Below are positions 1-64,000 of a DNA stretch of 64,000 bases, piece after piece. The stretch comes from Escherichia phage arall. The position numbers and the translations under genes are program-made. How positions within the stretch are numbered: the first letter of the stretch is position 1; each line of letters starts with the position of its first letter. The notes under the pieces are model-generated. The model was not told the origin of the DNA. It saw only the letters and a list, made by a program, of their open reading frames with translations, and made no database searches. The stretch lies in sequence record MN850584.1; one strand, given 5' to 3'.

Positions 1-89
1 TCGTTGTGTTTAGTGATGATCCAGAAGATTCTTTCCGTATTGTTCTGGAACCAACTATCACCAATGGTGCAACTTTGGCAAGTGTGTTT
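1..89 (+). CDS. 3' end of upstream gene (partial, frame 3; ...VVFSDDPEDSFRIVLEPTITNGATLASVF*)
   Basis: Open frame running into window start, TAA at 87-89, followed by rho-independent terminator at 111-133. Confidence 0.4.
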
Positions 90-110
90 TAAGTAAGCCA
101 GCAAATAAAA

Positions 111-133
111 ACCCGCTTCGGCGGGTTTTCTTG
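111..133 (+). terminator. Rho-independent terminator (ACCCGC-TTCG-GCGGGT + TTTCTT)
   Basis: GC stem with tetraloop followed by T-run; identical copy at 25028-25049. Confidence 0.75.
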
Positions 134-166
134 CATTAATGCCAGATTTAATAAGAGGAGTAGTAG

Positions 167-1360
167 ATGGCAGCACCAAAATCATGGGAACAATATAAAG
201 AAGAGTGTCAACCTATTGCGAATAATAAAGGGATTGAGATCCTAGGATATGTTGAACCGTTTATAGGTTGTGATACGAAAATGATTCTACGCTGTAGGCA
301 GGAACATGAATGGAAGACTTGTAGTATTAGTAATTTCAAGCACGGTAACAGTTGTCCTATCTGTTCTGGTAAGAAGCCGTTAACATGGGAAACAGAATTG
401 CCGATCTTGGAAGAGATAGCACAGAAGAAGGGGTATCAGGTGTTAGGGTACGTTGGAGAATGGAAAGGGAATAAAACAAAACTTGATTTGTTGTGCCATT
501 GTGGGAATAGATGGCAAAGTACAGCAATTCATCAATTTAAAGGCGGTCGAGGTTGTCCACAATGTAGGGGGGAGAATACAAGGAAGGCACTAACAATGTC
601 CGACGATCAACATATTGCAGATTTCTTTTCTACAGGGAAATTTAAGGAAGGCACTATCTTCACTAACACAGGAACACGGAGTAAAGGATGCAGGCATAGT
701 ATCTGGATGGTTGAATGTCCTGTTTGCTCTCATGATGAATATGTTCAAGCAGGTGTTTGTGATGGTAAATTTTACTCTGAAGGAAATAACCTTAAACGAG
801 GGTGCATTCCGTGTCGTTGTGGGAACTATCGGTATACAGAAGACCAGATCACCTATAGGGTAAAAAAGGAAGTAGAAGGGCAAGGGTATGTCTGGGTAGG
901 TTGGATCGGTAAACCGTCTAGAAGTCACGGTAAGTTTAAATATCTTTGTCTTGTGCATGGGGAACAGACAGGGAGGGCTAATAACTTATTAAGCCTCGGT
1001 CAAGGTTGTCCACAGTGTGCTGGTCATAATCAACAGCAATTATATATTAATATTGTTAAAGATAATGATATTATAGTGGCTCTTAAGTTTGGTATAGCTA
1101 AAGATAGTGATAGGCGATTAAATAGTCAAAATAGTTGTAATATGTTTTTTATGGAGCGTATTTGTTTATATGATTTTAGCACAGTGAAACAATGTAAGGC
1201 TGCTGAAAGAGCTATAAAGAAAAAATTAAAAACTGGTATTTTAACGGAAAGAGAGTTGAAAGACGGTTATACAGAAACAGTAAGTGTTTCTGATTTGGAA
1301 AATCTTCAAGAAATTATTACACAACATGGTGGCAAATTAGTATATAATAAGGAGATGTAA
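167..1360 (+). CDS. Cys-rich repeat protein with C-terminal T5orf172/GIY-YIG-like domain (putative homing-endonuclease-like)
   Basis: RBS AGGAG upstream; three ~55-aa modules each ending GCPQC/SCPIC with upstream CxC/CH pairs; C-terminal LYINIV...KFGIAKD...RRL pattern resembles T5orf172/MUG113 fold; motif recall only. Confidence 0.55.
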   Translation: MAAPKSWEQYKEECQPIANNKGIEILGYVEPFIGCDTKMILRCRQEHEWKTCSISNFKHGNSCPICSGKKPLTWETELPILEEIAQKKGYQVLGYVGEWKGNKTKLDLLCHCGNRWQSTAIHQFKGGRGCPQCRGENTRKALTMSDDQHIADFFSTGKFKEGTIFTNTGTRSKGCRHSIWMVECPVCSHDEYVQAGVCDGKFYSEGNNLKRGCIPCRCGNYRYTEDQITYRVKKEVEGQGYVWVGWIGKPSRSHGKFKYLCLVHGEQTGRANNLLSLGQGCPQCAGHNQQQLYINIVKDNDIIVALKFGIAKDSDRRLNSQNSCNMFFMERICLYDFSTVKQCKAAERAIKKKLKTGILTERELKDGYTETVSVSDLENLQEIITQHGGKLVYNKEM

Positions 1361-1912
1361 ATGCGGATTACTGATAAGTATGTGTTCTTCTTTTCGGCAA
1401 AAGATGAATTTAGCAACTGGTATCTATCATCTTTTATTGAACCTTTAGCTCCCAAGTATAATAATTCTATCACAAGTTCTGTCGAATTTACTTGTGTGGA
1501 ACAATATATGATGTGGAGAAAAGCATGTTTGTTTTATGATTACAATATTGCATCTTCTATTTTAACCGGAGATCTAAGATATACAGGAGAAAAAGAACAA
1601 GCATATTATAAGCGACTAGGTAGATTAGTTAAAGATTATGATGAAGACACCTGGACTTCTTTACGGGAGAAGATTGTCAAACGTGGTTTGTATCTTAAAT
1701 ACACACAAAATGAAGATCTCAAAAATAAACTTATTGCTTACGCAGATAAGGAGTTCGTAGAGGCAAGCCCTTATGATTCTATTTATGGTATCAAAATGGG
1801 GATGTGGGATCGGGACGTGGAAAATAAGGATTGTTGGAAAGGACAAAATCTTTTAGGAAAATGGCATACAGACCTTGCTGTTTATCTAAAAACACAATCT
1901 GATATTTCCTGA
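1361..1912 (+). CDS. NADAR (YbiA/DUF1768)-family protein, putative ADP-ribose-processing hydrolase
   Basis: Start overlaps previous stop (TAAATG); N-terminal FFFSAKDEFSNW and internal EQYMMWRKA, ASPYDSIYGIKMG, GQNLLGKWH match NADAR/YbiA conserved blocks. Confidence 0.7.
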   Translation: MRITDKYVFFFSAKDEFSNWYLSSFIEPLAPKYNNSITSSVEFTCVEQYMMWRKACLFYDYNIASSILTGDLRYTGEKEQAYYKRLGRLVKDYDEDTWTSLREKIVKRGLYLKYTQNEDLKNKLIAYADKEFVEASPYDSIYGIKMGMWDRDVENKDCWKGQNLLGKWHTDLAVYLKTQSDIS

Positions 1913-2130
1913 TATTTTGAAAATTTTTATTTTTATAAAAAGGGGTGTGGTTTCATGTACGGAAATCCACCCTCTGAATAATATATCCAGAGTAAATATT
2001 ATTCTGTACTCTGTTAATAAAGTATTTAATTTGTTTGTTGGACTATGGTATCTGATCTTTAAAAGGTATACTATCTCTTAACTACTACTTATAACAGAAC
2101 AGTAAAATCATTTTTATAAAAAGGATAAAA

Positions 2131-2327
2131 TTATTTAAAGTTTTTACAGATTTTTGGATACAAATTTTGAAAATGAAAAGTTCAAGTTTGGTCAAAATTA
2201 TTTAAAGTTTTTGTACGTATTTCTATCCAGATTTTGAAAATGAAAACTTCAATTTTTTAAAAATTCCCCAGTTTATTTAAAGTTTTTTTGCCTTTTTCCG
2301 TAGAAAAATCAAAAATGAAAAGTTCAA
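2131..2327. repeat. Three direct repeats (~55 bp units: TTATTTAAAGTTTTT...TTTTGAAAATGAAAAGTTCAA)
   Basis: Units start at 2131, 2208 and 2273; each ends with TTGAA-N9-TTCAA inverted motif. Confidence 0.8.
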
Positions 2328-2352
2328 TTTCGTGTTTTTATGGGTGTGCGGA

Positions 2353-2409
2353 TGATAATCATTCTCACTAAGAGAATGAGAATCATTAGCAAATGAGAAT
2401 TTTTCTCAT
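2353..2409. promoter_or_regulatory. Cluster of GATAAT/GAGAAT palindromes (TGATAATCATTCTC; GAGAATGAGAATCATT; ATGAGAA-TTT-TTCTCAT)
   Basis: Perfect 7-3-7 inverted repeat at 2393-2409 plus overlapping dyads; same TGATAATCATTCT motif recurs at 12237, 12295, 13148. Confidence 0.6.
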
Positions 2410-2672
2410 TTAGAGAATAACGCGCAGGGGTGGTGTTTGTCTCGCGCTCCCGTGTCCCCTCGCCATACAATAAGAATAGCATAACCAACAACAAAAGCAA
2501 GCGATTATTTTTATCTTTACATTTCTTTACAAATTTATTTTAGACGAGCTACCGGCGATCAACCTTCCAACCAGTGCCCCCTGGTATGTTAGCCCCGCCT
2601 TTACGCCGTGGGGGTGGCGTTTCCTCTTCTGTATGTAAAACAGTATAAGCCCGATCCCTGGGCTTGTCAAGA

Positions 2673-2939
2673 TTATTTTTTGTTTTCTTGCCAGGATAGG
2701 ACACCTAACCAAAAATACATGTCGCCCCGCGCCCCTGGCGGGATCTTGCTTTCCCCGCCGCCACTGCAAGCCCATAGATAACCATTTACGAACGTATCAA
2801 AGTGATCTATCTCTTCCACCTTATGATTGCCCAGGTTGAGAACGGTTTCAACCTTTAAGCCCGTTGCGCTTGCTACCTGGTGCACCGTGCCGCCTTGCCA
2901 GCCCAATGAGTGCATGAGGTGTAAAGTAGTATTTGTCAT
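2673..2939 (-). CDS. Hypothetical protein in GC-rich island
   Basis: 88-aa ORF (MTNTTLHLMHSLGWQGGTVHQV...) with upstream minus-strand promoter-like TTGCTA-17-TATTAT and AAAGGG RBS; local GC clearly higher than flanks. Confidence 0.4.
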   Translation of the reverse strand: MTNTTLHLMHSLGWQGGTVHQVASATGLKVETVLNLGNHKVEEIDHFDTFVNGYLWACSGGGESKIPPGARGDMYFWLGVLSWQENKK

Positions 2940-2985
2940 GGTATCGCCCTTTCTTTGATGTGCGCCCTGGTTGGCGCGGTAGAAA

Positions 2986-3015
2986 GATAATAGCCCTTTC
3001 CTTTATAGATAGCAA
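2986..3015 (-). promoter_or_regulatory. Sigma70-like promoter (TTGCTA-17-TATTAT) for 2673..2939
   Basis: Consensus-like hexamers on minus strand, divergent from + strand promoter at 3056. Confidence 0.4.
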
Positions 3016-3055
3016 GCAAAAAAAAAGAAATGAAAAAAAGATTAAAAAAAAGGGG

Positions 3056-3084
3056 TTGACGTTCCTCACCTGGTAGCGTATTAT
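3056..3084 (+). promoter_or_regulatory. Sigma70-like promoter (TTGACG-17-TATTAT)
   Basis: Hexamers with 17-nt spacer; divergent partner of minus promoter. Confidence 0.45.
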
Positions 3085-3211
3085 TCATCTTGTCGAGGGG
3101 GGCGAGGCACAACGACAATAAACAAAAGGAGGGCGCAATGTAGGACGGGCAAAGGTGAGGATCTCCATAATCCACCGTCACAATAACATTACTTATAAAA
3201 GGTTGATAACG

Positions 3212-3307
3212 ATGATCAAGAAAGAAAACAGCTTGACGGTTGGAACGATTAACGCTATCATTCTAGCCGTTCCATTTTGGGTTGTAGTAGCGGTTATTAT
3301 CTTTTAA
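3212..3307 (+). CDS. Small hydrophobic peptide (31 aa, MIKKENSLTVGTINAIILAVPFWVVVAVIIF)
   Basis: ATG with AAAGG upstream, single predicted TM helix. Confidence 0.3.
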   Translation: MIKKENSLTVGTINAIILAVPFWVVVAVIIF

Positions 3308-3315
3308 AAATATTC

Positions 3316-3371
3316 TTGACAACGTTTTTTAATCTGATAAGATGTATCACATAGGGCGGCAATAGTGCCGC
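3316..3371 (+). promoter_or_regulatory. Early promoter cassette: TTGACA-16-TAAGAT + 5' hairpin GCGGCA-ATAG-TGCCGC
   Basis: Conserved module CAC-ATAGGGCGG-hairpin then AACAGAAGAGA leader and ATG at 3396. Confidence 0.7.
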
Positions 3372-3395
3372 TCATAACAGAAGAGAGAAATAATC

Positions 3396-3668
3396 ATGGC
3401 ATCATATAGCGCATCAATGATCGTAATGGGTATCACTGGTAAACCTATGCGCGGTGGCGGATCTTTCGCTAACATCAATATTGATGGGCGTTTATCCCTG
3501 GATGCAGCGATCACCGTGGCACGGGAAACATTTAAAAAAGAATGTAATTTCAATAAACAAGATTATCTCGGTTTCGCTATTGAAAAAACCGCGCGCTTTG
3601 TTGATTATAAAAGCCCGAAAATGGTTGATACTACACTAAAAGCGCAAGATGTAGCATTTTTGCTTTAA
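3396..3668 (+). CDS. Hypothetical early protein (90 aa)
   Basis: ORF directly downstream of promoter-hairpin cassette with A/G-rich RBS. Confidence 0.6.
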   Translation: MASYSASMIVMGITGKPMRGGGSFANINIDGRLSLDAAITVARETFKKECNFNKQDYLGFAIEKTARFVDYKSPKMVDTTLKAQDVAFLL

Positions 3669-3671
3669 GGC

Positions 3672-3732
3672 TTGACACTGAAAAATAATTTGGTAATATA
3701 TACTACATAGGGCGGGGAAATGGTTTCCCGCC
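3672..3732 (+). promoter_or_regulatory. Early promoter cassette: TTGACA-16-TAATAT + hairpin GCGGGGAAA-TGG-TTTCCCGC
   Basis: Same module as 3316. Confidence 0.7.
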
Positions 3733-3754
3733 AAATCAAAGAAAGGGTAACACA

Positions 3755-4117
3755 ATGAGCAAGCAAATCAATACTATCATGTTAAACCTGGTATCTTTCC
3801 GCGACGACGTGAAAAATCTTCCACGTGATGCAGTGGATGCACGTATCGAAAGCTATCGCTCACAGATCGCAACGCTACCGCTAAAACGTGATCAACATGC
3901 CGCTAATATGATGCTTAATGCTATGCTTAAAAAGATGATTCAATGTGATCTTACCCTGGCTTATGAATATGCTGGCGATCTCTTTGTAACATATAGCAAG
4001 CCCGTACCAGGTATGAGCACAACCGAAGAATTGCATGCCTTAAATCTGCGACAAGATGCATGGGATAACATGCGCCGTGTTATGGTATGGGTAGAAAGCG
4101 GTAAAATTTACGAATAA
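3755..4117 (+). CDS. Hypothetical early protein (120 aa)
   Basis: ORF after cassette, RBS AAGGG. Confidence 0.6.
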   Translation: MSKQINTIMLNLVSFRDDVKNLPRDAVDARIESYRSQIATLPLKRDQHAANMMLNAMLKKMIQCDLTLAYEYAGDLFVTYSKPVPGMSTTEELHALNLRQDAWDNMRRVMVWVESGKIYE

Positions 4118-4123
4118 AAACGG

Positions 4124-4176
4124 TTGACATTGCACTAAAACCTGATAAGCTATCTTAAAGCGGGAATAGTTCCCGC
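4124..4176 (+). promoter_or_regulatory. Early promoter cassette: TTGACA-16-TAAGCT + hairpin GCGGGAA-TAG-TTCCCGC
   Basis: Module variant with compensatory stem. Confidence 0.65.
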
Positions 4177-4195
4177 TTACATAGGATAAAACTTT

Positions 4196-4342
4196 ATGAA
4201 ACAATATGTAATGAGTATTCACACCAAAAACGGCGCTACTGTTACGACTCCGGCACGGTTTGCACTTGTAAACCGTTGCAAGAGACTAAAACGAGAGCTA
4301 AAAAACAACCGTGCAACGGGCTTTAAACGCTGGGGAGGATAA
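4196..4342 (+). CDS. Small basic protein (48 aa)
   Basis: ATG 20 nt after hairpin; stop precedes GGAGG RBS of next ORF. Confidence 0.45.
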   Translation: MKQYVMSIHTKNGATVTTPARFALVNRCKRLKRELKNNRATGFKRWGG

Positions 4343-4344
4343 TC

Positions 4345-4605
4345 TTGTTTTTTCTAAAAGTTTTTGATAATGTGATCGCTTTTGAACATGCTGCAACGTT
4401 CAACCTGGCGAGATACGCTATCAGGTTTAAAGATAATGTTTATCCCCGTGCTGGTGGCGGTTACACTATCTTTAATCATCGTAACGCTCAATTAACGGAT
4501 ATAACGAATCCAGATCCTGGAGTGTATCGCATAGGTTGGCTACCGTCAAAAGACGCGGCAAGCATGTTTAAGGTATGTAAACTACTAACAGAAGAGGCAA
4601 ATTAG
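4345..4605 (+). CDS. Hypothetical protein (86 aa), probable TTG start
   Basis: GGAGGA 6 nt upstream of TTG at 4345; no in-frame ATG near RBS. Confidence 0.5.
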   Translation: MFFLKVFDNVIAFEHAATFNLARYAIRFKDNVYPRAGGGYTIFNHRNAQLTDITNPDPGVYRIGWLPSKDAASMFKVCKLLTEEAN

Positions 4606-4606
4606 C

Positions 4607-5161
4607 ATGGGGCGTGAGTATGTGATCCAGTCCTGGGTAAAGCATGACGCTAATGATCCGCGCATAATACCAGATGACATGATCGATCACATGGTAGGGT
4701 ATAGCGGGGAGCAGATAGGAAATCGAGCGGCAAAGAGCAACGGCAACACAAAGGCGCGATCCGTTCGCCCTGGTTGGCTGGCAAATGGTAACGCTGACAT
4801 TACAAGCGCCGCAGATCCAAGCGATGACGCTAAAAATAATCCCTTATACAGCATTGATCCGGCTTTTAAGGTGTTAGAAGAATATCCCGCTAAATTAGCC
4901 GCACTAGATAAAGCATACGAAGAAAAACGGGTGGCATGGACTGTATACAACACCGCTAAAATGGTGCTAGATGCAAAATTGATTAAAGCCCAGGAGAAGA
5001 TCAATAAACTTGTTACCATAGCGCAAGAGGAAGACCAGGACGACCAGGAGGAAGAGGAAGAAATCATGCCTATCCTGGAAGAGGAAGAGATCCAGCCATA
5101 CATGCCGACGGAAGAGGAAAAAAGACAAGCCTTAAAAAATTACGAAAATTGTATTGTGTAA
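4607..5161 (+). CDS. Hypothetical protein with strongly acidic C-terminal tail (EDQDDQEEEEEIMPILEEEEIQ)
   Basis: Start overlaps previous stop (TAGCATG); 184 aa. Confidence 0.6.
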   Translation: MGREYVIQSWVKHDANDPRIIPDDMIDHMVGYSGEQIGNRAAKSNGNTKARSVRPGWLANGNADITSAADPSDDAKNNPLYSIDPAFKVLEEYPAKLAALDKAYEEKRVAWTVYNTAKMVLDAKLIKAQEKINKLVTIAQEEDQDDQEEEEEIMPILEEEEIQPYMPTEEEKRQALKNYENCIV

Positions 5162-5164
5162 GGC

Positions 5165-5220
5165 TTGACATATGCAAACAAGCCCCGTAATATGTACCAC
5201 ATAAAGCGGGGCAACGCCCC
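5165..5220 (+). promoter_or_regulatory. Early promoter cassette: TTGACA-17-TAATAT + hairpin GGGGC-AAC-GCCCC
   Basis: Module variant. Confidence 0.6.
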
Positions 5221-5242
5221 ATAAGGTGAAATAAAAAATCAC

Positions 5243-5270
5243 TTGACACCTGAAATCAGTAAGCTATAAT
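5243..5270 (+). promoter_or_regulatory. Sigma70 consensus promoter TTGACA-16-TATAAT (no hairpin)
   Basis: Near-perfect hexamers upstream of 5308. Confidence 0.7.
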
Positions 5271-5307
5271 GCTTATATAAATTAAAGCGTTACTAAGGAA
5301 TAAAATC

Positions 5308-5673
5308 ATGGCTAAAAATATCAATGTTTCTGCTTATGCTACCCTGGCTAACACTGCTAAAATTGAACTATCCAGCATTGAAGCGGTACATATTAGCGCC
5401 CGTCGCTGGTTTCAAAAGTCTTATGGTAATACTTATTTCTCTTTGATGGTTGACGTTGAGATCGGCGGTAAATTGGTCGAAGTGGTTAACGTTCCGTTTC
5501 AATATGGTTATGGTGATCATTTTGATACCGTCGCCCTGGAAGAGTTTAGCAAGGTTATCAACCTGGAAGGTAAAGACTTTTCAAATTATGCTTACCTTTC
5601 CCGTTTTTGCCGTGACAATGGGATCGCTGTATACAGTCATGCAAGCGATGTTAAACGTAAAAAAGATTTATAA
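5308..5673 (+). CDS. Hypothetical early protein (121 aa)
   Basis: RBS AAGGAATAAAATC-ATG; downstream of tandem promoters. Confidence 0.6.
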   Translation: MAKNINVSAYATLANTAKIELSSIEAVHISARRWFQKSYGNTYFSLMVDVEIGGKLVEVVNVPFQYGYGDHFDTVALEEFSKVINLEGKDFSNYAYLSRFCRDNGIAVYSHASDVKRKKDL

Positions 5674-5679
5674 AAAGCA

Positions 5680-5737
5680 TTGACAGCACGAATAAAAAGC
5701 ATATAATACTTATATCGAGAGCGGGAATAGTTCCCGC
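5680..5737 (+). promoter_or_regulatory. Early promoter cassette: TTGACA-16-TATAAT + hairpin GCGGGAA-TAG-TTCCCGC
   Basis: Module. Confidence 0.7.
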
Positions 5738-5761
5738 CTCACTGAAAAAGAGATTAACATC

Positions 5762-6001
5762 ATGGCTAAATCTAAAATGTACAACGGTCACAAAAATAAA
5801 ACTCATTGGAATGTAAGCCTTTGGATCAACAACGATGAAGGTTTTTATAATCTTGCGCGTGAATTTATCGCAGCTAACACCAATAAGAATGACGCAGCGC
5901 GTGATATGATGTTATTTCTTGAAAGTATGGATCAAGATAAAACGCCAGACGGATTCAAGTTCAGTAAAACCGCGATCCGTGCCGCTATGGTTGGAATGTA
6001 A
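5762..6001 (+). CDS. Hypothetical early protein (79 aa)
   Basis: ORF after cassette. Confidence 0.6.
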   Translation: MAKSKMYNGHKNKTHWNVSLWINNDEGFYNLAREFIAANTNKNDAARDMMLFLESMDQDKTPDGFKFSKTAIRAAMVGM

Positions 6002-6096
6002 AGGAGACATAAAAATGAAACATCGTTCGACCTATCTCACAAAACGTTTTAGCTTAGATCATAAATTGGGCTACTACGGAAGAAATAGAAAATAAT

Positions 6097-6155
6097 TTGA
6101 CAACGTTTTAAATTAGTGTAAGATATATCACATAAGGCGGGAAATGGTTTCCCGC
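6097..6155 (+). promoter_or_regulatory. Early promoter cassette: TTGACA-16-TAAGAT + hairpin GCGGGAAA-TGG-TTTCCCGC
   Basis: Module. Confidence 0.7.
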
Positions 6156-6178
6156 CAAATCAAAGAAAGGTTATAATT

Positions 6179-6406
6179 ATGGCTATCGTTATTGTTCGCG
6201 TATCCGGTACGGTTGGAAGCTCCCAGGTAGTAGCAGTTATCACAGAGAAGAAAGGGGATGATCTTCACTCTTCCTTGAATAGCTGGGCGGTCGCTAATTT
6301 TGGTCAGTGGTCGAGCGTCGAGTATATCGAATCCTACCAGGTGCCAACGATTAGCCTGACCGATCTCAACGTTGATCGTCTGTTATGCCTGGATGAATTA
6401 ATCTGA
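6179..6406 (+). CDS. Hypothetical early protein (75 aa)
   Basis: ORF after cassette. Confidence 0.6.
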   Translation: MAIVIVRVSGTVGSSQVVAVITEKKGDDLHSSLNSWAVANFGQWSSVEYIESYQVPTISLTDLNVDRLLCLDELI

Positions 6407-6415
6407 AAAAGATTG

Positions 6416-6471
6416 TTGACACGGGAAAGAAAAAGAGTAAACTGTATTACATAGGGCGGCAATAGTGCCGC
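6416..6471 (+). promoter_or_regulatory. Early promoter cassette: TTGACA-16-TAAACT + hairpin GCGGCA-ATAG-TGCCGC
   Basis: Near-identical to cassette at 3316. Confidence 0.7.
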
Positions 6472-6496
6472 TCATAACAGAAGAGAGATTATCACG

Positions 6497-6712
6497 ATGG
6501 CTAATATCCGCACACTGTTAAAAAATGCAAAGCAAGTTTTATTTTCAGATGACGAATATTTTAATAAAGATATCACAGGCGTGAAAAATCTTAAAGATGT
6601 GAAAGATGTGATAGGTATTCGCGGATCTTTACGTAAAGGTGACACATACGGTAACAAGGTGCAATATAAGTTAGATCAGTTTTATGATTTTACTTTGACA
6701 ATTATTTCATAA
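6497..6712 (+). CDS. Hypothetical early protein (71 aa)
   Basis: ORF after cassette. Confidence 0.6.
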   Translation: MANIRTLLKNAKQVLFSDDEYFNKDITGVKNLKDVKDVIGIRGSLRKGDTYGNKVQYKLDQFYDFTLTIIS

Positions 6713-6718
6713 AACCGC

Positions 6719-6779
6719 TTGCAATCTTAATAAAATAAAGTAAACTAAATTCATCAAGGCGGTGGAATAGCCCACCGCC
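6719..6779 (+). promoter_or_regulatory. Early promoter cassette: TTGCAA-16-TAAACT + hairpin GGCGGTGG-AATAGC-CCACCGCC
   Basis: Module with different stem sequence (covariation). Confidence 0.6.
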
Positions 6780-6803
6780 TAACAAAGAGAAGAGGAAAAT
6801 ATC

Positions 6804-6974
6804 ATGATCACTTTCGCCACCCGTGAAGCCGCTCGCAACGTTGCACGTAAAGTTAACGCCGCCAACCTGGGCGCTACGCTTAAAGCCCCGGTGAAAGATG
6901 AATCAGGTAAATGGATCTTCCCTGGTCTGCGTCACGCTGATAAGCTGGGAACGTTAACGCTAAAAAATAAATAA
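6804..6974 (+). CDS. Small protein (56 aa, MITFATREAARNVARKVNAAN...)
   Basis: ATG 25 nt after hairpin with AGAGGAAAAT RBS; below ORF-track size cut-off. Confidence 0.5.
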   Translation: MITFATREAARNVARKVNAANLGATLKAPVKDESGKWIFPGLRHADKLGTLTLKNK

Positions 6975-6981
6975 GATCCGC

Positions 6982-7039
6982 TTGACAGTAGCATCATTTA
7001 TAAGTAAAGTAACAACAACGGCGGGAAATGGTTTCCCGC
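6982..7039 (+). promoter_or_regulatory. Early promoter cassette: TTGACA-17-TAAAGT + hairpin GCGGGAAA-TGG-TTTCCCGC
   Basis: Module. Confidence 0.7.
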
Positions 7040-7060
7040 CATCAATAAAGAGATAAAATC

Positions 7061-7420
7061 ATGAAATCAGTAAAAGCAATTAAAACCTACATTGTGTCGG
7101 CTATTTCTTTTGAAGGTACTACAACAGAAAAAGAAAAGATCACCGAACTGATGCGCCGTTTTAACTCTGAATACTGGTATCCCGATAATCAAAAACGTTA
7201 CAATTATAACGTGATCAAGGCGATAGCCTCATGGTTACAAGGTTTACCGTCAGACATTAACATCGCCTTTGATTATAACGAGATTGATCATTTATTAATT
7301 GAATGGAAGTACATAAAAGAAACAAGCAAAGAAACAACCGTTACCCGTGAGCGGGAAAATTATTGGTTATATATTGCAAGCATGATCGTAATCCTGGCAA
7401 AACAGCATAACGTGGCGTAA
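7061..7420 (+). CDS. Hypothetical early protein (119 aa)
   Basis: ORF after cassette. Confidence 0.6.
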   Translation: MKSVKAIKTYIVSAISFEGTTTEKEKITELMRRFNSEYWYPDNQKRYNYNVIKAIASWLQGLPSDINIAFDYNEIDHLLIEWKYIKETSKETTVTRERENYWLYIASMIVILAKQHNVA

Positions 7421-7435
7421 TTAAGAGGAAGAAAC

Positions 7436-7573
7436 ATGAACGCATCACAGCAGATCGAAAAATTCAACCGCAGCAAGGCGCGTAAAGATTGGAACGAAGA
7501 GATCACCAAAAAAGGCGACAAGCGGAACAAAACAAAGAGAGATCGCAGCACAAAAAGATACTGGAACGAATAA
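7436..7573 (+). CDS. Small lysine/arginine-rich protein (45 aa)
   Basis: AAGAGGAAGAAAC-ATG; ends just before terminator. Confidence 0.45.
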   Translation: MNASQQIEKFNRSKARKDWNEEITKKGDKRNKTKRDRSTKRYWNE

Positions 7574-7580
7574 CAAAAAA

Positions 7581-7603
7581 GGGCGCAATAAGCGCCCTTT
7601 TAG
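7581..7603 (+). terminator. Rho-independent terminator (GGGCGC-AATAA-GCGCCC + TTTT)
   Basis: GC stem + T-run. Confidence 0.7.
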
Positions 7604-7692
7604 CTTATATAGAGGCTTGTTACCCATAGGCAATGGTAACGCCAGGATAAGCCTATAAATCAACGTTAAACGGCTTTACAGGAGCTTTAAAA

Positions 7693-7875
7693 ATGAAATT
7701 AGACGAAATAAGCAAGGCACTAGCCCAGGGGCAAAGGTTATGCGCCCGATATCGTGATCAATATGGCTTCATAACTAGCGGCGTGATCCTGGGGATTGAA
7801 GGCAATAAGATTTTTATTGACACGTTGAAAAACGTTGTATATAGTGACAATATAATCTCAATAAAACATATATGA
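7693..7875 (+). CDS. Hypothetical protein (60 aa)
   Basis: ORF with RBS AGGAG. Confidence 0.5.
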   Translation: MKLDEISKALAQGQRLCARYRDQYGFITSGVILGIEGNKIFIDTLKNVVYSDNIISIKHI

Positions 7876-7883
7876 GGCAAGAA

Positions 7884-8285
7884 ATGAAAAAATTATTGAT
7901 CGCTGGTTTAATCTCTTTTGGCATGGTTGGAACATCTAGCGCGGCGATATCCTCCACAGTAGCAGAATTAAGCGCCGTTGATGCAATGGAAAACGTCATG
8001 CTTATTAATAATGCGATCCCCGATGAAATCATGGAGGATTCACACATGATCGCTTATGGTGCTGTTACACAACTAACGGCAAAAATAGATAAATCTATTG
8101 TTAACGGCTTAAATGAAGATGTGCCATGTGAAATTATTACCAGTGTGCTGACTACTCAAAATTTTACGCCGTGGTTAAAAAGTATTCAAAAAGTACACAG
8201 TACAGCCGCAGATCGTAGCAATGAAAAACTAGTGTCAGCACTTGCAACGTATACCCTAGCAAAATGCACCGAGATAAAAGATTGA
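7884..8285 (+). CDS. Secreted/periplasmic hypothetical protein (signal peptide MKKLLIAGLISFGMVGTSSA)
   Basis: Start moved to MKKLL (RBS GAGGCAAGAA); classic n-h-c signal peptide with AxA. Confidence 0.55.
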   Translation: MKKLLIAGLISFGMVGTSSAAISSTVAELSAVDAMENVMLINNAIPDEIMEDSHMIAYGAVTQLTAKIDKSIVNGLNEDVPCEIITSVLTTQNFTPWLKSIQKVHSTAADRSNEKLVSALATYTLAKCTEIKD

Positions 8286-8311
8286 CAACATAGAAAGCAC
8301 GTTATAAGATA
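8283..8311 (+). promoter_or_regulatory. Sigma70-like promoter TTGACA-17-TAAGAT
   Basis: Hexamers upstream of 8333. Confidence 0.5.
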
Positions 8312-8332
8312 CACACAACAAAGGAGAACTAC

Positions 8333-8635
8333 ATGAACGGCATAGCTAAAACGTTTTTTCTTTTTTCTGGTGTAAATGATCCATCAATAAAAGTCGATAG
8401 TGTAAAAGAAAACAATACTATCACCGCTAAATTGTTTCAAGATGAAACAAATAACGTGCTAATCATTAATCTTAAAGAAATAACGAAAGGTTATTATACT
8501 ATTGCTTACCATGCGATCTATCATGCGGGTACTAGTGAGGAAGTGCAAACAAGCAACAACGAAAGCGCGGCGCTACCTGGTGATCTGGTGCTGGGCGTTA
8601 TCAGTTTAATTGTCAATGATTTTTTTAAGGAGTAA
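8333..8635 (+). CDS. Hypothetical protein (100 aa), possible N-terminal signal sequence
   Basis: RBS AAGGAGAACTAC-ATG. Confidence 0.55.
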   Translation: MNGIAKTFFLFSGVNDPSIKVDSVKENNTITAKLFQDETNNVLIINLKEITKGYYTIAYHAIYHAGTSEEVQTSNNESAALPGDLVLGVISLIVNDFFKE

Positions 8636-8639
8636 AACC

Positions 8640-8735
8640 ATGCCCTATTTACATTTATTTTTCGGTATCTTATTGACAGGATCTTTTTTCTTCTGTATGC
8701 TTGTTTCTATTGTAAACCACGTTTTAAGACATTAA
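8640..8735 (+). CDS. Small membrane peptide (31 aa)
   Basis: RBS AAGGAG 8 nt upstream; one hydrophobic helix. Confidence 0.35.
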   Translation: MPYLHLFFGILLTGSFFFCMLVSIVNHVLRH

Positions 8736-8744
8736 GGAAACAGC

Positions 8745-8864
8745 ATGAAAATTATTCCCGTACAGTATAGCGTAATAAATCCAGCATATGAGGAAGGAAG
8801 GAAAACAAGCATGGCTTTATGTTGTATTGCTACTATAGCCATGTTGTTATATATTGTGTTTTAA
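8745..8864 (+). CDS. Small membrane peptide (39 aa)
   Basis: RBS AAGGAAACAGC-ATG; C-terminal hydrophobic segment. Confidence 0.35.
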   Translation: MKIIPVQYSVINPAYEEGRKTSMALCCIATIAMLLYIVF

Positions 8865-8893
8865 TAGGTTTTATAGTTGTACGCTTTAAAGGC

Positions 8894-8921
8894 TTGACAA
8901 TTTTTTGTTATGCTTTAAAAT
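8894..8921 (+). promoter_or_regulatory. Sigma70-like promoter TTGACA-16-TAAAAT
   Basis: Hexamers upstream of 8965. Confidence 0.5.
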
Positions 8922-8964
8922 ATATCTTGAAAACGGCAAAGGCCGCAAACAAAAGGGTAAAATT

Positions 8965-9288
8965 ATGAAATCTGTGATCGGTGTTTATTTGGATAACTCT
9001 GATTTTTTCTATCATCGCGCTCGTTTCCTTGATGCGATTGAAATGATAGAATCAGGCTTTAAAGAGTATCGCCTTGCACATGATGACCTAGAAGCATTAC
9101 AGGGCAATAGTGTTTTTACATTGCAAGCGAAAGCACTATGCAAAAGCCGGATCGACATTGCGAGCAAAAAGATAGAACGCGGCATGTCCTGGTTACGCAC
9201 CGCAGAAATCAACATGGGGCAATGGTACGGCGAAAACTTAGAAAATAAACGCACTTTTGTAAATGTAGAAAATCTTAAAGATTATTGA
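8965..9288 (+). CDS. Hypothetical protein (107 aa)
   Basis: Start set at MKSVIG with RBS AAAGGGTAAAATT. Confidence 0.55.
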   Translation: MKSVIGVYLDNSDFFYHRARFLDAIEMIESGFKEYRLAHDDLEALQGNSVFTLQAKALCKSRIDIASKKIERGMSWLRTAEINMGQWYGENLENKRTFVNVENLKDY

Positions 9289-9350
9289 TTGACAGCACAC
9301 CTAACAGATAGTATATTGTATCTCATAGAGCGGGGAAATGGTTTCCCCGC
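9289..9350 (+). promoter_or_regulatory. Early promoter cassette: TTGACA-17-TATATT + hairpin GCGGGGAAA-TGG-TTTCCCCGC
   Basis: Module. Confidence 0.7.
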
Positions 9351-9370
9351 CTTAACAGAAGAGATAAGCT

Positions 9371-9655
9371 ATGAAGATCACAAAAGCACTTTCCAACTAT
9401 GCAGCACGTCGCGGATTATGTTTAACCGTTGAAAATTTAGGGAAAGAAGATTTTTTGTGCTTTTGGGAGCTTGAGAATGATAATGAGTGGATCTTCTCTT
9501 ATTCTATCTGCGAAGATCAAAACGGTTGTTTATTAACCTGGCGCGGTAATATCTATCTACCGGAAGAAATCAAAGAAGAATTACCAGGCACGATCATGAC
9601 TGAGAAACAGCTTAAGGAAGTGATCAATTTTGTAGGGCAAAACATTAAAAAATAA
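9371..9655 (+). CDS. Hypothetical early protein (94 aa)
   Basis: ORF after cassette. Confidence 0.6.
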   Translation: MKITKALSNYAARRGLCLTVENLGKEDFLCFWELENDNEWIFSYSICEDQNGCLLTWRGNIYLPEEIKEELPGTIMTEKQLKEVINFVGQNIKK

Positions 9656-9656
9656 T

Positions 9657-9716
9657 TTGACACTAGGCAAACAACGTAGTAAAGTTTATCACATAGGGCG
9701 GGAAATGGTTTCCCGC
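9657..9716 (+). promoter_or_regulatory. Early promoter cassette: TTGACA-17-TAAAGT + hairpin GCGGGAAA-TGG-TTTCCCGC
   Basis: Module. Confidence 0.7.
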
Positions 9717-9739
9717 TCACAACAGAAGAGAAACAAATC

Positions 9740-9910
9740 ATGATCCCAACTATGTTTTATGTATCGCGCAAAGGTCACAATATTTTTTGGTCTGAAGATT
9801 TAAATGAAGCCATGACGTTTGCCCGTGATCGTGTTGCTATCGGTGGCGTTAACATTACTGTAACCGATGAAAACGGCATTGAATACTATAACGGCGACGA
9901 TGAAGAGTAA
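9740..9910 (+). CDS. Small protein (56 aa)
   Basis: ATG 24 nt after hairpin, RBS AGAGAAACAAATC. Confidence 0.5.
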   Translation: MIPTMFYVSRKGHNIFWSEDLNEAMTFARDRVAIGGVNITVTDENGIEYYNGDDEE

Positions 9911-9918
9911 TTAATGAG

Positions 9919-9939
9919 GCGGGGGGAGTATTCCCCGCC
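9919..9939 (+). promoter_or_regulatory. Conserved 5'-leader hairpin (GGCGGGG-GGAGTAT-TCCCCGCC) without clear -35
   Basis: Same flanking context (…GTCAATAAAGAGG…ATG) as other cassettes. Confidence 0.45.
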
Positions 9940-9958
9940 GTCAATAAAGAGGTAAATC

Positions 9959-10228
9959 ATGAAAATATCATTGGACGTTGCAATCAAGGCCATCGAATCC
10001 GGTTACACCCTGGTAAAAGATGATAAGGCTAAAATAGTGCATCATGTTAACAAGGAAACAGGCGAAAGCATGATCACATATAAAGCCGCCTACTTTCTCC
10101 AATCAGTAGCAGATCCGCGCGTACAACGCCAGGTTACAGCGGCTATTGCTAAAAAATTATGTGCTTTACAGGGCACAAGTTTTAACGAGATCGCCCCGTG
10201 TTTTGACTGGTCGAGCTTGAAAAAATAG
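9959..10228 (+). CDS. Hypothetical early protein (89 aa)
   Basis: ORF after hairpin. Confidence 0.6.
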   Translation: MKISLDVAIKAIESGYTLVKDDKAKIVHHVNKETGESMITYKAAYFLQSVADPRVQRQVTAAIAKKLCALQGTSFNEIAPCFDWSSLKK

Positions 10229-10229
10229 T

Positions 10230-10290
10230 TTGATAATATGCTGTTATCTGGTAAAGTGTACGACATAGGGCGAGGCAATAAGGCAACGCC
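10230..10290 (+). promoter_or_regulatory. Early promoter cassette: TTGATA-16-TAAAGT + hairpin GGGCG-N14-CGCCC
   Basis: Module variant. Confidence 0.5.
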
Positions 10291-10310
10291 CATTAATGAG
10301 GGGTAGAATC

Positions 10311-10415
10311 ATGTTAGAGAAAATTTTCACGGTTGTAATAGTGGGCCTGGCGTTATCGGTTGGATTGGTTGCAACTATGGCTAACATGATCCTATCTTCC
10401 CACGGTATCGGCTAA
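10311..10415 (+). CDS. Small membrane peptide (34 aa)
   Basis: RBS GAGGGGTAGAATC-ATG; hydrophobic. Confidence 0.35.
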   Translation: MLEKIFTVVIVGLALSVGLVATMANMILSSHGIG

Positions 10416-10429
10416 AAGAGAAACACAAC

Positions 10430-10594
10430 ATGAAAACAGAAATCATTATTGAAATCATCAACGGTTATAAAGAAGCCTTTATTTTTGCCGAACCAGCGAC
10501 GGATAACAATGGGGAATATATTGAGAATCTAGACGATTATGATTTTTCTCCTAGCGCCCTGAAATATACACTACTAACACCGCCAACCGTTTAA
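10430..10594 (+). CDS. Small acidic protein (54 aa)
   Basis: RBS AAGAGAAACACAAC-ATG. Confidence 0.4.
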   Translation: MKTEIIIEIINGYKEAFIFAEPATDNNGEYIENLDDYDFSPSALKYTLLTPPTV

Positions 10595-10672
10595 CTGATG
10601 CAGCTAAATTAATGCCATCGGTGCATGCTTACATTGGTGAAGATAATTTGATTTATATTGAATAAAAAGTAT

Positions 10673-10729
10673 TGACACCGATCCCCAATATGTTATTATT
10701 TACCACGTAAGCGGGAAATGGTTTCCCGC
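10673..10729 (+). promoter_or_regulatory. Early promoter cassette: TTGACA-16-TATTAT + hairpin GCGGGAAA-TGG-TTTCCCGC
   Basis: Module. Confidence 0.7.
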
Positions 10730-10753
10730 TAGGTAATCAAAAAGGTAAATACT

Positions 10754-11143
10754 ATGCGCAACCTGGTTTCTGTTTCTAACGTTGAAAAATTCCAATCTTT
10801 ACATGGTATCGTTAACAACGTGGCGCCTTTTTTAGTAAACGGCTTGATTGCAAAGATGAAAAATAAACATCATGCGGCATGGTCTGCTTACTGCTTTGAT
10901 AATGATGAAAAAGCGGCTGAAATGATGTTAAATATGCTGTTAGACAGTGTAGAATCATCTTTACCGGAAAACATCGCAGAAGAGATCACCTATCGTTATA
11001 ATATGGCGATCACTTACCAGGAGGTTGCGCAATTCAATATGATGGACGATGACGAACAACAGGATCAGGAAATGTTTTGGGAGTATGCAGATCGTAAATC
11101 GGCTTTTGATGAAAAGTTAGCGATGTATTATAACGAATATTAA
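10754..11143 (+). CDS. Hypothetical early protein (129 aa), acidic
   Basis: ORF after cassette. Confidence 0.6.
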   Translation: MRNLVSVSNVEKFQSLHGIVNNVAPFLVNGLIAKMKNKHHAAWSAYCFDNDEKAAEMMLNMLLDSVESSLPENIAEEITYRYNMAITYQEVAQFNMMDDDEQQDQEMFWEYADRKSAFDEKLAMYYNEY

Positions 11144-11159
11144 TACACGGTAAAAGAAA

Positions 11160-11184
11160 GGGGCGCACTAAGCGCCCTTTTTTG
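11160..11184 (+). terminator. Rho-independent terminator (GGGCGC-ACTAA-GCGCCC + TTTTTT)
   Basis: GC stem + T-run. Confidence 0.8.
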
Positions 11185-11528
11185 TATTCTTTTTTCACAA
11201 TGGAAGCGACACGTAAAGAATAGGCGTAAAGGTGGCGTAAAACCATCTAAAACCGACTGTAACCGCTTAAACAAGGTAGGAATGATTAATCACCTTACCA
11301 GGATGAAAAAGCTGTTATAAAGCTATCTAGGGCGTTTAAAGCACATAGGAAATAATTTGCTTTTTATCTTGCCTTTTATCCTGCTTTTGATTATTATTAT
11401 GGAACGGGCGGCACCTGGGGACAGGGGAAGATAATCACCGGAAGATCCCGCTATATATTAATAGCTAATACCTATTAAACAACAAAACATCAAAGGTATA
11501 AACTATCAAATCTTTACAATTCTACCTA

Positions 11529-11557
11529 TTGACACCGGATCACGCTTACACTATTAT
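11529..11557 (+). promoter_or_regulatory. Sigma70 promoter TTGACA-17-TATTAT
   Basis: Consensus hexamers; the ORF-track TTG 'start' at 11529 is the -35 element. Confidence 0.65.
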
Positions 11558-11603
11558 TTATCACGTAGGGCAAATCATTTTAAACGGTAAACGAGGAATC
11601 ACC

Positions 11604-11987
11604 ATGAGCAATATCATCAACCTGGCAGCGACTGTAAACGGTAAAGATTTTAACGGCGCTGTAGATCGTGATCCTATGTGGTGCTTATCAGTGTTTAAAG
11701 GCGATCTGGTTGAAGTTAGAACAACCGAAGGTTATAGCGACGATTATAAATGCGAGATCCATTTACATAACTGGTACACGGGTAAAACTTATGCGCTGAA
11801 TCATGCGTTTATCGGGAAAATTGAATATCGCGAGATGATCGACGAAGAAACCGGGCAAGATTTTAGCGAAAACGTTTATATTCGTTCAGAAACATTAGCC
11901 GAACGTTTGATCGAGAAAATGAAAGCAAAAAATAAAATTAATTTAACTCATTGGATTGATATAACAAACGATCCAGCTTATCAGTAA
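11604..11987 (+). CDS. Hypothetical protein (127 aa)
   Basis: ATG with RBS ACGAGGAATCACC; in frame with ORF-track entry. Confidence 0.6.
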   Translation: MSNIINLAATVNGKDFNGAVDRDPMWCLSVFKGDLVEVRTTEGYSDDYKCEIHLHNWYTGKTYALNHAFIGKIEYREMIDEETGQDFSENVYIRSETLAERLIEKMKAKNKINLTHWIDITNDPAYQ

Positions 11988-12003
11988 ATAACATTCCATA
12001 CAA

Positions 12004-12029
12004 GGGCGCACAAAGCGCCCTTTCTTTTT
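12004..12029 (+). terminator. Rho-independent terminator (GGGCGC-ACAAA-GCGCCC + TTTCTTTTT)
   Basis: GC stem + T-run. Confidence 0.8.
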
Positions 12030-12117
12030 ACCTCAATAAAGATGATAGCTTTTACCTATCAAAAACGTTCACCGAAAAAAGTGAATAGATCGCGGTATCG
12101 AGCTAATCAAGGAGCAG

Positions 12118-12258
12118 ATGAATAACCATACCATGAAGATCATAAGGCGCTTACAACGTGTTTTAGACCGCTTATTTTTAATTTCTTCATGCAACTATCT
12201 GGCAAAAACAGCCTTTTTCTTGTCTTTCCTCTTAAATGATAATCATTCTTATTTATAG
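12118..12258 (+). CDS. Possible small ORF (46 aa)
   Basis: Good RBS AAGGAGCAG-ATG but lies in otherwise non-coding AT-rich region. Confidence 0.3.
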   Translation: MNNHTMKIIRRLQRVLDRLFLISSCNYLAKTAFFLSFLLNDNHSYL

Positions 12259-12698
12259 CTGATTATTTATGCAATAAACTGCATAATTCAATAATGATAA
12301 TCATTCTTAACTTATGACCATCTAACCTATAAAATAATAAGTTATCTAACTAAATTAAAACTAATTATCTTACTTTTATTTATAACTTACTGTTACTATC
12401 TCATTGATAACCTTATATTAAACAACAATAACTAATATAAATCATTACTAAGCTAACTATAATCTATCTAACCCTTAAAACTACAACTATAATCTATCGA
12501 ATTGTTGCACAAAGTAACTATTAAATTGTTAGTAACATTGCTAAATAATTAATATCCTATCTATTTATGATCTAATCTTTACCTTCCTATTTATTACCTA
12601 ACTAATCATTTCATACAGTAATCATTGCATACAGTAACTATGACAAGAAATATAATTCGCAAGCGTATCATTAGCAGCCTATGCCGGACACATAGGCG

Positions 12699-12845
12699 GC
12701 TAATATTAACGCAACTACACACCCCACATAATAACCATCGGTGATGGTTATTATTTGTGTTTATGTAGCTTGCAACAATTGCAAGCGCAACAATATACAT
12801 GGTATATTGTATTCCCTTACATTGTTGCGGTGCGTTAATATTAGC
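12699..12845. repeat. Nested inverted-repeat complex
   Basis: Outer 15-bp IR GCTAATATTAACGCA (12699-12713) / TGCGTTAATATTAGC (12831-12845); inner perfect palindromes ATAACCATC-GGT-GATGGTTAT (12731-12751), CTTGCAA-CAA-TTGCAAG (12769-12785), CAATATAC-ATG-GTATATTG (12791-12809), IR CGCAACAAT/ATTGTTGCG. Confidence 0.85.
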
Positions 12846-13147
12846 TAATGTTTAGAACATTGGCTATAATATAAGCTGCATATAATAAGCTATACAATAA
12901 TAAACATGGTGAATAATGACCCTGATGATCATAATGCGCCACCCTCCAGGGGGCGCTATGTGTACACAAAAAATCTTTCTTGTCAAGAAAATATTAACAC
13001 TATTGCGCAAAATTATTTACAACTGAATAGATGATTTTTCATACTATTGCCCCTATAACATACCTCATTTGTTGAGCCTACTTTCTTAAAAGCGCAATAA
13101 ATCAGAATTATCTTGATTTTTAGGGCGTTTTATAGTATAGAAAATAT

Positions 13148-13166
13148 GCAAATGATAATCATTATC
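13148..13166. promoter_or_regulatory. Fur-box-like 19-mer GCAAATGATAATCATTATC
   Basis: 17/19 match to recalled E. coli Fur consensus GATAATGATAATCATTATC. Confidence 0.4.
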
Positions 13167-13332
13167 AGCTATCTTCCACGGGTGGCACTATTTCACGCCA
13201 GATCATTTCATTTGGCAAGGTGTATATAGATGTTTAGACTTGCCAAGCCATTGATTTACTTAGAATTTATCTGTTTTGTTGTGAGTAGTACCTTTCTTGC
13301 TTAGAAAATAATCAAAAGTCTTATAAGTCATT

Positions 13333-13365
13333 GAATGATAATGCAAATGATAATTATTCTCATTG
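13333..13365. promoter_or_regulatory. GATAAT-repeat element (GAATGATAATGCAAATGATAATTATTCTCATTG)
   Basis: Two GATAAT hexamers plus ATTCTCATT half-site shared with 2353-2409 cluster. Confidence 0.4.
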
Positions 13366-13809
13366 ATATTTGAGGGGGACGGTCGGCAGAAATCGGGGGG
13401 CGCTGAAAATCGCGTTAAGCACCTCTCGCAAGCGAGCAGTGTTTTGCGGCAAGTTATTGATATTATTGACTTTACGCTTATGAAAAGGGGGTGTGTCGAA
13501 ATAAATCGGGTATACCGGAAAATTTTTGTGGCATAGATATTTATTTGTCTATATTATGTACAAAGGGGTGTATTAAAAATAATAGGTATATATAGAATAA
13601 TTGATAGGGAAATCCTATACTAAATCCTTCATTAATGATGTTCCTATGTTGCTGTTCTTGTAACAGATGAAAAGACGCTATATGATGTGTGGCATGAGAC
13701 GTAAATTTATAAGATGCAAATAATGCTTGCATTGAATAGAAATGTCTATACACTGTGTTTCATAAGATATGCAATATCGCGCATAACAAACTACTAATGA
13801 GAGGTGTAA

Positions 13810-14127
13810 ATGAGAACCTTAGCTTTGTATATTGATCCTCACTCCATTCGAGAAATGCGAGATGTACAACAGGATTACGAATTCTACCCAGAAATTTGTG
13901 AACGCTATGAAACTATTCTTAGTTCTGTAGAAGATCCAGATACTAGTGAAACAGGTGCTTCCCACTTACTGTGGATGTTGAATGAAATTCAGGATGTGTG
14001 TAATGGTATGTCTGAAACCAAACACCATCGTTGGCTAGGCTATATTCAGGGTGTTATGGTTATGAAAAACCTTATTACAGTGAACGATGAACGTAATGCT
14101 ACACGCCCCGTCTTTAATGGAGCATAA
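13810..14127 (+). CDS. Hypothetical protein (105 aa)
   Basis: First ORF of co-directional array; RBS GAGG. Confidence 0.55.
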   Translation: MRTLALYIDPHSIREMRDVQQDYEFYPEICERYETILSSVEDPDTSETGASHLLWMLNEIQDVCNGMSETKHHRWLGYIQGVMVMKNLITVNDERNATRPVFNGA

Positions 14128-14128
14128 C

Positions 14129-14344
14129 ATGAAAAGCATTCAGGTGTGTATTGAAAATAATTGTGGTTATCTGGGATTGACACACGTTGCTTTCCCTCTT
14201 ATGTTAGATGCCGATATCGCTTACAGCGGAGTTGCTTATGTGTCATTCAAGACAATGAGCCAAGTACCTGGCTGGAAGTGGGGAGTAGTTGATGTTGTTG
14301 AAGGAGAAGATTATGTTTTCCTTCCACACGAATATACTGTTTAA
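14129..14344 (+). CDS. Hypothetical protein (71 aa)
   Basis: Start at MKSIQ with RBS GGAG; ORF-track upstream start overlaps previous gene. Confidence 0.5.
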   Translation: MKSIQVCIENNCGYLGLTHVAFPLMLDADIAYSGVAYVSFKTMSQVPGWKWGVVDVVEGEDYVFLPHEYTV

Positions 14345-14359
14345 AGAGAGGAAAAGAAG

Positions 14360-14530
14360 ATGGATAAACAAACTACTGTGTACTTAGTAACAAAGAATAC
14401 CCCAGGCTGGAGCCAATGCAGCACTGTCCCTTACAAGATCTGTGCAACACTAGCACAACGTGCAGAAGCAGAAGTGAATGCCATGCAATACAGCTATGGT
14501 GAGATCATTCCTTTTACTCTTGAACAATAA
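14360..14530 (+). CDS. Small protein (56 aa)
   Basis: RBS GAGAGGAAAAGAAG-ATG. Confidence 0.45.
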   Translation: MDKQTTVYLVTKNTPGWSQCSTVPYKICATLAQRAEAEVNAMQYSYGEIIPFTLEQ

Positions 14531-14541
14531 GGAGTTGTGTA

Positions 14542-14994
14542 ATGTTTGAAATTGGTAAAGTGTATCGTTTTAAGAACGCATCTTATATCCGTAAGTTTGC
14601 TAATGTGTCTGAGTGCAATAGCAGGATTGCTTCTTTCTTAGGTGATTCCTATTTTCGTGTATTAGATGTGGATGACTGGTATGGTGTCACTGCTTTGCAA
14701 TCCTTAGCAGGAGAACAAGAAATTATCGCTCAAAATGAAGGAGACTTTCTTCAGTGTTACACGTTACTTGCAAAAAGTGAGTTTGAGTATTTTGTAGAAG
14801 TCTTAGAGGAAGCACCAAAAAGTAAACACGAAGAGAAATACCTGCTTGTAGTGGATGGAGTTCCGATCATGGAAACCATCTCCCGTGAGGAAGTTGAAAA
14901 AGAGGCAAAACGTTACAAGCTGGATCGTACACAGAGTGTAGTTGAAGTCTATTCTCTTGTTGGTGTTGCAGATATTAATGTGACCATTGTATAA
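14542..14994 (+). CDS. Hypothetical protein (150 aa)
   Basis: RBS AAGGAG. Confidence 0.6.
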   Translation: MFEIGKVYRFKNASYIRKFANVSECNSRIASFLGDSYFRVLDVDDWYGVTALQSLAGEQEIIAQNEGDFLQCYTLLAKSEFEYFVEVLEEAPKSKHEEKYLLVVDGVPIMETISREEVEKEAKRYKLDRTQSVVEVYSLVGVADINVTIV

Positions 14995-14997
14995 TAT

Positions 14998-15210
14998 ATG
15001 TGTAATGACAGATACATTCTTCGTGTATCTGATAAGTCTCCTATGTTTGACTGGCGGGGCTGGTGGCTACTAGCTCCGATGCAAGGTCTGACAGACGTGG
15101 AAAAGGAGGCTTATGTGTATACAAAAGAAGAGATAGAAGATAACCTTTATTTGACAGATAACATTAAGAATGGTATCTTTGAGTGTAAATTGAAAGGAGA
15201 GGAAGAATGA
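14998..15210 (+). CDS. Hypothetical protein (70 aa)
   Basis: Tightly packed. Confidence 0.5.
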   Translation: MCNDRYILRVSDKSPMFDWRGWWLLAPMQGLTDVEKEAYVYTKEEIEDNLYLTDNIKNGIFECKLKGEEE

Positions 15211-15506
15211 CTATTACAGAAAAACTGCGCTGTATTGCAAAGCAAAGTGGAGAAGGTTTATGGTTTCCTATTGAGGAAATTATTCAGGACTGTTATGATC
15301 AGGCTAAGACTGGCAAATACTCCAAAGCATTTAAACCATCTGTTTTCGGTTTGGATGATTATCCAAAAAATAAACAAGCAAAGAAACGCCAAGTTGATTT
15401 GATTGATCTTGCTATGGAAGCACTACGAGAGCGTGGACTTAGTAAGGTGTATGCTTTAAACACCAAAGAGGGTTTTGTAGATTCAGTGATCGTAGATTGG
15501 CATTAA
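15207..15506 (+). CDS. Hypothetical protein (99 aa)
   Basis: Start overlaps stop (ATGA). Confidence 0.55.
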   Translation: MTITEKLRCIAKQSGEGLWFPIEEIIQDCYDQAKTGKYSKAFKPSVFGLDDYPKNKQAKKRQVDLIDLAMEALRERGLSKVYALNTKEGFVDSVIVDWH

Positions 15507-15515
15507 GGAGAAACC

Positions 15516-15884
15516 ATGCAAGAGAATAGTAAAGTGTGTAGCATGAAAAGCAGCCCCTATTTGCTACAATTTTATGAGTGGTGGTTAGAACAAGAAGATA
15601 CAAACTTTAGCAAAAAGCATTATGGTCTTTGCACGTGTCTTGTAGACTTTTTGTACAATATTGCTTGGATAAAAGATGTTGAGAATGTATCAAAGCTCCA
15701 ATCCTCTGTACGAGAGGAAATGAAGGAACAATTTAAGAAAGCGGGTTTGAACCATTTACATCCGTTTAATACGGATTTCTCGCACTACTTTACGGAAACA
15801 GAACTAGGCATTGCACACCTTAATAAAGAACGTGTACAATGGGTGATTGATCGTATTCGTGATATGGAGGAATACAATGGTTAA
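15516..15884 (+). CDS. Hypothetical protein, paralog family A (LLQFY...HPFN...HLNKERVQWV)
   Basis: RBS AAGGAG; shares blocks with 16794..17378. Confidence 0.6.
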   Translation: MQENSKVCSMKSSPYLLQFYEWWLEQEDTNFSKKHYGLCTCLVDFLYNIAWIKDVENVSKLQSSVREEMKEQFKKAGLNHLHPFNTDFSHYFTETELGIAHLNKERVQWVIDRIRDMEEYNG

Positions 15885-16086
15885 GTTTAAAACTTTCTGT
15901 GCAATCACTGTTTGTCTTATTCTTGCATACGTGTTATTCTCTAGTATCATTCGTTTAGGTGAGTATATGGCAAGAGAAGCTCGTGAAAGTGAAGCTAAAA
16001 AAGAACAGTGCATCGTGTTAAAGCACCAAAGGGATGCTGAAAAATTTCTTGAACAGGATTGTGGGCGCTATGTGAATTATAATTAG
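15877..16086 (+). CDS. Small membrane-anchored protein, paralog family B (…KEQCIVLKHQRDAEKFLEQDC)
   Basis: Start at MVKFKTF overlapping previous stop; similar to 20875..21099. Confidence 0.55.
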   Translation: MVKFKTFCAITVCLILAYVLFSSIIRLGEYMAREARESEAKKEQCIVLKHQRDAEKFLEQDCGRYVNYN

Positions 16087-16095
16087 GAGGGAAGT

Positions 16096-16344
16096 ATGTT
16101 AGATATTTTTACCTTTGATCGTGTTGGTACACCGATTACCGAAGAAGAACGTACCAAAATTGAACAAGAATTGGATGCTTTACGTGCGTCTCTTACAGAC
16201 ACAGCCTCACTACAACGTGAAGCTGCACATCTCACAGAGATCACTGGTATTCAGTGGAGCACGGAGTGGGTTGTAATTACAATTGAAGCGGATATTTGGG
16301 GACATGAAGAGACGCTACGTACCGGAGTAGTAACGGTTTGGTGA
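16096..16344 (+). CDS. Hypothetical protein (82 aa)
   Basis: RBS AGGAGGGAAGT. Confidence 0.55.
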   Translation: MLDIFTFDRVGTPITEEERTKIEQELDALRASLTDTASLQREAAHLTEITGIQWSTEWVVITIEADIWGHEETLRTGVVTVW

Positions 16345-16390
16345 TAGATGTTATTCTTTTGTGTTTCTTGATATATAAATAGGAGGGTTT

Positions 16391-16615
16391 ATGGTAAAAC
16401 GTCTGGAATGGGATGCGTGTACTGCTCACGCTTGCCACTGTGATATTGTTGAAGATCCTAATGGAGAGATGGTGTATTATGAAGATTACGAAGCATTGCA
16501 CAATGCTGTGATTGCTTTACTGGATGATATTAGCTCACGCTATCCAGGACAACAATTCACGTGTCCACATATCCAACTATTAGCCGAACTTACGGAGTAT
16601 CCAAGTGTTCCATAA
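16391..16615 (+). CDS. Hypothetical Cys-containing protein, paralog family C (CDIVxDPxGxxV..DY)
   Basis: RBS AGGAGGG; similar to 21760..22023. Confidence 0.55.
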   Translation: MVKRLEWDACTAHACHCDIVEDPNGEMVYYEDYEALHNAVIALLDDISSRYPGQQFTCPHIQLLAELTEYPSVP

Positions 16616-16616
16616 T

Positions 16617-16784
16617 ATGGGTGTCCCTGAACAACTGCTCTTTATTGTAGGATTAGTAGGCTTATTGGCGGCTGGCGCTAAAGCCGCTTCTCACACGCAT
16701 CACATAATGTTAAGATTTCTGTTCCTACTCCCTTCTATCCTTGTATTATTAGTCATATTGATTGATAACATTTTTCACAATTAA
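16617..16784 (+). CDS. Small membrane protein (55 aa)
   Basis: Start 1 nt after previous stop; two hydrophobic segments. Confidence 0.45.
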   Translation: MGVPEQLLFIVGLVGLLAAGAKAASHTHHIMLRFLFLLPSILVLLVILIDNIFHN

Positions 16785-16793
16785 GGAGAGGTT

Positions 16794-17378
16794 ATGAATA
16801 AAATTATACCAAGCAGTTATGAATTATTGCAGTTTTATGTATATTACTTAGACTGGGTTAATAGATCGAATGTTAAAGACAATGCGATGTTTAGTAAAAA
16901 CATCTGTTTAACAGAAAGTATCTTCCGTTATTGGCACACAGGTAGAAAGTGTACACACAGTGAAGCTATGCGCATTGTAGGAGAATATCTGGAGCAATTG
17001 CAAAAAGCAGAGCTACCTGTCCTTCACCCATTCAATGAATCTAAAGAAGAATTAGAACAAGAGTGTAGAGAAGGTAAGTGCCATTTGAATGAAAAACGTA
17101 TCGAATGGGTGAGGCAACGTTTAGCCGATGCAGGAAAGCCTCCTAGTGACTCTGACTATACGTGGTATGATGTAGAGGGTTTAGTTCAAGGTTTTGAGGC
17201 TTGTGCTATAGATAATACCAACTTTGCCAAAGTTTTATGTGAGGCTTATGATCTGGCAGATAAAATCCGAAATCACGGATGGAAACAAGAGCATAAAGAA
17301 TCATATGAACGCCTTGACAAGATTTTCAAACAGATCTATTCTAACCACAAGAAGATGTTCCAAATGGAGGATGTGTAA
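16794..17378 (+). CDS. Hypothetical protein, paralog family A (194 aa)
   Basis: RBS AAGGAGAGG; LLQFY/HPFN/HLNEKRIEWV blocks. Confidence 0.6.
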   Translation: MNKIIPSSYELLQFYVYYLDWVNRSNVKDNAMFSKNICLTESIFRYWHTGRKCTHSEAMRIVGEYLEQLQKAELPVLHPFNESKEELEQECREGKCHLNEKRIEWVRQRLADAGKPPSDSDYTWYDVEGLVQGFEACAIDNTNFAKVLCEAYDLADKIRNHGWKQEHKESYERLDKIFKQIYSNHKKMFQMEDV

Positions 17379-18064
17379 TGAAAGAGATTATGTTTGAAGG
17401 GCATTGTTACGAAGTTCCAGACAATGCAAATTTCATGGCTCGTGATATCACTGGAGATGTGTTCTGGTTTGAAGATGAACCTATGTTTTCTTCGAACAAA
17501 CACTGGTTTTCACAACAATCTTCTTCGGAAAATATGACTTTTGGCTACGTAGAGCCTAAAGTGCGCTGCAAAGCAGCTTCTTCTTTGGTAAAAATTTCCC
17601 AAGATGATCAAGAAAATACTCAAGATGTTGTTAGTGCGCTACTGAAGTACATTGCAGAACTTGAGAAGAAAATTAAAGAAGCAGAAACTAAGGTGAAAGC
17701 ACGATCAGCAATCATCGAAGCCATGTCTGAACGTATTTTAGAACTAGAAGATTTGTGTGGAGAGGCTTATCAAGTGGTTGGTGCGCTGGCTTGTGAAGCA
17801 CAAATGTTTGAAACTTCAGAACAAGTTTCACATATGTTAGATAATTTGAGTGAATGTAAAATGATTCATGATGATGTATTGCCATTTTGTTGCAATGTTA
17901 ACAAAACAGAGCAAACACAAGATTCAGAAACAGTTTATGTTCCGCTAATGTGTGTTCCAGATCATCTAAAAGGTGTATTCTCTTGTAAATGGTCGCTGTT
18001 GAGCGTTACTAATTGTGGTGAAAACTATTCTGCCAACATTGAATTGCTAAAACACGTTAAATAA
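17378..18064 (+). CDS. Hypothetical protein with central coiled-coil (228 aa)
   Basis: Overlapping stop/start; heptad-like segment LLKYIAELEKKIKEAETKVKA. Confidence 0.6.
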   Translation: MKEIMFEGHCYEVPDNANFMARDITGDVFWFEDEPMFSSNKHWFSQQSSSENMTFGYVEPKVRCKAASSLVKISQDDQENTQDVVSALLKYIAELEKKIKEAETKVKARSAIIEAMSERILELEDLCGEAYQVVGALACEAQMFETSEQVSHMLDNLSECKMIHDDVLPFCCNVNKTEQTQDSETVYVPLMCVPDHLKGVFSCKWSLLSVTNCGENYSANIELLKHVK

Positions 18065-18074
18065 GGAGAGTAAT

Positions 18075-18479
18075 ATGTGGTCTGTTAAAATCAAATATAA
18101 TGCGCAGTATTATGGTGGAAAGCCTTACGAAGTTGTTATTTGTGACTGTATCTCTAAAGAAGTTGCACAGCTTTGTGGCGCTGGTGTTAGTGAAGCTATG
18201 AACAAAATGCATAACTCTACTGTGCGTTACCTGGATCAAGATATTCCAGAAGATGTAAATGACTATGCTTACGAAATTATTTACAGTGAAGGTAAAAAGC
18301 TCTCTATTGAAGATGCACTTAAAGCACTACCTGCTATGTGCAACCCGACACCAGAAGCAGTTAAAGAGATTTTACCAGAATCCAACCCCGATGAATATGC
18401 CTCTATGGTTGCTTCAGATATGTGGAATCTCTGTCGAGAAACTATGATTAAAAATCTGGTGGAAATGGCGCATGAGTAA
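18075..18479 (+). CDS. Hypothetical protein (134 aa)
   Basis: RBS AAGGAGAG. Confidence 0.6.
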   Translation: MWSVKIKYNAQYYGGKPYEVVICDCISKEVAQLCGAGVSEAMNKMHNSTVRYLDQDIPEDVNDYAYEIIYSEGKKLSIEDALKALPAMCNPTPEAVKEILPESNPDEYASMVASDMWNLCRETMIKNLVEMAHE

Positions 18480-18690
18480 AACGCACTTTATACATCCGTT
18501 TGATCCAAAGAACAAGGCGGTTATACACCGCCGTTGGACTGAAACGCGCATTACAAAATGTCCTGTGCCAGCAGCACAGGAATATAACAAAACATATAAA
18601 GCAGAATTTGTGGAGTACACCTTTGTAAATAACAAAGGGAAGGAGGTTTATGTTCCAGAATACTGCCTTTGGATAAAATGGGAGGAATAA
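18472..18690 (+). CDS. Hypothetical protein (72 aa)
   Basis: Overlaps previous gene by 8 nt. Confidence 0.5.
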   Translation: MSKTHFIHPFDPKNKAVIHRRWTETRITKCPVPAAQEYNKTYKAEFVEYTFVNNKGKEVYVPEYCLWIKWEE

Positions 18691-18857
18691 TGCAAACATT
18701 TTTTATCGACAAGTTTAATAAAAATATGAACACGTGGATGGCAACATTCACTATGCAATTTGCGTCATTTAAAGAGGCTCAAGAATGGTGCGATCAGCAC
18801 AAGGATTTTGATTTTTACTATCAAATTAATACAAATCTTTCTCCAGAGGATAAATAA
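18690..18857 (+). CDS. Hypothetical protein (55 aa)
   Basis: Start at MQTFF, RBS GGGAGGAATA, TAATG overlap. Confidence 0.5.
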   Translation: MQTFFIDKFNKNMNTWMATFTMQFASFKEAQEWCDQHKDFDFYYQINTNLSPEDK

Positions 18858-18858
18858 T

Positions 18859-19203
18859 ATGTTGGCTGATATTGAAATCCTTATGTACCGCCAAGGTATG
18901 ATCAAAATGTGGCTGGATTCTTTTAGCAACATATACTGCACAGTGCGATCAGCAGAGGAGCGTAAAACGCTTATTTTATCTGCTATTGTTGATAAACAAC
19001 GTTTCTTCAAAGAAGTTTTGCAAACAGGCTTCTCCGATGCAGGAGTAGAGATTGCAACTCTTAGTCTTGGGGTGCTGTCTTACTTGGAATCCGTTGTTTT
19101 ATATGTCTTCTCTTTAGAAGAACACTTGCAATTTGAAGCATTAAAACTTATCTTAGACGCTGCAATTGACATAGAACAAAATCGAATTGATTCTTTTGAA
19201 TAA
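18859..19203 (+). CDS. Hypothetical protein (114 aa)
   Basis: Start at MLADIE (ORF-track upstream extension lacks RBS). Confidence 0.5.
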   Translation: MLADIEILMYRQGMIKMWLDSFSNIYCTVRSAEERKTLILSAIVDKQRFFKEVLQTGFSDAGVEIATLSLGVLSYLESVVLYVFSLEEHLQFEALKLILDAAIDIEQNRIDSFE

Positions 19204-19219
19204 AAATAAGGAGAAAACC

Positions 19220-19678
19220 ATGCAAGAGGTTAAACATTATCCACATGGTCGTAGTTTTGTAGCTGTATGGCATGTTCCTGCTCGTAATGAACTGTTTTGT
19301 GCATCTTTTCATTACAAAGATGGACAATATTTCACCTATGACGAGACGATGGATGATTTTATCCCAGAGTGCGATCATGGGTATACACCAATGTTCTTTA
19401 AACGTATGAAAGCTCGTTTCTTCGTTACAGATGTTGATGGTGAACCTACTTGGCACATCGAAGAAGATTGGCAAGATTCTGTGGATATTAAAGAAGCCCC
19501 AGAATGGGCTACACTACTGGTACACGTGAAAACCCCTACCCTTGACATTATGGCGTGGGTTAATCATGATGATACCCATTACCAATACATAAACAGTAGC
19601 ACAGAGATTTCTGGTGAGATTATTGGTCGTTGGAAGCCTACGAATCAGGTTGCTATTGTCGGATATAAGACAGTATAA
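19220..19678 (+). CDS. Hypothetical protein (152 aa)
   Basis: Start at MQEVKH with RBS AAGGAGAAAACC. Confidence 0.6.
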   Translation: MQEVKHYPHGRSFVAVWHVPARNELFCASFHYKDGQYFTYDETMDDFIPECDHGYTPMFFKRMKARFFVTDVDGEPTWHIEEDWQDSVDIKEAPEWATLLVHVKTPTLDIMAWVNHDDTHYQYINSSTEISGEIIGRWKPTNQVAIVGYKTV

Positions 19679-19679
19679 T

Positions 19680-19874
19680 ATGAAAAGTAGCGTAGATTGG
19701 GATGATTTATCCGCTTTTGAAAAATGGTTCTTAGGTAGTGGTTGTTATGCAGATGGGGATCTCGAAAGAGATCCTTCTGGAAACTACATTATGCCATTAA
19801 CCCAAGGTTTTTATGAGTGCTGGTGCGCAGCACAAAACAACGTACTGAATAAGGAGACAACACAATGCAATTAA
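19680..19874 (+). CDS. Hypothetical protein (64 aa)
   Basis: Start at MKSSVDW right after previous stop. Confidence 0.5.
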   Translation: MKSSVDWDDLSAFEKWFLGSGCYADGDLERDPSGNYIMPLTQGFYECWCAAQNNVLNKETTQCN

Positions 19875-20104
19875 ACATCGGACAACCAATTTTTGATGCA
19901 GATACTGGTCAATATGCAGTGATTGTTGCTCGTATGAGCGGTGATGACTTTATTGTTTCAGAACTACTGGAATCAGATCCGCAACTGCGTGTGGTTTGTG
20001 ACCTATATCTTCGAGACGAAAGTGATCGCATTGCACTGAAAGAAGATGGTATGCTTTACTACACCTGGACTAGAGATCCTGGTGTAAAGGAGGTAGAGGT
20101 ATAA
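19865..20104 (+). CDS. Hypothetical protein (79 aa)
   Basis: RBS AAGGAGACAACAC. Confidence 0.55.
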   Translation: MQLNIGQPIFDADTGQYAVIVARMSGDDFIVSELLESDPQLRVVCDLYLRDESDRIALKEDGMLYYTWTRDPGVKEVEV

Positions 20105-20403
20105 TGGTAAGGAATAGGGGTTTACATAAAAGAAGACACCTTACTTACTGGCATCGCAAAGTACATGAACCTGTATCAAAGAAAGAATGGCAATACCTTC
20201 CTTATGGAAAGGAGCGAAGGAAGTATTTGTTAGCTCATTTAAGGGTACATGGTTCGCTTCCTGTTAACAGTAAGTGGCAATTGCAAACAGCTTATGACGA
20301 AGATATGAAATATCTGTTAAAGAGAGGCATTATTTGCCTTGTTAAGATAGGACGATGGAAATCTCGTCAATCTTATATCGTACTTAAACAGGAGAAACGA
20401 TGA
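20104..20403 (+). CDS. Basic hypothetical protein (99 aa), possibly nucleic-acid binding
   Basis: RBS AAGGAGGTAGAGG; K/R-rich. Confidence 0.55.
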   Translation: MVRNRGLHKRRHLTYWHRKVHEPVSKKEWQYLPYGKERRKYLLAHLRVHGSLPVNSKWQLQTAYDEDMKYLLKRGIICLVKIGRWKSRQSYIVLKQEKR

Positions 20404-20651
20404 ATATCAAAGATGTTGTAGCATACGTAGAAGATGAAGTTAAAAACCATACAAGTTTACTGAAAGTAATGGTTGTGGTTAAAGATGGTATTGGACAAGT
20501 AAACGTACAACATGTCTTATCTGACACTGTATATAATGTGTTTGAATGTAAAGAAACACCTCATGGAGTACGTGTGGTTTATATTGATAACAATTTCAAA
20601 GAATGTGTGAGACATACCTTAGAAAATGAACTAAGGATCACAATCTTATGA
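20400..20651 (+). CDS. Hypothetical protein (83 aa)
   Basis: ATGA overlap. Confidence 0.55.
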   Translation: MNIKDVVAYVEDEVKNHTSLLKVMVVVKDGIGQVNVQHVLSDTVYNVFECKETPHGVRVVYIDNNFKECVRHTLENELRITIL

Positions 20652-20821
20652 GTTATTATGTTGTACCTTATGCCAATAAGTGGAGAGTAAGAGAAACTTG
20701 TTTTCTGTTCTCCTGGTGGGCTACATTCGGAGATGGCTGTGGAAATGATACAGGGAAGCCTGTAGAGTATGACACAAAAGAAGAATGTGAACAGTGGATA
20801 AAATTAACACAAAGATGTTGA
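20648..20821 (+). CDS. Small Cys/Trp-containing protein (57 aa)
   Basis: ATGA overlap with previous gene. Confidence 0.4.
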   Translation: MSYYVVPYANKWRVRETCFLFSWWATFGDGCGNDTGKPVEYDTKEECEQWIKLTQRC

Positions 20822-20846
20822 CACGATCTTAACTTCTTGTTAGTAT
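20818..20846 (+). promoter_or_regulatory. Sigma70-like promoter TTGACA-17-TAGTAT (internal to array)
   Basis: Hexamers upstream of 20875. Confidence 0.5.
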
Positions 20847-20874
20847 CAATGTGTACTAACGATAAGGAGGGTTT

Positions 20875-21099
20875 ATGAAGTCTGTAAACAAGTTGCAACA
20901 ATTTTTGTTATCAACAGCAATCTTTTTGCTTTTGTTAATTGGTATTCTGTATGGTGCATCTAACTTATACAATCTACATAATGATGTAGAACAGAATAAA
21001 GAGAAGTGCATCATTCTAAAACACAAGAAACAAGCAGAAGATTTCTTAAAGAATAAGTGTTACAACTACATTGATTATGAGGAGACAAACAATGATTAA
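20875..21099 (+). CDS. Small membrane-anchored protein, paralog family B
   Basis: RBS AAGGAGGG; N-terminal TM; KEKCIILKHKKQAEDFLKNKC block. Confidence 0.55.
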   Translation: MKSVNKLQQFLLSTAIFLLLLIGILYGASNLYNLHNDVEQNKEKCIILKHKKQAEDFLKNKCYNYIDYEETNND

Positions 21100-21334
21100 A
21101 GAATTAGGTATGCGAGTATACAGTGAGTGGACTCCAAGCAATGGCCCAGGAGTTGTTGCAGCTAAATGTATCAATGGTCGTATTGAGTACCTGGAAGGGT
21201 ATGAAGATAATGAAGAATTAGTAGATTATGCTAAATCTTTTATTGAAGATGATACAGACTTTATTGTATTATATGATACAGGAGAGTTAGAGTATGGATA
21301 TGATGGAGATGGGGATATCTTTGAACTTCAATAA
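21092..21334 (+). CDS. Acidic hypothetical protein (80 aa)
   Basis: Start at MIKELG with RBS GAGGAG. Confidence 0.5.
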   Translation: MIKELGMRVYSEWTPSNGPGVVAAKCINGRIEYLEGYEDNEELVDYAKSFIEDDTDFIVLYDTGELEYGYDGDGDIFELQ

Positions 21335-21541
21335 GAGTAGTAAGTAAGGTATAAAGAGTATATAGTTAGTTATAGAGTTAGTAACATTACATATACTCTT
21401 TCCATGTATAACATGGAATATTCTCTACCTCGCTATCGCTCGGTATATAAGATTAGGGTAGCATGTTTTTTACGAAAAGTAAAACTGTTTATACCGATTG
21501 ATAGCAGGTTTTTAATAGATTCTATCTGTGAGGAGTAGAAA

Positions 21542-21760
21542 GTGTACAAATTATATAAAGGAAAAGATAAGTTTACGGGTAATACATCTGGTTTCTATGT
21601 AACACCACGCGGCGTTGCCGTATTTGATTGGATTCCTGGTACTCCAGATCGTGAAATGATCTCTCTTGTAAAACTGTCGGAACAAGAGTACACTTACGGT
21701 GACATTACAACATTCTATTCTCGTGCAGAAAATCCAAAACTGATTGCGGAGTGGGAATAA
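21542..21760 (+). CDS. Hypothetical protein (72 aa), GTG start
   Basis: RBS GAGGAG 8 nt upstream of GTG. Confidence 0.5.
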   Translation: MYKLYKGKDKFTGNTSGFYVTPRGVAVFDWIPGTPDREMISLVKLSEQEYTYGDITTFYSRAENPKLIAEWE

Positions 21761-22023
21761 TGGTTACACGATATGATTTAGAGGTGTACAGCCAAGGTGC
21801 TGCTGGTCAATGTGATATTGTACCAGATCCAGAAGGAGACTATGTTCTTCTTGCTGATTACAACAAGCTAGAAGAAAGACTTCTGGCTGTGTATGCTAAA
21901 GAGAACAAAACAATCTGTCCTTATTGCAATGGAATGGGTTGGGTGGTTGCAGATGTTGGACAAATGTATGAGTGTGTACCTTGTAAAACCACAGGCTTTA
22001 TTGAAAAGGATACTGACAAATGA
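21760..22023 (+). CDS. Cys-rich hypothetical protein, paralog family C (CPYCNG...CVPC)
   Basis: TAATG overlap; CxxC pairs suggest Zn binding. Confidence 0.55.
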   Translation: MVTRYDLEVYSQGAAGQCDIVPDPEGDYVLLADYNKLEERLLAVYAKENKTICPYCNGMGWVVADVGQMYECVPCKTTGFIEKDTDK

Positions 22024-22268
22024 CTGTAGCAGATAAAATGAGAGAACTGGCAGAAAACGCAGAACTTAACAAAGCAAAGGAGAGTTTACAAAACATCTAC
22101 GCGTATATTGAAAGAGCAGCTAAAGATGGAGACAGAGAAGCCGCTATATACACGCTTTATCCAACTTTTGTAAAAGTTAGTTTGGATGCTGAAGGTTTTT
22201 CAACTTTTATTGATACAGAAACATCTCATTACGATGAAAACTTTACTCGAATAGTTATTCGATGGTAA
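22020..22268 (+). CDS. Hypothetical protein (82 aa)
   Basis: ATGA overlap. Confidence 0.55.
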   Translation: MTVADKMRELAENAELNKAKESLQNIYAYIERAAKDGDREAAIYTLYPTFVKVSLDAEGFSTFIDTETSHYDENFTRIVIRW

Positions 22269-22373
22269 ATTTCTGATATTTATGCGCCCTGGCTACCTGG
22301 GCGTAATAAATTCAGCTTATATTTGATCCGCGCCTTCGGCGCTTAGGCAAAGCCACGCCACATAGGAGAGTTT

Positions 22374-22784
22374 ATGTTCAAATGGTTAAAAGAGTTTCTA
22401 ACATCTTTGGCAGAACCTAAGCAAGATGTTATTAAAAGCTCTATCACAGGAAAACCGCTTGTTATAGTTACAGGCGTCTTTGGTCATGGGTTTTCTCTTA
22501 AACAAACAGACATAGGTTTACAGGGATGTTTGATTAGTTTTAGAATCACTCAATTAGGAGATAATAGACAAACAATCTTAGACCTTTTCAATGGGGAGTT
22601 TGATGATTATTTATCTAAGAGTGGTAAAGAACGTCTGATCGAACATATAAAACACCGCTATGAGCATGGTGGTTACTACTTAGATACAAAACGTAATGCA
22701 CAAGGTGATCTTGACATAGTTCGTATAGCGTGGGATAATGAATTTAAAACTAAACTTGGTAAACTTCTGGAGGAGTTGTGGTAA
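22374..22784 (+). CDS. Hypothetical protein (136 aa)
   Basis: RBS AGGAGAG. Confidence 0.55.
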   Translation: MFKWLKEFLTSLAEPKQDVIKSSITGKPLVIVTGVFGHGFSLKQTDIGLQGCLISFRITQLGDNRQTILDLFNGEFDDYLSKSGKERLIEHIKHRYEHGGYYLDTKRNAQGDLDIVRIAWDNEFKTKLGKLLEELW

Positions 22785-22960
22785 ATATTAAAACAGGTGA
22801 TATTGTACGTCTTGCCAGTGAAGAAATGTTAATGACTGTAATGGTATCTACCTATGATACTTGCGAAGTGGTATGGTTTGATGTTAATGAACAACTACAG
22901 AAAGCTACATTTGATAAACGTATGCTTCGTAAAGTTGAAGAAGTGAAGGAGGAAGAATAA
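22778..22960 (+). CDS. Hypothetical protein (60 aa)
   Basis: Overlaps previous gene. Confidence 0.5.
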   Translation: MVNIKTGDIVRLASEEMLMTVMVSTYDTCEVVWFDVNEQLQKATFDKRMLRKVEEVKEEE

Positions 22961-22961
22961 T

Positions 22962-23174
22962 ATGACAATGTTGCTTCGTATGTTTGTGTTTCTTATGTTC
23001 TGGATTATCGTTGGTAACGGTATTGTGTTTTTGATTTTTCCTGAAGTAATGACAGGTAATGAAAATAAGGCAGTGCCTTACATTATGCTTATCGGTTACG
23101 GTATTGGTACACTCGGATTACTGTTTGCTGACTGGTTAGTCAATACTTTGTTCTCTAAGTACAGGAACAACTAA
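22962..23174 (+). CDS. Membrane protein (70 aa, two TM segments)
   Basis: RBS AGGAGGAAGAATAAT. Confidence 0.55.
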   Translation: MTMLLRMFVFLMFWIIVGNGIVFLIFPEVMTGNENKAVPYIMLIGYGIGTLGLLFADWLVNTLFSKYRNN

Positions 23175-23175
23175 T

Positions 23176-23448
23176 ATGTCGGAAAAATTACCTAATGTTT
23201 TCTTTTGTTTTGTAGATTGTGTTACACAAGAAATTATAGTTGACGAAGAAGGTATGTTTACTTATTTTGCATCTGAAGAAGAGGCAAAACTGTCAGCTAT
23301 GAAATGTATAAGCCAATTGTCAGTACCTGCTGTCAACAGGTTCGGTATTGCACAGGTGTATAAAACAGTAACAGAGTTTACACCAGATCGAAAACTAACT
23401 TTTCTTAACGTTCACTTTGTTTGTAAGTTTAGTGAACTACGACATTAA
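23176..23448 (+). CDS. Hypothetical protein (90 aa)
   Basis: Start 2 nt after previous stop. Confidence 0.5.
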   Translation: MSEKLPNVFFCFVDCVTQEIIVDEEGMFTYFASEEEAKLSAMKCISQLSVPAVNRFGIAQVYKTVTEFTPDRKLTFLNVHFVCKFSELRH

Positions 23449-23461
23449 ATCAGGAGTGAAA

Positions 23462-24061
23462 ATGAAAGAATATTGGAGTGGTGAGAAGGGCTTACTAAAG
23501 CCAGGAATGCTTTTGCGAGTAAAGAACATGTTGATCACACAGGATTACATAATGCCTAATCCTGGGGCATTAGTAGAATTCCTTACTGCACGAGATCAAC
23601 CTGGGGTTGGTGAAATGTGGATTGTAACGTGGATATCTCTTGATGGTAAGTTGCGCGTTGCTCCTATCGACCCAAAACATTTGGAATCTCCTTACGCCAG
23701 CATTGATTCTCGGATCATAGATTTGGCTAGAGTTTATAAGGCTAGGACTGGTGTAGAATTAGATGTAGAAATTTTAAATCAATGTATTGACTTCTTACCT
23801 GAAAAAGTGCATAATGCACAACAAGAAGATAGCGGTTTAGAAGTTATTCTTCTGAATGATGGGATGTTCTCTGGTTTGGCATCTGTAGATTTTCCAATAA
23901 CATTAAGATTGTTACCTGGGGAATACGTACTGGATGAAACAACTATTGCTATATCCTCTAAAATTTTAGAACTCATTCCAGGTGCAAGGTGTGTTGGTGA
24001 TACCTCTTCCTTGCTGTTTACTCTGAATGAAGAAGCCATTATAGTTAAAAAGGAGAAGTAA
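23462..24061 (+). CDS. Hypothetical protein (199 aa)
   Basis: Start at MKEYW with RBS CAGGAGTGAAA. Confidence 0.6.
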   Translation: MKEYWSGEKGLLKPGMLLRVKNMLITQDYIMPNPGALVEFLTARDQPGVGEMWIVTWISLDGKLRVAPIDPKHLESPYASIDSRIIDLARVYKARTGVELDVEILNQCIDFLPEKVHNAQQEDSGLEVILLNDGMFSGLASVDFPITLRLLPGEYVLDETTIAISSKILELIPGARCVGDTSSLLFTLNEEAIIVKKEK

Positions 24062-24166
24062 ATGATGACGTTTATTGTTGGTGTTGTTGTTGGTTATTTT
24101 GGTCACAAGTACCAGGATGTTATCATCGCTAAAGTTGACGAAGTAATCGAAAAATTTAAACACTAA
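24062..24166 (+). CDS. Small membrane peptide (34 aa)
   Basis: TAAATG overlap; hydrophobic N-terminus. Confidence 0.35.
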   Translation: MMTFIVGVVVGYFGHKYQDVIIAKVDEVIEKFKH

Positions 24167-24217
24167 TTTTCTAAAAGGCTGTACTATTGTGCAGCCTATC
24201 TTTCAAAGGAGAGTAAA

Positions 24218-24391
24218 ATGTTCAAAGATACCAATTATAAATGTGTACATTGTGGTAAATCTTTTGGTGATCACCAAGCTAAAACATTCAATTGTCCACG
24301 AAAAGGGCGAGGTAGCTTTAAAGGTTTTAATCCATCCCACGTTTATTCTCCCAACTACGAGAAACCAGAAGAAGAAAAATTTGTAATCTGA
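24218..24391 (+). CDS. Small zinc-ribbon protein (57 aa; CVHCG...CPRKG)
   Basis: RBS AAGGAGAG; two CxxC-like pairs. Confidence 0.5.
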   Translation: MFKDTNYKCVHCGKSFGDHQAKTFNCPRKGRGSFKGFNPSHVYSPNYEKPEEEKFVI

Positions 24392-24400
24392 GGAGGCAAT

Positions 24401-24688
24401 ATGGAACTAGTACAAGAAGTTTATGAAAAACTAAAAGAAGAGAATCTTGATTGGCCTGAACATGCTCTTATTGTCGTCAAAGATACTAATGGTGAAATAA
24501 AATTCTCAAGTGTAAGTGAAGACGATGTTGTTTTAAGTCCTACAGGATATTATATGAGAGGTGTTACGTGCCTATTCAACACCAAAGTGTATCCTGAAGT
24601 TAAACTTAGTTACGGTGAACCTGATCATCCAGAAATCGTTACACGTAATGAATATGAAAATTATTATTTTGCTCGTGAAAGCAAATAA
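24401..24688 (+). CDS. Hypothetical protein (95 aa)
   Basis: RBS GAGGAGG. Confidence 0.6.
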   Translation: MELVQEVYEKLKEENLDWPEHALIVVKDTNGEIKFSSVSEDDVVLSPTGYYMRGVTCLFNTKVYPEVKLSYGEPDHPEIVTRNEYENYYFARESK

Positions 24689-24696
24689 GGAAAGCT

Positions 24697-25020
24697 ATGC
24701 AAAAAATAAACACTGGTTCTCGTCCTAAACAGAAGCAAACAAAAGCAAGGGTATCTTATGTTGACAACTCTTGTTATAATTTCAAAAATGTTAAAGAAGT
24801 TATCATTGATGAAAAAGAAGGTTTGATTCACATTTCATCTGAACGTTTGAAAGGTAGTGTTACTCTTCGTGAGAATGTATCTATACCTATGAAAGTTGTG
24901 GCTACACTCTGTGTTGATAAACCAGATGTTGTTAACTACTATGTGTTCCGTGATAGTTGTATTTCATTACATAATAAGATTTTTAAATCTTCGCACGTTA
25001 AAACAAAACACATTGTATAA
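24697..25020 (+). CDS. Hypothetical protein (107 aa)
   Basis: RBS AAGGAAAGCT. Confidence 0.6.
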   Translation: MQKINTGSRPKQKQTKARVSYVDNSCYNFKNVKEVIIDEKEGLIHISSERLKGSVTLRENVSIPMKVVATLCVDKPDVVNYYVFRDSCISLHNKIFKSSHVKTKHIV

Positions 25021-25027
25021 CACATAA

Positions 25028-25049
25028 ACCCGCTTCGGCGGGTTTTCTT
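25028..25049 (+). terminator. Rho-independent terminator, identical to 111-133
   Basis: ACCCGC-TTCG-GCGGGT + TTTCTTG. Confidence 0.75.
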
Positions 25050-25094
25050 GTATGTGTGTTTTTATTTGTCTTAGCATAAACAATAGGAGGTATT

Positions 25095-25316
25095 ATGTCT
25101 GTAGTTGTAGAAGGTAGTATTGGTTTCTTAGTAGATAACCCTCACCCTTTCGTGGTTAAGGTTCATATTCAAGAAAAGGTAAGCAACAATACGTGGTTGT
25201 GCTTGTTAGATAGTAAGATACACTCTTATACAGAGGTTTATCTTCACACTTGGCAAATTGGTACGATAACAGCAGAGGATGAATTGATAATTGAACTATA
25301 TGAACGAGATCTGTAG
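25095..25316 (+). CDS. Hypothetical protein (73 aa)
   Basis: RBS AGGAGGT. Confidence 0.55.
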   Translation: MSVVVEGSIGFLVDNPHPFVVKVHIQEKVSNNTWLCLLDSKIHSYTEVYLHTWQIGTITAEDELIIELYERDL

Positions 25317-25396
25317 ATGACTTTATTAGAGAGTATCGTAGTGTTAATCATCTTTATCATTGTTGTCATAGGATATTTTACAGAAGACTAAAATAA

Positions 25397-25429
25397 AGCC
25401 CCTAGAATCGCTTCTAGGGGCTTTTGTTT
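25397..25429. terminator. Bidirectional terminator hairpin (11-bp stem AGCCCCTAGAA/TTCTAGGGGCT) at convergence of + and - blocks
   Basis: Long perfect stem, T-runs on both sides. Confidence 0.7.
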
Positions 25430-25491
25430 GCATTAGATAGGGAAACGTATTACTAAAATAAAAAGTGCGTTAGAATGCGTTACAGGAGGTT

Positions 25492-25749
25492 TTAAGAATG
25501 CATAAAATCTTCTTCAGGGCAGGTTGAGAGATAAGAGATGCACGTTGGGACAACAACAACATTATCTTTAAGGTTTGCAACCAAGCCTTTTGTGATTCCA
25601 GCCACTGCCCCGTTAATATCTGCTTGACGGATACCAAAACCTTGTTGTGCGGATAGATAACAAAATCCCTCACCTTTCTGTTGATTATTATTGAAGTAAT
25701 AAACGTAGTGCATCATAAAATGGTCTTTAACGATTTGTTCTGTGGTCAT
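25492..25749 (-). CDS. Hypothetical protein (85 aa)
   Basis: RBS AGGAGA; last gene of minus block. Confidence 0.5.
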   Translation of the reverse strand: MTTEQIVKDHFMMHYVYYFNNNQQKGEGFCYLSAQQGFGIRQADINGAVAGITKGLVANLKDNVVVVPTCISYLSTCPEEDFMHS

Positions 25750-25760
25750 AATATTCTCCT

Positions 25761-25785
25761 ATAAGAAAAGGGGCTTTCGCCCCTT
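25761..25785 (-). terminator. Hairpin AAAGGGGC-TTTC-GCCCCTT, one of three identical copies
   Basis: GC stem with flanking T/A runs; same 20-mer at 37056 and 50147. Confidence 0.6.
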
Positions 25786-25792
25786 GGTCAAG

Positions 25793-26605
25793 TTACTTAG
25801 TCAAATGATCTTCTATCATTTTTATGAAAGCAGGATTGCTAAAAGCATCTGCTGCCTTTTCTCTGTAAACAAAGACTCCTCTATCTTCGTAAAGAAGAGT
25901 TTCTTCGTAATTAATTCCTGGGTTAACAACAATCATTTTTGTACCCATATTAAGTGCAGGGAATAATTCCCAATTAAAATTGATAACTTGGTTTGAACAT
26001 CCTACTACAACAACCAAATCTTGCATGGTCAAAGTATCAAACAAGTGAGCCATATCTGCATACAAAGGTGCAGCCTCACCAAAAAATACAACATTAGGCT
26101 TCACCCAGTTATAATCATCTATGTTTATACTATTGTAACCAATATCTACCAGTGTTTTGTAATCTCCAGGATGCATACGGTAAACTACTTCAGGAAGATA
26201 CCCGTGCACGTGAATAACAGAATCCCTGTCCACACCTGCTCGCTCTAGTAGATCATCAACGTTTGTTGTCAAGTTTACTACTTGGTTAGGATATTCCTTA
26301 AACCACTTTGCTATTTGAATATGTGCAGCATTAGGTTGTACATCTTTAAGCTCAACACGTCTTTTGTTATAAAATTCGTGTGTTTTGGCATACAAGTCCA
26401 TACCGTTCTCGTCTACACCACCGACCACTGGAAGATCTGGAGATGTTCTCACACGATAACCTGCTTGGAAAGCTCCAATATCGCAGACCTCTTCTAAGTC
26501 ATATTCTTCCCATAAGGCACGACCACTATCTGTGTCTGTTCGGAACGTTCGAATCCCACTGTCTGCACTTAAACCTGCGCCACTAACAAAAATTACTCTT
26601 CGCAT
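25793..26605 (-). CDS. Sir2 (sirtuin)-family protein, Zn-ribbon-less
   Basis: GAGLSADSGIRTFR (sirtuin GAGxSxxSGIPxFR), TTNVDDL (TQNID), HVHG catalytic His, VVFFGE; no Cys4 Zn module; RBS AAGAGGA. Confidence 0.8.
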   Translation of the reverse strand: MRRVIFVSGAGLSADSGIRTFRTDTDSGRALWEEYDLEEVCDIGAFQAGYRVRTSPDLPVVGGVDENGMDLYAKTHEFYNKRRVELKDVQPNAAHIQIAKWFKEYPNQVVNLTTNVDDLLERAGVDRDSVIHVHGYLPEVVYRMHPGDYKTLVDIGYNSINIDDYNWVKPNVVFFGEAAPLYADMAHLFDTLTMQDLVVVVGCSNQVINFNWELFPALNMGTKMIVVNPGINYEETLLYEDRGVFVYREKAADAFSNPAFIKMIEDHLTK

Positions 26606-26616
26606 TCAATATCCTC

Positions 26617-27162
26617 TTAGTAATCATCATCCCAAGAAGATGCGTCGTAACGCTCTTCCTCTTCGAAATCCCAATTAATTTCTACTCCAAAATCTAAAAA
26701 CAATTTAACAATGTTTTCTGTAGAGTAGTATTTATCATAAGCATTAGCTAGTTCCCAATACTTGTCACTCAATTTTTTATATTTAGGATCATTATAGTCA
26801 TAATCTACTTTATAACCATAATCATACATCTCTTGTTTAGCTTTAAGCATAGCTTCTGGTGTAAGAAGATTAGGGAACGGACGATTTCTTTCTTTTAACT
26901 TAGAAGCAATCCAGTTTGCAACATTCGCCACTTCACCATCTCGATTATCACCTAAACAACTTGCATAATCTCCATCTTCGTAAGTGCCTAAATCCCCACA
27001 GACCACATGTACAATACTTGAATACGATCCACACGTTTCACAATCTGAAAAAGTGTCTACTGTTGTAATATCAATAGATAAAACTGGTAAAGCCATAGCT
27101 TCTTTCACACAAGCCTCCTCATATAATAACATATCATCAAAACCCATATATCCTCCACACAA
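26617..27162 (-). CDS. Highly acidic, Tyr/Asp-rich hypothetical protein (181 aa)
   Basis: ORF in operon; composition only. Confidence 0.55.
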   Translation of the reverse strand: MCGGYMGFDDMLLYEEACVKEAMALPVLSIDITTVDTFSDCETCGSYSSIVHVVCGDLGTYEDGDYASCLGDNRDGEVANVANWIASKLKERNRPFPNLLTPEAMLKAKQEMYDYGYKVDYDYNDPKYKKLSDKYWELANAYDKYYSTENIVKLFLDFGVEINWDFEEEERYDASSWDDDY

Positions 27163-27164
27163 AT

Positions 27165-27185
27165 AAAGCCCCTGATTGGGGCTTT
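27165..27185 (-). terminator. Intergenic hairpin AAAGCCCC-TGATT-GGGGCTTT (weak terminator/attenuator)
   Basis: 8-bp GC stem; poor T-run. Confidence 0.4.
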
Positions 27186-27201
27186 GGTTAAGTTTTATGG
27201 A

Positions 27202-27813
27202 TTATACCAGACTTTTAAGGTACTTGTCAAGGGCTTCTTGATCACCTTGACAAACATAGCAACGGAAGTCTTGAGCAGAAGGTTCTTTGTCCTCGTCCCA
27301 ATCCCAATAAACAGTACCTTTATAACGTGAACCTGGGAACTCGAAATATGCCACATGAGTAATATGGTGTGGGCCACCCCAAAATTCTGTAAAAGTAAAT
27401 TGAGGATACGCTGCTTTAACTGTATTCTCAAACCAAGTTTTACGATCTAATGCTTCGTTTATAAAATAAGCATGGCGTTCCATTTCATCCCAATCTTTCC
27501 AAACGCATTTTTCATCCAGAGAAAAAACAAAATCTTCACTGTTAAAATCGTCTGTATCTGATTCCAAAATATCATAATCATGTGCACTAGGTATCCACCA
27601 TCCAGCTTCTAATAGTGCTTTTGCAGGTACAAAACCTTTTTCAGCATATTGATCAAATTCTTTTACTCTACGTACAGTGCAGTATTCATCTTCACCACCA
27701 ATGTCCAGCAGACAAGCACCTTTGCGTCTTGCTGCAAGACCATGTGTATCAAAAACTACAACACTACCTTCACCATCTTCACGATCTACTTGATATGCAA
27801 CTTTTTGAGTCAT
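27202..27813 (-). CDS. Hypothetical protein (203 aa)
   Basis: ORF with ATG; no recognised motifs. Confidence 0.55.
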   Translation of the reverse strand: MTQKVAYQVDREDGEGSVVVFDTHGLAARRKGACLLDIGGEDEYCTVRRVKEFDQYAEKGFVPAKALLEAGWWIPSAHDYDILESDTDDFNSEDFVFSLDEKCVWKDWDEMERHAYFINEALDRKTWFENTVKAAYPQFTFTEFWGGPHHITHVAYFEFPGSRYKGTVYWDWDEDKEPSAQDFRCYVCQGDQEALDKYLKSLV

Positions 27814-27814
27814 A

Positions 27815-27952
27815 TTACCCCCAATGTATATGGGAAATTAACCAAAAGATAAATTCCCAAAAACACCAACCAAGAAAAGTTAATGGAATTATAAAAGCTA
27901 TCAGAGCAGTCTTCCAGCCTTTCCACAATGTTTCCACTATTCCTCCATACAT
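27815..27952 (-). CDS. Possible small membrane protein (45 aa) filling Dcm-27813 gap
   Basis: Hydrophobic ORF exactly spanning intergenic gap; weak RBS. Confidence 0.3.
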   Translation of the reverse strand: MYGGIVETLWKGWKTALIAFIIPLTFLGWCFWEFIFWLISHIHWG

Positions 27953-28926
27953 TTAAGAATATGTGCAATGACAGGTATAGTCCAACCGTTGCCTAACATC
28001 TTATATGCTTGTGTGTTACTACTCACTTTAAAGTAATCATCTGGAACACCTTGTAAGCGGCAACACTCTTTAACCGTTAACTTTCTGTAATGTACGCCTT
28101 CACTCAATTTTTCAAAGGCATCTAGATATCTTCCAGGTGGAATGTAAGCTAATAGTACGTCTTTCGGCACAGTCGTGAGGCAACGAGTTTTTTCACTGTC
28201 CTGAACTTCCAAACAATGTACCAAACGATCAGTTTTAGATGTACTACGTTTGCCATTCTCATTAATTCTACGCCCATATATTGCTGCCGGATAAAAAACC
28301 AGTTGTCTGCGACTCTTTTCAAAATACTGTTCTATATTACCACCTTTGGCATAATTTGCATCTATGCAATAAGCCTTATCTCTGTCTACAATACTATCAT
28401 CTTCAATAATATCTTGCAACACTTCATTGGTAATCTCCCAGGGTTTTATTTCCCAGTTGCACCAGTATAAACGTTGTCTATTCTGTGCCGTGAAATCTGC
28501 GGAGTTAATGAATACGGGATCAACACCTAAGTAACTTGTGATCACGTTTTCCCACTCCACTTTCATCTTAACGTTTTCAAGCATGAACTTAACATTAGGA
28601 TTAAACTTTTTAATATGTTCAAGAATTTCAACATATTCGAAGAATAGCTTAGATCGCGGATCTTGAAAGTTCAAACCCTTACCAGAAGAAGAGAAGCCTT
28701 GACACGGACTACCACCTAACAAAAGATCAATTTCTCCCCACGGGATATCCCATTCTCTCCATTTTGTAACATCACCTAACTGAATAATATCTGGAAAATT
28801 TGCTTGGCTTTCAGCTATGGCAAATTTGTCTAATTCTGAAGCATAATATGTATCTACTTCAATACCTGCACTTTTTAGCGCAAGCATTCCTCCTGACATA
28901 CCATCAAAAAGACTTAAAACTTTCAT
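27937..28926 (-). CDS. DNA (cytosine-5)-methyltransferase
   Basis: Motif I LFDGMSGG, motif IV GSPCQGFS, motif VI ENV, C-terminal NGWTIPV-like block. Confidence 0.85.
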   Translation of the reverse strand: MKVLSLFDGMSGGMLALKSAGIEVDTYYASELDKFAIAESQANFPDIIQLGDVTKWREWDIPWGEIDLLLGGSPCQGFSSSGKGLNFQDPRSKLFFEYVEILEHIKKFNPNVKFMLENVKMKVEWENVITSYLGVDPVFINSADFTAQNRQRLYWCNWEIKPWEITNEVLQDIIEDDSIVDRDKAYCIDANYAKGGNIEQYFEKSRRQLVFYPAAIYGRRINENGKRSTSKTDRLVHCLEVQDSEKTRCLTTVPKDVLLAYIPPGRYLDAFEKLSEGVHYRKLTVKECCRLQGVPDDYFKVSSNTQAYKMLGNGWTIPVIAHILKCMEE

Positions 28927-28928
28927 TA

Positions 28929-29339
28929 TTACTTCTTCTCCTTAACACTAGCTGGTAATTCTGCCTTGAGGCAGAAGTTTAAACGGTAAGCCTCATTCTC
29001 ATTTAAAAGTACAGATTCACACGATAACCAGAACAAGAGATCCTCAATACCAGGGCTGTTAAGCCAACAGTGCAGAAGAGAATGTTGTTCTATATCAATG
29101 TAATTTAGTAACAAGGCTTGTAAGGCGTAACTAGTTCCTGTCGTTTTTGCTTTTTCAAGGATGATATTGTGTTTACTAACAACTTTCTTCTTAAGACCAA
29201 ACCATTTATTAACAACAACAGTCTCTTCTTGTAGTTGTTTTCTTATTTTCTCACATTCTTTAACTACAATCTGCATCTTATCCACTGCTGATTGAAGTTG
29301 TTCTTTTGTTGGGTTTACAAAATAGTCACTATAGTACAT
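28929..29339 (-). CDS. Hypothetical protein (136 aa)
   Basis: ORF in operon. Confidence 0.55.
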   Translation of the reverse strand: MYYSDYFVNPTKEQLQSAVDKMQIVVKECEKIRKQLQEETVVVNKWFGLKKKVVSKHNIILEKAKTTGTSYALQALLLNYIDIEQHSLLHCWLNSPGIEDLLFWLSCESVLLNENEAYRLNFCLKAELPASVKEKK

Positions 29340-29396
29340 GCTAATCTTCTCCTCTTCTGTTTTTCTGTAGTTTATTCGAAAAAACTGGTGTTGTCA

Positions 29397-29424
29397 ACAA
29401 AAAACCCGCCGAAGCGGGTTTATA
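29397..29424 (-). terminator. Terminator hairpin AACCCGC-CGAA-GCGGGTT with T-run on minus strand, followed by TTGACA
   Basis: Variant of 111-133 family; internal terminator/promoter junction in minus block. Confidence 0.6.
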
Positions 29425-29682
29425 TTATTCTACAGGAACTTCTTCACCAAGAGAAACTTCTAAACGGAATGCTTTACTTTCAATACACTCACTACCTTTT
29501 AGAAAATCAAATTGCACTATAGACTGACTTAATAGGATAGATAGAATCACATCACAATCTTCACTAGGAGCTAGATGTTTGTATTCTTCCTTCAAGGTAA
29601 CATCATAAAAACATAAATCCCCTACTCCTAGTTCATCCCATCCTTCCCACGCATCTACAAAGTTAAACTCTAAACCTTTCAT
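29425..29682 (-). CDS. Hypothetical protein (85 aa)
   Basis: ORF. Confidence 0.5.
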   Translation of the reverse strand: MKGLEFNFVDAWEGWDELGVGDLCFYDVTLKEEYKHLAPSEDCDVILSILLSQSIVQFDFLKGSECIESKAFRLEVSLGEEVPVE

Positions 29683-30203
29683 ACAACCTCCTCGTAGTTG
29701 TTATTGTGTTTTACTGTCTCAACATACAATAAAGATTCCATCTGTAATACATTACCAGAAATAATAAACCCGTAAGCCATTTCAGATGTGTCTATATCAT
29801 ATGCCCCGTCTTCCGGTTTAGCAAAGTGTAAAACTATTTCATCTGGGTTTTCTTCATCCCATAGTTTAGAAATTTTCCGAACCAGAATGTTAGCTAAAAT
29901 AGTTGACATTCGGGATAAAGCTGTATCCTCGTATCTTTTAAAACCTAACCAATAGAGGTTAAGAATTTCTACTTCTTCTTGTGTTAAGTTTTTGTCTAAA
30001 GTAATCAGATCTGTAGGATACATCGTTTTTGTTGAACCTACTGTTACAAAACCTGGAGTGTTATGAAAAACAATCTTAACTTTATCACGTATAAAGTTTA
30101 AACCTTGTGCCTCAACTATATATTGTATTGTAGGTACAATATCGTTTGTTACATCAATAAAACTATCTTTAATGACGCTTATATTATTTCTGGACAAGAC
30201 CAT
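29679..30203 (-). CDS. Hypothetical protein (174 aa)
   Basis: ORF, overlapping stop/start. Confidence 0.55.
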   Translation of the reverse strand: MVLSRNNISVIKDSFIDVTNDIVPTIQYIVEAQGLNFIRDKVKIVFHNTPGFVTVGSTKTMYPTDLITLDKNLTQEEVEILNLYWLGFKRYEDTALSRMSTILANILVRKISKLWDEENPDEIVLHFAKPEDGAYDIDTSEMAYGFIISGNVLQMESLLYVETVKHNNNYEEVV

Positions 30204-30762
30204 TCTCCTCTAAAATAGGCTTAATAAATTCGAAAATTTGTTTTTTACTTTTATCTCGAATATTAAAACAAGGAACATTAAACTTTTTAGCCAACATCCA
30301 AGCTGTTCTTGTACCACCTAAAGGATCTCCATTTTTATCTGTATTTGCACAAGCTAAAAGAAAACAAGATGGTTTTGGATTCTCAAGATCTCTTCCAAGA
30401 ACTTGGTGGATATTTCTTTGATGTAATTTTTTAGCACCTTGAGATAATCTGTCCCAAGCTGGATGCAATTCTTTTGCATATTGCAAGGTTAGAGCATAGT
30501 TTACACTATCTGGTCTGTCAAGAACAATAACCTCTCCCTCTATTTCATTACCTTTAAACGAGAGCCAAGGGATGTATATTTCTTTCTTTGTATTGTTCCC
30601 ACTATCATATACCCCGCATTCAAATGCGGAATCTGCACCTTCTGCTTTACCAGATCGCAAAATGAACCATGTAGATAACCATTTTGCAACAGATACCATA
30701 GTATCCCATTCTTCGTCTGTAATATCTCTGCTACCAACACCTGTGTAGAATAAATCGCTCAT
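30184..30762 (-). CDS. DprA/Smf-like Rossmann-fold (SLOG-superfamily) protein
   Basis: Start at MSDLFY (RBS AAGGAG); TGVGSR ... SGKAEGAD pattern typical of DprA/LOG/SLOG nucleotide-binding folds; motif recall only. Confidence 0.4.
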   Translation of the reverse strand: MSDLFYTGVGSRDITDEEWDTMVSVAKWLSTWFILRSGKAEGADSAFECGVYDSGNNTKKEIYIPWLSFKGNEIEGEVIVLDRPDSVNYALTLQYAKELHPAWDRLSQGAKKLHQRNIHQVLGRDLENPKPSCFLLACANTDKNGDPLGGTRTAWMLAKKFNVPCFNIRDKSKKQIFEFIKPILEENGLVQK

Positions 30763-30772
30763 GGTTTTCTCC

Positions 30773-31093
30773 TTAACAAGTAATATTGGGAGTAACAATT
30801 GGATTAACAATTGGAGTAATAGGGTACGTAAACCAAGGGCTTCCAATTTCCCAAGGATAATAAGGTCTACGAGGATCGTATGGAGGAGTTACTTCAGGCT
30901 TTTTCCAAATCTCCGCTAATTGTTTCTTCCATTTATCCCTTGCTGTCTCATTATCTTCATCCAACTGTTCATCATTATCTTTTATTTCTGGTTTTGGAAA
31001 TAAAAGCTCTTTGACTAATTCAACATCTTCCGTCTCAATAGTAGTTTCTTTCGTAAGTTCTCCTACTGTTTCTTTAATTGTGATTTTATACAT
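30773..31093 (-). CDS. Pro/Glu-rich hypothetical protein (106 aa)
   Basis: ORF. Confidence 0.5.
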   Translation of the reverse strand: MYKITIKETVGELTKETTIETEDVELVKELLFPKPEIKDNDEQLDEDNETARDKWKKQLAEIWKKPEVTPPYDPRRPYYPWEIGSPWFTYPITPIVNPIVTPNITC

Positions 31094-31839
31094 TAGTCCT
31101 CCTCTAAAGTAGAATAAAATTGTAACGTATTTGAATCATCAAAATATGCAAAGGTTAAATTACCATTGAAGCAAGATCCTGTGTCCATATATACCCTATT
31201 ACTGCTAATCACAGGTTTAGGAACATAAGAATGCCCGTGAAATACATAATCTACTCCTGAAACCCTAGGAAGAAGAATCCCTTCAAGTGCGCAATCTATC
31301 ATATCACGATCCCACATTAAAGATTCTGTGAATTGAGAAACTTGCTCTTTATTCATATTCAAACAAAATGGCAAAACTTCTGTCACTGGTAAATGTTCCA
31401 AAACTGAAGGATACCCACCGTGAATAAAGCCTAGTTTCATATTACGATAATTGACAACAAGTACAACAGGTAAATCTTCTAGCATCAAAGCAAGAGCAGT
31501 TGCACCCTCTTCTCCACACTCGTCTAGAACTGTATGGCCTCCGTTCTGAAACCAACATTCGTAATATCGTCTATCACCTTCTAACAACCCTTTAATCATC
31601 ATATCTTCATGATTTCCACGAATACCATAACGATTTAGCTTTCTGGTGAATTCAACAACACAACGAAAATTCTGCTTGCCGCGATCTGTAAGATCTCCTA
31701 AAGATACAACAACATCTTGATCTCGGATACCTAAAGTATTAACACCTTTCTGGTACAAATCAAAGCAACCATGTAAATCACCAATAATAAACAGGTCTTG
31801 ATCATCTTTTACACTAATTTCTTGATATACTAACATCAA
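31093..31839 (-). CDS. Calcineurin-like metallophosphatase (Ser/Thr protein phosphatase family)
   Basis: GDLHG, GDLTDRG, GNHE motifs. Confidence 0.8.
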   Translation of the reverse strand: MMLVYQEISVKDDQDLFIIGDLHGCFDLYQKGVNTLGIRDQDVVVSLGDLTDRGKQNFRCVVEFTRKLNRYGIRGNHEDMMIKGLLEGDRRYYECWFQNGGHTVLDECGEEGATALALMLEDLPVVLVVNYRNMKLGFIHGGYPSVLEHLPVTEVLPFCLNMNKEQVSQFTESLMWDRDMIDCALEGILLPRVSGVDYVFHGHSYVPKPVISSNRVYMDTGSCFNGNLTFAYFDDSNTLQFYSTLEED

Positions 31840-32162
31840 CTCTCCTCAAAATCCATAAGTATAAAGATATTAACTTTACCTTCTATATTATGTTCTACAA
31901 CAAGATCTGCAAATTCTTTGTAGGCTTTTTCTTCTATTTGTTCAATGTGAGACGCTACATCTTTGTATATAGCGTCACCATCTACTTTAACAAGGAGGAA
32001 TAGAGATCTTACTTCAATCTCTTTATTTTTACGGGGTAGAAAATCGACGGCTTCTTGTATACGCCAGCCGAGATACCCTGGAGTCCTTTGAATATCCTCC
32101 AAATGACTTTCTAAGATTTCCCTTCCTTTGTCTATTAAAGCCTGTTCTGTCGTTATTTTCAT
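31836..32162 (-). CDS. Hypothetical protein (108 aa)
   Basis: ORF. Confidence 0.5.
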   Translation of the reverse strand: MKITTEQALIDKGREILESHLEDIQRTPGYLGWRIQEAVDFLPRKNKEIEVRSLFLLVKVDGDAIYKDVASHIEQIEEKAYKEFADLVVEHNIEGKVNIFILMDFEES

Positions 32163-32172
32163 CCCCTTCTCC

Positions 32173-32745
32173 TTAATGTGTTAATGAAACTGCGTAGCTA
32201 AACACAGGTTCAGATATTACATCGGCTACAGTAATAAAAACGTCTTCGTCTTGAGTTGTTTCTACACGACATACAGTTACACCATTCACCACGAATTCAA
32301 CGCAATGTGGAATATCTTCACAAACGAAGGTAGTGTAAGTAACACCCAAAGCATCATACAAAGATTTAACAGTGTTTGCAAGTGCCGCAGTTTCTTCTTT
32401 TTCTGAGACAATGAATGCTGTAACAACAAGATTGTTTGCATAGTTTAGACTGTCCTCTATAGCCAATGATTTACAAGGTAGTAATGCAAAATATTTACCT
32501 GGTTTAATCAGACCTGCTTCCCATTGATTCAAAATTGCCTGGGATGGTTTAGTAATATAAAACAGATTTTCACTTGGGTTATCAATATTACTTCTGGCGA
32601 TACAACGTGAAGGATTATTATTATCAAATACATGATCAAAATCTACACAAACAGGTAAACTGAAAGGTGTGAATTTTTTACCTAATAATCCTATGGCTGA
32701 TAATATGTTTGCTGTGCTTATCTTCCCGTTAAAAGCTAAACGCAT
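32173..32745 (-). CDS. Hypothetical protein (190 aa)
   Basis: ORF. Confidence 0.55.
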   Translation of the reverse strand: MRLAFNGKISTANILSAIGLLGKKFTPFSLPVCVDFDHVFDNNNPSRCIARSNIDNPSENLFYITKPSQAILNQWEAGLIKPGKYFALLPCKSLAIEDSLNYANNLVVTAFIVSEKEETAALANTVKSLYDALGVTYTTFVCEDIPHCVEFVVNGVTVCRVETTQDEDVFITVADVISEPVFSYAVSLTH

Positions 32746-32756
32746 ATTTAACTCCT

Positions 32757-32960
32757 TTAACTAGCAACCGTAACTTCCGAACTTTCTTCTTTCGTACTGT
32801 CTACGATATGCCTGGTGGCAATATACGAGACTTGCCAGTTACCATCTGGTGTAGTCTCAATAAGTACCCTATCTACTTCGAGAAAATGCAAAAATTCAAC
32901 CATCGCTCGCTTCGATAGGAATTGTTTTTTAACAGTCTCCTCAAAAGATTGAACTGCCAT
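32757..32960 (-). CDS. Hypothetical protein (67 aa)
   Basis: ORF. Confidence 0.45.
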   Translation of the reverse strand: MAVQSFEETVKKQFLSKRAMVEFLHFLEVDRVLIETTPDGNWQVSYIATRHIVDSTKEESSEVTVAS

Positions 32961-32969
32961 GTTTCCTCC

Positions 32970-33632
32970 TTATTTAATATTCAATTTTGCACAAAGACGT
33001 TGTACCGCTTTGGCATCGAACAAACTCCCACGAATAGTTCTCTTTCCTGATTCATTCAGATGTTTTGCAATCGTCATATATGGCGTTTTACAAGCTCTGT
33101 ATGCAACTAAAGAATCTTTTAAAGAAAGCGCAAACTCTTTTGAGCGTTTTGCTTCTTCCGTTTTCGTATAATCTGTTCTTTTGTATTTAGGGTTTGCTGC
33201 ACCAAGAAGCGTTCCCTTCGCTTTTGCTACTTTAAGGCTCTTCTTAACACGATCAGATATTGCACGAGCCTCTTCTTCTGCCAGAACTGCTAAAATATTT
33301 ATTATCATATTTTCAGCGGAGGGCATAGTTGCTATTCGTACATTAATCATCTCTAACAAGGTTGCAACAGAAGCTGTGTTACGTCCAAGACGGTCAACCT
33401 TAGCAACAACAAGTGTAGCACCTGTTTCTTTGCAAAGATTAACAGCTTTTACAAGCTCTCTACGTTGCTTCCAATCGCCTTTACCCGAATAAAACTCTGC
33501 AAAGCTACCTACAATAGTATAATTTTCTTGTGAATCCAGGAAGCGTTGGATATCTGCTTCCTGTGATTCTATACCATACTGGTTGCCTTGTTGTTTCTTC
33601 TTAGAAAGTCGATGATACAGTACAAACTTCAT
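32970..33632 (-). CDS. Serine recombinase (resolvase/invertase family) with C-terminal HTH
   Basis: YHRLSKKKQ (catalytic Ser region), VAKVDRLGRN hallmark, ~220 aa. Confidence 0.8.
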   Translation of the reverse strand: MKFVLYHRLSKKKQQGNQYGIESQEADIQRFLDSQENYTIVGSFAEFYSGKGDWKQRRELVKAVNLCKETGATLVVAKVDRLGRNTASVATLLEMINVRIATMPSAENMIINILAVLAEEEARAISDRVKKSLKVAKAKGTLLGAANPKYKRTDYTKTEEAKRSKEFALSLKDSLVAYRACKTPYMTIAKHLNESGKRTIRGSLFDAKAVQRLCAKLNIK

Positions 33633-33689
33633 AATACCCTCCTGTTCTGTTACAGGAAGTATGCACTACCTTAACGTTAAAGTCAACAG

Positions 33690-33905
33690 TTAAGTAGTGG
33701 TAATATCATCTTCTTGAATATCAGGATCAACTTCTGCAAAGATAGCTTCTACAGGAATTTCTTCACCTGCTATTCTAGAAAGAAGCACTGAACCAATAGC
33801 TTTTGCGTGTTCTTCGGATTCCGCATAAACATTAGTCCCTGTGTCTTTTTTCTTAGTTTCGTTAAAATATACCAGATAGTAATTGTATGCCATTATTCTT
33901 CCCAA
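33690..33905 (-). CDS. Hypothetical protein (71 aa)
   Basis: ORF. Confidence 0.5.
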   Translation of the reverse strand: MGRIMAYNYYLVYFNETKKKDTGTNVYAESEEHAKAIGSVLLSRIAGEEIPVEAIFAEVDPDIQEDDITTT

Positions 33906-34144
33906 TCGTTGTTACGAGCATTTTCAAGAACCTTGACAACTTCTGCATACTCTACAGCTAAACCAGCACACACTTCAGCTTGTTTTGCAATTGCTTGTTT
34001 AAAGAACATAGCGATTGCAACACTCTGTGTTGTGTGAATGTTATCTGCTTTAGTTGATACGTGAAGATCAAAATCTTCTTCATCAAAGGTGAGTTCCATA
34101 GTAACAATAAATTTCTCGGTCATAAAAATGCTCCTCTTAAACAA
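33893..34144 (-). CDS. Hypothetical protein (83 aa)
   Basis: ORF. Confidence 0.5.
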   Translation of the reverse strand: MFKRSIFMTEKFIVTMELTFDEEDFDLHVSTKADNIHTTQSVAIAMFFKQAIAKQAEVCAGLAVEYAEVVKVLENARNNDWEE

Positions 34145-34646
34145 AATAGAAAGGTTGAGTTAAACCCAGCCTGTTTTTTGGGTCGTAGACGTACCAAGCA
34201 TATGCTGTCTTATCAGTACCACCTGCAACAAAAGATGGTCGTTCAGAAAGAACAATCAAATTTGTTGGTGGATTCTGTTTATGGAATTCCCTTCGTTTAA
34301 TAGACTCTAGGAAACCAAGACGCAACAAGTATATGCAAACGTCTGCTTCTTTTAAGCTCTTTTGCAAGAACTCAAGTGCAAGTTTGAATGGGGGATTTGT
34401 GATTATAATATCCGGCTTAGTATACCATTCATGGTTAAAATAATCTTTCCCTTCTTCTAACTCACAATATTCTGATCCTTCTGGAAAATGTTGATAAATT
34501 GCAGCAGCAGCGCCTTTACACGGTTCTGCAAAAATAAAACCTTCTTCTTTAAGGTTATTAAAATCTATTACACTAAATAATGCATTTATACATTTTTGTG
34601 GAGTAGGATAGTAATCAGTTGGTGGACGATCATACTTATTTGCCAC
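34137..34646 (-). CDS. Putative N6-adenine (amino-) DNA methyltransferase, small
   Basis: IIITNPPF (motif IV NPPF) preceded by AEPCKGAAA (AdoMet-binding-like). Confidence 0.6.
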   Translation of the reverse strand: MANKYDRPPTDYYPTPQKCINALFSVIDFNNLKEEGFIFAEPCKGAAAAIYQHFPEGSEYCELEEGKDYFNHEWYTKPDIIITNPPFKLALEFLQKSLKEADVCIYLLRLGFLESIKRREFHKQNPPTNLIVLSERPSFVAGGTDKTAYAWYVYDPKNRLGLTQPFYFV

Positions 34647-35064
34647 TACTTAAAATCTCCTCTTTTGTGATTTCAGGGTCTTCTTCAAAAACCATAATAT
34701 CTCTTAAGAACGTTAATTCTTCCATAGATACTGGTATTGTATCTTCTTCTGTTTTTCGTTTACATAAATCGTCAAGAAAGTTTTTAAAGTTTTCTGACAA
34801 ATCGTAAAATTTCAACAGTTGATAATCACAGGAGGAGATCCTATCTAGTTCTAACATTCTTTCTAAGATATTTTCTGTGTTGCCATACAGCACACGAACT
34901 TCTCCGAAAGGGTTGACTGAATATTGTGAAGTTCTGAACCATCCCTTTTTAGATACAGTGTAACGCTGTTCTGCTAAACTTTCAATAAAATTTTTAGCTC
35001 TTTTACAGTTTTGTTCTAAAGAGTAGTAGGCTTTTTCTACAAAGGTTACAGGTACTGGTAACAT
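34636..35064 (-). CDS. Hypothetical protein (142 aa)
   Basis: ORF. Confidence 0.5.
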   Translation of the reverse strand: MLPVPVTFVEKAYYSLEQNCKRAKNFIESLAEQRYTVSKKGWFRTSQYSVNPFGEVRVLYGNTENILERMLELDRISSCDYQLLKFYDLSENFKNFLDDLCKRKTEEDTIPVSMEELTFLRDIMVFEEDPEITKEEILSSGK

Positions 35065-35105
35065 ATCTCCTCCTAATAAACCCCCTTGAGGGGGTTTGTG
35101 TTAGA

Positions 35106-35759
35106 TTAATTATCAGAGGATACTTTATCAAGTTTTTCAGAGACTGTCAATACTTTTTCTTGTGATTCTTTCATTTCTGCTAAAATACTTTCAGCTTCAT
35201 CACTATCAGGATCACCAGTCAACAGCATACTAATTAGTTGCTCCTTGCTGAAGTTCAGAATATCTTCCGCTGTTAGTTCCAGTTGTTCTTCGATCTCTTC
35301 AATAAAAGTTTCACCACCGGAAAAAGCATCTCGTAGTTTTGCAACTTCCATCGCTTCTTCTGGAGTTGCCCCTGCATCTAAAGCTGCTAAAGCAAAATCT
35401 GCCCCACTACCAACAGCATAATAATCTTCAGTTAAAGGATATGCTCGCGTTGGATTATTACCCTCGTGCATATAAATTTTACCGTCTGGGTGAACAACCA
35501 ATGCCACAAACTCTTCATCTTCTTTATCAGGATCTGACTGGATCACCAAACCTGGGATTGTCTCTTGTGCTGCTTGGCATTGTAAGTTTTGTTCGAACCA
35601 AGAAAAGAAAGTCAGGATAGAAGACAGACGTCCTGCACCACCAACAAGGTAATCCCCAATTTTACGCACTTTCTTGAAATTTAAAGTGTCTACACGACTA
35701 CCTACTGTTACTTTACCATCAGATAGAATTTTGTTATGTGTTGCAATAATTGTTGTCAT
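35106..35759 (-). CDS. HslV-like N-terminal-nucleophile (proteasome beta-type) peptidase
   Basis: MTTII (Thr right after Met), SDGKVTVG, KKVRKI, GGAGRLSSILTFFSWFE, AVGSGADFALAA match recalled HslV blocks; acidic C-terminal extension. Confidence 0.7.
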   Translation of the reverse strand: MTTIIATHNKILSDGKVTVGSRVDTLNFKKVRKIGDYLVGGAGRLSSILTFFSWFEQNLQCQAAQETIPGLVIQSDPDKEDEEFVALVVHPDGKIYMHEGNNPTRAYPLTEDYYAVGSGADFALAALDAGATPEEAMEVAKLRDAFSGGETFIEEIEEQLELTAEDILNFSKEQLISMLLTGDPDSDEAESILAEMKESQEKVLTVSEKLDKVSSDN

Positions 35760-36250
35760 TGTACTTCCTCCTGTAGTGTTTTAAGGACTGCTTTACCACC
35801 GCTTACATATTTACGGAGGTAATCAATAGCTCTTAGTGTTTCTTTATCCACAAGAATTTTATTAGTTCTTGTCAATGGATGATTCAGTAAGTCACTGCAA
35901 TTTCTTACTAACATAGATTTCTTGTGAAAGATACTGCTAAGAAAAAGAAGTTTAGAATCTTCTTCATCAATCAGGAGTAATTCTGAATTAGACCCAGCTA
36001 CATTTATTATACACTCAAACAAGCCTTCTTGACTATCAGATAATTCCTGGTAATATTTAGTTAGCCAATCCTCTCCTTTTAACCAACTAAAAAACATCTG
36101 AACTTTTTGCAAAGTTGTCATGTTCTCTAAACGAAGAGATATTTCTTTTTCAATCTTGTCAATATAAATCTGTCTAAACTCATTCGGCTTAACTAAGCCA
36201 GCTTGATAGCATTCATCAATACCATTGCGATCAATCTCAATTAGCGTCAT
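35756..36250 (-). CDS. Hypothetical protein (164 aa)
   Basis: ORF; not HslU-like. Confidence 0.55.
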   Translation of the reverse strand: MTLIEIDRNGIDECYQAGLVKPNEFRQIYIDKIEKEISLRLENMTTLQKVQMFFSWLKGEDWLTKYYQELSDSQEGLFECIINVAGSNSELLLIDEEDSKLLFLSSIFHKKSMLVRNCSDLLNHPLTRTNKILVDKETLRAIDYLRKYVSGGKAVLKTLQEEVQ

Positions 36251-36286
36251 TTAACCTCCATAATAGGCATCCTTGCCTTGTAATTA

Positions 36287-37039
36287 TTAATATACTTCCG
36301 TGATGAACTGAGACAAACGGGAACGTTGGTTATCAGCAGTTGTCATTTCAACATAACCAATAAAATCTACAATAGCTTCCCTTTCTCCTTCTTCGTTAAT
36401 AGGAACAACACGATCTAACAAATCACCTAACCCGTTAGCTCTTCGTTTAATTGCATATGTTTGATTAACATCGCCCATAATGACAATACGTGTATTAAGA
36501 CCTGCTCGCTCAAGGAGAAGTTTTACTGTATTTGGTGACATAAGTTGAACTTCATCAATAAGAATAATACTGTTATCCCACGTAGCACCTAGTGCATAGT
36601 TTGGAATATTAAGTTCAATTTTGCCACTTGCAATATCGTTTTCCAATTTATTTGCAGTCATAAACTGTTGGAAAATTCTTTTAGTTGATTCGTAGTGTGC
36701 TGCTAGTTTATCAGTCTTATCTCCAGATAAGAAACCAATTTGATCATCACCTACTTCTGTCGGGTTTTTAAGGAAAATCAACTTTCTGAAATCACCAGCT
36801 TTAAGCATTTGCAATGCTTTCCATAGTGCTGTTGTCGTTTTTCCTGTTCCTGCTGGGGCATTAACAATGGTTAAATCATTCCAAACCATGCTTCTTACAA
36901 TAGCTTCTTGATTCCCAACAGGGGTAAATTCATCAAGACGGTAATCATCATTTCCTACTGCTTTAGCCGCATAACGACTGGCACGTTTGTCATCATTGGC
37001 TGCTGATTGACGACGAGCCTTTGCGGTTTTATTTCCCAT
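36287..37039 (-). CDS. phoH: PhoH-like ATPase
   Basis: Walker A VNAPAGTGKTT, Walker B ILIDEVQ, typical PhoH size. Confidence 0.85.
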   Translation of the reverse strand: MGNKTAKARRQSAANDDKRASRYAAKAVGNDDYRLDEFTPVGNQEAIVRSMVWNDLTIVNAPAGTGKTTTALWKALQMLKAGDFRKLIFLKNPTEVGDDQIGFLSGDKTDKLAAHYESTKRIFQQFMTANKLENDIASGKIELNIPNYALGATWDNSIILIDEVQLMSPNTVKLLLERAGLNTRIVIMGDVNQTYAIKRRANGLGDLLDRVVPINEEGEREAIVDFIGYVEMTTADNQRSRLSQFITEVY

Positions 37040-37055
37040 GTTTGCACTCCTTATA

Positions 37056-37078
37056 AAAGGGGCTTTCGCCCCTTTGTT
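37056..37078. terminator. Hairpin AAAGGGGC-TTTC-GCCCCTTT (copy 2 of 3), bidirectional-type
   Basis: Between lysozyme stop and phoH start. Confidence 0.6.
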
Positions 37079-37578
37079 TAGTTATAAGCGTCTAATGTTC
37101 CAGTTTTAAGTACCTGAATTACACGCTCTGCGCGATTAGGCGTTTGGCGATACCATTTACTTTTACGTAAATTTATAGAGGCTTGAGTATAATATGAATT
37201 ACTCACTAAAGTCAAGCTATTTTTGAAAGATTCTGCACCTTTCAATCCCATTTGAAATACCATATTGATAATAGCCATTTTACGATTAGGACTTACTTTA
37301 TCGTAAATAGGAGATAATATGGTACTTGAATGGATTTGTTGTATCGCTTTCTTTACGTCACTTTCAAAGATTCTTCTAGCTTCCGCTTCAGTAATAACTC
37401 CATTGGTTTTTCTACCTACTAAGTTATCAAGAATGCGTATAGCTTCTGCTTTATCTTTGCGTTTTGTCAGAAGGTGTCCAATACCAACTGTCCAATACCC
37501 TTCGGTATCAGGATATACAGTTAGCTTTAGTCCTTCATCAAAACGTAACATATCAAACACATCAACTACTTTAGCCAT
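37078..37578 (-). CDS. T4-type lysozyme (GH24 endolysin)
   Basis: DMLRFDEGLKLTVYPDTEGYWTVGIGHLLTK...WYRQTPNRAERV closely parallels recalled T4 gpe. Confidence 0.9.
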   Translation of the reverse strand: MAKVVDVFDMLRFDEGLKLTVYPDTEGYWTVGIGHLLTKRKDKAEAIRILDNLVGRKTNGVITEAEARRIFESDVKKAIQQIHSSTILSPIYDKVSPNRKMAIINMVFQMGLKGAESFKNSLTLVSNSYYTQASINLRKSKWYRQTPNRAERVIQVLKTGTLDAYN

Positions 37579-37590
37579 GTTTTCCTTATA

Positions 37591-37734
37591 TCAGTCGCCC
37601 TCCCCATGATCTAGCTCTTGAAACAGTAGGTGTTCAGGAGACATTTCACGTTTAGGCTTCGTCTTTTTAGTTTGGGACTTAAGCTCTGTTGCCAAAGCAC
37701 GAGAAAAGATCTTACGTTTCTGTTTACCTTTCAT
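37591..37734 (-). CDS. Possible small lysine-rich protein (47 aa)
   Basis: ORF in gap between glutaredoxin and lysozyme. Confidence 0.3.
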   Translation of the reverse strand: MKGKQKRKIFSRALATELKSQTKKTKPKREMSPEHLLFQELDHGEGD

Positions 37735-37738
37735 ATTG

Positions 37739-38005
37739 TTACTCCGCAATCTGAGCCATGAATTCACGTAGTTCAGAAAAACCTCCTACGTGGGTTAGCT
37801 GTTCACCATCTTCCACAAAAATCTGAGGAAATGTGCGTGGTAGAACACCTGTTTTCTCTAAAACCAGATTCTGAATCTGATCTAAAGAATAGTCTTCATC
37901 TAAGGTAAGATATTTAAAATCCTGTTCACGCTGTTCTAGTAGAATCTTAGCGTTAGTGCAGAAAGGACAATTTGGTTTACCGTAGATAATAAAATTCATT
38001 TTCAC
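37739..38005 (-). CDS. Glutaredoxin-like protein (CPFC active site)
   Basis: IIYGKPNCPFCTNAK, ~88 aa thioredoxin fold size. Confidence 0.8.
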   Translation of the reverse strand: MKMNFIIYGKPNCPFCTNAKILLEQREQDFKYLTLDEDYSLDQIQNLVLEKTGVLPRTFPQIFVEDGEQLTHVGGFSELREFMAQIAE

Positions 38006-38832
38006 TCCTTGTTTAAAAGTATAGTTAAAGTTCTTACAATACCGCTATCAACACTTCGCGGATTTAAAGTAGGATCTGTTTTTAAATAAGATGTTGCTGG
38101 TCTGACTGCTTTGGAATTATAGGTTGAAGCAGATACAGGATTAACTGTAACAGATAAATCTATAACAAGAAATATCTTTCGTGCAAAATCATACCAAGAA
38201 ATATAATCTGCACCTGCATAGTGTACAACTTTACTATTTACACCATCTTTTACAAGTTTAAAAATTGTTTCTGCAAGATCAGGTGCATAAGTAGGACATG
38301 ACAAATGATCACATACTACATTAAATTCTTTTTGACCACCGTTGTAGCGTTCCAACATAGTTTTCAAAAAGTTATGTCCAAATTCACTATAAACAGAAGC
38401 TGTTCTGATAATAAGTGCTGTAGGACAAACTGTTTGTACTAAAGTTTCACCTAATTGTTTACTGTAACCGTAGGTGTTCAAGGGGTTTGTTTTACTATCT
38501 TCTGTGCCAGCAACATGCCCATCAAAAACATAGTCTGTTGAAATATGTACAAACTGTATCAGTAAATCATTACATGCTTTGGCAATGTTTGTTGCACCGT
38601 ATGCATTAACATTTATACAGGTGTTAACATCTTCTTCAGCTTTATCTACTGCCGTGTAAGCCGCACAATTCACAACAACATCAGGCACGTGCTGTACAAG
38701 ACTATTCATAACATCTTTAAAGTTGGTAATGTCTATATCACTTGCTTCAATCAAAATAACATCTTCGGGCGCAACTTTTGCCAAAGACTGTCCTAATTGA
38801 CCTTTTGAACCAAAGATTAAAAATTTTGTCAA
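38002..38832 (-). CDS. rmlD: dTDP-4-dehydrorhamnose reductase
   Basis: N-terminal GxxGQLG Rossmann, HISTDYVFDG, YGYSK. Confidence 0.85.
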   Translation of the reverse strand: MTKFLIFGSKGQLGQSLAKVAPEDVILIEASDIDITNFKDVMNSLVQHVPDVVVNCAAYTAVDKAEEDVNTCINVNAYGATNIAKACNDLLIQFVHISTDYVFDGHVAGTEDSKTNPLNTYGYSKQLGETLVQTVCPTALIIRTASVYSEFGHNFLKTMLERYNGGQKEFNVVCDHLSCPTYAPDLAETIFKLVKDGVNSKVVHYAGADYISWYDFARKIFLVIDLSVTVNPVSASTYNSKAVRPATSYLKTDPTLNPRSVDSGIVRTLTILLNKE

Positions 38833-39383
38833 AATATGATCTCCTTTAGTGTTTTGGCTTGCTGATCTTTTTGTGACAAGATAGGTTTAAAATTAATATC
38901 ATTAAAGATTAAATCAAAACCCCAATCAATATTGATATCTGGATCATTCCACGCAAGACTACACTCTGAAGTCGGATCGTAATATTCTGTACATTTATAT
39001 TCAAAATCAGCAATGTCACTAATCACAACAAAGCCATGAGCGAAACCAGGAGGAATCCAAAATTGTGTTTTATTCTTTTCAGATAAGAGAACACCTACCC
39101 ATTCTCCAAATGTTGGACTACCAACCCTAATATCTACAGCAACATCATAAACTTCACCACGAACACAACGTACTAACTTCCCTTGTGGGTTTTTCTTTTG
39201 AAAATGAAGCCCACGTAGAACTCCTCGAATAGAACGTGAATGGTTATCTTGGACAAAGTTTTGTTTACCTATGTATTGATCATATAAAGCCTGATTAAAA
39301 CTTTCTAAGAAAAAACCACGTTCATCTCCGTAAACGTCAGGTTGAATGATCAACAAATCTTCGATTTTTGTTGCTTGAATCAT
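38829..39383 (-). CDS. rmlC: dTDP-4-dehydrorhamnose 3,5-epimerase
   Basis: GDERGFFLESF and cupin-like blocks, 184 aa. Confidence 0.85.
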   Translation of the reverse strand: MIQATKIEDLLIIQPDVYGDERGFFLESFNQALYDQYIGKQNFVQDNHSRSIRGVLRGLHFQKKNPQGKLVRCVRGEVYDVAVDIRVGSPTFGEWVGVLLSEKNKTQFWIPPGFAHGFVVISDIADFEYKCTEYYDPTSECSLAWNDPDINIDWGFDLIFNDINFKPILSQKDQQAKTLKEIIF

Positions 39384-39395
39384 TTAATTTCCCCT

Positions 39396-40265
39396 TTATT
39401 TTAATTTAAGTAAATACTTACCGTAGTCTGTTTTACTTAAAACCTCTCCAGAACTTTTTACAGAGTCTAAAGTAATCCATTCATTTTTAAAAGCAATCTC
39501 TTCCAGGCATGCAACCTTCATACCTTGTTGCTTTTCTATTGCATGAACAAATTGAGATGCTTCCATAAGACTTTCATGTGTTCCTGTATCCAGCCAAGTG
39601 AAACCTCTTCCTAGTTTACAGACACGTAAAGCCTTTTCTTTCCAGTACATCTCATTTATATCTGTAATCTCTAACTCCCCTCTAGCAGAAGGTTTAACGC
39701 TTTTAGCTTTCTGTACAACAGAATTATCGTAAAAGTACAAGCCTGTGATTGCATAGTTGCTTTTTGGTGCTTTTGGTTTTTCTTCAATACTCACCACTGT
39801 ACCTTCAGAATCAAACTCAACAACACCAAATCTTTCAGGATCATTTACGTGATACCCAAAAATATTAGCTCCACCATTCTTTTCAATATGTTCTTTAGCA
39901 GAATCTAAAATGCTACCAAAACTCTGACCAAAGAATAAATTATCACCTAGCACAAGTGCTACAGAATCTTCACCAATAAAGTTCTCACCAATAATAAACG
40001 CTTCTGCTAAACCTCTTGGGCTATCCTGTATTGCATACTGTAAGGAAATACCAAAAGAAGAACCATCACCTAGAAGATTTACAAAATTAATTTGATCTTC
40101 TGGTGTTGTAATTATTAGTATTTCCCTAATTCCAGAAAGCATTAGGACAGAGAGTGGATAATAAATCATAGGCTTATCATAAATTGGTAATAGTTGTTTA
40201 CTAACCCCTTTAGTAACTGGGTAAAGTCTTGTTCCACTACCACCTGCTAAGATAATACCTTTCAT
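39396..40265 (-). CDS. rmlA: Glucose-1-phosphate thymidylyltransferase
   Basis: [52 protein letters not shown] near-identical to recalled RmlA N-terminus. Confidence 0.92.
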
Positions 40266-40273
40266 ACTCCTCC

Positions 40274-41263
40274 TTAAACTTTATTTTCCCACCACTCTTT
40301 GTTATCTACATACCAATCAATGGTTGAATAAAGTTTTTCTTCAAATGTGCCTTTAGCTTTCCACCCTAATTCCTTTTCAATCTTATAAGGATTCACTTCG
40401 TATCTTAAATCATGTCCAGGTCTATCTGTAACCATTTCAATGAGGCTACAAGCATCTGTTTCAGATGGATACACCGCATCCATATAATCACAAATCATAT
40501 AGATTACATCAATATTAGTTCTAGGGTTTCTGCTCCCAATATTATATGTTTCTCCAGATTTGCCTTTAGTTACTACTAGGTGTAATGCTTCTGCGTGATC
40601 GTCAACGTATAACCAATCTCTTACTTGAAGACCATTGCCATAAACAGGGATTGGTTTATGCATCAAGATATTTGTTATCGTTTTAGGTATTAGTTTTTCT
40701 GGATGATGATATGCTCCAAAATTATTTGAACAATTTGTTATAACTGTCGGAATACCATAAGTACGATGCCATGCTCTTACCAAATGATCGCTTGCAGCTT
40801 TAGATGCAGCATATGGACTACTTGGTTTATAAGGATTCTGTTCTGTAAACGGATAATCCCCTTCTTCCATATCACCATACACTTCATCTGTTGAAATATG
40901 ATGGAACATTTTAAGATTTGATTTATCTCCCATTAAACGAACAGCTTCTAGAAGATTAAATGTTCCAACAATATTTGAATTTATAAAAACACTCGGTGAT
41001 GCTATTGAATTATCTACGTGACTCTCTGCTGCAAGATGCATTATATAATCTGGATTAACATCTGCCACAATCTTAGCAGTTAACTGCGCATTTGTCAAGT
41101 CAACACGACAAAACTTTACATTAGGTGTTTCTGATAAATTTCTAGGGTCTGAAGCGTAACCCCATTTATCTATAACGTAAATATCATTCTTAGTATTTTT
41201 AGCCAGGAAACGAACTACTGCACTTCCAATAAAGCCTAAACCACCTGTTACTAAGTATTTCAT
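40274..41263 (-). CDS. rmlB: dTDP-glucose 4,6-dehydratase
   Basis: [60 protein letters not shown]. Confidence 0.92.
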
Positions 41264-41457
41264 TTAGTCTCCTTCCAATTATTCCCTTCAGTAAAAATAA
41301 TACCTTCATAAAACAACCATCTGGAACCTTTTTCAACAGGAACAGGAATCTCTTCTTCAGTAAAGTTATAAACCTCTCTAGCATCTTCTAAAAGTGATGC
41401 AAATGTTTTTGGACTTACTGTTACGCGAGGAGCATTGATCAGTTGATCTAGCATCAT
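41260..41457 (-). CDS. Hypothetical protein (65 aa)
   Basis: Start at MMLDQ with RBS GGAGGA; stop overlaps rmlB start. Confidence 0.45.
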   Translation of the reverse strand: MMLDQLINAPRVTVSPKTFASLLEDAREVYNFTEEEIPVPVEKGSRWLFYEGIIFTEGNNWKETK

Positions 41458-41470
41458 TCTACTATCCTCC

Positions 41471-41797
41471 TTACCAAACGTGTTGAGAAATAATAGTTTC
41501 CGTTTCAATGTTATATTTTTCAAGAAGTTGTGCGTAGGCTTCTTTTGCATTCTTATTTAGTTGCTCAAGATCTACAGCTATACTTCCTTCGCCACCTTCT
41601 AAATAAATGCCATATATGCAATAAGATTCATCAGCATCATAGAAAGGAGAGATACGGCTTAAATCAAGACCTTCTTGTAAGAACCAATTAAAATCTCCAT
41701 CAAATTCTTCTTCAATTCTAGGATCTTCTCCTACAGCCTCTTCCCATTTATTAAAAGGTGCACCCTGTAACATACGCCATGCAATATCAACCCCCAC
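41471..41797 (-). CDS. Hypothetical protein (108 aa)
   Basis: ORF. Confidence 0.5.
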   Translation of the reverse strand: MGVDIAWRMLQGAPFNKWEEAVGEDPRIEEEFDGDFNWFLQEGLDLSRISPFYDADESYCIYGIYLEGGEGSIAVDLEQLNKNAKEAYAQLLEKYNIETETIISQHVW

Positions 41798-41933
41798 TAT
41801 CTTCCTCCTCTTCTTTTTCTTCTGTATGAACGAAACCTAAGCCGTTACAATTCCAACAAGGAATAAATTGTTCCATACTAACAATAAAATTCCCAGTGCC
41901 GCCGCAGATAGGACAAATACTTACATCGTCCAT
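41787..41933 (-). CDS. Possible small zinc-ribbon protein (48 aa; CPICGG...CWNCNG)
   Basis: Two CxxC pairs; fills gap, no strong RBS. Confidence 0.3.
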   Translation of the reverse strand: MDDVSICPICGGTGNFIVSMEQFIPCWNCNGLGFVHTEEKEEEEDSGG

Positions 41934-41935
41934 TA

Positions 41936-42118
41936 TTAAAGCTCCTCAATCTTTTCTAACATCTGTTTTAACTCATTCTCTGTTAACAGAATTTCTGTGA
42001 TACCATCATAAGTTTCTACCATCAGAGTAAAACATTTCTCTCCATCTGAACATACAAAAGCACCACCTTCATCTTCTGTTAAGTCAGAATTAATATCTAC
42101 ATCAACAAAATCAATCAT
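41936..42118 (-). CDS. Hypothetical acidic protein (60 aa)
   Basis: ATG with RBS AAGGAG. Confidence 0.45.
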   Translation of the reverse strand: MIDFVDVDINSDLTEDEGGAFVCSDGEKCFTLMVETYDGITEILLTENELKQMLEKIEEL

Positions 42119-42329
42119 CTTTTTCTCCTTTGATAATTTCAAACTTGGCTACACCATTAACTATAATATGACCGCAAGACAGAACTCCTAGCCAATGATC
42201 ACCATTCTTTTTTAAACGTTTACCGTAAACATCACAGAAACCATTCTGTAATTCGGAAGCCTCGTAAGAGGCTCCCTTTTCGAAAACGTCTTTGAAGTCA
42301 GAAATTAATCCAACACAAAGTAGTTTCAT
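42111..42329 (-). CDS. Hypothetical protein (72 aa)
   Basis: ORF. Confidence 0.5.
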   Translation of the reverse strand: MKLLCVGLISDFKDVFEKGASYEASELQNGFCDVYGKRLKKNGDHWLGVLSCGHIIVNGVAKFEIIKGEKDD

Positions 42330-43414
42330 TAAAAGTCTAACTCCTCGTCATCACTTACATCTTTATTTGCTGAATTCAGTTTGTAAGCTGTAATTTGGAT
42401 CTCTTGTGCTGCTGCTTGAATTTGATCTGGATTTAACCAAACATCCATCCAAGGCAGTGGACTTTTCTTCGGTGCACGGAATTTGTGTTTCATTTTCAGT
42501 CTGCGATAGATAGGCGCGGCATTGAAGTAAACCCAAAGTTTGAACAACTCTGCGTTACCACCAACGATAACCCTTCCTTCACTAAACAGATAGTCACACC
42601 AATCTTCCTCTTGTCCAACTACCGTATCAAGAATTTCTGTCAGAACGTCGATATTGTCTTCGTATACTTTTCTCCAAACAGGATCTTTCAGCAGTGCATC
42701 AATAATAGCATAATCCATTTTAACGTGCAATAGTTCATCCAACATAATTTTTTGAATGAGTTTAGCTGCACCTACAAACAATTGCTGCTCTGCTAAGGCA
42801 AATGTTGCAGCAAAAGAGGAGATGAACTGAATACCTTCCAGACCGATAAGTGCAATCATTCCTTTCAGGATCAGTAGACGAAGGTTATCATCCTTCTCAA
42901 TCAGACCTAGAGCATATTTATGTCCTGCCTCTGCCAGATCACTCATTATCTCTTCAACTATACCCATCCTCTGGAAGATTCTTTCATTCTCCATGATCTG
43001 ATCGATAACTTCATTCGGATTAGGGATACACTGACGAATAATTTCAGAATATGTCAAAGCGTGTAAAACTTCCATTTCTGATTGCTTCATCATCATTGCA
43101 CATGCTTCGTTGTTGCTTAAAAATGGTGCAAACAAAGTGATGATTGATTTAGCAAGTGAATCATTTTCCCATTGGAAAGATAGGTTTTTGATCATAACAT
43201 CATAGTTGCTTTTAGAACAAGCTACGAAATCTTTTCGTGTCTGATCTAAGTTTACTTCGTTTTCATCCCAATCTTGCTGTTTTTGTAGTTTGTACAGACG
43301 ATGCATTTCTGGGTATGTTACGTTAATAGAATCAAAAATACCTAACTGTTCTCCCAAAAATACAGGGTAGAAACCTTCTTTGTAAGTGTCGTTGTATAAA
43401 TTAATTGCTGCCAT
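42329..43414 (-). CDS. nrdB: Ribonucleotide reductase class Ia beta subunit
   Basis: Ferritin-like di-iron blocks and size as in NrdB. Confidence 0.88.
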   Translation of the reverse strand: MAAINLYNDTYKEGFYPVFLGEQLGIFDSINVTYPEMHRLYKLQKQQDWDENEVNLDQTRKDFVACSKSNYDVMIKNLSFQWENDSLAKSIITLFAPFLSNNEACAMMMKQSEMEVLHALTYSEIIRQCIPNPNEVIDQIMENERIFQRMGIVEEIMSDLAEAGHKYALGLIEKDDNLRLLILKGMIALIGLEGIQFISSFAATFALAEQQLFVGAAKLIQKIMLDELLHVKMDYAIIDALLKDPVWRKVYEDNIDVLTEILDTVVGQEEDWCDYLFSEGRVIVGGNAELFKLWVYFNAAPIYRRLKMKHKFRAPKKSPLPWMDVWLNPDQIQAAAQEIQITAYKLNSANKDVSDDEELDF

Positions 43415-43736
43415 TTAAATCCTCCACAATATCACACATTGCTTTTATTGTATCAATGTGTTCTCTCTCCATACCATTCTCTATGTAAGCCTTCTCTAAT
43501 GCGTTCCATACACTCTTTGTGAGTAGTACAGTAACTTCTCCCTCATATCTTGCCCTGGTTAAAGCATACCAGGTAGCTATGGGATCATTGGAAGCCCATA
43601 TTTCAACACTGGAAAATTGAAAACCTGCAATATAATGACAACACCAATCGAATGTAAAATCTTTACTCTCTACCAGTGTATAATTTCCCCAGCGTCTTTG
43701 TGGTGTTGCCCCAGGTAATACAACTAATGTAGGCAT
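43401..43736 (-). CDS. Hypothetical protein between nrdA and nrdB (111 aa)
   Basis: ORF. Confidence 0.5.
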   Translation of the reverse strand: MPTLVVLPGATPQRRWGNYTLVESKDFTFDWCCHYIAGFQFSSVEIWASNDPIATWYALTRARYEGEVTVLLTKSVWNALEKAYIENGMEREHIDTIKAMCDIVEDLNGSN

Positions 43737-43745
43737 ATTCCTCCT

Positions 43746-43769
43746 TAAGAAAGGGGGACAAAGCCCCCT
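43746..43769 (-). terminator. Hairpin AGGGGG-N6-CCCCCT + TTTCTT after nrdA
   Basis: GC stem, T-run on minus strand. Confidence 0.55.
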
Positions 43770-43776
43770 AGTTTCA

Positions 43777-46041
43777 TTACATTTTACAGGCGCTACACCC
43801 CTCGTCTTCAGAATCTTCTTGAGCGAGTGAGGATGCCGATTTTGTTCTGCTATTTAGATAGTACAAAGACTTACCACCAAGTTTTGCAAACTGAAGAATA
43901 TATTGCATTTCTGATTTAATGGATAAACGACCACCTTCCATCTTAGAATAGTCAATCCACTTATCACATGATGCACCTTGATCTAAGAATTTAGTCAACA
44001 GTCCATATGCTTCAGCCATATCTTTATCTGGTGTATCCCAAGCCGATTGGTAAATATCTTTTAGTTTATCGTAGTCTGGCACAATAAACAGAACATTACC
44101 CTTTTGGCTTTGTTTATAAACTATAGTATCACGTACAGGATACACAGAGTTAGTCGTATTACTTACAAGACTACTGGACTCATTCGGAGCAATAGCTGCT
44201 AATACACTATTTCGGATACCACCTTGTGCAATTATATCTTGTCGTAAACCTTCCCAATCCATTTTAAGTTTAAAATTGCCAATATCGTCTACAGCTTTAG
44301 CGTAGGTATCAATAGGCAACCATCCTTCAGGCCATTTGGTTTTATGCATCCATTCTGCATTACCTTTCTCTTTTGCCAAACGAAGAGAAGCTCTTGCTAA
44401 CCAATAATAATGTCTTTCTGCTAATTCGTGAATTAGTTTTTTGCCGTAAGGATCTGAATAAGTAACAAAATTACTTGCCAGATAATGTGCAAGGTTTGTA
44501 ATACCTACACCGATAGACCTACGTGCTTTAGCAGTGATTTCGTTATGTTTAAACGGATACTTCATTGTTTCAATAACATTATCAATAGTCAGAACGGTAT
44601 AATATGCAACATCTTCATATTCTTCTGGTGTAACACGACCAGCTACAATAGAAGACAGGAAGCATAATGCCAATTCTTGATCTTCTGTATTCTCACCTGT
44701 GAAAAGATCAGTCATATTGTGAAATGCTTTCGTAGGTAAGAAAATTTCTTGGCACAAGTTTGACTGGTAAATAACATCCTTAAACGGAGTATGCTTATTA
44801 GCATTATCCGCAAAGAACATATAAATACGTCCTGTCTCTGCTCTTTGTGTAATAATTTCTGCCAGAAGATCTCGTGCTTTTACAAACTTCTTCTTAATTC
44901 GTTTGCGACTAACTTTTTCATATACTTCTTCAAACTCTTCCTCGCTTTTATAAAGCGCCTCATAGAGTTCTGGTGCTTCGTCATAACTGACTAGCATCCA
45001 ATCTTTACCTTTTGCTGCACGGCGCAGGAAAGCATTGTTTACTACAATAGAGTAATCAAGTTTATCTACTCGTTTTTCACTAACAGTAGTTGGATTTTTC
45101 AAACGTACCAGATCTTCAAAATCAGGTTCTAGTATTGTAAACGTTACTGTTGCACTTCCACCACGACTTGCTTGTTTTGATGCTCCAACACTTGTCTCCA
45201 TCCATTTCAGATATGGTAAAAGACCACCGTGAACGATACGGTTGTTCTTAACACCTTGTCCTGTGGCACGGGTTTGAAGGTTAACACCAATACCTGCATT
45301 ATTCAATGTATATTCATGCGCAAGATAGTTAGCAATTGCTAAAGATTCTGCTGTATCGTCTGCTCTAAACAGACAACAAGAAGCACTACCTTTAATCTTA
45401 GTACGCAAAGTTGTTAAATAAGGCGATGGTAAATTAATCTTAAGATCACTTACGTAGGTATATAGACGTTTAATGTCTTCTACTCTGCGATCTTTTGGTT
45501 GAATTTCCATTACCTTCATTGCTACACCAATGAATAAAAACTGTGGTGATTCAAAAACAACATCATTGATCGCATCTTTCACAAGATACTTATCAACCAT
45601 CTGGCGCAGTACGGAATAACCATAAGTTAGGTTTTTATCGTGATTGACAATTTTACCAATCTCAATAATTTCTTCTTCTGTATAATCCATTTTTCCCCAA
45701 TAGCCTTTACTTACAGACATATTGTAGAAATCCAGGAGGGAGGGGATATTGTGATATCCCCCATGAGCCTGTTTATAAATCATACCAAGAAGTAACCGAC
45801 CTGCCATATCACTATATGCCTGATCTTTCTTATCAATACATGCTGCTATCATAGCTTTATGTAAATCACGAGTAGGCACACCGTCGTAACAACGTTTAAC
45901 AGCTTCGAGTTCAATTTCAGACCAATTTAATTTACCAGCAGCAAACTCTGACCATTTACGAAGTTTTTCTGGATTAAATTCTTCTTTCTTGCCGTTTGTT
46001 TTTGTTACATAACGGATAGATTTGCTTAGATACTGAGTCAC
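43777..46041 (-). CDS. nrdA: Ribonucleotide reductase class Ia alpha subunit
   Basis: N-terminal ATP-cone-like region; SNLCQEIFLPT, C-terminal EGCSACKM tail; co-linear with recalled E. coli NrdA. Confidence 0.93.
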   Translation of the reverse strand: MTQYLSKSIRYVTKTNGKKEEFNPEKLRKWSEFAAGKLNWSEIELEAVKRCYDGVPTRDLHKAMIAACIDKKDQAYSDMAGRLLLGMIYKQAHGGYHNIPSLLDFYNMSVSKGYWGKMDYTEEEIIEIGKIVNHDKNLTYGYSVLRQMVDKYLVKDAINDVVFESPQFLFIGVAMKVMEIQPKDRRVEDIKRLYTYVSDLKINLPSPYLTTLRTKIKGSASCCLFRADDTAESLAIANYLAHEYTLNNAGIGVNLQTRATGQGVKNNRIVHGGLLPYLKWMETSVGASKQASRGGSATVTFTILEPDFEDLVRLKNPTTVSEKRVDKLDYSIVVNNAFLRRAAKGKDWMLVSYDEAPELYEALYKSEEEFEEVYEKVSRKRIKKKFVKARDLLAEIITQRAETGRIYMFFADNANKHTPFKDVIYQSNLCQEIFLPTKAFHNMTDLFTGENTEDQELALCFLSSIVAGRVTPEEYEDVAYYTVLTIDNVIETMKYPFKHNEITAKARRSIGVGITNLAHYLASNFVTYSDPYGKKLIHELAERHYYWLARASLRLAKEKGNAEWMHKTKWPEGWLPIDTYAKAVDDIGNFKLKMDWEGLRQDIIAQGGIRNSVLAAIAPNESSSLVSNTTNSVYPVRDTIVYKQSQKGNVLFIVPDYDKLKDIYQSAWDTPDKDMAEAYGLLTKFLDQGASCDKWIDYSKMEGGRLSIKSEMQYILQFAKLGGKSLYYLNSRTKSASSLAQEDSEDEGCSACKM

Positions 46042-46052
46042 TTCCTCTCCTA

Positions 46053-46313
46053 TTAATTATGCATATTTAGAACATCTACATCATAACCGCCACGCATCTC
46101 ATTATATAAGCCATTTGCGTATAGAAAACCTTCAAAATGATCTATACCTTCAAAACCTTTTGCCTTTGCTTTGCGGTCTGCTTCTTGTCTTTTTGGGGAT
46201 AATCTTTTAGATGTATCAAGGATAACTGTTACATTGCAACCTAATGTTTCATCAAAATAGACTTCAATTTCACAGCCTTCATATTTATTACTTTCTGTCA
46301 TTTGGCCTCTCAA
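46053..46313 (-). CDS. Hypothetical protein (86 aa)
   Basis: ORF. Confidence 0.5.
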   Translation of the reverse strand: MRGQMTESNKYEGCEIEVYFDETLGCNVTVILDTSKRLSPKRQEADRKAKAKGFEGIDHFEGFLYANGLYNEMRGGYDVDVLNMHN

Positions 46314-46724
46314 TTAGAATTCAGAATCATCATCTCGTGATGGATCATGTTCATTTCCGAAGTCTTCCATTTTGATATGAGAGCTACCCCAACCTGTAAA
46401 ATCTTCTTCTCCAAAGTGCAAAATATCTACACCTTGATAGATTCGCTTATATTTATAGTCTTGTCGAACTGGGAAAGTATACAATGTAGTATTTGCAAAC
46501 ACCACACGTCGATTGTTGTTACTACGAATATTAACACCACGTTCTACTGTATAATGTCCATCGGTAGACATACCAAGCATTACTAATGCTGCTCGCAATG
46601 TAGTGTTATGATACTCGTGAGGAATTTTTCCTCCGTGTTTTTTAGCCATTTCTTTCCAGATCGGTGTAGCCTTAATGGTAGACATACTTACGGTCGCCCA
46701 AACGGTTGTATTAATTAGTGACAT
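46314..46724 (-). CDS. Hypothetical protein (136 aa)
   Basis: ORF. Confidence 0.5.
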   Translation of the reverse strand: MSLINTTVWATVSMSTIKATPIWKEMAKKHGGKIPHEYHNTTLRAALVMLGMSTDGHYTVERGVNIRSNNNRRVVFANTTLYTFPVRQDYKYKRIYQGVDILHFGEEDFTGWGSSHIKMEDFGNEHDPSRDDDSEF

Positions 46725-46822
46725 AAATTCTCCTTCTCTCTTTTTAAGGAGAGCTACGCTCTCCTAACGTTAGCCTATACTACACGAATCTCAATTAAAA
46801 GTCAACTATAATTTTAAGTTGA

Positions 46823-47794
46823 TCACCATTTTGTATGGTTAGTCAAAAGTTGACGATGTTGAATCCAAGCGCAGAAGTTTCCACTCCACAAACGATGTTT
46901 ACGATCCATATGTGTAATACCTTCTTCCCAAGAAGTAGGGAACGGAGGAATATTAATACCACCTTTCTGTTGTTTTAATCCTGACAAATCCATTTCTTTC
47001 ATTGGCGTTGCCTGGTGTTCAAACGGAGATGCATGTACCTTTTGTCCAGACAGCAAACGAGAATAGATATCCAATGCTTTATCTTTAGTATCATTCAACT
47101 TACGATAACTTACCTGAGCGCAACAAGAAGCTGAAATAGCTTTTGCTTCCTCTTCTGTCAACATTTTCTCGTTGGAGAAGGTTTCACCCAAGAAATAACG
47201 GATCATACCAGTTTCTGGATCTCGATCACGATTAACGTAAGGTGTATGCCATTCCCCTGGGAAAAGAAGATATGGTTCAGAAGATTCATACAGTTTTTTA
47301 ATTTCTTTAGCAAGAGCCTCAATAGTAGGATCTGCATCAGCATCTACACGCAACCACAAGAAGTTTTCTAGCTCTGTAGTGGTTACTACAGTCTTCATAC
47401 GCTGGAATGGTTCTAGTAGGCGGTTTGCAACCTGTTTATGATAACCAGCAAGGGCAAACTCTTCTGCAAAACGTGCAGCACTTAGTGCAGCCAAGTCCCA
47501 CCATTCTTTTGCAGTGTAACCTGCATCAATCAGGGCATCGTGATCTGTGCCTTTATCTTGCATACCTGGTTGGTTAGCACCAAAACGATAAGGACGTGCT
47601 GGAGATTGCCGTACCATTTCAATTAGAGTTTTAACAGGGATAGCTCGACTTGATGCAGCATTACGAGAAAACAAACGATGCGTCATCAATTCAGAGTGAA
47701 TGATTCGAGGATATTCAAGTTCAAAGGTAACAATATCCTTACCTTCAGATGTTTGAGAGTGTGCAATAATTTTTGCTGAAATAGAATCTGTCAT
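46823..47794 (-). CDS. thyX: Flavin-dependent thymidylate synthase
   Basis: ThyX signature region MTHRLFSRNAASSRAIP (RHRxxxxxS). Confidence 0.82.
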   Translation of the reverse strand: MTDSISAKIIAHSQTSEGKDIVTFELEYPRIIHSELMTHRLFSRNAASSRAIPVKTLIEMVRQSPARPYRFGANQPGMQDKGTDHDALIDAGYTAKEWWDLAALSAARFAEEFALAGYHKQVANRLLEPFQRMKTVVTTTELENFLWLRVDADADPTIEALAKEIKKLYESSEPYLLFPGEWHTPYVNRDRDPETGMIRYFLGETFSNEKMLTEEEAKAISASCCAQVSYRKLNDTKDKALDIYSRLLSGQKVHASPFEHQATPMKEMDLSGLKQQKGGINIPPFPTSWEEGITHMDRKHRLWSGNFCAWIQHRQLLTNHTKW

Positions 47795-47803
47795 TATTTC
47801 TCC

Positions 47804-48394
47804 TTAAGGTAGTAAAATACTTTCAATTTCTTCCCACTGATTATCTAAACCAGTGATAATTACATTAGGAAGTTTCTTTAACTCTTCCAAGTACGGATCT
47901 TCATAAATAGTGTTGAAATATATTTTCAACGTTTCATCTGGGAATAGGACAAGATTTTCAGCCCTATCATCAATAGTTACGTCGCAAGGCAATAAGTATT
48001 TTTCTTTTGTTGCGAAAAAACCATTACCAGATGTTCTACTAAAATCCACTTTATCTAAAGATCGTGTTACGTGTCTATATTTAGAACTAAGGTGTCCACC
48101 CTTAGTGTGGCTTGCTATAGATATATTAGCTCCATTTGCAATTATACGATGAACAACATCTGTACTATTAGGTACTACTCCCATAGTATCATATAGATGT
48201 TGGTTATCCCAAAAAGAGTAAGGATCTACACCAAATTGCTTTTTAAAATCAGGAAAATATTTCGTAATATCATAATGCACAGTCTTTTGTGTCTTATCAA
48301 ACTTGATATTAGATCTACTTACCGCATTTAACCAACTCAACCATTCTATATCGGCAGGAGCTATTACTAAATCCCAATCACATACTAGACGCAT
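47804..48394 (-). CDS. Putative HAD-family 5'(3')-deoxyribonucleotidase
   Basis: Start at MRLVCDWDLV (HAD motif I DxD near N-terminus, RBS AGGAG); C-terminal TIDDRAEN; motif recall only. Confidence 0.45.
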   Translation of the reverse strand: MRLVCDWDLVIAPADIEWLSWLNAVSRSNIKFDKTQKTVHYDITKYFPDFKKQFGVDPYSFWDNQHLYDTMGVVPNSTDVVHRIIANGANISIASHTKGGHLSSKYRHVTRSLDKVDFSRTSGNGFFATKEKYLLPCDVTIDDRAENLVLFPDETLKIYFNTIYEDPYLEELKKLPNVIITGLDNQWEEIESILLP

Positions 48395-48941
48395 TATTTC
48401 TCCTGTTATAACATTTTCTACACATTGTTTCGTAAATGTCTTCTCCTCCAATAACAATCTGTTCTTTAGAGTCGATAAGTCTAGCATTGAAAATAGCTTT
48501 TCTTCCACATTTACAAATGCTTTTCAATTCTGTAATTGAATCTGCTATGGCTAATAACCGTTCAGAACCTTCAAACAATTCTGTAGCAAAATCTGTTTTA
48601 AGTCCATAGCAGAATACAGGAATATCGTAATTATCTACCACATCTCCAAGAATGTCAACCATATCTTTAGTTAGGAATTGTGATTCGTCCACAAATACTG
48701 CATCTACTGGATTTTCTTTAAGCTGTGTATAAATTTCCAGCATATCTTCTTTTGTTTTAACTGGTTTTGCTTCCTCTTTAATACCTATCCTAGAAGCAAT
48801 AGCACAACCAGATCTGGTATCTAAAGCTGAAGTTAAAAGAAGAACTTTCATATTTCTTTCTTTATAGTTCCAAGCTGTTTGTAGCAGATGTGTGCTTTTA
48901 CCACTGTTCATTGGACTATATCGGAAATAAAGTTTAGCCAT
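48378..48941 (-). CDS. tdk: Thymidine kinase
   Basis: P-loop SPMNSGKST, C-terminal Zn-ribbon CKCGRKA; typical Tdk size. Confidence 0.85.
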   Translation of the reverse strand: MAKLYFRYSPMNSGKSTHLLQTAWNYKERNMKVLLLTSALDTRSGCAIASRIGIKEEAKPVKTKEDMLEIYTQLKENPVDAVFVDESQFLTKDMVDILGDVVDNYDIPVFCYGLKTDFATELFEGSERLLAIADSITELKSICKCGRKAIFNARLIDSKEQIVIGGEDIYETMCRKCYNRRNNASSM

Positions 48942-48983
48942 ATTTTCTCCTCTAACGCTCCCATTTGTGGGAGCGATAATACT

Positions 48984-49562
48984 TTATTTTTTCTCTTCGT
49001 CAAGAAGAATTTTTACTATTTGTTTTCTTCGCTTACTTACTGTACTTTCTGGTGAAATTCCGCGCTTCGTTAGCCAATTTTTATCCTTTTTAGACTGGCA
49101 TAAAGCTATCGCTTCTTTCTCCGCTTTTGCTTCCCTGAATGTCATATCGTGCTTGTCAGCATAAGCCAGGATAGCGTTACACTGCTTACAAACTACACGC
49201 AGGTCGTCTTCTGTTACGTACAATAGGCGTGAAACAAAACTTGGGATATCTTCATAACAGGTTAATGTACCTGCTGCATTAATATGGTCTACTTGAAAGT
49301 CTTTCATACCTCCTGTATGTCCACACAATTCACATTTACAATTCCAAACCTGTTTCGGTTTGCCTGTTTTCTTATCTAAAACTATATTTCCATCTTTATC
49401 CAACCTATCCGCTTTAAATCGTACAGATTGGATCTTTTTTATCTTATTCGGGTGTCTCACCCATGCTTTCCTTAAGCAACCCCTTAAATATGTATAAAAG
49501 GCTGCTTGAGTTTTCCAAGGTGTTCCATCTCCCCAAATAACTTTAGGTTCTTTATTTTCCAA
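48984..49562 (-). CDS. HNH endonuclease
   Basis: CELCGH...QVDHINAAG...CKQCN HNH motif. Confidence 0.7.
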   Translation of the reverse strand: MENKEPKVIWGDGTPWKTQAAFYTYLRGCLRKAWVRHPNKIKKIQSVRFKADRLDKDGNIVLDKKTGKPKQVWNCKCELCGHTGGMKDFQVDHINAAGTLTCYEDIPSFVSRLLYVTEDDLRVVCKQCNAILAYADKHDMTFREAKAEKEAIALCQSKKDKNWLTKRGISPESTVSKRRKQIVKILLDEEKK

Positions 49563-49746
49563 TAGTGCTCACCTTTTTAGCTACATAATCTCCAGGTGGA
49601 ATGTTATATTTAAAGAAAAGCATACGGTCTAAACCAGCTTTACACATGTTTTCTGGGATTGTGATTGTATATAGGAGTTTATCTCCACGTTTATTGTATA
49701 TTTTATATACTTCACCCTCTCCGTATTGTTTACCGTGAGAAGCCAT
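49552..49746 (-). CDS. Hypothetical protein (64 aa)
   Basis: ORF. Confidence 0.45.
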   Translation of the reverse strand: MASHGKQYGEGEVYKIYNKRGDKLLYTITIPENMCKAGLDRMLFFKYNIPPGDYVAKKVSTIGK

Positions 49747-50131
49747 CTACGCTCTCCTTCAATGTTTCAATAGCATCTGCTGCTTCAATATACTTACCTT
49801 TGTACATTGCTTTTAAAGCCTTACGAACAAGATCATCGTCTGTGTATAAATCAATTAGCTGATTAGCTAACTCAATTTTTACAGGATTTTTTAAGTTAGG
49901 GTAGGCTTCATACAACATATTGTAATACTTATCACTTAATTCTTTTTCAATATGAATAACGTGAATCGCTTTGTTTAGGTTGATCACACGATCACCTTTG
50001 TTTCGACAAGCATACTTAGCTAACTTAGTGAAACAAGGAGTTGCACCAATTAGATATGCAAGTTCCAAAGGTTGCATACGCATACGTTTGTAGTGATCAC
50101 CATCAATTTGAATATCCAGTGCTGTAGTCAT
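49730..50131 (-). CDS. Hypothetical protein (133 aa)
   Basis: ORF. Confidence 0.5.
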   Translation of the reverse strand: MTTALDIQIDGDHYKRMRMQPLELAYLIGATPCFTKLAKYACRNKGDRVINLNKAIHVIHIEKELSDKYYNMLYEAYPNLKNPVKIELANQLIDLYTDDDLVRKALKAMYKGKYIEAADAIETLKESVDGFSR

Positions 50132-50146
50132 AAATCCTCCAAAAAT

Positions 50147-50170
50147 AAAGGGGCTTTCGCCCCTTTTTAT
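50147..50170. terminator. Hairpin AAAGGGGC-TTTC-GCCCCTTTTT (copy 3 of 3), bidirectional-type
   Basis: GC stem flanked by T/A runs on both strands. Confidence 0.6.
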
Positions 50171-51132
50171 TAAATTCCAATAACAGTGTTTACACGCTTC
50201 TCTTTGCTACGCAAATTAACACGTCCACGAGACAGGCTATTACATGATGTGCATCTTAGCACTTGGAATGTACTAACCGCTGTTGTGTAAACCTTACCAG
50301 GAACAACTTCAAGGTGCTCTTTACCGCAACGAGGACAACGAAGTTTTTCATCGTCATAGAATGCAGATACGTTAGGATGTTGTGGAATCCATGCACGAAG
50401 TTTGATGTAAAGATCTCTAAGAGAAACAACATCACCATCATTGTATGTTTGCATACGGAAGAAGGCATGTCTATCTCCTTCACAACATGCTTTCCACAAA
50501 GGAAAACCTTCATTATCAAGTTTAAAGTTTTCTGTATCAAAATACAAACACATTTCTTTAAGCGCATTAGAAGGTAGTGCAAACTGCTTCTTAGCTGCCT
50601 TGAGTGTATCAATTACAACATAATGTGATGGTGGCTCCATACCGTGAAAAGCAAAACGTTGGTTAATATAAGCCTTATCAAACTTAATACCATTGTGCGC
50701 GATCACAATATCTGCATCGTCAAGTAAGTGCCAGAGATCTTGACATAATTCCCAATCATCTGTATGATCTATGTCAAACAAAGGGTAATTGCTAAGGTTC
50801 TTACCTTCTACTTCCCCTGTTTCTAAATCAGCAGATGAATAGGAAAGCAAGTAACCTCGACGAATAACTTGTTCAGGTGCAATAAAGGCTTTGAAACGTG
50901 AGAAGCTATACACAATCTCCGGTGCTGTCTCTACGTCAATAATTTTAATTACTGGCCCACCTTTATCTTGCGGAGCACCGCGATGTGGTGAATTTACACG
51001 AGCTAAGTAATCATTTACTGTGCTCTTCTTAGTAGAACTTCCCAACACCTCTTGTGCAATCTTACGCGAAGAATAACCTTGTGCTTTCATAGATACAATC
51101 AAGGCTTTCTGTTCGTCTGTTAATTTACTCAA
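50170..51132 (-). CDS. DEDD-type 3'-5' exonuclease with N-terminal HTH and C-terminal Zn-ribbon
   Basis: IIDVETAP (Exo I), IAHNGIKFD (Exo II), CPRCG...CTSCN. Confidence 0.6.
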   Translation of the reverse strand: MSKLTDEQKALIVSMKAQGYSSRKIAQEVLGSSTKKSTVNDYLARVNSPHRGAPQDKGGPVIKIIDVETAPEIVYSFSRFKAFIAPEQVIRRGYLLSYSSADLETGEVEGKNLSNYPLFDIDHTDDWELCQDLWHLLDDADIVIAHNGIKFDKAYINQRFAFHGMEPPSHYVVIDTLKAAKKQFALPSNALKEMCLYFDTENFKLDNEGFPLWKACCEGDRHAFFRMQTYNDGDVVSLRDLYIKLRAWIPQHPNVSAFYDDEKLRCPRCGKEHLEVVPGKVYTTAVSTFQVLRCTSCNSLSRGRVNLRSKEKRVNTVIGI

Positions 51133-52163
51133 TGTTCCTCCTGCTCTGAAATATATGCTTGTAGCATACTTTCAAAAGTTGTTTCATCATTCGCCCAACG
51201 TTTCATATATACCAACTGAAAAATTGTCTCTATCCATTCGTCAGTTGTCATCTCTACTTCTTCACCATCCCAAGAAGTAAATTTAACGCCATCTGGGAAC
51301 CATTCATAATACTGATCTTTAACTGTCTGAAAAAGTTCAGCCTGTGTTTTACATTTGGAAATAAGATTAAAGCAAGTAATATCTCCAAACTTAACATCGA
51401 AATCTTGGTAAGGTCGAATACTATCTGTCTTATCGCCCATTAGCATTTGATAAGCTAACCAGTAACTACCCCAACCCTTAACTTCTTTTTTCTTACCTTT
51501 TTCTACGATCCAGATATCACCAATAGATTCATCAATCAGAATAACACAAGGATTTTTATAAACACCATCCTCTTTATAAAAGTTAAAGAGTAAACTTGGT
51601 GTGTGTAAGCTATCTTTGTCGATAGATGCTACAATATGAGAAAACTTACCAGTTTCCTTGTAGGCTTTATACCCTGCATATCCATAGATTTCTAAAGCAT
51701 CATCTGCCTCAATACCAGTAACAACGTCACCGTTATGTTTTTCAACTAGATAATCTTTAGTATCTGATAATTGGATTGGTCTTAAATCTGATCGCTCTGA
51801 TTTATATTCTTTTGGCATTTTGAAAGAATGCCGGAAGGTTTTTCCTACCCCGATGACACCGCAATACTTTTGAAGTTTTAGGTGATCCACCATCTGGGTT
51901 ATTTTTGTCTTTGCAGCTTGAAACGTAAAAGAAATATTCTCTGGGACTATTTGAACATCTTTTATTTCAAAATCTTCTTTGGAGAACAACTTCTTACCAG
52001 CAGCTTCGCGTTGCGCGTTAAGTGCTCCTAACCATCCTCCAATATTTTTTGAAGATTTACCCCAAAAATCTGTTCTTGTTTCAAACTCTTTTACATTACC
52101 GGAAGCCTTGTGTACAGCGTGGATTTTTCTTTGTTCTAAAGCTGAAGACGCTTGGAACGCCAC
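51129..52163 (-). CDS. FEN-type 5'-3' exonuclease/flap endonuclease
   Basis: GIEADDALEIYGY (GxEADD), LMGDKTDSIRP (H3TH-like). Confidence 0.65.
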   Translation of the reverse strand: MAFQASSALEQRKIHAVHKASGNVKEFETRTDFWGKSSKNIGGWLGALNAQREAAGKKLFSKEDFEIKDVQIVPENISFTFQAAKTKITQMVDHLKLQKYCGVIGVGKTFRHSFKMPKEYKSERSDLRPIQLSDTKDYLVEKHNGDVVTGIEADDALEIYGYAGYKAYKETGKFSHIVASIDKDSLHTPSLLFNFYKEDGVYKNPCVILIDESIGDIWIVEKGKKKEVKGWGSYWLAYQMLMGDKTDSIRPYQDFDVKFGDITCFNLISKCKTQAELFQTVKDQYYEWFPDGVKFTSWDGEEVEMTTDEWIETIFQLVYMKRWANDETTFESMLQAYISEQEEH

Positions 52164-52255
52164 TTGATCGTAGTCTATTGCAAGAATTGTGTTCTCGTCA
52201 ACATATTTGTGCAGGTCTTCCGGTTGGATTAAAATGTAACCGCTAATATTACCTC

Positions 52256-52468
52256 CTATTCATCATCTGAACTCTCTGTTGAGAATGTTCGTGTGTAGGG
52301 ACACTGACGACTTGCAGAAACCTCTATAACCTTGTCGTACATACCGTTAGAGTAAAAACAGTATTTTGTACTTCCAGAAACTTGTTCTCCAGAATTAATT
52401 AAAGTTATTTGACCAGCATAAGAATAAGAACTGATTACTAAAAGTAAACCGACAAGAAGTTTTTTCAT
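52256..52468 (-). CDS. Small secreted protein (signal peptide MKKLLVGLLLVISSYSYA)
   Basis: n-h-c signal peptide, 70 aa. Confidence 0.55.
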   Translation of the reverse strand: MKKLLVGLLLVISSYSYAGQITLINSGEQVSGSTKYCFYSNGMYDKVIEVSASRQCPYTRTFSTESSDDE

Positions 52469-52543
52469 TGGTGTGTCTCCTTAAAAGCCCACCTAACTAA
52501 GTAGGTAGGCATATTAACACATATTAAATTAGTAAGTCAAGTA

Positions 52544-53428
52544 TTATTTTTGAATAGTTGACTTAATAAGGTCTTGCATAATACCACGGATTTCATTAAA
52601 GCACAGAAGGACAGATGCTTCAAAAGATCCTTCTTCATCGTTAAAGTATTTAGGGAATTTAATACCACTCAACTTAAATTCTTTATCAACAATAAAGTTA
52701 ACGAAACCGTCATATTCCAGGCCAATGGCAACAACGTGCTTACCATCTTCCATAAGTTCTACTGCACGAGATTCATAAAGGGATTCTTTACTCCATACAA
52801 CCACACCTTCAGAATCTTCAAGTTTAATATAATTACCAAGGGTCAGTCGTTCAGCCTCATGTTCTTCTAAGATGGTATCAAAACCTTTAATAATGGCTTC
52901 TTCGTGTACACTAAACGGCAGAACTGGGAAAGTACCCAACACCTCACGAAGAAACACAGCAATATCTTCACTAATTTTCTTAGTACCATTAAGAACGTAG
53001 GTAATACTGTTCTCAGTGTCTACAACAACATAGTTATAGAAATCATCTGCCTCTGTTTCTGGGAGCAGAGAAAACACGATATCAGCCTCAATTGCTTTTT
53101 TACTTTCTTTATCCAAGAAGAATTCTTTAGTAGGATTTGCAGCAATAAACTCTTGTTCCATCTCTTGGAGTTTTTCATTAAGAATGCGTTTAACTTTTTT
53201 CTTGTTAACTTTCTTAACAGATTGCCCTACTTTAATAACCTCTAAACCAGAGAACACTTTTACATAGGAACCATCATCTTCAAAACGAACAAGACCAATG
53301 GTATGTGCTTGTTGACCCTGTGCCACAACAAAATCCAGCGGTTTGTCTGTTACTGTGTTCAGTGCGGAAATAGACAGACCATCACCAGAAATCAGGGTTA
53401 CGCAAGATTTGAAATTTTTAGCAAACAT
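52544..53428 (-). CDS. RdgC-like recombination-associated protein
   Basis: LGTFPVLPFS vs recalled RdgC LGSLPVVPLS, SLLP block, C-terminal similarity; ~300 aa. Confidence 0.5.
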   Translation of the reverse strand: MFAKNFKSCVTLISGDGLSISALNTVTDKPLDFVVAQGQQAHTIGLVRFEDDGSYVKVFSGLEVIKVGQSVKKVNKKKVKRILNEKLQEMEQEFIAANPTKEFFLDKESKKAIEADIVFSLLPETEADDFYNYVVVDTENSITYVLNGTKKISEDIAVFLREVLGTFPVLPFSVHEEAIIKGFDTILEEHEAERLTLGNYIKLEDSEGVVVWSKESLYESRAVELMEDGKHVVAIGLEYDGFVNFIVDKEFKLSGIKFPKYFNDEEGSFEASVLLCFNEIRGIMQDLIKSTIQK

Positions 53429-53438
53429 AGTTTTCTCC

Positions 53439-53717
53439 TCAAATAATAACTACAAAATATTTTACACCATCATATTCGACAATATGATCAGGATATTTAA
53501 ATCCTTTATAAGATTTACCAAACAGACTAACAGCCTCATTAGCTTTGTTTTGCGGATTACTCAGCCACTGTTCTTCTGTGTAAAACTTAAACTCTGTTCT
53601 CTTACCTTCTTTTTCTAAACCAACAATTTCCTGTGTGATATCTTCAATACCTGCATTCTTCAAGGATTTGATTACCTGACGCAAACCGTGTTTAAAGATA
53701 TCTTCTGCTGTTAACAT
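53439..53717 (-). CDS. Hypothetical protein (92 aa)
   Basis: ORF. Confidence 0.5.
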   Translation of the reverse strand: MLTAEDIFKHGLRQVIKSLKNAGIEDITQEIVGLEKEGKRTEFKFYTEEQWLSNPQNKANEAVSLFGKSYKGFKYPDHIVEYDGVKYFVVII

Positions 53718-53730
53718 AATACCTCCAATA

Positions 53731-53754
53731 AGCCCCCGAAGGGGCTTTATTTCT
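53731..53754. terminator. Hairpin AGCCCC-CGAA-GGGGCT + TTATTTCTT
   Basis: GC stem; T-run is on + strand though flanking genes are on -. Confidence 0.45.
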
Positions 53755-54476
53755 TAAGCAATGATTGCTGCGATATTAGGTTTAACAAAGGTAGATGGTT
53801 TCATAATTTTACCTTTGTCATCAAAGAATACGTACACCTTTTGAACTTCGTTATATACAGCATGTACCCCAGTATAAGAACCTTCTGCACGATCTTTGCT
53901 TCGCATCTCGATAGCATCGCACTCTTTTTCAAGAGCTTCAATAATATCCTTAGTTTCCCAAATAGCCAGGAGTTGCTTCTTGGTAGGATACTTGGACTCA
54001 TTGCTATTCAACACTTCACGCATAACCTTCTTCTCGTTATAAACAGAACGCACCAAAGTATCTCGTGCCATACGGGTAAGTGTAAGAGACATTAAGGCAA
54101 ATTGCAAGTCATTTTCTACCATTTTATCAAATTCAATGATAACATCGTAAATGTTTTCTGCCAGAACATCTCCTGTCGGCATTTCCAGAGCTTTATCAAC
54201 ACCTTCTTTACCAAAGAACATAAATGCCAGGTAGGATGCTACCACAAAAATATCTGCTGCTGCATCAAGTAATTCAACGTGATCATTTTCCTGTGCTGCT
54301 GCTTGAAACTCTTTAAGTTCTTCTCGTACAAAAGAAAGTTGAGCTTCAAACATCTCTTGAGTAAATTCTGGAGTTACTCCACCGCGTGCCTTAGCATTCC
54401 AAGCAACAATTTGATCGGCAGCTTTGATAAAGAAGCTATTGTCCACTTTTACTTGTTTGAAAAAATTCTCGATCAT
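53754..54476 (-). CDS. Hypothetical protein, possibly all-alpha NTP pyrophosphohydrolase (MazG-like)
   Basis: Spaced acidic residues in helices (ELKEF...ELLDAAADI); weak. Confidence 0.3.
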   Translation of the reverse strand: MIENFFKQVKVDNSFFIKAADQIVAWNAKARGGVTPEFTQEMFEAQLSFVREELKEFQAAAQENDHVELLDAAADIFVVASYLAFMFFGKEGVDKALEMPTGDVLAENIYDVIIEFDKMVENDLQFALMSLTLTRMARDTLVRSVYNEKKVMREVLNSNESKYPTKKQLLAIWETKDIIEALEKECDAIEMRSKDRAEGSYTGVHAVYNEVQKVYVFFDDKGKIMKPSTFVKPNIAAIIA

Positions 54477-54485
54477 TGTTTCTCC

Positions 54486-54665
54486 TTATTTAAAATATTG
54501 TTCTAACAAAACACTAATGCGAACTACCGATTCGCCCATATACGCCCCAGCACAGAGGAAAACAACAAATCTACAAAAATTGCAGTACCATTTGTCCACT
54601 GGAAACGAGGCTAACATTATAATTGCAATAGCAATTAACATCATAAGAACTGTTACTAATACCAT
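54486..54665 (-). CDS. Small membrane protein (59 aa)
   Basis: RBS AAGAGG, two hydrophobic segments; fills 200-bp gap. Confidence 0.5.
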   Translation of the reverse strand: MVLVTVLMMLIAIAIIMLASFPVDKWYCNFCRFVVFLCAGAYMGESVVRISVLLEQYFK

Positions 54666-54673
54666 ATTACCTC

Positions 54674-55789
54674 TTACTCTGCTGGTTCCCAAGTACCTGG
54701 AATCATCTTACGTAAACGGACACCTGTTGGTTTCGTAGGTATTCCACCATCGGAAAACTCTTCATACTCAATCTCAACAAATTTACCAATTAACATTTCA
54801 GCATTTTCTGCTTTACGATAGTTAATAGTTTCGTCTGAATCCTTACGCATCAGGAATTCGACTACTTTACCATTTTCCATCTCTCCTGTCAATACCCCGT
54901 CACCATTTTTATCACGCTTTGCACTTACCACTTTAACTTCAAGCGTCTGGCGTGGTTTACGTTTAATAACATCATAAGAACGTTTATCAAATTCGTAAAC
55001 ACCTTTTGCATTACGATACACCACACCTTCCGCTTTCTCACGTAGAGCTTTTGCATAGAAAGCATCAAACTGTTCTTGGTTTTCAATGTACTCTGTATGT
55101 ACTACACAAATAAGTTCATCTAAACCTTTGTCTTCAACAACTTCTTTTAGAGCAGCCAAAACTTGAACCCTCTTCTCAAATGGTACAGATGCCACAGGAA
55201 CATCATATACATAGTATTTAAGAAGTGGTGTGTTAGCATTATGCTTTTTCCACGCACTATTAATTTGTTGAAGGCTAAGAACACCCAAGCCAGCAAAAAC
55301 TTCACCGTCAAGAGGATGACCAACTACTTCTTTAATAAAGGTTGGAATTTCTTCCCAGTGAGGTGGAAGTTTATATACCTCCCCAGCTTTAGATAAACAT
55401 TCACCTTGCATGTTAATCATTGAACGTAGACCATTCAATTTATATTGTGCATAACCTGGGAACAAAACACGGTCAGCATAATCTTTATAATCCTGACATT
55501 TCATGGGTGTGGAAGGAACATGGTTTTCAGCTTCCTCTTTTGTTTTATAGTACCCATTCTTAAGTTGCTTTGTCCATTTGGCAAGAGCTTCTATTTCAGC
55601 TTGTTCTTCTGCTGTTGTTTCATTTGAGCGACCAATATTTTTAGGTTCTGCCGTATAAGATTTGCTAGTGATCTTTCCACCTAATTGACCATGAGCAACA
55701 GTTACAACACTACCTTCGGTATAGACTGACCACTGTCTAATTTTACCTGTAGAAGTTTTACCATATAATGTAGGATTAGTTTGTTTCAT
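54674..55789 (-). CDS. ATP-dependent DNA ligase-like nucleotidyltransferase
   Basis: Start at MKQTNP (RBS GGAGG); KLNGLR (motif I variant), LDGEVF (III), EGVVYR (IV), VIKRK (V), C-terminal OB-like region. Confidence 0.6.
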   Translation of the reverse strand: MKQTNPTLYGKTSTGKIRQWSVYTEGSVVTVAHGQLGGKITSKSYTAEPKNIGRSNETTAEEQAEIEALAKWTKQLKNGYYKTKEEAENHVPSTPMKCQDYKDYADRVLFPGYAQYKLNGLRSMINMQGECLSKAGEVYKLPPHWEEIPTFIKEVVGHPLDGEVFAGLGVLSLQQINSAWKKHNANTPLLKYYVYDVPVASVPFEKRVQVLAALKEVVEDKGLDELICVVHTEYIENQEQFDAFYAKALREKAEGVVYRNAKGVYEFDKRSYDVIKRKPRQTLEVKVVSAKRDKNGDGVLTGEMENGKVVEFLMRKDSDETINYRKAENAEMLIGKFVEIEYEEFSDGGIPTKPTGVRLRKMIPGTWEPAE

Positions 55790-55979
55790 CTTTAACCTCC
55801 AGTTGCGAAAGAACCCATTTAGCCATTTCAATTTCACCGTGTAGTCTGCCTAGTTCATAGGCATCATCAATATTACCACCAGTGTAATCATCCACCATAA
55901 AGTAAGGATCTTCACTACTGTTAGGCGCGTTTGCAATTCTCGTTAGTTCTTCAATAAATGTCATAGTTAACCTTACCAA
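55776..55979 (-). CDS. Hypothetical protein (67 aa)
   Basis: ORF. Confidence 0.5.
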   Translation of the reverse strand: MVRLTMTFIEELTRIANAPNSSEDPYFMVDDYTGGNIDDAYELGRLHGEIEMAKWVLSQLEVKDETN

Positions 55980-56197
55980 TTATACACAAGAGTTTGAATT
56001 TGTTCCATCAAATCTTCAAGATCTGTATCAACATATTCAGAAGATGTTGCCATAAAGTATGTAATCATTGTGAACCCTTCCGAAGAAAGGGCATCAAGGA
56101 TATCATTAAACATATCTTCCATTTCAGTATTCTCACCAAATGAGAATAACATTTGTTGATCTTCGCTTACACCTTTAACATAGATAGCTGTACTCAT
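55973..56197 (-). CDS. Hypothetical acidic protein (74 aa)
   Basis: ORF. Confidence 0.5.
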   Translation of the reverse strand: MSTAIYVKGVSEDQQMLFSFGENTEMEDMFNDILDALSSEGFTMITYFMATSSEYVDTDLEDLMEQIQTLVYNW

Positions 56198-56200
56198 ATA

Positions 56201-56521
56201 TTAATCCTTAAGACGTTCATTTAAATCTGCAATAACATCACCTAAATCTTCACATTCCAGCGTTAACTCTGAAACTTGTCCACTCAAATAAGAAACTTCT
56301 TCGTTTAGATCTGAAATAATGTTTTCTAATGAATCTACTTGGTCATCATATGCACGTTTTGTTTCTTCAAGTTCTTCCGTAAGATCATTAATCAAACGGA
56401 GCAAAGATAAGATATAGCCGTCTCCTGTCTCGTTCCTCCACTCACTTCCATAGCGATAAATAATAATTTTACCATCATCGACTACTGTAAAATACTTACC
56501 TTTACCAGAATAAATTTCCAT
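56201..56521 (-). CDS. Coiled-coil hypothetical protein (106 aa)
   Basis: ORF. Confidence 0.5.
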   Translation of the reverse strand: MEIYSGKGKYFTVVDDGKIIIYRYGSEWRNETGDGYILSLLRLINDLTEELEETKRAYDDQVDSLENIISDLNEEVSYLSGQVSELTLECEDLGDVIADLNERLKD

Positions 56522-56530
56522 AAATTCTCC

Positions 56531-56935
56531 TTATTGTAGCTTAAGTGAACTGCGAAGACGTTTCTCTTGCTGATCACGAATATGTTGTGGAACCTCATGA
56601 ATTGAGTCGTTACCGTGCCTATTTTCAACAACTAAAGAGATAACTTGATAACCAAACTCTTCAGCAAGAGTTAAATAAGGTTTAAGTTCTTTCTCTGTGG
56701 TTGAAGTGTTAGAGACAATAATCTTTTTAATATTAGATGCCATAGCATCACGAACAATACTCTGACACCATGCGTGGGCTTTACCTACATTTTCTGGCTT
56801 CCAATCGTAAACACCCCTTTCTGTGTAATGGTATTGATCTGCCTCACAGATAGGCCAATAACCTTCAGAAATAATTTCTGCTACTGTAGATTTACCTGCA
56901 CCTGAAACACCACGTAAAATGATAAGTTGTTTCAT
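56531..56935 (-). CDS. P-loop polynucleotide kinase (Pnk kinase-domain-like)
   Basis: IILRGVSGAGKST (Walker A), IIVSNT; parallels recalled T4 Pnk kinase domain. Confidence 0.65.
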   Translation of the reverse strand: MKQLIILRGVSGAGKSTVAEIISEGYWPICEADQYHYTERGVYDWKPENVGKAHAWCQSIVRDAMASNIKKIIVSNTSTTEKELKPYLTLAEEFGYQVISLVVENRHGNDSIHEVPQHIRDQQEKRLRSSLKLQ

Positions 56936-57868
56936 TTAGCCTCCAAAGAAGTTTTCTATTTCTTTACGTCGCTCTTGTGGAGCTAGAGCAGCCCATTGAA
57001 CCTTCGTAAAATTATTTCGAAGCCATTCTATCAAAGTATAATATTCTTCGTCAACAATTTGTTTAGCATTATTTGGGTTGTCCCAAATCATATCCCACTT
57101 CTTATTACCACCACGCATAAGGAACTTCTTAGCAAGATAGTATGGTGACTTAATTTTTAAGAGTAAGTTAAACGGGTAGTTTGTTTCACGAACAACAAAG
57201 CCTTCGTGTCTACAATGTTTAGACATTTCAACAACATCTGAAAATTTAATCATCGGATAAACTTCAGGACGTTTAAATTTTGTAATAGATGCAATCCCAT
57301 CAAGAACACCTTCAGGTAACATGAAACTTGTCCCATCAAGATTTTGAATTCTTGCTCCAATTAAGTATGCGCCTGGTTCTTCTTCGACAATATGTGGATC
57401 AGAAGGATCACAGATTTCAAAAAGGAAAGTTGCTTTTGCACTTTCTGTCCACTTAATGAAATACTCTATGTCATCACACTCGGAAACAATACGGTTCTTG
57501 GCAATAGTTGCAAAGTCTGACTCTAGGCTCCCTGTTGTTGATACAACAAGTTTCCCTTTGTACACACCTACAGATGCCATAAAACCGTTTACTTTACGGA
57601 CAGCATCTACAAATTCATCTCCTGGAAGATCTGTACCATTCTCAAAACGATTAAAGATTTTAGTAAAAGGCCAAATAACAATATTATCTTCTGAGTCAAC
57701 AACCAACCCACGACAATCTAAAAGTCGTTTGTCAACGTTCCACAAGTTATCCCAGAATACATTGTTTTTGTATTTAAGTACAGCAAGACCAGCATACTCT
57801 CCAGATTTAACTTCTTTTTTATGCACTAAACCTTTTGCAATCAGGTCATCACAATTGAACTTAGCCAC
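56936..57868 (-). CDS. RNA ligase-like nucleotidyltransferase (GTG start)
   Basis: RKVNGFMA (motif I KxNG), HEGFVVRE (motif IV), LLLKIKSPYY (motif V); RBS AAGGAG. Confidence 0.55.
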   Translation of the reverse strand: MAKFNCDDLIAKGLVHKKEVKSGEYAGLAVLKYKNNVFWDNLWNVDKRLLDCRGLVVDSEDNIVIWPFTKIFNRFENGTDLPGDEFVDAVRKVNGFMASVGVYKGKLVVSTTGSLESDFATIAKNRIVSECDDIEYFIKWTESAKATFLFEICDPSDPHIVEEEPGAYLIGARIQNLDGTSFMLPEGVLDGIASITKFKRPEVYPMIKFSDVVEMSKHCRHEGFVVRETNYPFNLLLKIKSPYYLAKKFLMRGGNKKWDMIWDNPNNAKQIVDEEYYTLIEWLRNNFTKVQWAALAPQERRKEIENFFGG

Positions 57869-57869
57869 C

Positions 57870-58421
57870 TTAATCTCCTTTGATTATCTTATGATGGTCT
57901 ACAACAATAATATCACGCTTATCCATAATAGAGATGATTTCGTCAAAATGCAAGATTTTCCCGTGTGCATCCCAACCAACATCCAACATTTTCCCATACA
58001 AATGATCAGGGAATGATCCGTGAGAGTGTCCGTGTAGCATGATTGATCCATGCCCTTGTTTATTCCAGGCAGCCATAGGGTAATGACTTAAGACGAAGAA
58101 CAATTTCTGATATTTCACTTCGTCATAATACACAACTTCTCCATACTCTGCAAGCACTTTTCTGTGTTTACTGTAATCATGGTTCCCAACACAGTAAGTA
58201 ATATCCCCTTGGAGACGGGAAGCAATCTTACGGGTATCTTCTTCAGTCCCGAAACAGAAGTCCCCAAGATGGTACATCTTTACTCCTGGTGTTGTGGCAC
58301 ATTTATTCCATGCTTCGATCAGTGCTTCTGTCATATGCTCCATATCTTCCCACGGGCGATATTCAGGAGCAAACTCTCGGATACGTTTGTGCATAAAATG
58401 CAAATCACTTGTAATAAACAT
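57870..58421 (-). CDS. Calcineurin-like metallophosphoesterase (putative RNA 3'-end healing phosphatase)
   Basis: DLHFMH, GDFCFG, GNHD, HGHSHG motifs. Confidence 0.75.
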   Translation of the reverse strand: MFITSDLHFMHKRIREFAPEYRPWEDMEHMTEALIEAWNKCATTPGVKMYHLGDFCFGTEEDTRKIASRLQGDITYCVGNHDYSKHRKVLAEYGEVVYYDEVKYQKLFFVLSHYPMAAWNKQGHGSIMLHGHSHGSFPDHLYGKMLDVGWDAHGKILHFDEIISIMDKRDIIVVDHHKIIKGD

Positions 58422-58783
58422 TAGTATAATCCCTCGCTGAATAGTTCACTGTTGTGACCATTTCTTTCGTAGTTAATTTGTTTGGCGTTATCTGCAATGA
58501 CATAAGCATCTTTGCGACTCCACCAGTTATAATACTGATCAATAAACCCTTGATTATCAGGTAAGCAAAACAGTTTATCGATCAATCCTGCATCTTTTAA
58601 AACATTAAGTTGTGCAGATAGTACAGGATTTGCATGCCTAACACAAGGAATAATTAACTCTTCACCATTGTTAAGAATATACTTGTTCGCAGCGCAGACT
58701 ATAACACGTTGAGCATAGTGATCCTCACCAATCCAAGTGAGAGGTTGGTAACAAATATCATGTTGATTAGTAGCGCACATCAA
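58421..58783 (-). CDS. Hypothetical protein (120 aa)
   Basis: ORF. Confidence 0.5.
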   Translation of the reverse strand: MMCATNQHDICYQPLTWIGEDHYAQRVIVCAANKYILNNGEELIIPCVRHANPVLSAQLNVLKDAGLIDKLFCLPDNQGFIDQYYNWWSRKDAYVIADNAKQINYERNGHNSELFSEGLY

Positions 58784-58938
58784 TTTTCTCCATACTCTTT
58801 TAGTCTATCAGCTAAAAAACTGTAATCAGGAAGTAAAAGATCATTACTCGTATCGCTCCAATTTTCTTCCTCTCTATAGATAAAATGCCCTTCATCCTCT
58901 TCTTGCTCTGACCAGACTGAGTAATGCATAACACCTAC

Positions 58939-59313
58939 TTAATAGTTAACACGTTTAATTTCAACACCATAGGATGCAATAAAATTTTCCTTAGCTAACA
59001 TATATTTACCAGCAGCAGAAGGATTTGATGTATGAACATAGATAGTTTTAAGAGCATCCCATTCACCTGCGTACAACATACATTCTACGTCTAAGAACGC
59101 ATGATATCCTTCTTGATCTTCTCCAAGATCATTATCGAAGTGTATCTCTGAAATATTATTGAAATTATCTTCATCTGAAACAAAAGATGACCAATCCCCA
59201 AAAGATTTTAACCAAATGGCATCCTCATAACCATAATCTTTAGGATCTCTTAAATCGTCTAACCAAAGAATTTTAGCCACTATCAACCCCCTTCCTGTTT
59301 CTCTTCTTTCCAA
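58939..59313 (-). CDS. Hypothetical protein (124 aa)
   Basis: ORF. Confidence 0.5.
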   Translation of the reverse strand: MERRETGRGLIVAKILWLDDLRDPKDYGYEDAIWLKSFGDWSSFVSDEDNFNNISEIHFDNDLGEDQEGYHAFLDVECMLYAGEWDALKTIYVHTSNPSAAGKYMLAKENFIASYGVEIKRVNY

Positions 59314-59474
59314 GTTTTACCTTTATCTACCAATTGCTTAGAAACAGCAAATCTTTCTCCATTGACATAAAACAGATAAAGAATAAAGGATTTTCCTATA
59401 GTTACAGTATCTACTACTTCTGCACGCTTTACACCTTGCATGTATTTGGCTTTACCTGAATAAATAAGGAACAT
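59283..59474 (-). CDS. Hypothetical protein (63 aa)
   Basis: ORF. Confidence 0.45.
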   Translation of the reverse strand: MFLIYSGKAKYMQGVKRAEVVDTVTIGKSFILYLFYVNGERFAVSKQLVDKGKTWKEEKQEGG

Positions 59475-59752
59475 TATTTATTCCTTTTGTTGTTGATCAC
59501 ATCTAAAGCTGTGTAAGGTTTGTTTGTACCACTGTATTCAAGAATAATTGGTGCATGTTCATAGACAAACTCAAAAGTACCATACACAGAATCTGCAACT
59601 GAAATAAGCATTTCAGTGCCTTCATCGTTCTTAATTAATGAAAACCTTGCCCCTGGTTTATTGAGCACTTCATATTTCTTACCTACTGTCAGCAAACCTG
59701 AATACCATTCATTTTGCACAACAGACAAACACTTCAGGTAGGTTTTTCTCAT
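59474..59752 (-). CDS. Hypothetical protein (92 aa)
   Basis: ORF. Confidence 0.5.
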   Translation of the reverse strand: MRKTYLKCLSVVQNEWYSGLLTVGKKYEVLNKPGARFSLIKNDEGTEMLISVADSVYGTFEFVYEHAPIILEYSGTNKPYTALDVINNKRNK

Positions 59753-60090
59753 TTCTTTTTGCTCCTTCTTTTAGGCTTCTCATATAAACCTAACACAGCC
59801 GACTCTTTTGCACAAATAGGAACTGATTTCATTCCTCGTTTTTTAGCTTCTGGTAGATTCAAAACCCACCAGCCAAACCAATACAATTCATCTTCTGTGA
59901 AAGGATCTGCCATAGGATCTGCTTCACGTTCTTCAAATTTAGCAAGAGCTTCTTCTATCTTTTCTATTGGAGTATCAAAGACAAAAGCCTCTGTGTCAAA
60001 TTTTTGTTTCTTAGGAGCGGCCTTTGCCGCCCCATCTTTAGATGCGTGCTTTGTTACGGATCGCTTCTTCGGTGTTTTCGCCATCAACAA
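59749..60090 (-). CDS. Hypothetical protein with basic termini (113 aa)
   Basis: ORF. Confidence 0.5.
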   Translation of the reverse strand: MLMAKTPKKRSVTKHASKDGAAKAAPKKQKFDTEAFVFDTPIEKIEEALAKFEEREADPMADPFTEDELYWFGWWVLNLPEAKKRGMKSVPICAKESAVLGLYEKPKRRSKKK

Positions 60091-60277
60091 CCTCCATACG
60101 GTGTAAGAAATCTTGCTGGAATCGCCAATACTGTTGACCAGTCCTTACATCTTCGTAGATCACAACAGGATCAAATACTTTAGATACACCCGCTGGTTTA
60201 GGAAAGCCAACTACACGATATAAACCACCTTTGCTAATACAAGAATATGTTACATCAGTTAAAATTTCTTTTTTCAT
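60038..60277 (-). CDS. Hypothetical protein (79 aa)
   Basis: ORF. Confidence 0.5.
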   Translation of the reverse strand: MKKEILTDVTYSCISKGGLYRVVGFPKPAGVSKVFDPVVIYEDVRTGQQYWRFQQDFLHRMEVVDGENTEEAIRNKARI

Positions 60278-60471
60278 TTTTTAATAAACTCCAAAACAGG
60301 TACGTGATCAGCAGTCAAAGTTACACAATTGTAACTTACCTTTTCAACTTCAGAGAATGCTTCAACCCAAAGTAAGAAATTCTCTTTAGCTTCTTCATAA
60401 TTCAATGTTGACTTAACAACATGGAACTCACCAAGAATTACTCTATAGATTGTTTGCATAGTTTGATTCAT
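60274..60471 (-). CDS. Hypothetical protein (65 aa)
   Basis: ORF. Confidence 0.5.
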   Translation of the reverse strand: MNQTMQTIYRVILGEFHVVKSTLNYEEAKENFLLWVEAFSEVEKVSYNCVTLTADHVPVLEFIKK

Positions 60472-60537
60472 TTATTTTTCCTTTGTTTAGAATGTGTTAA
60501 ACAATCGCAAATGCTTGTGACGCACTTTGTGATCCCA

Positions 60538-60906
60538 CTAATTAACGTCAGCACTATGATTGTTGAGAGTATAGGATACTCCATCGCCCAAGTCAACATG
60601 AATCTCAACTCCTAACTGTCTTTCTAATGGTAAACGTTTTGAGAATTGATAATTACAAAGTTTGCAATCTAAGTCAAGCAACTCATGTTTGCTTAAGCCT
60701 GGAATGATAACTTTGCTTCCCACTGTCCACTCAATACCTTCAAAGTTATCTCTTCTTTTCAAAATGTCAAGTAAGAAGATGATTTGTTGCCATTCCGTAG
60801 ACAAGTCTTCTTCATAGAACGCAGAACAAAAAGTTTTATCATCGTAGAAAGCATACATTATGCTTCCATCTATTGTTTCACTTCTAACGTAGCGTGTGAC
60901 CCTCAT
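60538..60906 (-). CDS. Hypothetical protein, first gene of minus-strand block (122 aa)
   Basis: RBS AGGAGGGAAT; upstream divergent promoter region. Confidence 0.55.
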   Translation of the reverse strand: MRVTRYVRSETIDGSIMYAFYDDKTFCSAFYEEDLSTEWQQIIFLLDILKRRDNFEGIEWTVGSKVIIPGLSKHELLDLDCKLCNYQFSKRLPLERQLGVEIHVDLGDGVSYTLNNHSADVN

Positions 60907-61247
60907 TATTCCCTCCTATACGGCTCTGTAACGAGCTAATGGCCTTTAAGATATGCAATCACCTTACCTCACAGTAAAACTCGTTACAATCGTTTTTAGG
61001 AGGTTTAGGTTGTACTTAAAAATAATCTAAAAAGGTGTTGACAAACGCAAAAAAGTATGCTACCCTAACCCCCGAAAAACGCCGAGCGCAGCGAGGGGGT
61101 GTTATCTAATCTTGTGATACATGATCTAACAGACAACTGAGTAGTCTACATATAGCACTATGTTATGTCTATAATACTAACATACATGCTCTATACTAAC
61201 AATAGATTCTTTATTAATTTTATTATTAATTAAATAATAAATATCTA

Positions 61248-61276
61248 TTGACTTTAGATCTATCTGTATGTAGAGT
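61248..61276 (+). promoter_or_regulatory. Sigma70-like promoter TTGACT-17-TAGAGT
   Basis: Hexamers 40 nt upstream of 61316, RBS AAGGAG. Confidence 0.55.
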
Positions 61277-61315
61277 AGAAAACATAAAGTCCGAACTCAA
61301 CTAAGGAGATAAACA

Positions 61316-62209
61316 ATGAAAGTTAGTATTCTACATGGTGTTGACTGTTATGTTACTGATGTAGACGTTAAAGTCTTTACATTCTCTGGTGGAGAACAAC
61401 ATGTTCAACTAGATACGAATCTATCAGGTTTCAATCATGCTACAGACAGAATCTTACTCTCTTTAGAAGTAAGATCTGCTAAAGACTTGATGACTTTGGT
61501 TATGACTAAGAATGCATTGGACAATATGCTATATCATAAACCATATTGTGTTGATTTGCTCATGTTGTATGTGCCATATGCACGACAAGACAGAGTGTGT
61601 GAACCTGGGGAAGCATTCGGAGTTAAAGCATTTGCTTCTATAATTAATTCATTAAATTTCTCACGTGTTATCGTTGCTGATCCACATAGTGATGTTACTC
61701 CAGCGGTGTTTGACAGACTCTGTGTAATACCTCAAGAAGAGATTGCTTACGAAACTTTAAAGTGGAAGTTACGTATGGAGAATTTTGCTCTTGTTAGTCC
61801 TGATGGTGGTGCTCTTAAGAAAATATTTAAATTATCTAAGAAAATGTCTTTAGATGTGTTCTGTGCAGAGAAGGTTAGAGATACTGCAACAGGTGCTATT
61901 GTTCGTACAGACATTTCTGTACAGGATTTCAATAAGCGTAACCTGATGATCGTAGATGATATCTGTGACGGCGGTAGAACTTTTATTGAATTGGCTAAAG
62001 TGCTACGTGCTCGTAACGCAGGTAAGATTGAGTTATATGTTACACACGGTATCTTTTCTAAAGGTCTTAAAGAGTTAAGTGAGCACTTTGACTGCATTCA
62101 TTCTCTTAATGTGTGGGAAGATAACATCCAAGAAGATTCCGGTGTTCTTGTTAAGAATCAGTCAGATTTGCAACAACAAATTGTATCTCCATACGTGTGG
62201 AATTTTTAA
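61316..62209 (+). CDS. Ribose-phosphate pyrophosphokinase (Prs)-family protein; candidate ADP-ribose pyrophosphokinase of NARP1-type pathway
   Basis: VPYARQDRV, ADPHS, VSPDGGA, MIVDDICDGGRTFIEL...YVTHGIFSKG parallel recalled Prs; adjacent to NAMPT-like gene. Confidence 0.8.
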   Translation: MKVSILHGVDCYVTDVDVKVFTFSGGEQHVQLDTNLSGFNHATDRILLSLEVRSAKDLMTLVMTKNALDNMLYHKPYCVDLLMLYVPYARQDRVCEPGEAFGVKAFASIINSLNFSRVIVADPHSDVTPAVFDRLCVIPQEEIAYETLKWKLRMENFALVSPDGGALKKIFKLSKKMSLDVFCAEKVRDTATGAIVRTDISVQDFNKRNLMIVDDICDGGRTFIELAKVLRARNAGKIELYVTHGIFSKGLKELSEHFDCIHSLNVWEDNIQEDSGVLVKNQSDLQQQIVSPYVWNF

Positions 62210-62219
62210 ATAATAAGTG

Positions 62220-62254
62220 TTGACAATAGGGAGTATGCTTAGTAAGATACTCCC
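62220..62254 (+). promoter_or_regulatory. Sigma70-like promoter TTGACA-17-TAAGAT overlapped by palindrome GGGAGTAT-N10-ATACTCCC
   Basis: 8-bp inverted repeat spans spacer and -10. Confidence 0.55.
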
Positions 62255-62280
62255 ACACTAACAAACAAGGAGACATAACT

Positions 62281-64000
62281 ATGAATATTTTTGCACCTTT
62301 TGCTACTGATTGGTATAAACCTGGTCACAAGCAGATGTACAACCAAAATACAAAACTCATTTTCTCTAATTTAACTCCTCGTAATGATAAAAACTTTGCA
62401 CACTATGCAGATCGTGAAGCACGTGGTGTAATTGTTTTAGGTATTCGTCGAGCAGTTACTGATGCTCTTGTAACTATGTGGGATAGCTTCTTTAAAATGT
62501 CTCGTAGTGCAGCAGTAAATAAGTTTTATCGTATGTCTAAAAATGCATTAGGTGCTTCTTCTCCTTCTGCTGAATGTTGGGGAGAATTGCACGATTTAGG
62601 TTATCTTCCGCTGGAAGTTCGATCTCTGCCAGAAGGTGTTTTGTGTCCTATTGGTGTTCCTGTGTTTACTGTGCATAATACTTTAGAAAAATTCTTTTGG
62701 TTAACTAACTATGTGGAAACACTATTGTCAGATGAAACTTGGAAGACAATGACTAATGCTACAGCAGCTTTTCAGTATAAGCGTATTGCTATGGCATATG
62801 CGATGGCAACGTGTGATAATATTGATCACGTTAACTTCCAGTGTCATGATTTTAGCCTACGTGGTTTAAGTAATATTGAAGATGGTTATAAGAGTGGTAT
62901 CGCTCATTTGGCATCGTTCACAGGCACAGATAATATTCTGGCTATTGAAACTGTGCATGATTATTATGGTATTGATTATGATCAGTTTGTTGCAGGTTCT
63001 ATTCCGGCAACAGAACATTCAGTAGCAACGACTAACATTGGAGCTATTGTTGAAGATCTGAAGAAACATTTCCCACATCTTAAAGATGATGTTGATGGGC
63101 TTCGTTATGTAGCAGAGAAAGAGTTTCTTCGCCGCTATATTGAAGAAATTGTTCCAGAAGGTTTTTGTTCATATGTAGCAGATTCTTATGATTACTGGGC
63201 TGTCTTGACTCGCATTCTGGTAGAATTGAAAGAGTCCATTATGTCACGAAATGGTCGTCTTGTTATTCGTCCAGATTCAGGAGATCCGGTTAAAGTTGTT
63301 GCAGGATACAATGTTGAATCTTTTGCTAACTATGAAGACCTTTTAAATAATGGTATTGCTACAGCCACTGAAGTAGTTCATTTGGCTGATGTTAATAAGT
63401 ATTACAATGTTCTTCAGGATTGCAGTGTTGCTGATTGTATTGATGAAACTTATGAGATTCCTTATTGTGAAGCAGTAGGTTCTATTCAAATCCTTTGGGA
63501 AGTGTTTGGTGGTACTATCAACCGAAAAGGCTACAAGGTTCTTGATCAGCACATCGGTATGATTTATGGTGATTCTATTACTGTTGAACGAGAACACGAG
63601 ATCTTACGCCGACTGAAGAAGAAAGGTTTTGCAGCTTCCAATATTGTATTTGGTGTTGGTAGTTATACTTATCAGTTCAATACACGAGATACTTTTGGTT
63701 TTGCTGTTAAAGCAACAGGTAGTATCATCGGTGAACACGAAATTTTGGTAAGTAAGGAGCCTAAAACTGATCCTGGTAAACGCTCTGCAAAAGGTTTTAT
63801 TAAGGTTGTTAAGGATACAAATGGTAAACTTTCTCTTGTGGATAATCTTTCTTTTAAAGATATTCAAGATGAAGACAATGAGTTAAAAGTTATCTTCAGG
63901 GATGGTACGGTTATTACACCACAAGTAGAAGGACGTGATGAAACATTTACTGATATCCGCAACCGTGTTGATGTAGAGGTTCTTCGTACTATGGGAACCA
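62281..64000 (+). CDS. Nicotinamide phosphoribosyltransferase (NAMPT/NadV)-family protein, 3'-truncated by window; candidate nicotinamide ADP-ribose transferase
   Basis: TDWYKPGH (TDSYK), CHDFSLRG, GTDN, VIRPDSGDP, GMIYGDSIT, FGVGS. Confidence 0.8.
   Translation, partial: MNIFAPFATDWYKPGHKQMYNQNTKLIFSNLTPRNDKNFAHYADREARGVIVLGIRRAVTDALVTMWDSFFKMSRSAAVNKFYRMSKNALGASSPSAECWGELHDLGYLPLEVRSLPEGVLCPIGVPVFTVHNTLEKFFWLTNYVETLLSDETWKTMTNATAAFQYKRIAMAYAMATCDNIDHVNFQCHDFSLRGLSNIEDGYKSGIAHLASFTGTDNILAIETVHDYYGIDYDQFVAGSIPATEHSVATTNIGAIVEDLKKHFPHLKDDVDGLRYVAEKEFLRRYIEEIVPEGFCSYVADSYDYWAVLTRILVELKESIMSRNGRLVIRPDSGDPVKVVAGYNVESFANYEDLLNNGIATATEVVHLADVNKYYNVLQDCSVADCIDETYEIPYCEAVGSIQILWEVFGGTINRKGYKVLDQHIGMIYGDSITVEREHEILRRLKKKGFAASNIVFGVGSYTYQFNTRDTFGFAVKATGSIIGEHEILVSKEPKTDPGKRSAKGFIKVVKDTNGKLSLVDNLSFKDIQDEDNELKVIFRDGTVITPQVEGRDETFTDIRNRVDVEVLRTMGT

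What the first reader, a model, noticed from the sequence alone, without database searches (positions are those of the whole stretch)
42329..48941. Nucleotide-precursor module with ThyX and an ORF between nrdA and nrdB
The module comprises NrdA, NrdB, flavin-dependent ThyX (not ThyA), Tdk and a putative HAD deoxynucleotidase. A 111-aa ORF of unknown function sits between nrdA and nrdB, a position often taken by mobile or regulatory genes.
Basis: partly seen in the sequence, partly recalled or inferred. Interest (0 to 1): 0.35.

Follow-up and report, generated by a model that had tools for sequence, protein, structure and literature searches.

The report
Optional gene between phage RNR genes
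This is the ordinary, already-annotated DNA-precursor gene cluster of a phi92-like E. coli phage; the small gene wedged between its two ribonucleotide-reductase genes is real but dispensable, of unknown function, and sits in a slot that sister phages fill with a homing endonuclease or leave empty.

Summary
The window is a Justusliebigvirus (phi92-like) coliphage. Region 42329-48941 is 98-99% identical to more than 50 deposited genomes that carry the same annotation. On the minus strand it encodes Tdk, an HAD/NT5C-like phosphatase, a divergent ThyX-like protein, two unknown ORFs, class Ia NrdA, the 111-aa ORF and NrdB.

ORF111 is a genuine gene. It has a strong Shine-Dalgarno site and dN/dS of 0.12-0.19. 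Its AlphaFold model is confident (pLDDT 91), an alpha/beta fold with no PDB match. It belongs to PHROG 17458 (unknown function), a tiny family found only between nrdA and nrdB of Stephanstirmvirinae.

It is not a nuclease and carries no signature of a known RNR helper protein. It is also dispensable. The nrdA-nrdB gap has four states in sister phages:
- ORF111 alone (this window)
- an HNH endonuclease alone (phi92 itself)
- both
- neither

The HNH gene travels with about 35 nt of nrdA, which is a homing signature. ORF111 uses the ancestral nrdB ribosome-binding site and encodes a replacement site in its own last codons.

The biochemical function remains unknown. Overall this is a known module with a modestly interesting polymorphic hot spot. 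Separately, the ThyX-like protein appears to have a permuted segment order.

The parts
48378..48941 (-). tdk, thymidine kinase (187 aa)
   Evidence: Pfam TK 185 bits. NCBIfam NF003300 238.9 bits, above the cut-off of 195. Missing at this place in phAPEC8.
47804..48394 (-). HAD-superfamily phosphatase, NT5C / 5'(3')-deoxyribonucleotidase-like (196 aa); overlaps tdk by 17 nt
   Evidence: D6-x-D8-L-V, S95, K132 and D142-D143 are invariant in 8 homologues. Pfam NT5C scores 23.2 bits, just under the cut-off of 24.8. A profile hits human mitochondrial deoxyribonucleotidase 1mh9/4l6a at E 0.006 over almost the full length. The relatives' copies carry an unmarked PF06941 hit.
46823..47794 (-). ThyX-like protein (323 aa), divergent, with an apparently permuted segment order
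   Evidence: Pfam Thy1 37 bits (cut-off 24.8), covering only residues 22-170. TIGR02170 35.6 bits, below its cut-off of 87.9. No PDB sequence hit. By hhalign against a canonical ThyX profile, phage residues 19-195 match T. maritima ThyX 59-215 (probability 80%, E 1.3e-5). The segment at about 220-262 matches T. maritima 21-61; 0 of 200 column shuffles reach that score.
46314..46724 (-). conserved ORF of unknown function (136 aa)
   Evidence: PHROG 15711, unknown function. Syntenic in all relatives. dN/dS 0.07-0.17.
46053..46301 (-). conserved ORF of unknown function (82 aa) directly upstream of nrdA
   Evidence: PHROG 15807. 89% identical between genera, as conserved as NrdA. Faint or weak DUF8047 hits in relatives.
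43777..46038 (-). nrdA, class Ia ribonucleotide reductase alpha subunit (753 aa from the ATG)
   Evidence: Pfam lgC 332 bits and lgN 43 bits; ATP-cone 21.7 bits, below its cut-off. NCBIfam TIGR02506 482 bits, above the cut-off of 341. The C-terminal CSAC cysteine pair can be read directly.
43753..43768 (-). G+C-rich hairpin followed by a T run, 8 nt after the nrdA stop codon
   Evidence: Terminator-like hit. The same GGGGC-tetraloop-GCCCC hairpin follows nrdA in Stephanstirmvirinae and Vequintavirinae. The pattern occurs 4 times in the window against 0.1 expected. Folding energy of this copy alone is not exceptional (z -0.5).
43740..43746 (-). Shine-Dalgarno AAGGAGG of ORF111; this is the position of the ancestral nrdB ribosome-binding site
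   Evidence: Sequence read directly. In genomes with an empty gap the same hairpin and GAGGAG are followed directly by the nrdB ATG.
43401..43736 (-). ORF111: accessory protein of unknown function (PHROG 17458); exact protein is QHR67629.1 of phage arall
43420..43425 (-). Shine-Dalgarno GGAGGA of nrdB, embedded in ORF111 codons Val-Glu-Asp; the ORF111 stop codon lies 11-13 nt inside nrdB (14-nt overlap)
   Evidence: Sequence read directly. GTGGAGGAT is conserved at the ORF 3' end in phAPEC8, Tr1, L012 and ESCO5. This explains the conserved C-terminal VEDL.
42329..43414 (-). nrdB, class Ia ribonucleotide reductase beta subunit (361 aa)
   Evidence: Pfam 116.8 bits. In the alignment to class Ia R2 structures, the Asp/Glu/His iron ligands and the radical Tyr are all present.

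Best explanation
The block is the deoxynucleotide-supply operon of a phi92-like (Justusliebigvirus) coliphage. It is read on the minus strand as Tdk, an HAD-type nucleotidase, a ThyX-like protein, two unknown ORFs, NrdA, ORF111 and NrdB.

ORF111 is a real, translated and dispensable accessory gene. It occupies one of two insertion slots in the nrdA-nrdB gap:
- Slot 1 lies between the nrdA stop codon and a conserved hairpin. In sister phages it takes a free-standing HNH homing endonuclease.
- Slot 2 lies between the hairpin with its ribosome-binding site and the nrdB ATG. It takes ORF111.

ORF111 is translated from what was the nrdB ribosome-binding site. Its last codons (V-E-D-L-N-G-S-N) encode a new GGAGGA site and overlap the nrdB start by 14 nt. 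nrdB translation is therefore kept, and probably coupled to ORF111 (inferred).

The product is a small soluble alpha/beta protein with no detectable relative of known function. Most copies, including this one, are acidic (pI about 4.7), though the most divergent members are not.

Shown here:
- the gene is real
- its position
- it can be absent
- the four allelic states of the gap
- the co-conversion tract that accompanies the HNH gene

Inferred: the protein is not needed for RNR catalysis. It most likely acts as a fast-evolving accessory factor, for host interaction or competition, that rides on the RNR transcript. It is gained and lost by recombination in a homing hot spot.
For: Identity of the phage and prior annotation.

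The gene is real:
- AAGGAGG ribosome-binding site
- dN/dS 0.12-0.19, against 0.02-0.05 for NrdA and NrdB
- AlphaFold2 pLDDT 91.4, pTM 0.84

Narrow family: only 9 representatives among 1.84 billion proteins and 20 clusters at 90% identity. Every member whose context was inspected sits between nrdA and nrdB.

Fast evolution: ORF111 is 51/45/36/28% identical where NrdA is 87/85/84/79%.

Dispensable:
- phi92, ESCO9 and UAB_1 have flanks 96-98% identical to the window, yet carry an HNH gene instead of ORF111.
- Tuntematon and many other Phapecoctavirus have only a 44-nt gap.
- ESCO5 has both genes.
- Roughly 79 of 132 subfamily genomes carry ORF111, and 24 carry a gene at least 60% identical to the phi92 HNH.

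The outgroup Vequintavirinae and ICP1 lack ORF111.

Homing signature: the HNH-bearing Phapecoctavirus AV125 and ESCO5 carry the Justusliebigvirus-type last ~35 nt of nrdA. Upstream of that they are 93-100% identical to their own genus.

Mosaicism at the gap.

No RNR-helper or nuclease signature: no Pfam, NCBIfam or PADLOC hit; no conserved Cys or His; no PDB fold match.

The only remote relative is 4MG_191 (PHROG 25840, unknown function), which lies far from the RNR genes.
Against: - ORF111 is never found anywhere except between nrdA and nrdB, even at 27% identity, and it overlaps the nrdB start. A functional tie to NrdB therefore cannot be excluded.
- No expression data were available.
- The proposed role (host interaction or competition) is an inference from evolutionary behaviour, not from any homology.
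- The state counts are approximate, because only samples of the hit lists were inspected.
- The 4MG_191 relationship is weak (hhalign probability 55%).
Confidence: 0.6

Rival explanations
1. ORF111 is a lineage-specific helper or regulator of the phage class Ia RNR. It could, for example, assist NrdB cofactor assembly or tune the alpha:beta ratio. On this reading it is made in step with NrdB through translational coupling.
For: Exclusive placement between nrdA and nrdB in every member with context. A 14-nt overlap with nrdB, with the nrdB Shine-Dalgarno site inside its coding sequence. Purifying selection.
Against: - Near-isogenic phages lack it: phi92, with flanks 98% identical, and many Phapecoctavirus have none anywhere in the genome.
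- Vequintavirinae with homologous RNR genes lack it.
- It evolves several times faster than NrdA and NrdB.
- It has no flavodoxin, ferredoxin or redoxin signature and no invariant Cys or His.
- NrdB is a canonical class Ia protein with all its ligands.
Confidence: 0.15
2. ORF111 belongs to the mobile-element biology of the gap. It could be a passenger spread by co-conversion with the neighbouring HNH endonuclease. Alternatively, its insertion could alter the endonuclease's target region and so protect the genome from cleavage.
For: - The gap is a demonstrated hot spot with four allelic states.
- A co-conversion tract accompanies the HNH gene.
- ORF111 and nrdB phylogenetic affinities differ from those of nrdA in L014 and L015.
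- The cassette is bracketed by Shine-Dalgarno-like repeats.
Against: - ORF111 has no nuclease, integrase or DNA-binding signature.
- Its composition matches its neighbours.
- HNH and ORF111 coexist in ESCO5, so ORF111 does not exclude the HNH gene.
- Purifying selection on the protein is not explained by a purely positional role.
- The HNH cleavage site is unknown.
Confidence: 0.15
3. ORF111 has no function of its own. It is either a non-functional ORF or merely a translated spacer that delivers ribosomes to nrdB.
For: It is dispensable. Its C-terminal conservation is explained by the embedded nrdB ribosome-binding site.
Against: - dN/dS of 0.12-0.19 across the whole ORF.
- Invariant core residues F27, W31, G38, W47 and R61, far from the overlap.
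- A confident compact fold predicted from only 20 sequences.
- Empty-gap genomes show that nrdB needs no such spacer.
Confidence: 0.05

Closest known systems
T4 nrdA-mobE-nrdB, and the Aeromonas phage Aeh1 nrdA split by mobE (PMC2790892, PMC3045599)
   Same: Phage class Ia RNR genes are a hot spot for free-standing HNH homing endonucleases. In phi92, AV125 and ESCO5 an HNH gene (PHROG 953) sits between nrdA and nrdB, and flanking nrdA sequence is co-converted with it.
   Different: In the window itself the occupant is ORF111, which has no nuclease features. It lies in a second slot downstream of the hairpin. The HNH gene here is not shown to be related to mobE, and its cleavage site is unknown.
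RNR operon helper proteins: YfaE (2Fe-2S ferredoxin of nrdAB-yfaE), NrdI flavodoxin and NrdH redoxin of nrdHIEF, phage glutaredoxin/thioredoxin (established knowledge)
   Same: A protein of roughly 100 aa encoded inside an RNR operon and co-expressed with the beta subunit.
   Different: No sequence, motif or fold similarity. No conserved Cys or His. Dispensable in sister phages. The phage's glutaredoxin is a separate gene further downstream in relatives.
PHROG 17458 and the hypothetical proteins arall_185, bas60_0220, phAPEC8 G377_gp160 and ESCO5 gp092
   Same: Same family, full length, E 1e-62. The window protein is identical to QHR67629.1.
   Different: None. The family has no assigned function.
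Canonical flavin-dependent thymidylate synthase ThyX (T. maritima 1O26/1KQ4)
   Same: The core (T. maritima 59-215) aligns. The equivalents of H79, R80, N85, S88, R90 and R174 are conserved, and an H-x-S-P-F-E-H motif is present.
   Different: The first Arg of RHR is Thr and Y91 is Ala. The segment equivalent to T. maritima 21-61 lies after the core instead of before it. There is about 60 aa of extra C-terminal sequence. The score is below the TIGR02170 equivalog cut-off, and no PDB sequence hit is found.
Mammalian 5'(3')-deoxyribonucleotidases cdN/mdN (Pfam NT5C; PDB 1mh9, 4l6a)
   Same: HAD motifs I-IV are invariant, and a weak profile match covers almost the full length.
   Different: The Pfam score is just below the gathering threshold. 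Substrate is unknown.

Membership tests
Class Ia RNR beta subunit (NrdB) | Ferritin-like fold with the Asp/Glu/His/Glu/Glu/His diiron ligands and the radical Tyr | tested here: met
   Pfam 116.8 bits. In the alignment to class Ia R2 structures, D, E-x-x-H, Y, E and E-x-x-H are all present.
Class Ia RNR alpha subunit (NrdA) | All-alpha domain plus 10-stranded barrel domain, N-terminal ATP-cone, C-terminal Cys pair | tested here: met
   lgC 332 bits and lgN 43 bits; TIGR02506 482 bits, above the cut-off of 341. The ATP-cone scores only 21.7 bits, below its cut-off of 25.8. The C-terminal CSAC was read directly.
ThyX (flavin-dependent thymidylate synthase) | Match to the Thy1/ThyX domain model above the curated threshold | tested here: inconclusive
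   Pfam PF02511 scores 37 bits, above its cut-off of 24.8, but covers only part of the model. TIGR02170 scores 35.6 bits, below its cut-off of 87.9.
ThyX (flavin-dependent thymidylate synthase) | ThyX motif RHR-x7-S-x-R-Y | tested here: not met
   It reads T38-H-R-x7-S48-x-R50-A51 and is invariant in 17 homologues. H, R, S and R are kept; the first R and the Y are replaced.
ThyX (flavin-dependent thymidylate synthase) | Canonical order of segments (helical N-terminal segment with H-x-x-P-F-E-H before the core) | tested here: not met
   That segment aligns to phage residues of about 220-262, after the core.
ThyX (flavin-dependent thymidylate synthase) | FAD- and methylene-tetrahydrofolate-dependent dUMP methylation | not testable with these tools
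   Needs an enzyme assay or thyA complementation.
Thymidine kinase (Tdk) | TK domain with P-loop and C-terminal zinc-ribbon cysteines | tested here: met
   Pfam 185 bits; NCBIfam equivalog 238.9 bits, above the cut-off of 195. GxxxxGKS and the CKCG...CRKC cysteines were read directly.
HAD superfamily, NT5C-type deoxyribonucleotidase | HAD motifs I (DxDxV/T), II (S/T), III (K) and IV (DD) | tested here: met
   D6, D8, S95, K132, D142 and D143 are invariant in 8 homologues.
HAD superfamily, NT5C-type deoxyribonucleotidase | Family model above the curated threshold | tested here: inconclusive
   23.2 bits against a cut-off of 24.8. Profile versus PDB mdN gives E 0.006.
Homing endonuclease (HNH, GIY-YIG, LAGLIDADG) - considered for ORF111 | Nuclease catalytic motif or domain | tested here: not met
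   No Pfam, PHROG or NCBIfam nuclease hit. No invariant His, Asn or Cys. The alpha/beta fold has no nuclease match.
RNR accessory proteins (NrdI, YfaE, NrdH/Grx/Trx) - considered for ORF111 | FMN-binding flavodoxin fold, Cys4 2Fe-2S site, or CxxC redox motif | tested here: not met
   No family hit. C32 and C33 of the window protein are replaced in wider relatives. No structural match.
PHROG 17458 (unknown function) | Full-length match to the family profile | tested here: met
   E 1.2e-62, residues 1-111 against profile positions 1-112 of 112.

The most novel reading that the evidence does not exclude
ORF111 could be the founding member of a new-fold class of phage proteins that act directly on the class Ia RNR beta subunit. 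It might, for instance, control radical-cofactor loading or alpha-beta pairing. It would be made in fixed proportion to NrdB by translational coupling and used only by some lineages.

A second reading is also not excluded. The ThyX-like enzyme, with its permuted segment order and altered RHR motif, may catalyse something other than plain dTMP synthesis.
Probability: 0.12. Interest if true: 0.6.

Novelty: new member of a known kind. Interest (0 to 1): 0.3.

Why it matters
The module itself adds nothing new. It is deposited and annotated in dozens of phi92-like genomes and is described in the rV5 and BME3 papers.

Three points are worth keeping:
- The nrdA-nrdB gap of Stephanstirmvirinae is a natural four-state polymorphism: ORF111 present or absent, combined with the HNH gene present or absent. 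A visible co-conversion tract accompanies the HNH gene. This makes it a ready system for studying homing and marker exclusion in therapeutic coliphages.
- ORF111 is a confidently folded, fast-evolving orphan protein. Natural knock-outs exist in near-isogenic phages, so its function can be tested directly.
- The very large phage 'thymidylate synthase' family represented here seems to be a ThyX with a rearranged segment order and no solved structure. If confirmed, that would be of interest to enzymologists.

Tried and rejected
1. **Redox protein.** The WCC/CxxC-like motif at the start of helix 1 suggested one. I rejected this because C32 and C33 are replaced by A/V/H/I/Q/L in wider relatives.

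2. **Known folds.**
   - The first AlphaFold model, built from 8 sequences, was too poor to use (pLDDT 60).
   - The second model was good but gave no PDB match (best E 0.18, TM 0.38).
   - In BFVD it matched only itself and 4MG_191.

3. **Proteins of similar size next to nrdB in outgroups.** I tested the 113-115-aa ORFs that follow nrdB in Seunavirus and Klebsiella phage P8734, and the 4MG 'NrdA.1-like' protein. None is related.

4. **Sequence and profile searches for ORF111.** PDB sequence and profile searches, NCBIfam, Pfam and PADLOC all returned nothing.

5. **Rfam scan of 41500-50500.** Nothing found.

6. **Internal promoters.** Promoter-like hits are no more frequent than in shuffled sequence, so none is claimed.

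7. **Hairpin energy.** The window copy is not exceptional against shuffles. The argument for the hairpin therefore rests on its conservation and enrichment.

8. **Recent horizontal acquisition judged by composition.** GC and GC3 match the neighbouring genes.

9. **A first ungapped comparison of nrdA 3' ends.** A 3-nt indel made it misleading. I redid it with an alignment.

10. **Third protein search, used on the ThyX-like family.** It returned only close phage homologues and no bridge to canonical ThyX. I built the bridge instead from a T. maritima sequence, verified against the PDB, plus six phage ThyX genes.

Full report
**What the window is.**
Region 42329-48941 is 98.3-98.8% identical over its full length to about 55 deposited Justusliebigvirus (phi92-like, Stephanstirmvirinae) coliphage genomes. 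It is 60-80% identical to Phapecoctavirus genomes. The ORF111 protein is identical to QHR67629.1, 'hypothetical protein arall_185' of Escherichia phage arall. In ESCO8 the block is annotated as thymidine kinase, hypothetical, putative thymidylate synthase, two hypotheticals, RNR alpha, hypothetical and RNR beta. Papers on rV5 and BME3 already list the aerobic RNR, thymidylate synthase and thymidine kinase of this phage group (PMC3606486, PMC12210895). As a module, the finding is therefore already known.

**Checking the named genes.**
All genes lie on the minus strand.
- **Tdk** is unambiguous (Pfam 185 bits; NCBIfam equivalog above cut-off).
- **NrdA and NrdB** are class Ia. NrdB keeps every diiron ligand and the radical tyrosine when aligned to solved class Ia R2 proteins. 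NrdA ends in the usual Cys pair.
- **The HAD-like protein** should start at the ATG at 48394 (196 aa). All four HAD motifs are invariant in eight homologues. The NT5C assignment itself is weak:
  - Pfam 23.2 bits against a cut-off of 24.8
  - profile hit to human mdN at E 0.006
- **Two further conserved ORFs of unknown function** (136 aa and 82 aa) sit between the ThyX-like gene and nrdA. They are syntenic even in Vequintavirinae.

**The ThyX-like protein.**
It passes the Pfam Thy1 threshold, but only over residues 22-170. It fails the TIGR02170 equivalog cut-off and hits no PDB chain, even as a profile.

To place it, I retyped the T. maritima ThyX sequence and confirmed it is identical to 1KQ4/1O26. 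I then built a canonical profile from it and six phage ThyX genes.

- The profile-profile comparison aligns phage residues 19-195 with T. maritima 59-215 (probability 80%, E 1.3e-5).
- The equivalents of H79, R80, N85, S88, R90 and R174 are kept.
- R78 is replaced by Thr and Y91 by Ala.
- The canonical N-terminal helical segment (T. maritima 21-61, ending in H-x-T-P-F-E-H) has its best match after the core, at phage residues of about 220-262 (SCCAQVSYR...HASPFEH).
- That match is the second-best hhalign alignment (E 0.005). None of 200 column-shuffled controls reaches its score (mean 12.8, maximum 21.4, observed 25.6).

The family is very large, with at least 7988 clusters at 90% identity. 'ThyX, not ThyA' is right at superfamily level. 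The enzyme is nevertheless a non-canonical form with an apparently permuted segment order, and its activity is untested. I found no paper describing this arrangement.

**ORF111 is a real gene.**
- AAGGAGG lies 3 nt before its ATG.
- It matches PHROG 17458 (unknown function) end to end.
- Homologues of 107-117 aa occur at 27-98% identity.
- Nei-Gojobori dN/dS is 0.12-0.19 at dS of about 1. That is similar to the neighbouring 136-aa ORF, and higher than NrdA and NrdB at 0.02-0.05.
- With 20 sequences AlphaFold2 gives pLDDT 91.4 and pTM 0.84 for a compact beta-alpha fold.

An exhaustive HMMER scan of 1.84 billion representative proteins finds only nine clusters. The family is therefore confined to this phage lineage.

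**What ORF111 is not.**
- There is no Pfam, NCBIfam or PADLOC hit and no PDB sequence or fold match.
- The cysteines that look like a redox motif in the window copy are not conserved.
- The invariant residues are F27, W31, G38, W47 and R61, with W77 in at least 90% of sequences. These are mostly aromatic and therefore probably core residues. They do not form a catalytic or metal-binding set.
- The conserved C-terminus V-E-D-L-N-G-S-N is explained at the DNA level. GTG GAG GAT encodes the nrdB GGAGGA ribosome-binding site, and the last codons overlap the nrdB ATG.

The only remote relative is 4MG_191, a 139-aa hypothetical protein (PHROG 25840) of Seunavirus 4MG. Three weak but independent methods pick it out:
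- Foldseek, E 8.6e-5, TM 0.58
- hhalign, probability 55%
- hmmsearch over all 4MG ORFs

It lies among small early genes, far from the RNR genes.

In Vequintavirus, Seunavirus, Mydovirus and Klebsiella phage P8734, nrdA is followed by a GGGGC-UUCG-GCCCC hairpin, a T run, a ribosome-binding site and then the nrdB ATG, a gap of 37-40 nt. ICP1 also has nrdA and nrdB adjacent, but with only an 11-nt gap and no such hairpin. The same hairpin follows nrdA in Stephanstirmvirinae. It is one of four such elements in the window, against 0.1 expected.

Within Stephanstirmvirinae the gap has four states:
- **A:** hairpin, then ORF111. Seen in this window, most Justusliebigvirus, phAPEC8 and ESCO13.
- **B:** an HNH endonuclease of 218 aa (PHROG 953) between the nrdA stop and the hairpin, with no ORF111. 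Seen in phi92 itself, ESCO9, UAB_1, AV125, nieznany and EF1-1.
- **C:** HNH, hairpin, then ORF111. Seen in ESCO5 and REC.
- **D:** empty, 44 nt. Seen in tuntematon, ukendt, anhysbys, Schickermooser and others.

There are thus two independent slots. Roughly 79 of about 132 subfamily genomes carry ORF111, and 24 carry a gene at least 60% identical to the phi92 HNH. These counts come from hit summaries and are approximate. The phi92 flanks are 96-100% identical to the window. ORF111 is therefore dispensable in a near-isogenic background, and genomes that lack it have no copy elsewhere (one place per record).

**Evidence that the gap is an active homing site.**
After alignment, the HNH-bearing Phapecoctavirus AV125 and ESCO5 are 93-100% identical to their HNH-free congeners over nrdA, except for the last ~35 nt. 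There they carry the Justusliebigvirus-type sequence GAAGACGA(A/G)GGGTGTAG(T/C)GCCTGTAAAATGTAG, including a 3-nt indel. Conversely, the hairpin and nrdB leader of phi92 are of the empty Phapecoctavirus type, not the window type. This is the pattern expected if the HNH gene moves between genera with short flanking tracts and, in phi92, erased ORF111 by co-conversion.

Consistent with recombination at the gap, the metagenomic phages L014 and L015 are closer to phAPEC8 in NrdA (90% versus 87%). In ORF111 (74-78% versus 46-50%) and in NrdB (86-88% versus 82-84%) they are closer to the window.

**How it most likely works.**
Shown:
- ORF111 sits in slot 2.
- It uses the ribosome-binding site that serves nrdB in empty-gap genomes.
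- It provides a new ribosome-binding site for nrdB in its last codons.

Inferred:
- ORF111 and nrdB are expressed by read-through of the hairpin, because there is no room for a promoter in the 25 nt between them.
- nrdB translation is coupled to ORF111.
- The protein acts in trans as a non-essential, fast-evolving accessory factor rather than as part of the RNR.

I put about 0.6 on this reading. Three rivals remain:
- an RNR helper, 0.15
- a homing-related passenger or target-disrupting insert, 0.15
- no function of its own, 0.05

The main argument for the RNR-helper rival is that the family is never found anywhere else. The main arguments against it are natural absence in sister phages, absence in the outgroup, rapid divergence, and the lack of any cofactor signature.

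**Comparison with known systems.**
The closest precedent is T4, where the HNH endonuclease gene mobE lies between nrdA and nrdB, and Aeh1, where mobE splits nrdA (PMC2790892, PMC3045599). The phi92-type state B is a new example of that kind. ORF111 itself fails the membership tests for homing endonucleases and for the RNR helpers NrdI, YfaE and NrdH. It can only be filed under PHROG 17458.

**Verdict.**
This is a correct but ordinary observation. Three additions come out of the second look: a four-state insertion hot spot, a confidently folded orphan protein with natural knock-outs, and a possibly permuted ThyX.

Noticed in passing
window 46823-47794 (-): The ThyX-like protein seems to have its canonical N-terminal helical segment (T. 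maritima ThyX 21-61, H-x-[ST]-P-F-E-H) moved behind the catalytic core. Its RHR motif reads THR. The family is huge (at least 7988 clusters at 90% identity) and has no solved structure detectable by sequence.
   Followed up: partly
window 39396-41263 (-); relatives L002 9246-12524, L014 8754-12044: A dTDP-sugar pathway follows the nrdB block: RmlA-like and RmlB-like genes in the window, with RmlC-like and RmlD-like genes next to them in relatives. The purpose in the phage was not examined.
   Followed up: no
window 25770-25783, 37059-37072, 43754-43767, 50150-50163: Four GGGGC-NNNN-GCCCC hairpins, against 0.1 expected by chance. On the minus strand they read GGGGCGAAAGCCCC followed by a T run. 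They probably punctuate the long minus-strand operons.
   Followed up: partly
window 48378-48941 versus L002 (phAPEC8) 1715-2935: tdk is present here and in metagenomic contig L012, but is absent at this place in phAPEC8, where the HNH endonuclease gene is followed directly by the HAD-like gene. This is another presence/absence polymorphism in the module.
   Followed up: no
window 48984-49562 (-): An HNH endonuclease gene (PHROG 1985, 192 aa) lies immediately upstream of tdk. It is unrelated to the phi92 gene_074 HNH (BLASTP E 0.2) and is conserved in phAPEC8.
   Followed up: partly
window 46053-46301 (-): The 82-aa ORF upstream of nrdA is 89% identical between genera, as conserved as NrdA itself. 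It has no known function; relatives show only faint or weak DUF8047 hits.
   Followed up: no
phage records MG065639, MG065645, MG065656, MG065689: Records labelled 'Campylobacter phage' are 98.4% identical to this coliphage block over 6.6 kb. The host label looks doubtful.
   Followed up: no
L006 (Vibrio phage ICP1) 1744-4974: The ICP1 nrdA is annotated as intein-containing. This is another mobile element targeting phage RNR genes.
   Followed up: no

What the first reader, a model, noticed from the sequence alone, without database searches (positions are those of the whole stretch)
56531..58421. Split phosphatase, RNA ligase and polynucleotide kinase trio (RNA-repair module)
Three adjacent genes encode a calcineurin-like phosphoesterase, a ligase-type nucleotidyltransferase (KxNG, EGFVVR) and a P-loop kinase resembling the T4 Pnk kinase domain. 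Together they supply 3'-end healing, 5'-end healing and sealing, as the T4 Pnk/Rnl1 pair does against anticodon nucleases. Here the phosphatase is metallo-type rather than HAD-type, and the three activities are on separate polypeptides.
Basis: partly seen in the sequence, partly recalled or inferred. Interest (0 to 1): 0.6.

Follow-up and report, generated by a model that had tools for sequence, protein, structure and literature searches.

The report
Phage RNA break-repair gene trio
Three tightly packed genes of a phi92-like E. coli phage encode a metal-dependent phosphatase, a T4-Rnl1-type RNA ligase and a small polynucleotide kinase that together most likely mend cut tRNA; this is a real but already annotated and widespread phage module that nobody seems to have tested biochemically.

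Summary
Three minus-strand ORFs lie exactly at 56531-58421, and all the quoted motifs are present. The window is a Justusliebigvirus (phi92-like coliphage). In GenBank relatives these genes are already called phosphoesterase, RNA ligase (RNA repair) and polynucleotide kinase.

- **Phosphoesterase:** it has a complete binuclear-metal site and belongs to the uncharacterised Aquifex aq_1665 family.

Linkage is strong. Of 70 viral loci with ligases 30-100% identical, 67 carry the phosphoesterase and 63 the kinase nearby, in two gene orders. Natural fusions also exist: kinase-metallophosphatase-ligase, kinase-ligase and ligase-kinase.

A fourth predicted component, a cREC cyclic-phosphate-processing protein, lies two genes upstream. 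In related phages it sits between ligase and kinase.

The RNA-repair reading is supported but not new. Metallophosphatase healing is known from bacterial Pnkp, and calcineurin-type phosphatases in phage RNA repair are already in the literature. I found no biochemical study. Interest is modest.

The parts
57870..58421 (-). Stand-alone binuclear metallophosphoesterase (183 aa). It is the predicted healing enzyme for the 3' end (2',3'-cyclic phosphate or 3'-phosphate).
   Evidence: PHROG 547 'phosphoesterase', 8.5e-55. Pfam Metallophos_2, 4.8e-4, below cut-off. A family profile hits Aquifex aq_1665 (PDB 1xm7) at 7.4e-24. D6, H8, H11, G53-D54, G79-N80-H81, H113, G131-H132 and H134 are invariant in 28 homologues. 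Found within 5 kb of the ligase in 67 of 70 viral loci.
56936..57868 (-). ATP-dependent RNA ligase with an Rnl1-type adenylyltransferase domain and its own short helical C-terminal module (310 aa, GTG start). Predicted sealing enzyme; Lys92 is the predicted AMP acceptor.
56531..56935 (-). Minimal stand-alone P-loop polynucleotide 5'-kinase (134 aa). Predicted 5'-OH healing enzyme.
58939..59280 (-). cREC protein (receiver-fold, predicted cyclic-phosphate-processing enzyme). Probable accessory 3'-healing component. The mechanical ORF extends to a TTG at 59313; relatives are annotated from 59280.
   Evidence: Pfam cREC_REC PF20274, 3.9e-13, 50.3 bits against a cut-off of 27. The receiver-type acidic residues WLDD and HFDNDLGE, plus TSNPSA and K92, are invariant in 7 homologues. 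The gene lies directly between ligase and kinase in loci L005-L009 and L014, and right after the ligase in L016 and rV5. Its predicted role and linkage to RNA ligases are described in PMC7824862.
58421..58783 (-). Arn.3-like ORF of unknown function (120 aa, PHROG 839), translationally coupled to the phosphoesterase. Whether it belongs to the module is uncertain.
   Evidence: Its stop codon overlaps the phosphoesterase start (TAATG). PHROG 839, 1.3e-46. No Pfam or PDB match. A 37%-identical homologue lies two genes upstream of the ligase in the distant locus L057.

Best explanation

Proposed steps:
1. The metallophosphoesterase opens and removes the cyclic or 3' phosphate to give a 3'-OH. In this phage lineage the upstream cREC protein may help.
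2. The 134-aa P-loop kinase transfers a phosphate from an NTP to the 5'-OH, with Asp33 as general base.
3. The Rnl1-type ligase is adenylylated on Lys92, transfers AMP to the 5'-phosphate, and joins the ends.

The genes are read as one translationally coupled block inside a long leftward operon of nucleotide-metabolism and replication genes.

**Shown here:** the folds and family assignments, conservation of the catalytic residues, gene linkage, and the natural fusions.

**Inferred:** RNA (tRNA) as the substrate, the order of the steps, the role of cREC, and the counter-defence purpose.
For: - **Ligase:** it belongs to the Rnl1/Trl1 structural group, whose characterised members repair or splice tRNA. 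It is far from DNA ligases.
- **Kinase:** it is closest in sequence and structure to the RNA-repair kinases CthPnkp, T4 Pnk and Pnkp1.
- **Phosphoesterase:** it has a complete metal site.
- **Linkage:** of 70 viral loci, 67 have the phosphoesterase, 63 the kinase and 61 both. When ligases are collapsed at 55% identity, 22 of 24 clusters have both. Two gene orders occur, MLK 33 times and KLM 26 times.
- **Fusions:** a 712-aa Leptolyngbya protein combines AAA_33 kinase, Metallophos and RNA_lig_T4_1. Its ligase part is 32% identical to the window ligase over full length, and RtcB lies 1.6 kb away. About 23 of the best 150 library representatives are 700-812 aa, with the ligase domain at the C-terminus. 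All three that were scanned have the same three-domain architecture. Kinase-ligase and ligase-kinase fusions also exist.
- **Context:** cREC is embedded in the module in sister phages. Relatives carry a cluster of 12-15 tRNA genes, including Lys, Tyr and Asn, a few kb away.
- **Packing:** the genes are translationally coupled.
Against: - No biochemical or genetic test of any of these proteins was found.
- The phosphoesterase subfamily (aq_1665 type) has no known substrate. It is not the PPP/lambda-phosphatase type found in the fused proteins and in CthPnkp, so its role rests on synteny alone.
- The ligase lacks the T4 Rnl1 C-domain that gives tRNA specificity, and T4's K119 is replaced by an invariant Thr112.
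- The kinase has His36 where T4 and Cth kinases have an Arg that holds the substrate phosphate.
- The block sits among DNA-metabolism genes, with a DNA ligase 0.7 kb downstream.
Confidence: 0.75

Rival explanations
1. The three enzymes process DNA ends. Kinase and phosphatase clean 5'-OH and 3'-phosphate DNA breaks for the neighbouring ATP-dependent DNA ligase, and the 'RNA ligase' acts on DNA or on RNA-DNA junctions during replication or recombination.
For: The block lies in an operon with a DNA ligase (54674-55837, PF01068, 2.9e-11), exonucleases, RdgC and a DnaQ-like exonuclease. A DNA ligase is within 5 kb in 31 loci. T4 Pnkp acts on DNA as well as RNA (own knowledge).
Confidence: 0.08
2. 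The genes are neighbours but act separately. The phosphoesterase degrades cyclic-nucleotide immune signals, the small P-loop protein is a nucleoside or nucleotide kinase for precursor supply, and only the ligase touches RNA.
For: One GenBank record names the kinase 'nucleoside/nucleotide kinase'. The phosphoesterase family has no known substrate. Phage calcineurin-like enzymes are proposed to attack signalling nucleotides (PMC7824862). The surrounding operon is rich in nucleotide metabolism.
Against: The same kinase family is fused to the same ligase family in single proteins. Its nearest sequence and structural relatives are polynucleotide kinases, not nucleotide kinases. Phosphoesterase-ligase adjacency survives gene-order changes across very divergent phages.
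Confidence: 0.08
3. The module processes the phage's own RNAs rather than repairing damage inflicted by defence nucleases. Examples would be maturation or quality control of the phage tRNA cluster, or RNA circularisation.
For: Relatives carry 12-15 tRNA genes within about 7-10 kb. The closest structural relatives after T4 Rnl1 are the tRNA-splicing ligases.
Against: No tRNA gene and no tRNA intron lies in the window itself. The phage's own tRNA genes, which lie beyond the window's right end, were not examined for introns. The module also occurs in phage contigs and cyanobacterial chromosomes; tRNA clusters next to it there were not examined. The precedent for phage Rnl1 is repair of host tRNA (PMC6379707).
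Confidence: 0.06
4. The ligase works mainly as a tail-fibre attachment factor, like the second activity of T4 gp63, as many database names suggest.
For: PHROG 562 and many GenBank records carry the name 'RNA ligase and tail fiber protein attachment catalyst'.
Against: The name is simply inherited from T4 gp63. The gene sits in the early/middle nucleotide-metabolism operon, not among the tail genes. All adenylyltransferase residues are invariant. It is fused or linked to end-healing enzymes.
Confidence: 0.03

Closest known systems
Bacteriophage T4 Pnkp + Rnl1 (repair of tRNA-Lys cut by the PrrC anticodon nuclease)
   Different: In T4 the phosphatase is a HAD (DxDxT) domain fused to the kinase; here it is a separate metallophosphoesterase. 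The ligase lacks the 120-aa T4 C-domain that targets tRNA anticodon loops and instead has a helical tail of about 65 aa. T4 K119 is Thr here, and kinase R38 is His here.
Bacterial Pnkp/Hen1 (Clostridium thermocellum Pnkp: kinase, metallophosphatase and Rnl4 ligase in one chain)
Kinase-metallophosphatase-Rnl1-like ligase fusion proteins (for example Leptolyngbya sp. PCC 7375, L095:3768-5906; library proteins P0296, P0314, P0346)
   Same: The ligase domain is the same family as the window ligase: 32% identity over its full length, including the C-terminal helical module. The kinase domain is related (hhalign 1.1e-8). The three-activity set is the same.
   Different: These are fused into one 700-812-aa chain and are cellular (cyanobacterial chromosome, next to RtcB). 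The phosphatase domain carries the PPP-type motifs GDxHG, GDxVDRG and GNHD.
Fungal tRNA ligase Trl1 (Rnl6 ligase, GTP-dependent kinase and 2H cyclic phosphodiesterase)
   Different: There was no sequence-profile hit to Trl1. The 3' healing enzyme is not a 2H enzyme. A requirement for a 2'-phosphate is unknown here, and no Tpt1 is annotated in the first 100 kb of a sister phage.
Aquifex aeolicus aq_1665 (PDB 1xm7), a structural-genomics metallophosphoesterase of unknown function
   Same: It belongs to the same subfamily as the window phosphoesterase (profile E 7.4e-24).
   Different: No function is known for aq_1665. The phage context supplies a functional hypothesis rather than the reverse.

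Membership tests
Rnl1 family of ATP-dependent RNA ligases (T4 Rnl1) | Covalent nucleotidyltransferase motifs I (KxxG), III, IV (EG) and V (KxK) | tested here: met
   K92-x-N-G95, F-E151, E222-G223 and K238-x-K240 are invariant in 33 homologues and align to T4 K99/G102, E159, E227/G228 and K240/K242.
Rnl1 family of ATP-dependent RNA ligases (T4 Rnl1) | Rnl1-type N-terminal sub-domain with the Arg and Lys that hold the ATP gamma-phosphate (T4 R54, K75; PMC6379707) | tested here: met
Rnl1 family of ATP-dependent RNA ligases (T4 Rnl1) | T4-type C-terminal domain (about 120 aa) conferring tRNA anticodon-loop specificity. RNA ligase clades are defined by the appended domain (PMC6379707). | tested here: not met
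   The profile alignment to T4 Rnl1 stops at residue 239/249. Only about 65 residues, forming six short helices, follow motif V. The protein is therefore Rnl1-like in its catalytic domain but not a full T4-type Rnl1.
Rnl1 family of ATP-dependent RNA ligases (T4 Rnl1) | Pfam RNA_lig_T4_1 above the gathering score | tested here: met
   53.3 bits against a cut-off of 28.3.
Rnl6 (fungal Trl1 ligase domain) | Trl1-specific C-module with the RxxR 2'-phosphate site, and dependence on a 2'-PO4 end | not testable with these tools
Polynucleotide 5'-kinase (T4 Pnk / CthPnkp kinase clade) | P-loop GxxGxGK[ST] plus the Asp general base after strand 2 and a lid Arg | tested here: met
Polynucleotide 5'-kinase (T4 Pnk / CthPnkp kinase clade) | Arg three residues after the catalytic Asp (T4 R38), which binds the substrate's first internucleotide phosphate | tested here: not met
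   The position is His36, nearly invariant in 31 homologues.
T4 Pnkp (bifunctional kinase-phosphatase) | C-terminal HAD/DxDxT 3'-phosphatase domain fused to the kinase | tested here: not met
   The protein is only 134 aa with a single domain.
Calcineurin-like binuclear metallophosphoesterases | Metal-ligand motifs DxH, GD, GNH[DE], H and GHxH | tested here: met
   D6-x-H8, G53-D54, G79-N80-H81-D82, H113 and G131-H132-x-H134 are invariant. The window protein's own Pfam hit is below cut-off. In the family scan, 14 of 28 members matched Metallophos_2 and 12 of 28 matched Metallophos at E up to 0.01.
Bacterial Pnkp/Hen1 RNA repair system | Single-chain kinase-phosphatase-ligase (Rnl4) with a Hen1 2'-O-methyltransferase partner | tested here: not met
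cREC (cyclic-phosphate-processing receiver domain, PF20274) | Pfam model above the gathering score, with receiver-type catalytic acidic residues retained | tested here: met
   50.3 bits against a cut-off of 27. D8, D9, D49, D51, S85 and K92 are invariant in 7 homologues. The enzymatic activity is only predicted in the literature.

The most novel reading that the evidence does not exclude
The phi92-type ligase may behave like fungal Trl1 rather than T4 Rnl1. In that case the phosphoesterase and/or cREC would open the cyclic phosphate to leave a 2'-phosphate. The ligase would use that 2'-phosphate through the conserved basic residues K247, K248 and R252 just after motif V. The junction 2'-phosphate would then be removed by the host's orphan NAD+-dependent 2'-phosphotransferase KptA. 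That would explain why NAD+ salvage genes (Prs, NAMPT, NMNAT-Nudix), SIR2 and cREC so often sit next to the trio, and it would give bacterial KptA a natural substrate.

A less radical version also remains open. By the appended-domain criterion the ligase could define a new RNA-ligase clade, and the aq_1665 phosphoesterase family would gain its first function.
Probability: 0.1. Interest if true: 0.7.

Novelty: new member of a known kind. Interest (0 to 1): 0.3.

Why it matters
RNA healing-and-sealing is how phage T4 escapes tRNA-cutting suicide defences. tRNA- and RNA-cleaving defence systems are now known to be common. This trio is a compact version of that pathway with different parts, and it is very widespread. 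The ligase family alone is in 606 cultured-phage genomes of Escherichia, Pseudomonas, Vibrio, Klebsiella and others, yet it appears untested.

Testing it would do four things:
- show which host nucleases these therapeutic-type phages can neutralise;
- assign a function to the aq_1665 phosphoesterase family and to cREC;
- supply a small stand-alone RNA kinase and an Rnl1-like ligase without tRNA bias as possible reagents;
- settle whether the link to NAD+ salvage genes is functional or just a shared counter-defence island.

As a discovery it is incremental, because the genes are already named this way in GenBank and the concept is in the comparative-genomics literature.

Tried and rejected
- **Single-sequence PDB searches.** The ligase found nothing and the kinase gave only marginal hits. 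Family profiles were needed.
- **NCBIfam.** No useful model for any of the proteins.
- **Promoters and terminators, 53-61.5 kb.** Counts were not above the shuffled expectation (32 against 27.9 promoter-like sites). Only the bidirectional hairpin at 53722-53747 is convincing, so no separate promoter can be claimed for the trio.
- **tRNA genes.** None lies in the window. The tRNA cluster of relatives lies just beyond the right end.
- **Arn.3-like ORF and cREC profile.** Neither has a solved relative by sequence.
- **Aq_1665-type phosphoesterase or cREC fused to the ligase.** Tested in P0283 and P0321; no match. P0321 appears to be a truncated PPP-type fusion: its N-terminal part carries GNHE and RGH motifs by eye.
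- **Literature.** Searches for experimental work on this module in phi92-like, Justusliebigvirus or Stephanstirmvirinae phages found none. The Burroughs & Aravind 2016 survey is not held in the library, so what I attribute to it is from memory.
- **2'-phosphotransferase (Tpt1/KptA).** None is annotated in the first 100 kb of phage muut. The last 46 kb were not read, and annotation is not proof of absence.
- **Canonical Pnkp/Hen1 membership.** Rejected because the ligase is far from Rnl4 and no Hen1 is present.
Full report
**What the window is.** The region 56201-59313 is 96-98% identical over its full length to more than 40 complete genomes of Justusliebigvirus (phi92-like myoviruses of E. coli, subfamily Stephanstirmvirinae, about 146 kb). 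An IMG/VR contig, L003, encodes a ligase 100% identical to the window's. In those GenBank records the three genes are already named:
- In phage JohannJBalmer they are 'polynucleotide kinase', 'RNA ligase' and 'putative phosphoesterase' (bas62_0236-0238).
- In phage Paula they are 'putative RNA ligase / RNA repair' and 'putative phosphoesterase', copied from phi92 gp096 and gp097.

**Check of the observation.** Three co-directional minus-strand ORFs lie exactly at the stated coordinates: 57870-58421 (183 aa), 56936-57868 (310 aa, GTG start) and 56531-56935 (134 aa). The quoted motifs are all there: K92-V-N-G, H-E-G-F-V-V-R and the P-loop G-V-S-G-A-G-K-S-T.

The junctions show tight translational coupling, each with a Shine-Dalgarno sequence:
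- The upstream Arn.3-like ORF ends in TAATG, overlapping the phosphoesterase start.
- The phosphoesterase stop is followed by a single G and then the ligase GTG.
- The ligase TAA is followed immediately by the kinase ATG.

Pattern scans found no convincing internal promoter or terminator. The only clear terminator of this leftward gene block is the hairpin at 53722-53747.

**The ligase.**
- Pfam RNA_lig_T4_1 scores 53.3 bits against a cut-off of 28.3.
- A profile of 33 homologues hits only T4 Rnl1 in the PDB (6.5e-11). It aligns residues 48-239 to T4 51-249.
- In that alignment the T4 residues R54, K75, K99, G102, E159, E227, G228, K240 and K242 correspond to R53, K70, K92, G95, E151, E222, G223, K238 and K240. 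All are invariant in the family.
[quoted passage not shown] The remaining assignments of essentiality are from my memory of the T4 Rnl1 mutational literature.
- T4 K119 aligns with an invariant Thr112, which is a real difference.
- The AlphaFold model is confident (pLDDT 92).

PMC6379707 states that RNA-ligase clades are defined by the domain appended to the catalytic core. The T4 C-domain confers specificity for tRNA anticodon loops. The window protein has only about 65 residues of short helices after motif V, and the sequence alignment to T4 ends there. It is therefore an Rnl1-type catalytic domain with its own C-module, not a complete T4-type Rnl1.

**The kinase.**
- Pfam AAA_33 scores 40.3 bits against a cut-off of 27. 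PHROG 505 'polynucleotide kinase' gives 5.5e-9.
- A profile of 31 homologues finds polynucleotide kinases as its best PDB hits. These are Pnkp1 of the Pnkp1-Rnl-Hen1 repair complex (6.5e-7), two Mucorales kinases (Rhizopus and Lichtheimia), T4 Pnk (8e-5) and the CthPnkp kinase domain (1e-4).
- Asp33 aligns with the T4 general base Asp35, and 'ENRHG' aligns with the T4 lid 'KRG'.
- The Arg three residues after the Asp in T4, Cth and Pnkp1 is a nearly invariant His36 here.

**The phosphoesterase.** The window protein alone is below the Pfam cut-off (20.6 bits against 27). The family evidence is nonetheless clear:
- PHROG 547 scores 8.5e-55.
- 14 of 28 homologues match Metallophos_2 and 12 of 28 match Metallophos at E up to 0.01.
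- A family profile hits Aquifex aq_1665 (PDB 1xm7) at 7.4e-24.
- All binuclear-metal motifs are invariant: D6-x-H8, G53-D54, G79-N80-H81, H113 and G131-H132-x-H134.

aq_1665 is a structural-genomics protein without a known function. This subfamily is also not the lambda-phosphatase type used by CthPnkp. The assignment to RNA 3'-end healing therefore rests on context.

**Linkage.** Seventy IMG/VR loci encode ligases 30-100% identical to the window's.
- The phosphoesterase is within 5 kb in 67 loci, the kinase in 63, and both in 61.
- After collapsing ligases at 55% identity, 22 of 24 clusters have both.
- The median gap to the ligase is 0 nt for the kinase and 115 nt for the phosphoesterase.
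- Two gene orders dominate: phosphoesterase-ligase-kinase (33 loci) and kinase-ligase-phosphoesterase (26 loci).
- The ligase family is present in 606 cultured-phage records: Escherichia 198, Pseudomonas 175, Vibrio 83, Klebsiella 36 and others. It is usually labelled 'RNA ligase 1 and tail attachment protein'.
- Pseudomonas phage PaP1 has phosphoesterase gp026, ligase gp022 and 'ATPase' gp021, followed by PRPP synthetase and NAMPT.
- rV5 has the phosphoesterase and a small gene in the kinase position (a 136-aa 'Phage protein'), placed divergently from ligase, a 116-aa ORF in the cREC position and SIR2. Locus L016 has the same layout, with kinase and cREC confirmed by tblastn.

**Natural fusions.**
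- In Leptolyngbya sp. PCC 7375 a 712-aa chromosomal protein combines AAA_33 kinase (residues 20-156), Metallophos (185-357, PPP-type motifs) and RNA_lig_T4_1 (451-643).
- Its ligase part is 32% identical to the window ligase over residues 14-308, including the C-module. RtcB lies 1.6 kb downstream.
- A search of 1.84 billion representatives with the ligase profile gave 7255 hits at E up to 1e-3. About 23 of the best 150 are 700-812 aa with the ligase domain at the C-terminus.
- The three of these that were scanned (P0296, P0314, P0346) all have the kinase-Metallophos-ligase architecture. P0277 and P0339 are kinase-ligase. P0266 is ligase-kinase.
- The kinase half of P0266 matches the window's kinase family at hhalign 5.7e-39.

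These fusions are the strongest evidence that the ligase and kinase families work on the same substrate, and that a metallophosphatase is their usual third partner.

**A fourth component.**
- Two genes upstream, at 58939-59280, lies a protein matching Pfam cREC_REC (50.3 bits against a cut-off of 27).
- Iyer and colleagues predicted this divergent receiver domain to process cyclic phosphates. They noted operon links to RNA ligases (PMC7824862).
- The receiver-type acidic residues are invariant in seven homologues.
- In Phapecoctavirus-like loci the gene sits directly between ligase and kinase. In L016 it directly follows the ligase, and an ORF occupies the same position in rV5.
- It occurs in only 12 of the loci, so it is a lineage-specific accessory and not a core part.

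[quoted passage not shown] Anticodon nucleases and HEPN enzymes are examples. The proposed steps then follow:
1. The metallophosphoesterase, possibly after ring opening by cREC, produces a 3'-OH.
2. The kinase produces a 5'-phosphate.
3. The ligase, adenylylated on Lys92, seals the break.

The folds, catalytic residues, linkage and fusions are shown here. The substrate, the step order and the biological target are inferred by analogy with T4 Pnkp/Rnl1 and bacterial Pnkp. I put 0.75 on 'RNA end-healing and sealing module', and somewhat less on 'directed against anticodon nucleases' specifically.

**Rival explanations.** Each is weakened by the ligase's distance from DNA ligases, by the kinase-ligase fusions, and by linkage that survives gene rearrangement.
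- DNA-end processing together with the neighbouring DNA ligase: 0.08.
- Three unrelated activities, namely signal degradation, a nucleotide kinase and a ligase: 0.08.
- Processing of the phage's own RNAs: 0.06.
- A T4-gp63-like tail-fibre role: 0.03.

**Comparison with known systems.** It works like T4 Pnkp/Rnl1 and like bacterial Pnkp, but it is a full member of neither.
- Against T4: the phosphatase is metal-dependent and separate, and the ligase lacks the tRNA-specificity domain.
- Against CthPnkp/Hen1: the parts are split, the ligase is Rnl1-type rather than Rnl4, the phosphoesterase is a different subfamily, and no Hen1 is present.
- The closest relatives are the uncharacterised kinase-metallophosphatase-ligase fusions found here.

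The use of calcineurin-like phosphatases in place of HAD enzymes in some phage RNA-repair sets is already stated in PMC7824862. To my memory it is also in the Burroughs and Aravind 2016 survey, which I could not open. I found no experimental paper on this module.

**Novelty and score.** The finding is real and the reading is sound, but it is a further, already annotated instance of a known kind of system. Three things remain open and mildly interesting:
- the untested aq_1665-type phosphoesterase and cREC as 3' healers;
- the ligase's distinct C-module;
- the recurrent neighbourhood of NAD+ salvage genes.

That neighbourhood comprises PRPP synthetase in 29 loci, NAMPT in 21, an NMNAT-Nudix gene and SIR2.

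The last point allows a speculative Trl1-like pathway that uses a 2'-phosphate and ends with the host's NAD+-dependent KptA. In its favour:
- Invariant basic residues K248 and R252 follow motif V, close to where Trl1 has its RxxR site.

Against it:
- There is no sequence match to Trl1.
- A complete phosphoesterase is nearly always present.
- No Tpt1 is annotated in the phage.

I give this reading about 0.1. Overall interest is 0.3.

Noticed in passing
window 58939-59280 (ORF to 59313), minus strand: A cREC_REC (PF20274) protein lies two genes upstream of the trio. It is predicted in the literature to process cyclic phosphates.
   Followed up: yes
window 58421-58783, minus strand: An Arn.3-like ORF (PHROG 839, 120 aa) has no Pfam or PDB relative. 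Its stop codon overlaps the phosphoesterase start (TAATG). A homologue also lies near the ligase in the distant locus L057. Its function is unknown.
   Followed up: partly
window 61316-62209 and 62281-64000 (+ strand); loci L015, L025, L031, L044, L068, L108 and others: NAD+ salvage genes lie divergently next to the operon: a PRPP-synthetase-like gene and NAMPT. They recur within 5 kb of the RNA-repair trio in many unrelated phages (29 and 21 loci). In environmental loci an NMNAT-Nudix gene often accompanies them. Whether the link is functional or just a shared counter-defence island is open.
   Followed up: partly
L095:3768-5906 (Leptolyngbya sp. PCC 7375) and about 25 other Leptolyngbyaceae loci (L076-L107): Chromosomal single-chain kinase-metallophosphatase-Rnl1-like ligase proteins (712 aa in L095) are found in filamentous cyanobacteria. 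In L095 a minimal nucleotidyltransferase/DUF29 pair and RtcB lie beside it. This is a Pnkp-like architecture with a non-Rnl4 ligase.
   Followed up: partly
window 54674-55837 (annotated 54674-55789), minus strand: An ATP-dependent DNA ligase (PF01068) lies 0.7 kb downstream of the kinase in the same operon. A DNA ligase is within 5 kb of the RNA ligase in 31 loci.
   Followed up: partly
window 31093-31839 and 25793-26605, minus strand: A second metallophosphoesterase, annotated in relatives as a NinI/lambda-phosphatase-like Ser/Thr phosphatase (Pfam Metallophos, 3.4e-13), and a SIR2-family protein (1.3e-22) lie elsewhere in the window. Lambda phosphatase has 2',3'-cyclic phosphodiesterase activity in vitro (title of PMC2190708), so it could be an alternative healer.
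   Followed up: partly
window 53722-53747, downstream of the MazG-like gene 53754-54476: A strong bidirectional hairpin terminator (AAGCCCC-CGAA-GGGGCTT) is the only convincing terminator for the leftward gene block that contains the trio. It is annotated as a terminator in phage Paula.
   Followed up: partly
just beyond the right end of the window (relatives: L073 28681-31460; NC_052657 8243-11279): Relatives carry a cluster of 12-15 tRNA genes (Leu, Ser, Lys, Tyr, Asn, Thr, Gly, Gln, Pro, Met, Ile, Phe) starting less than 1 kb past the window end. None is inside the window. The phage thus combines tRNA supply with tRNA repair.
   Followed up: partly
GenBank MG065639, MG065645, MG065656, MG065689 (hits H17-H20): Records named 'Campylobacter phage' with host C. 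jejuni are 96.8% identical to this E. coli phage over the query and have the same genome size. They are probably coliphage sequences deposited under the wrong name.
   Followed up: no
loci L019, L021, L023, L029, L032, L035, L037-L039, L071; PaP1 gp028 (L108 993-1553): In Pakpunavirus-like and other loci an HD-domain phosphohydrolase lies next to or near the phosphoesterase of the module. It may be a further 3'-end healing enzyme, as HD-Pnk is in Runella (own knowledge).
   Followed up: no
window, GC skew profile: GC skew changes sign near 26 kb and again near 61 kb. The switch near 61 kb coincides with a change in transcription direction, from the leftward block containing the trio to the rightward NAD/tRNA/structural block. 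ORFs flanking the switch near 26 kb were not examined for strand.
   Followed up: no
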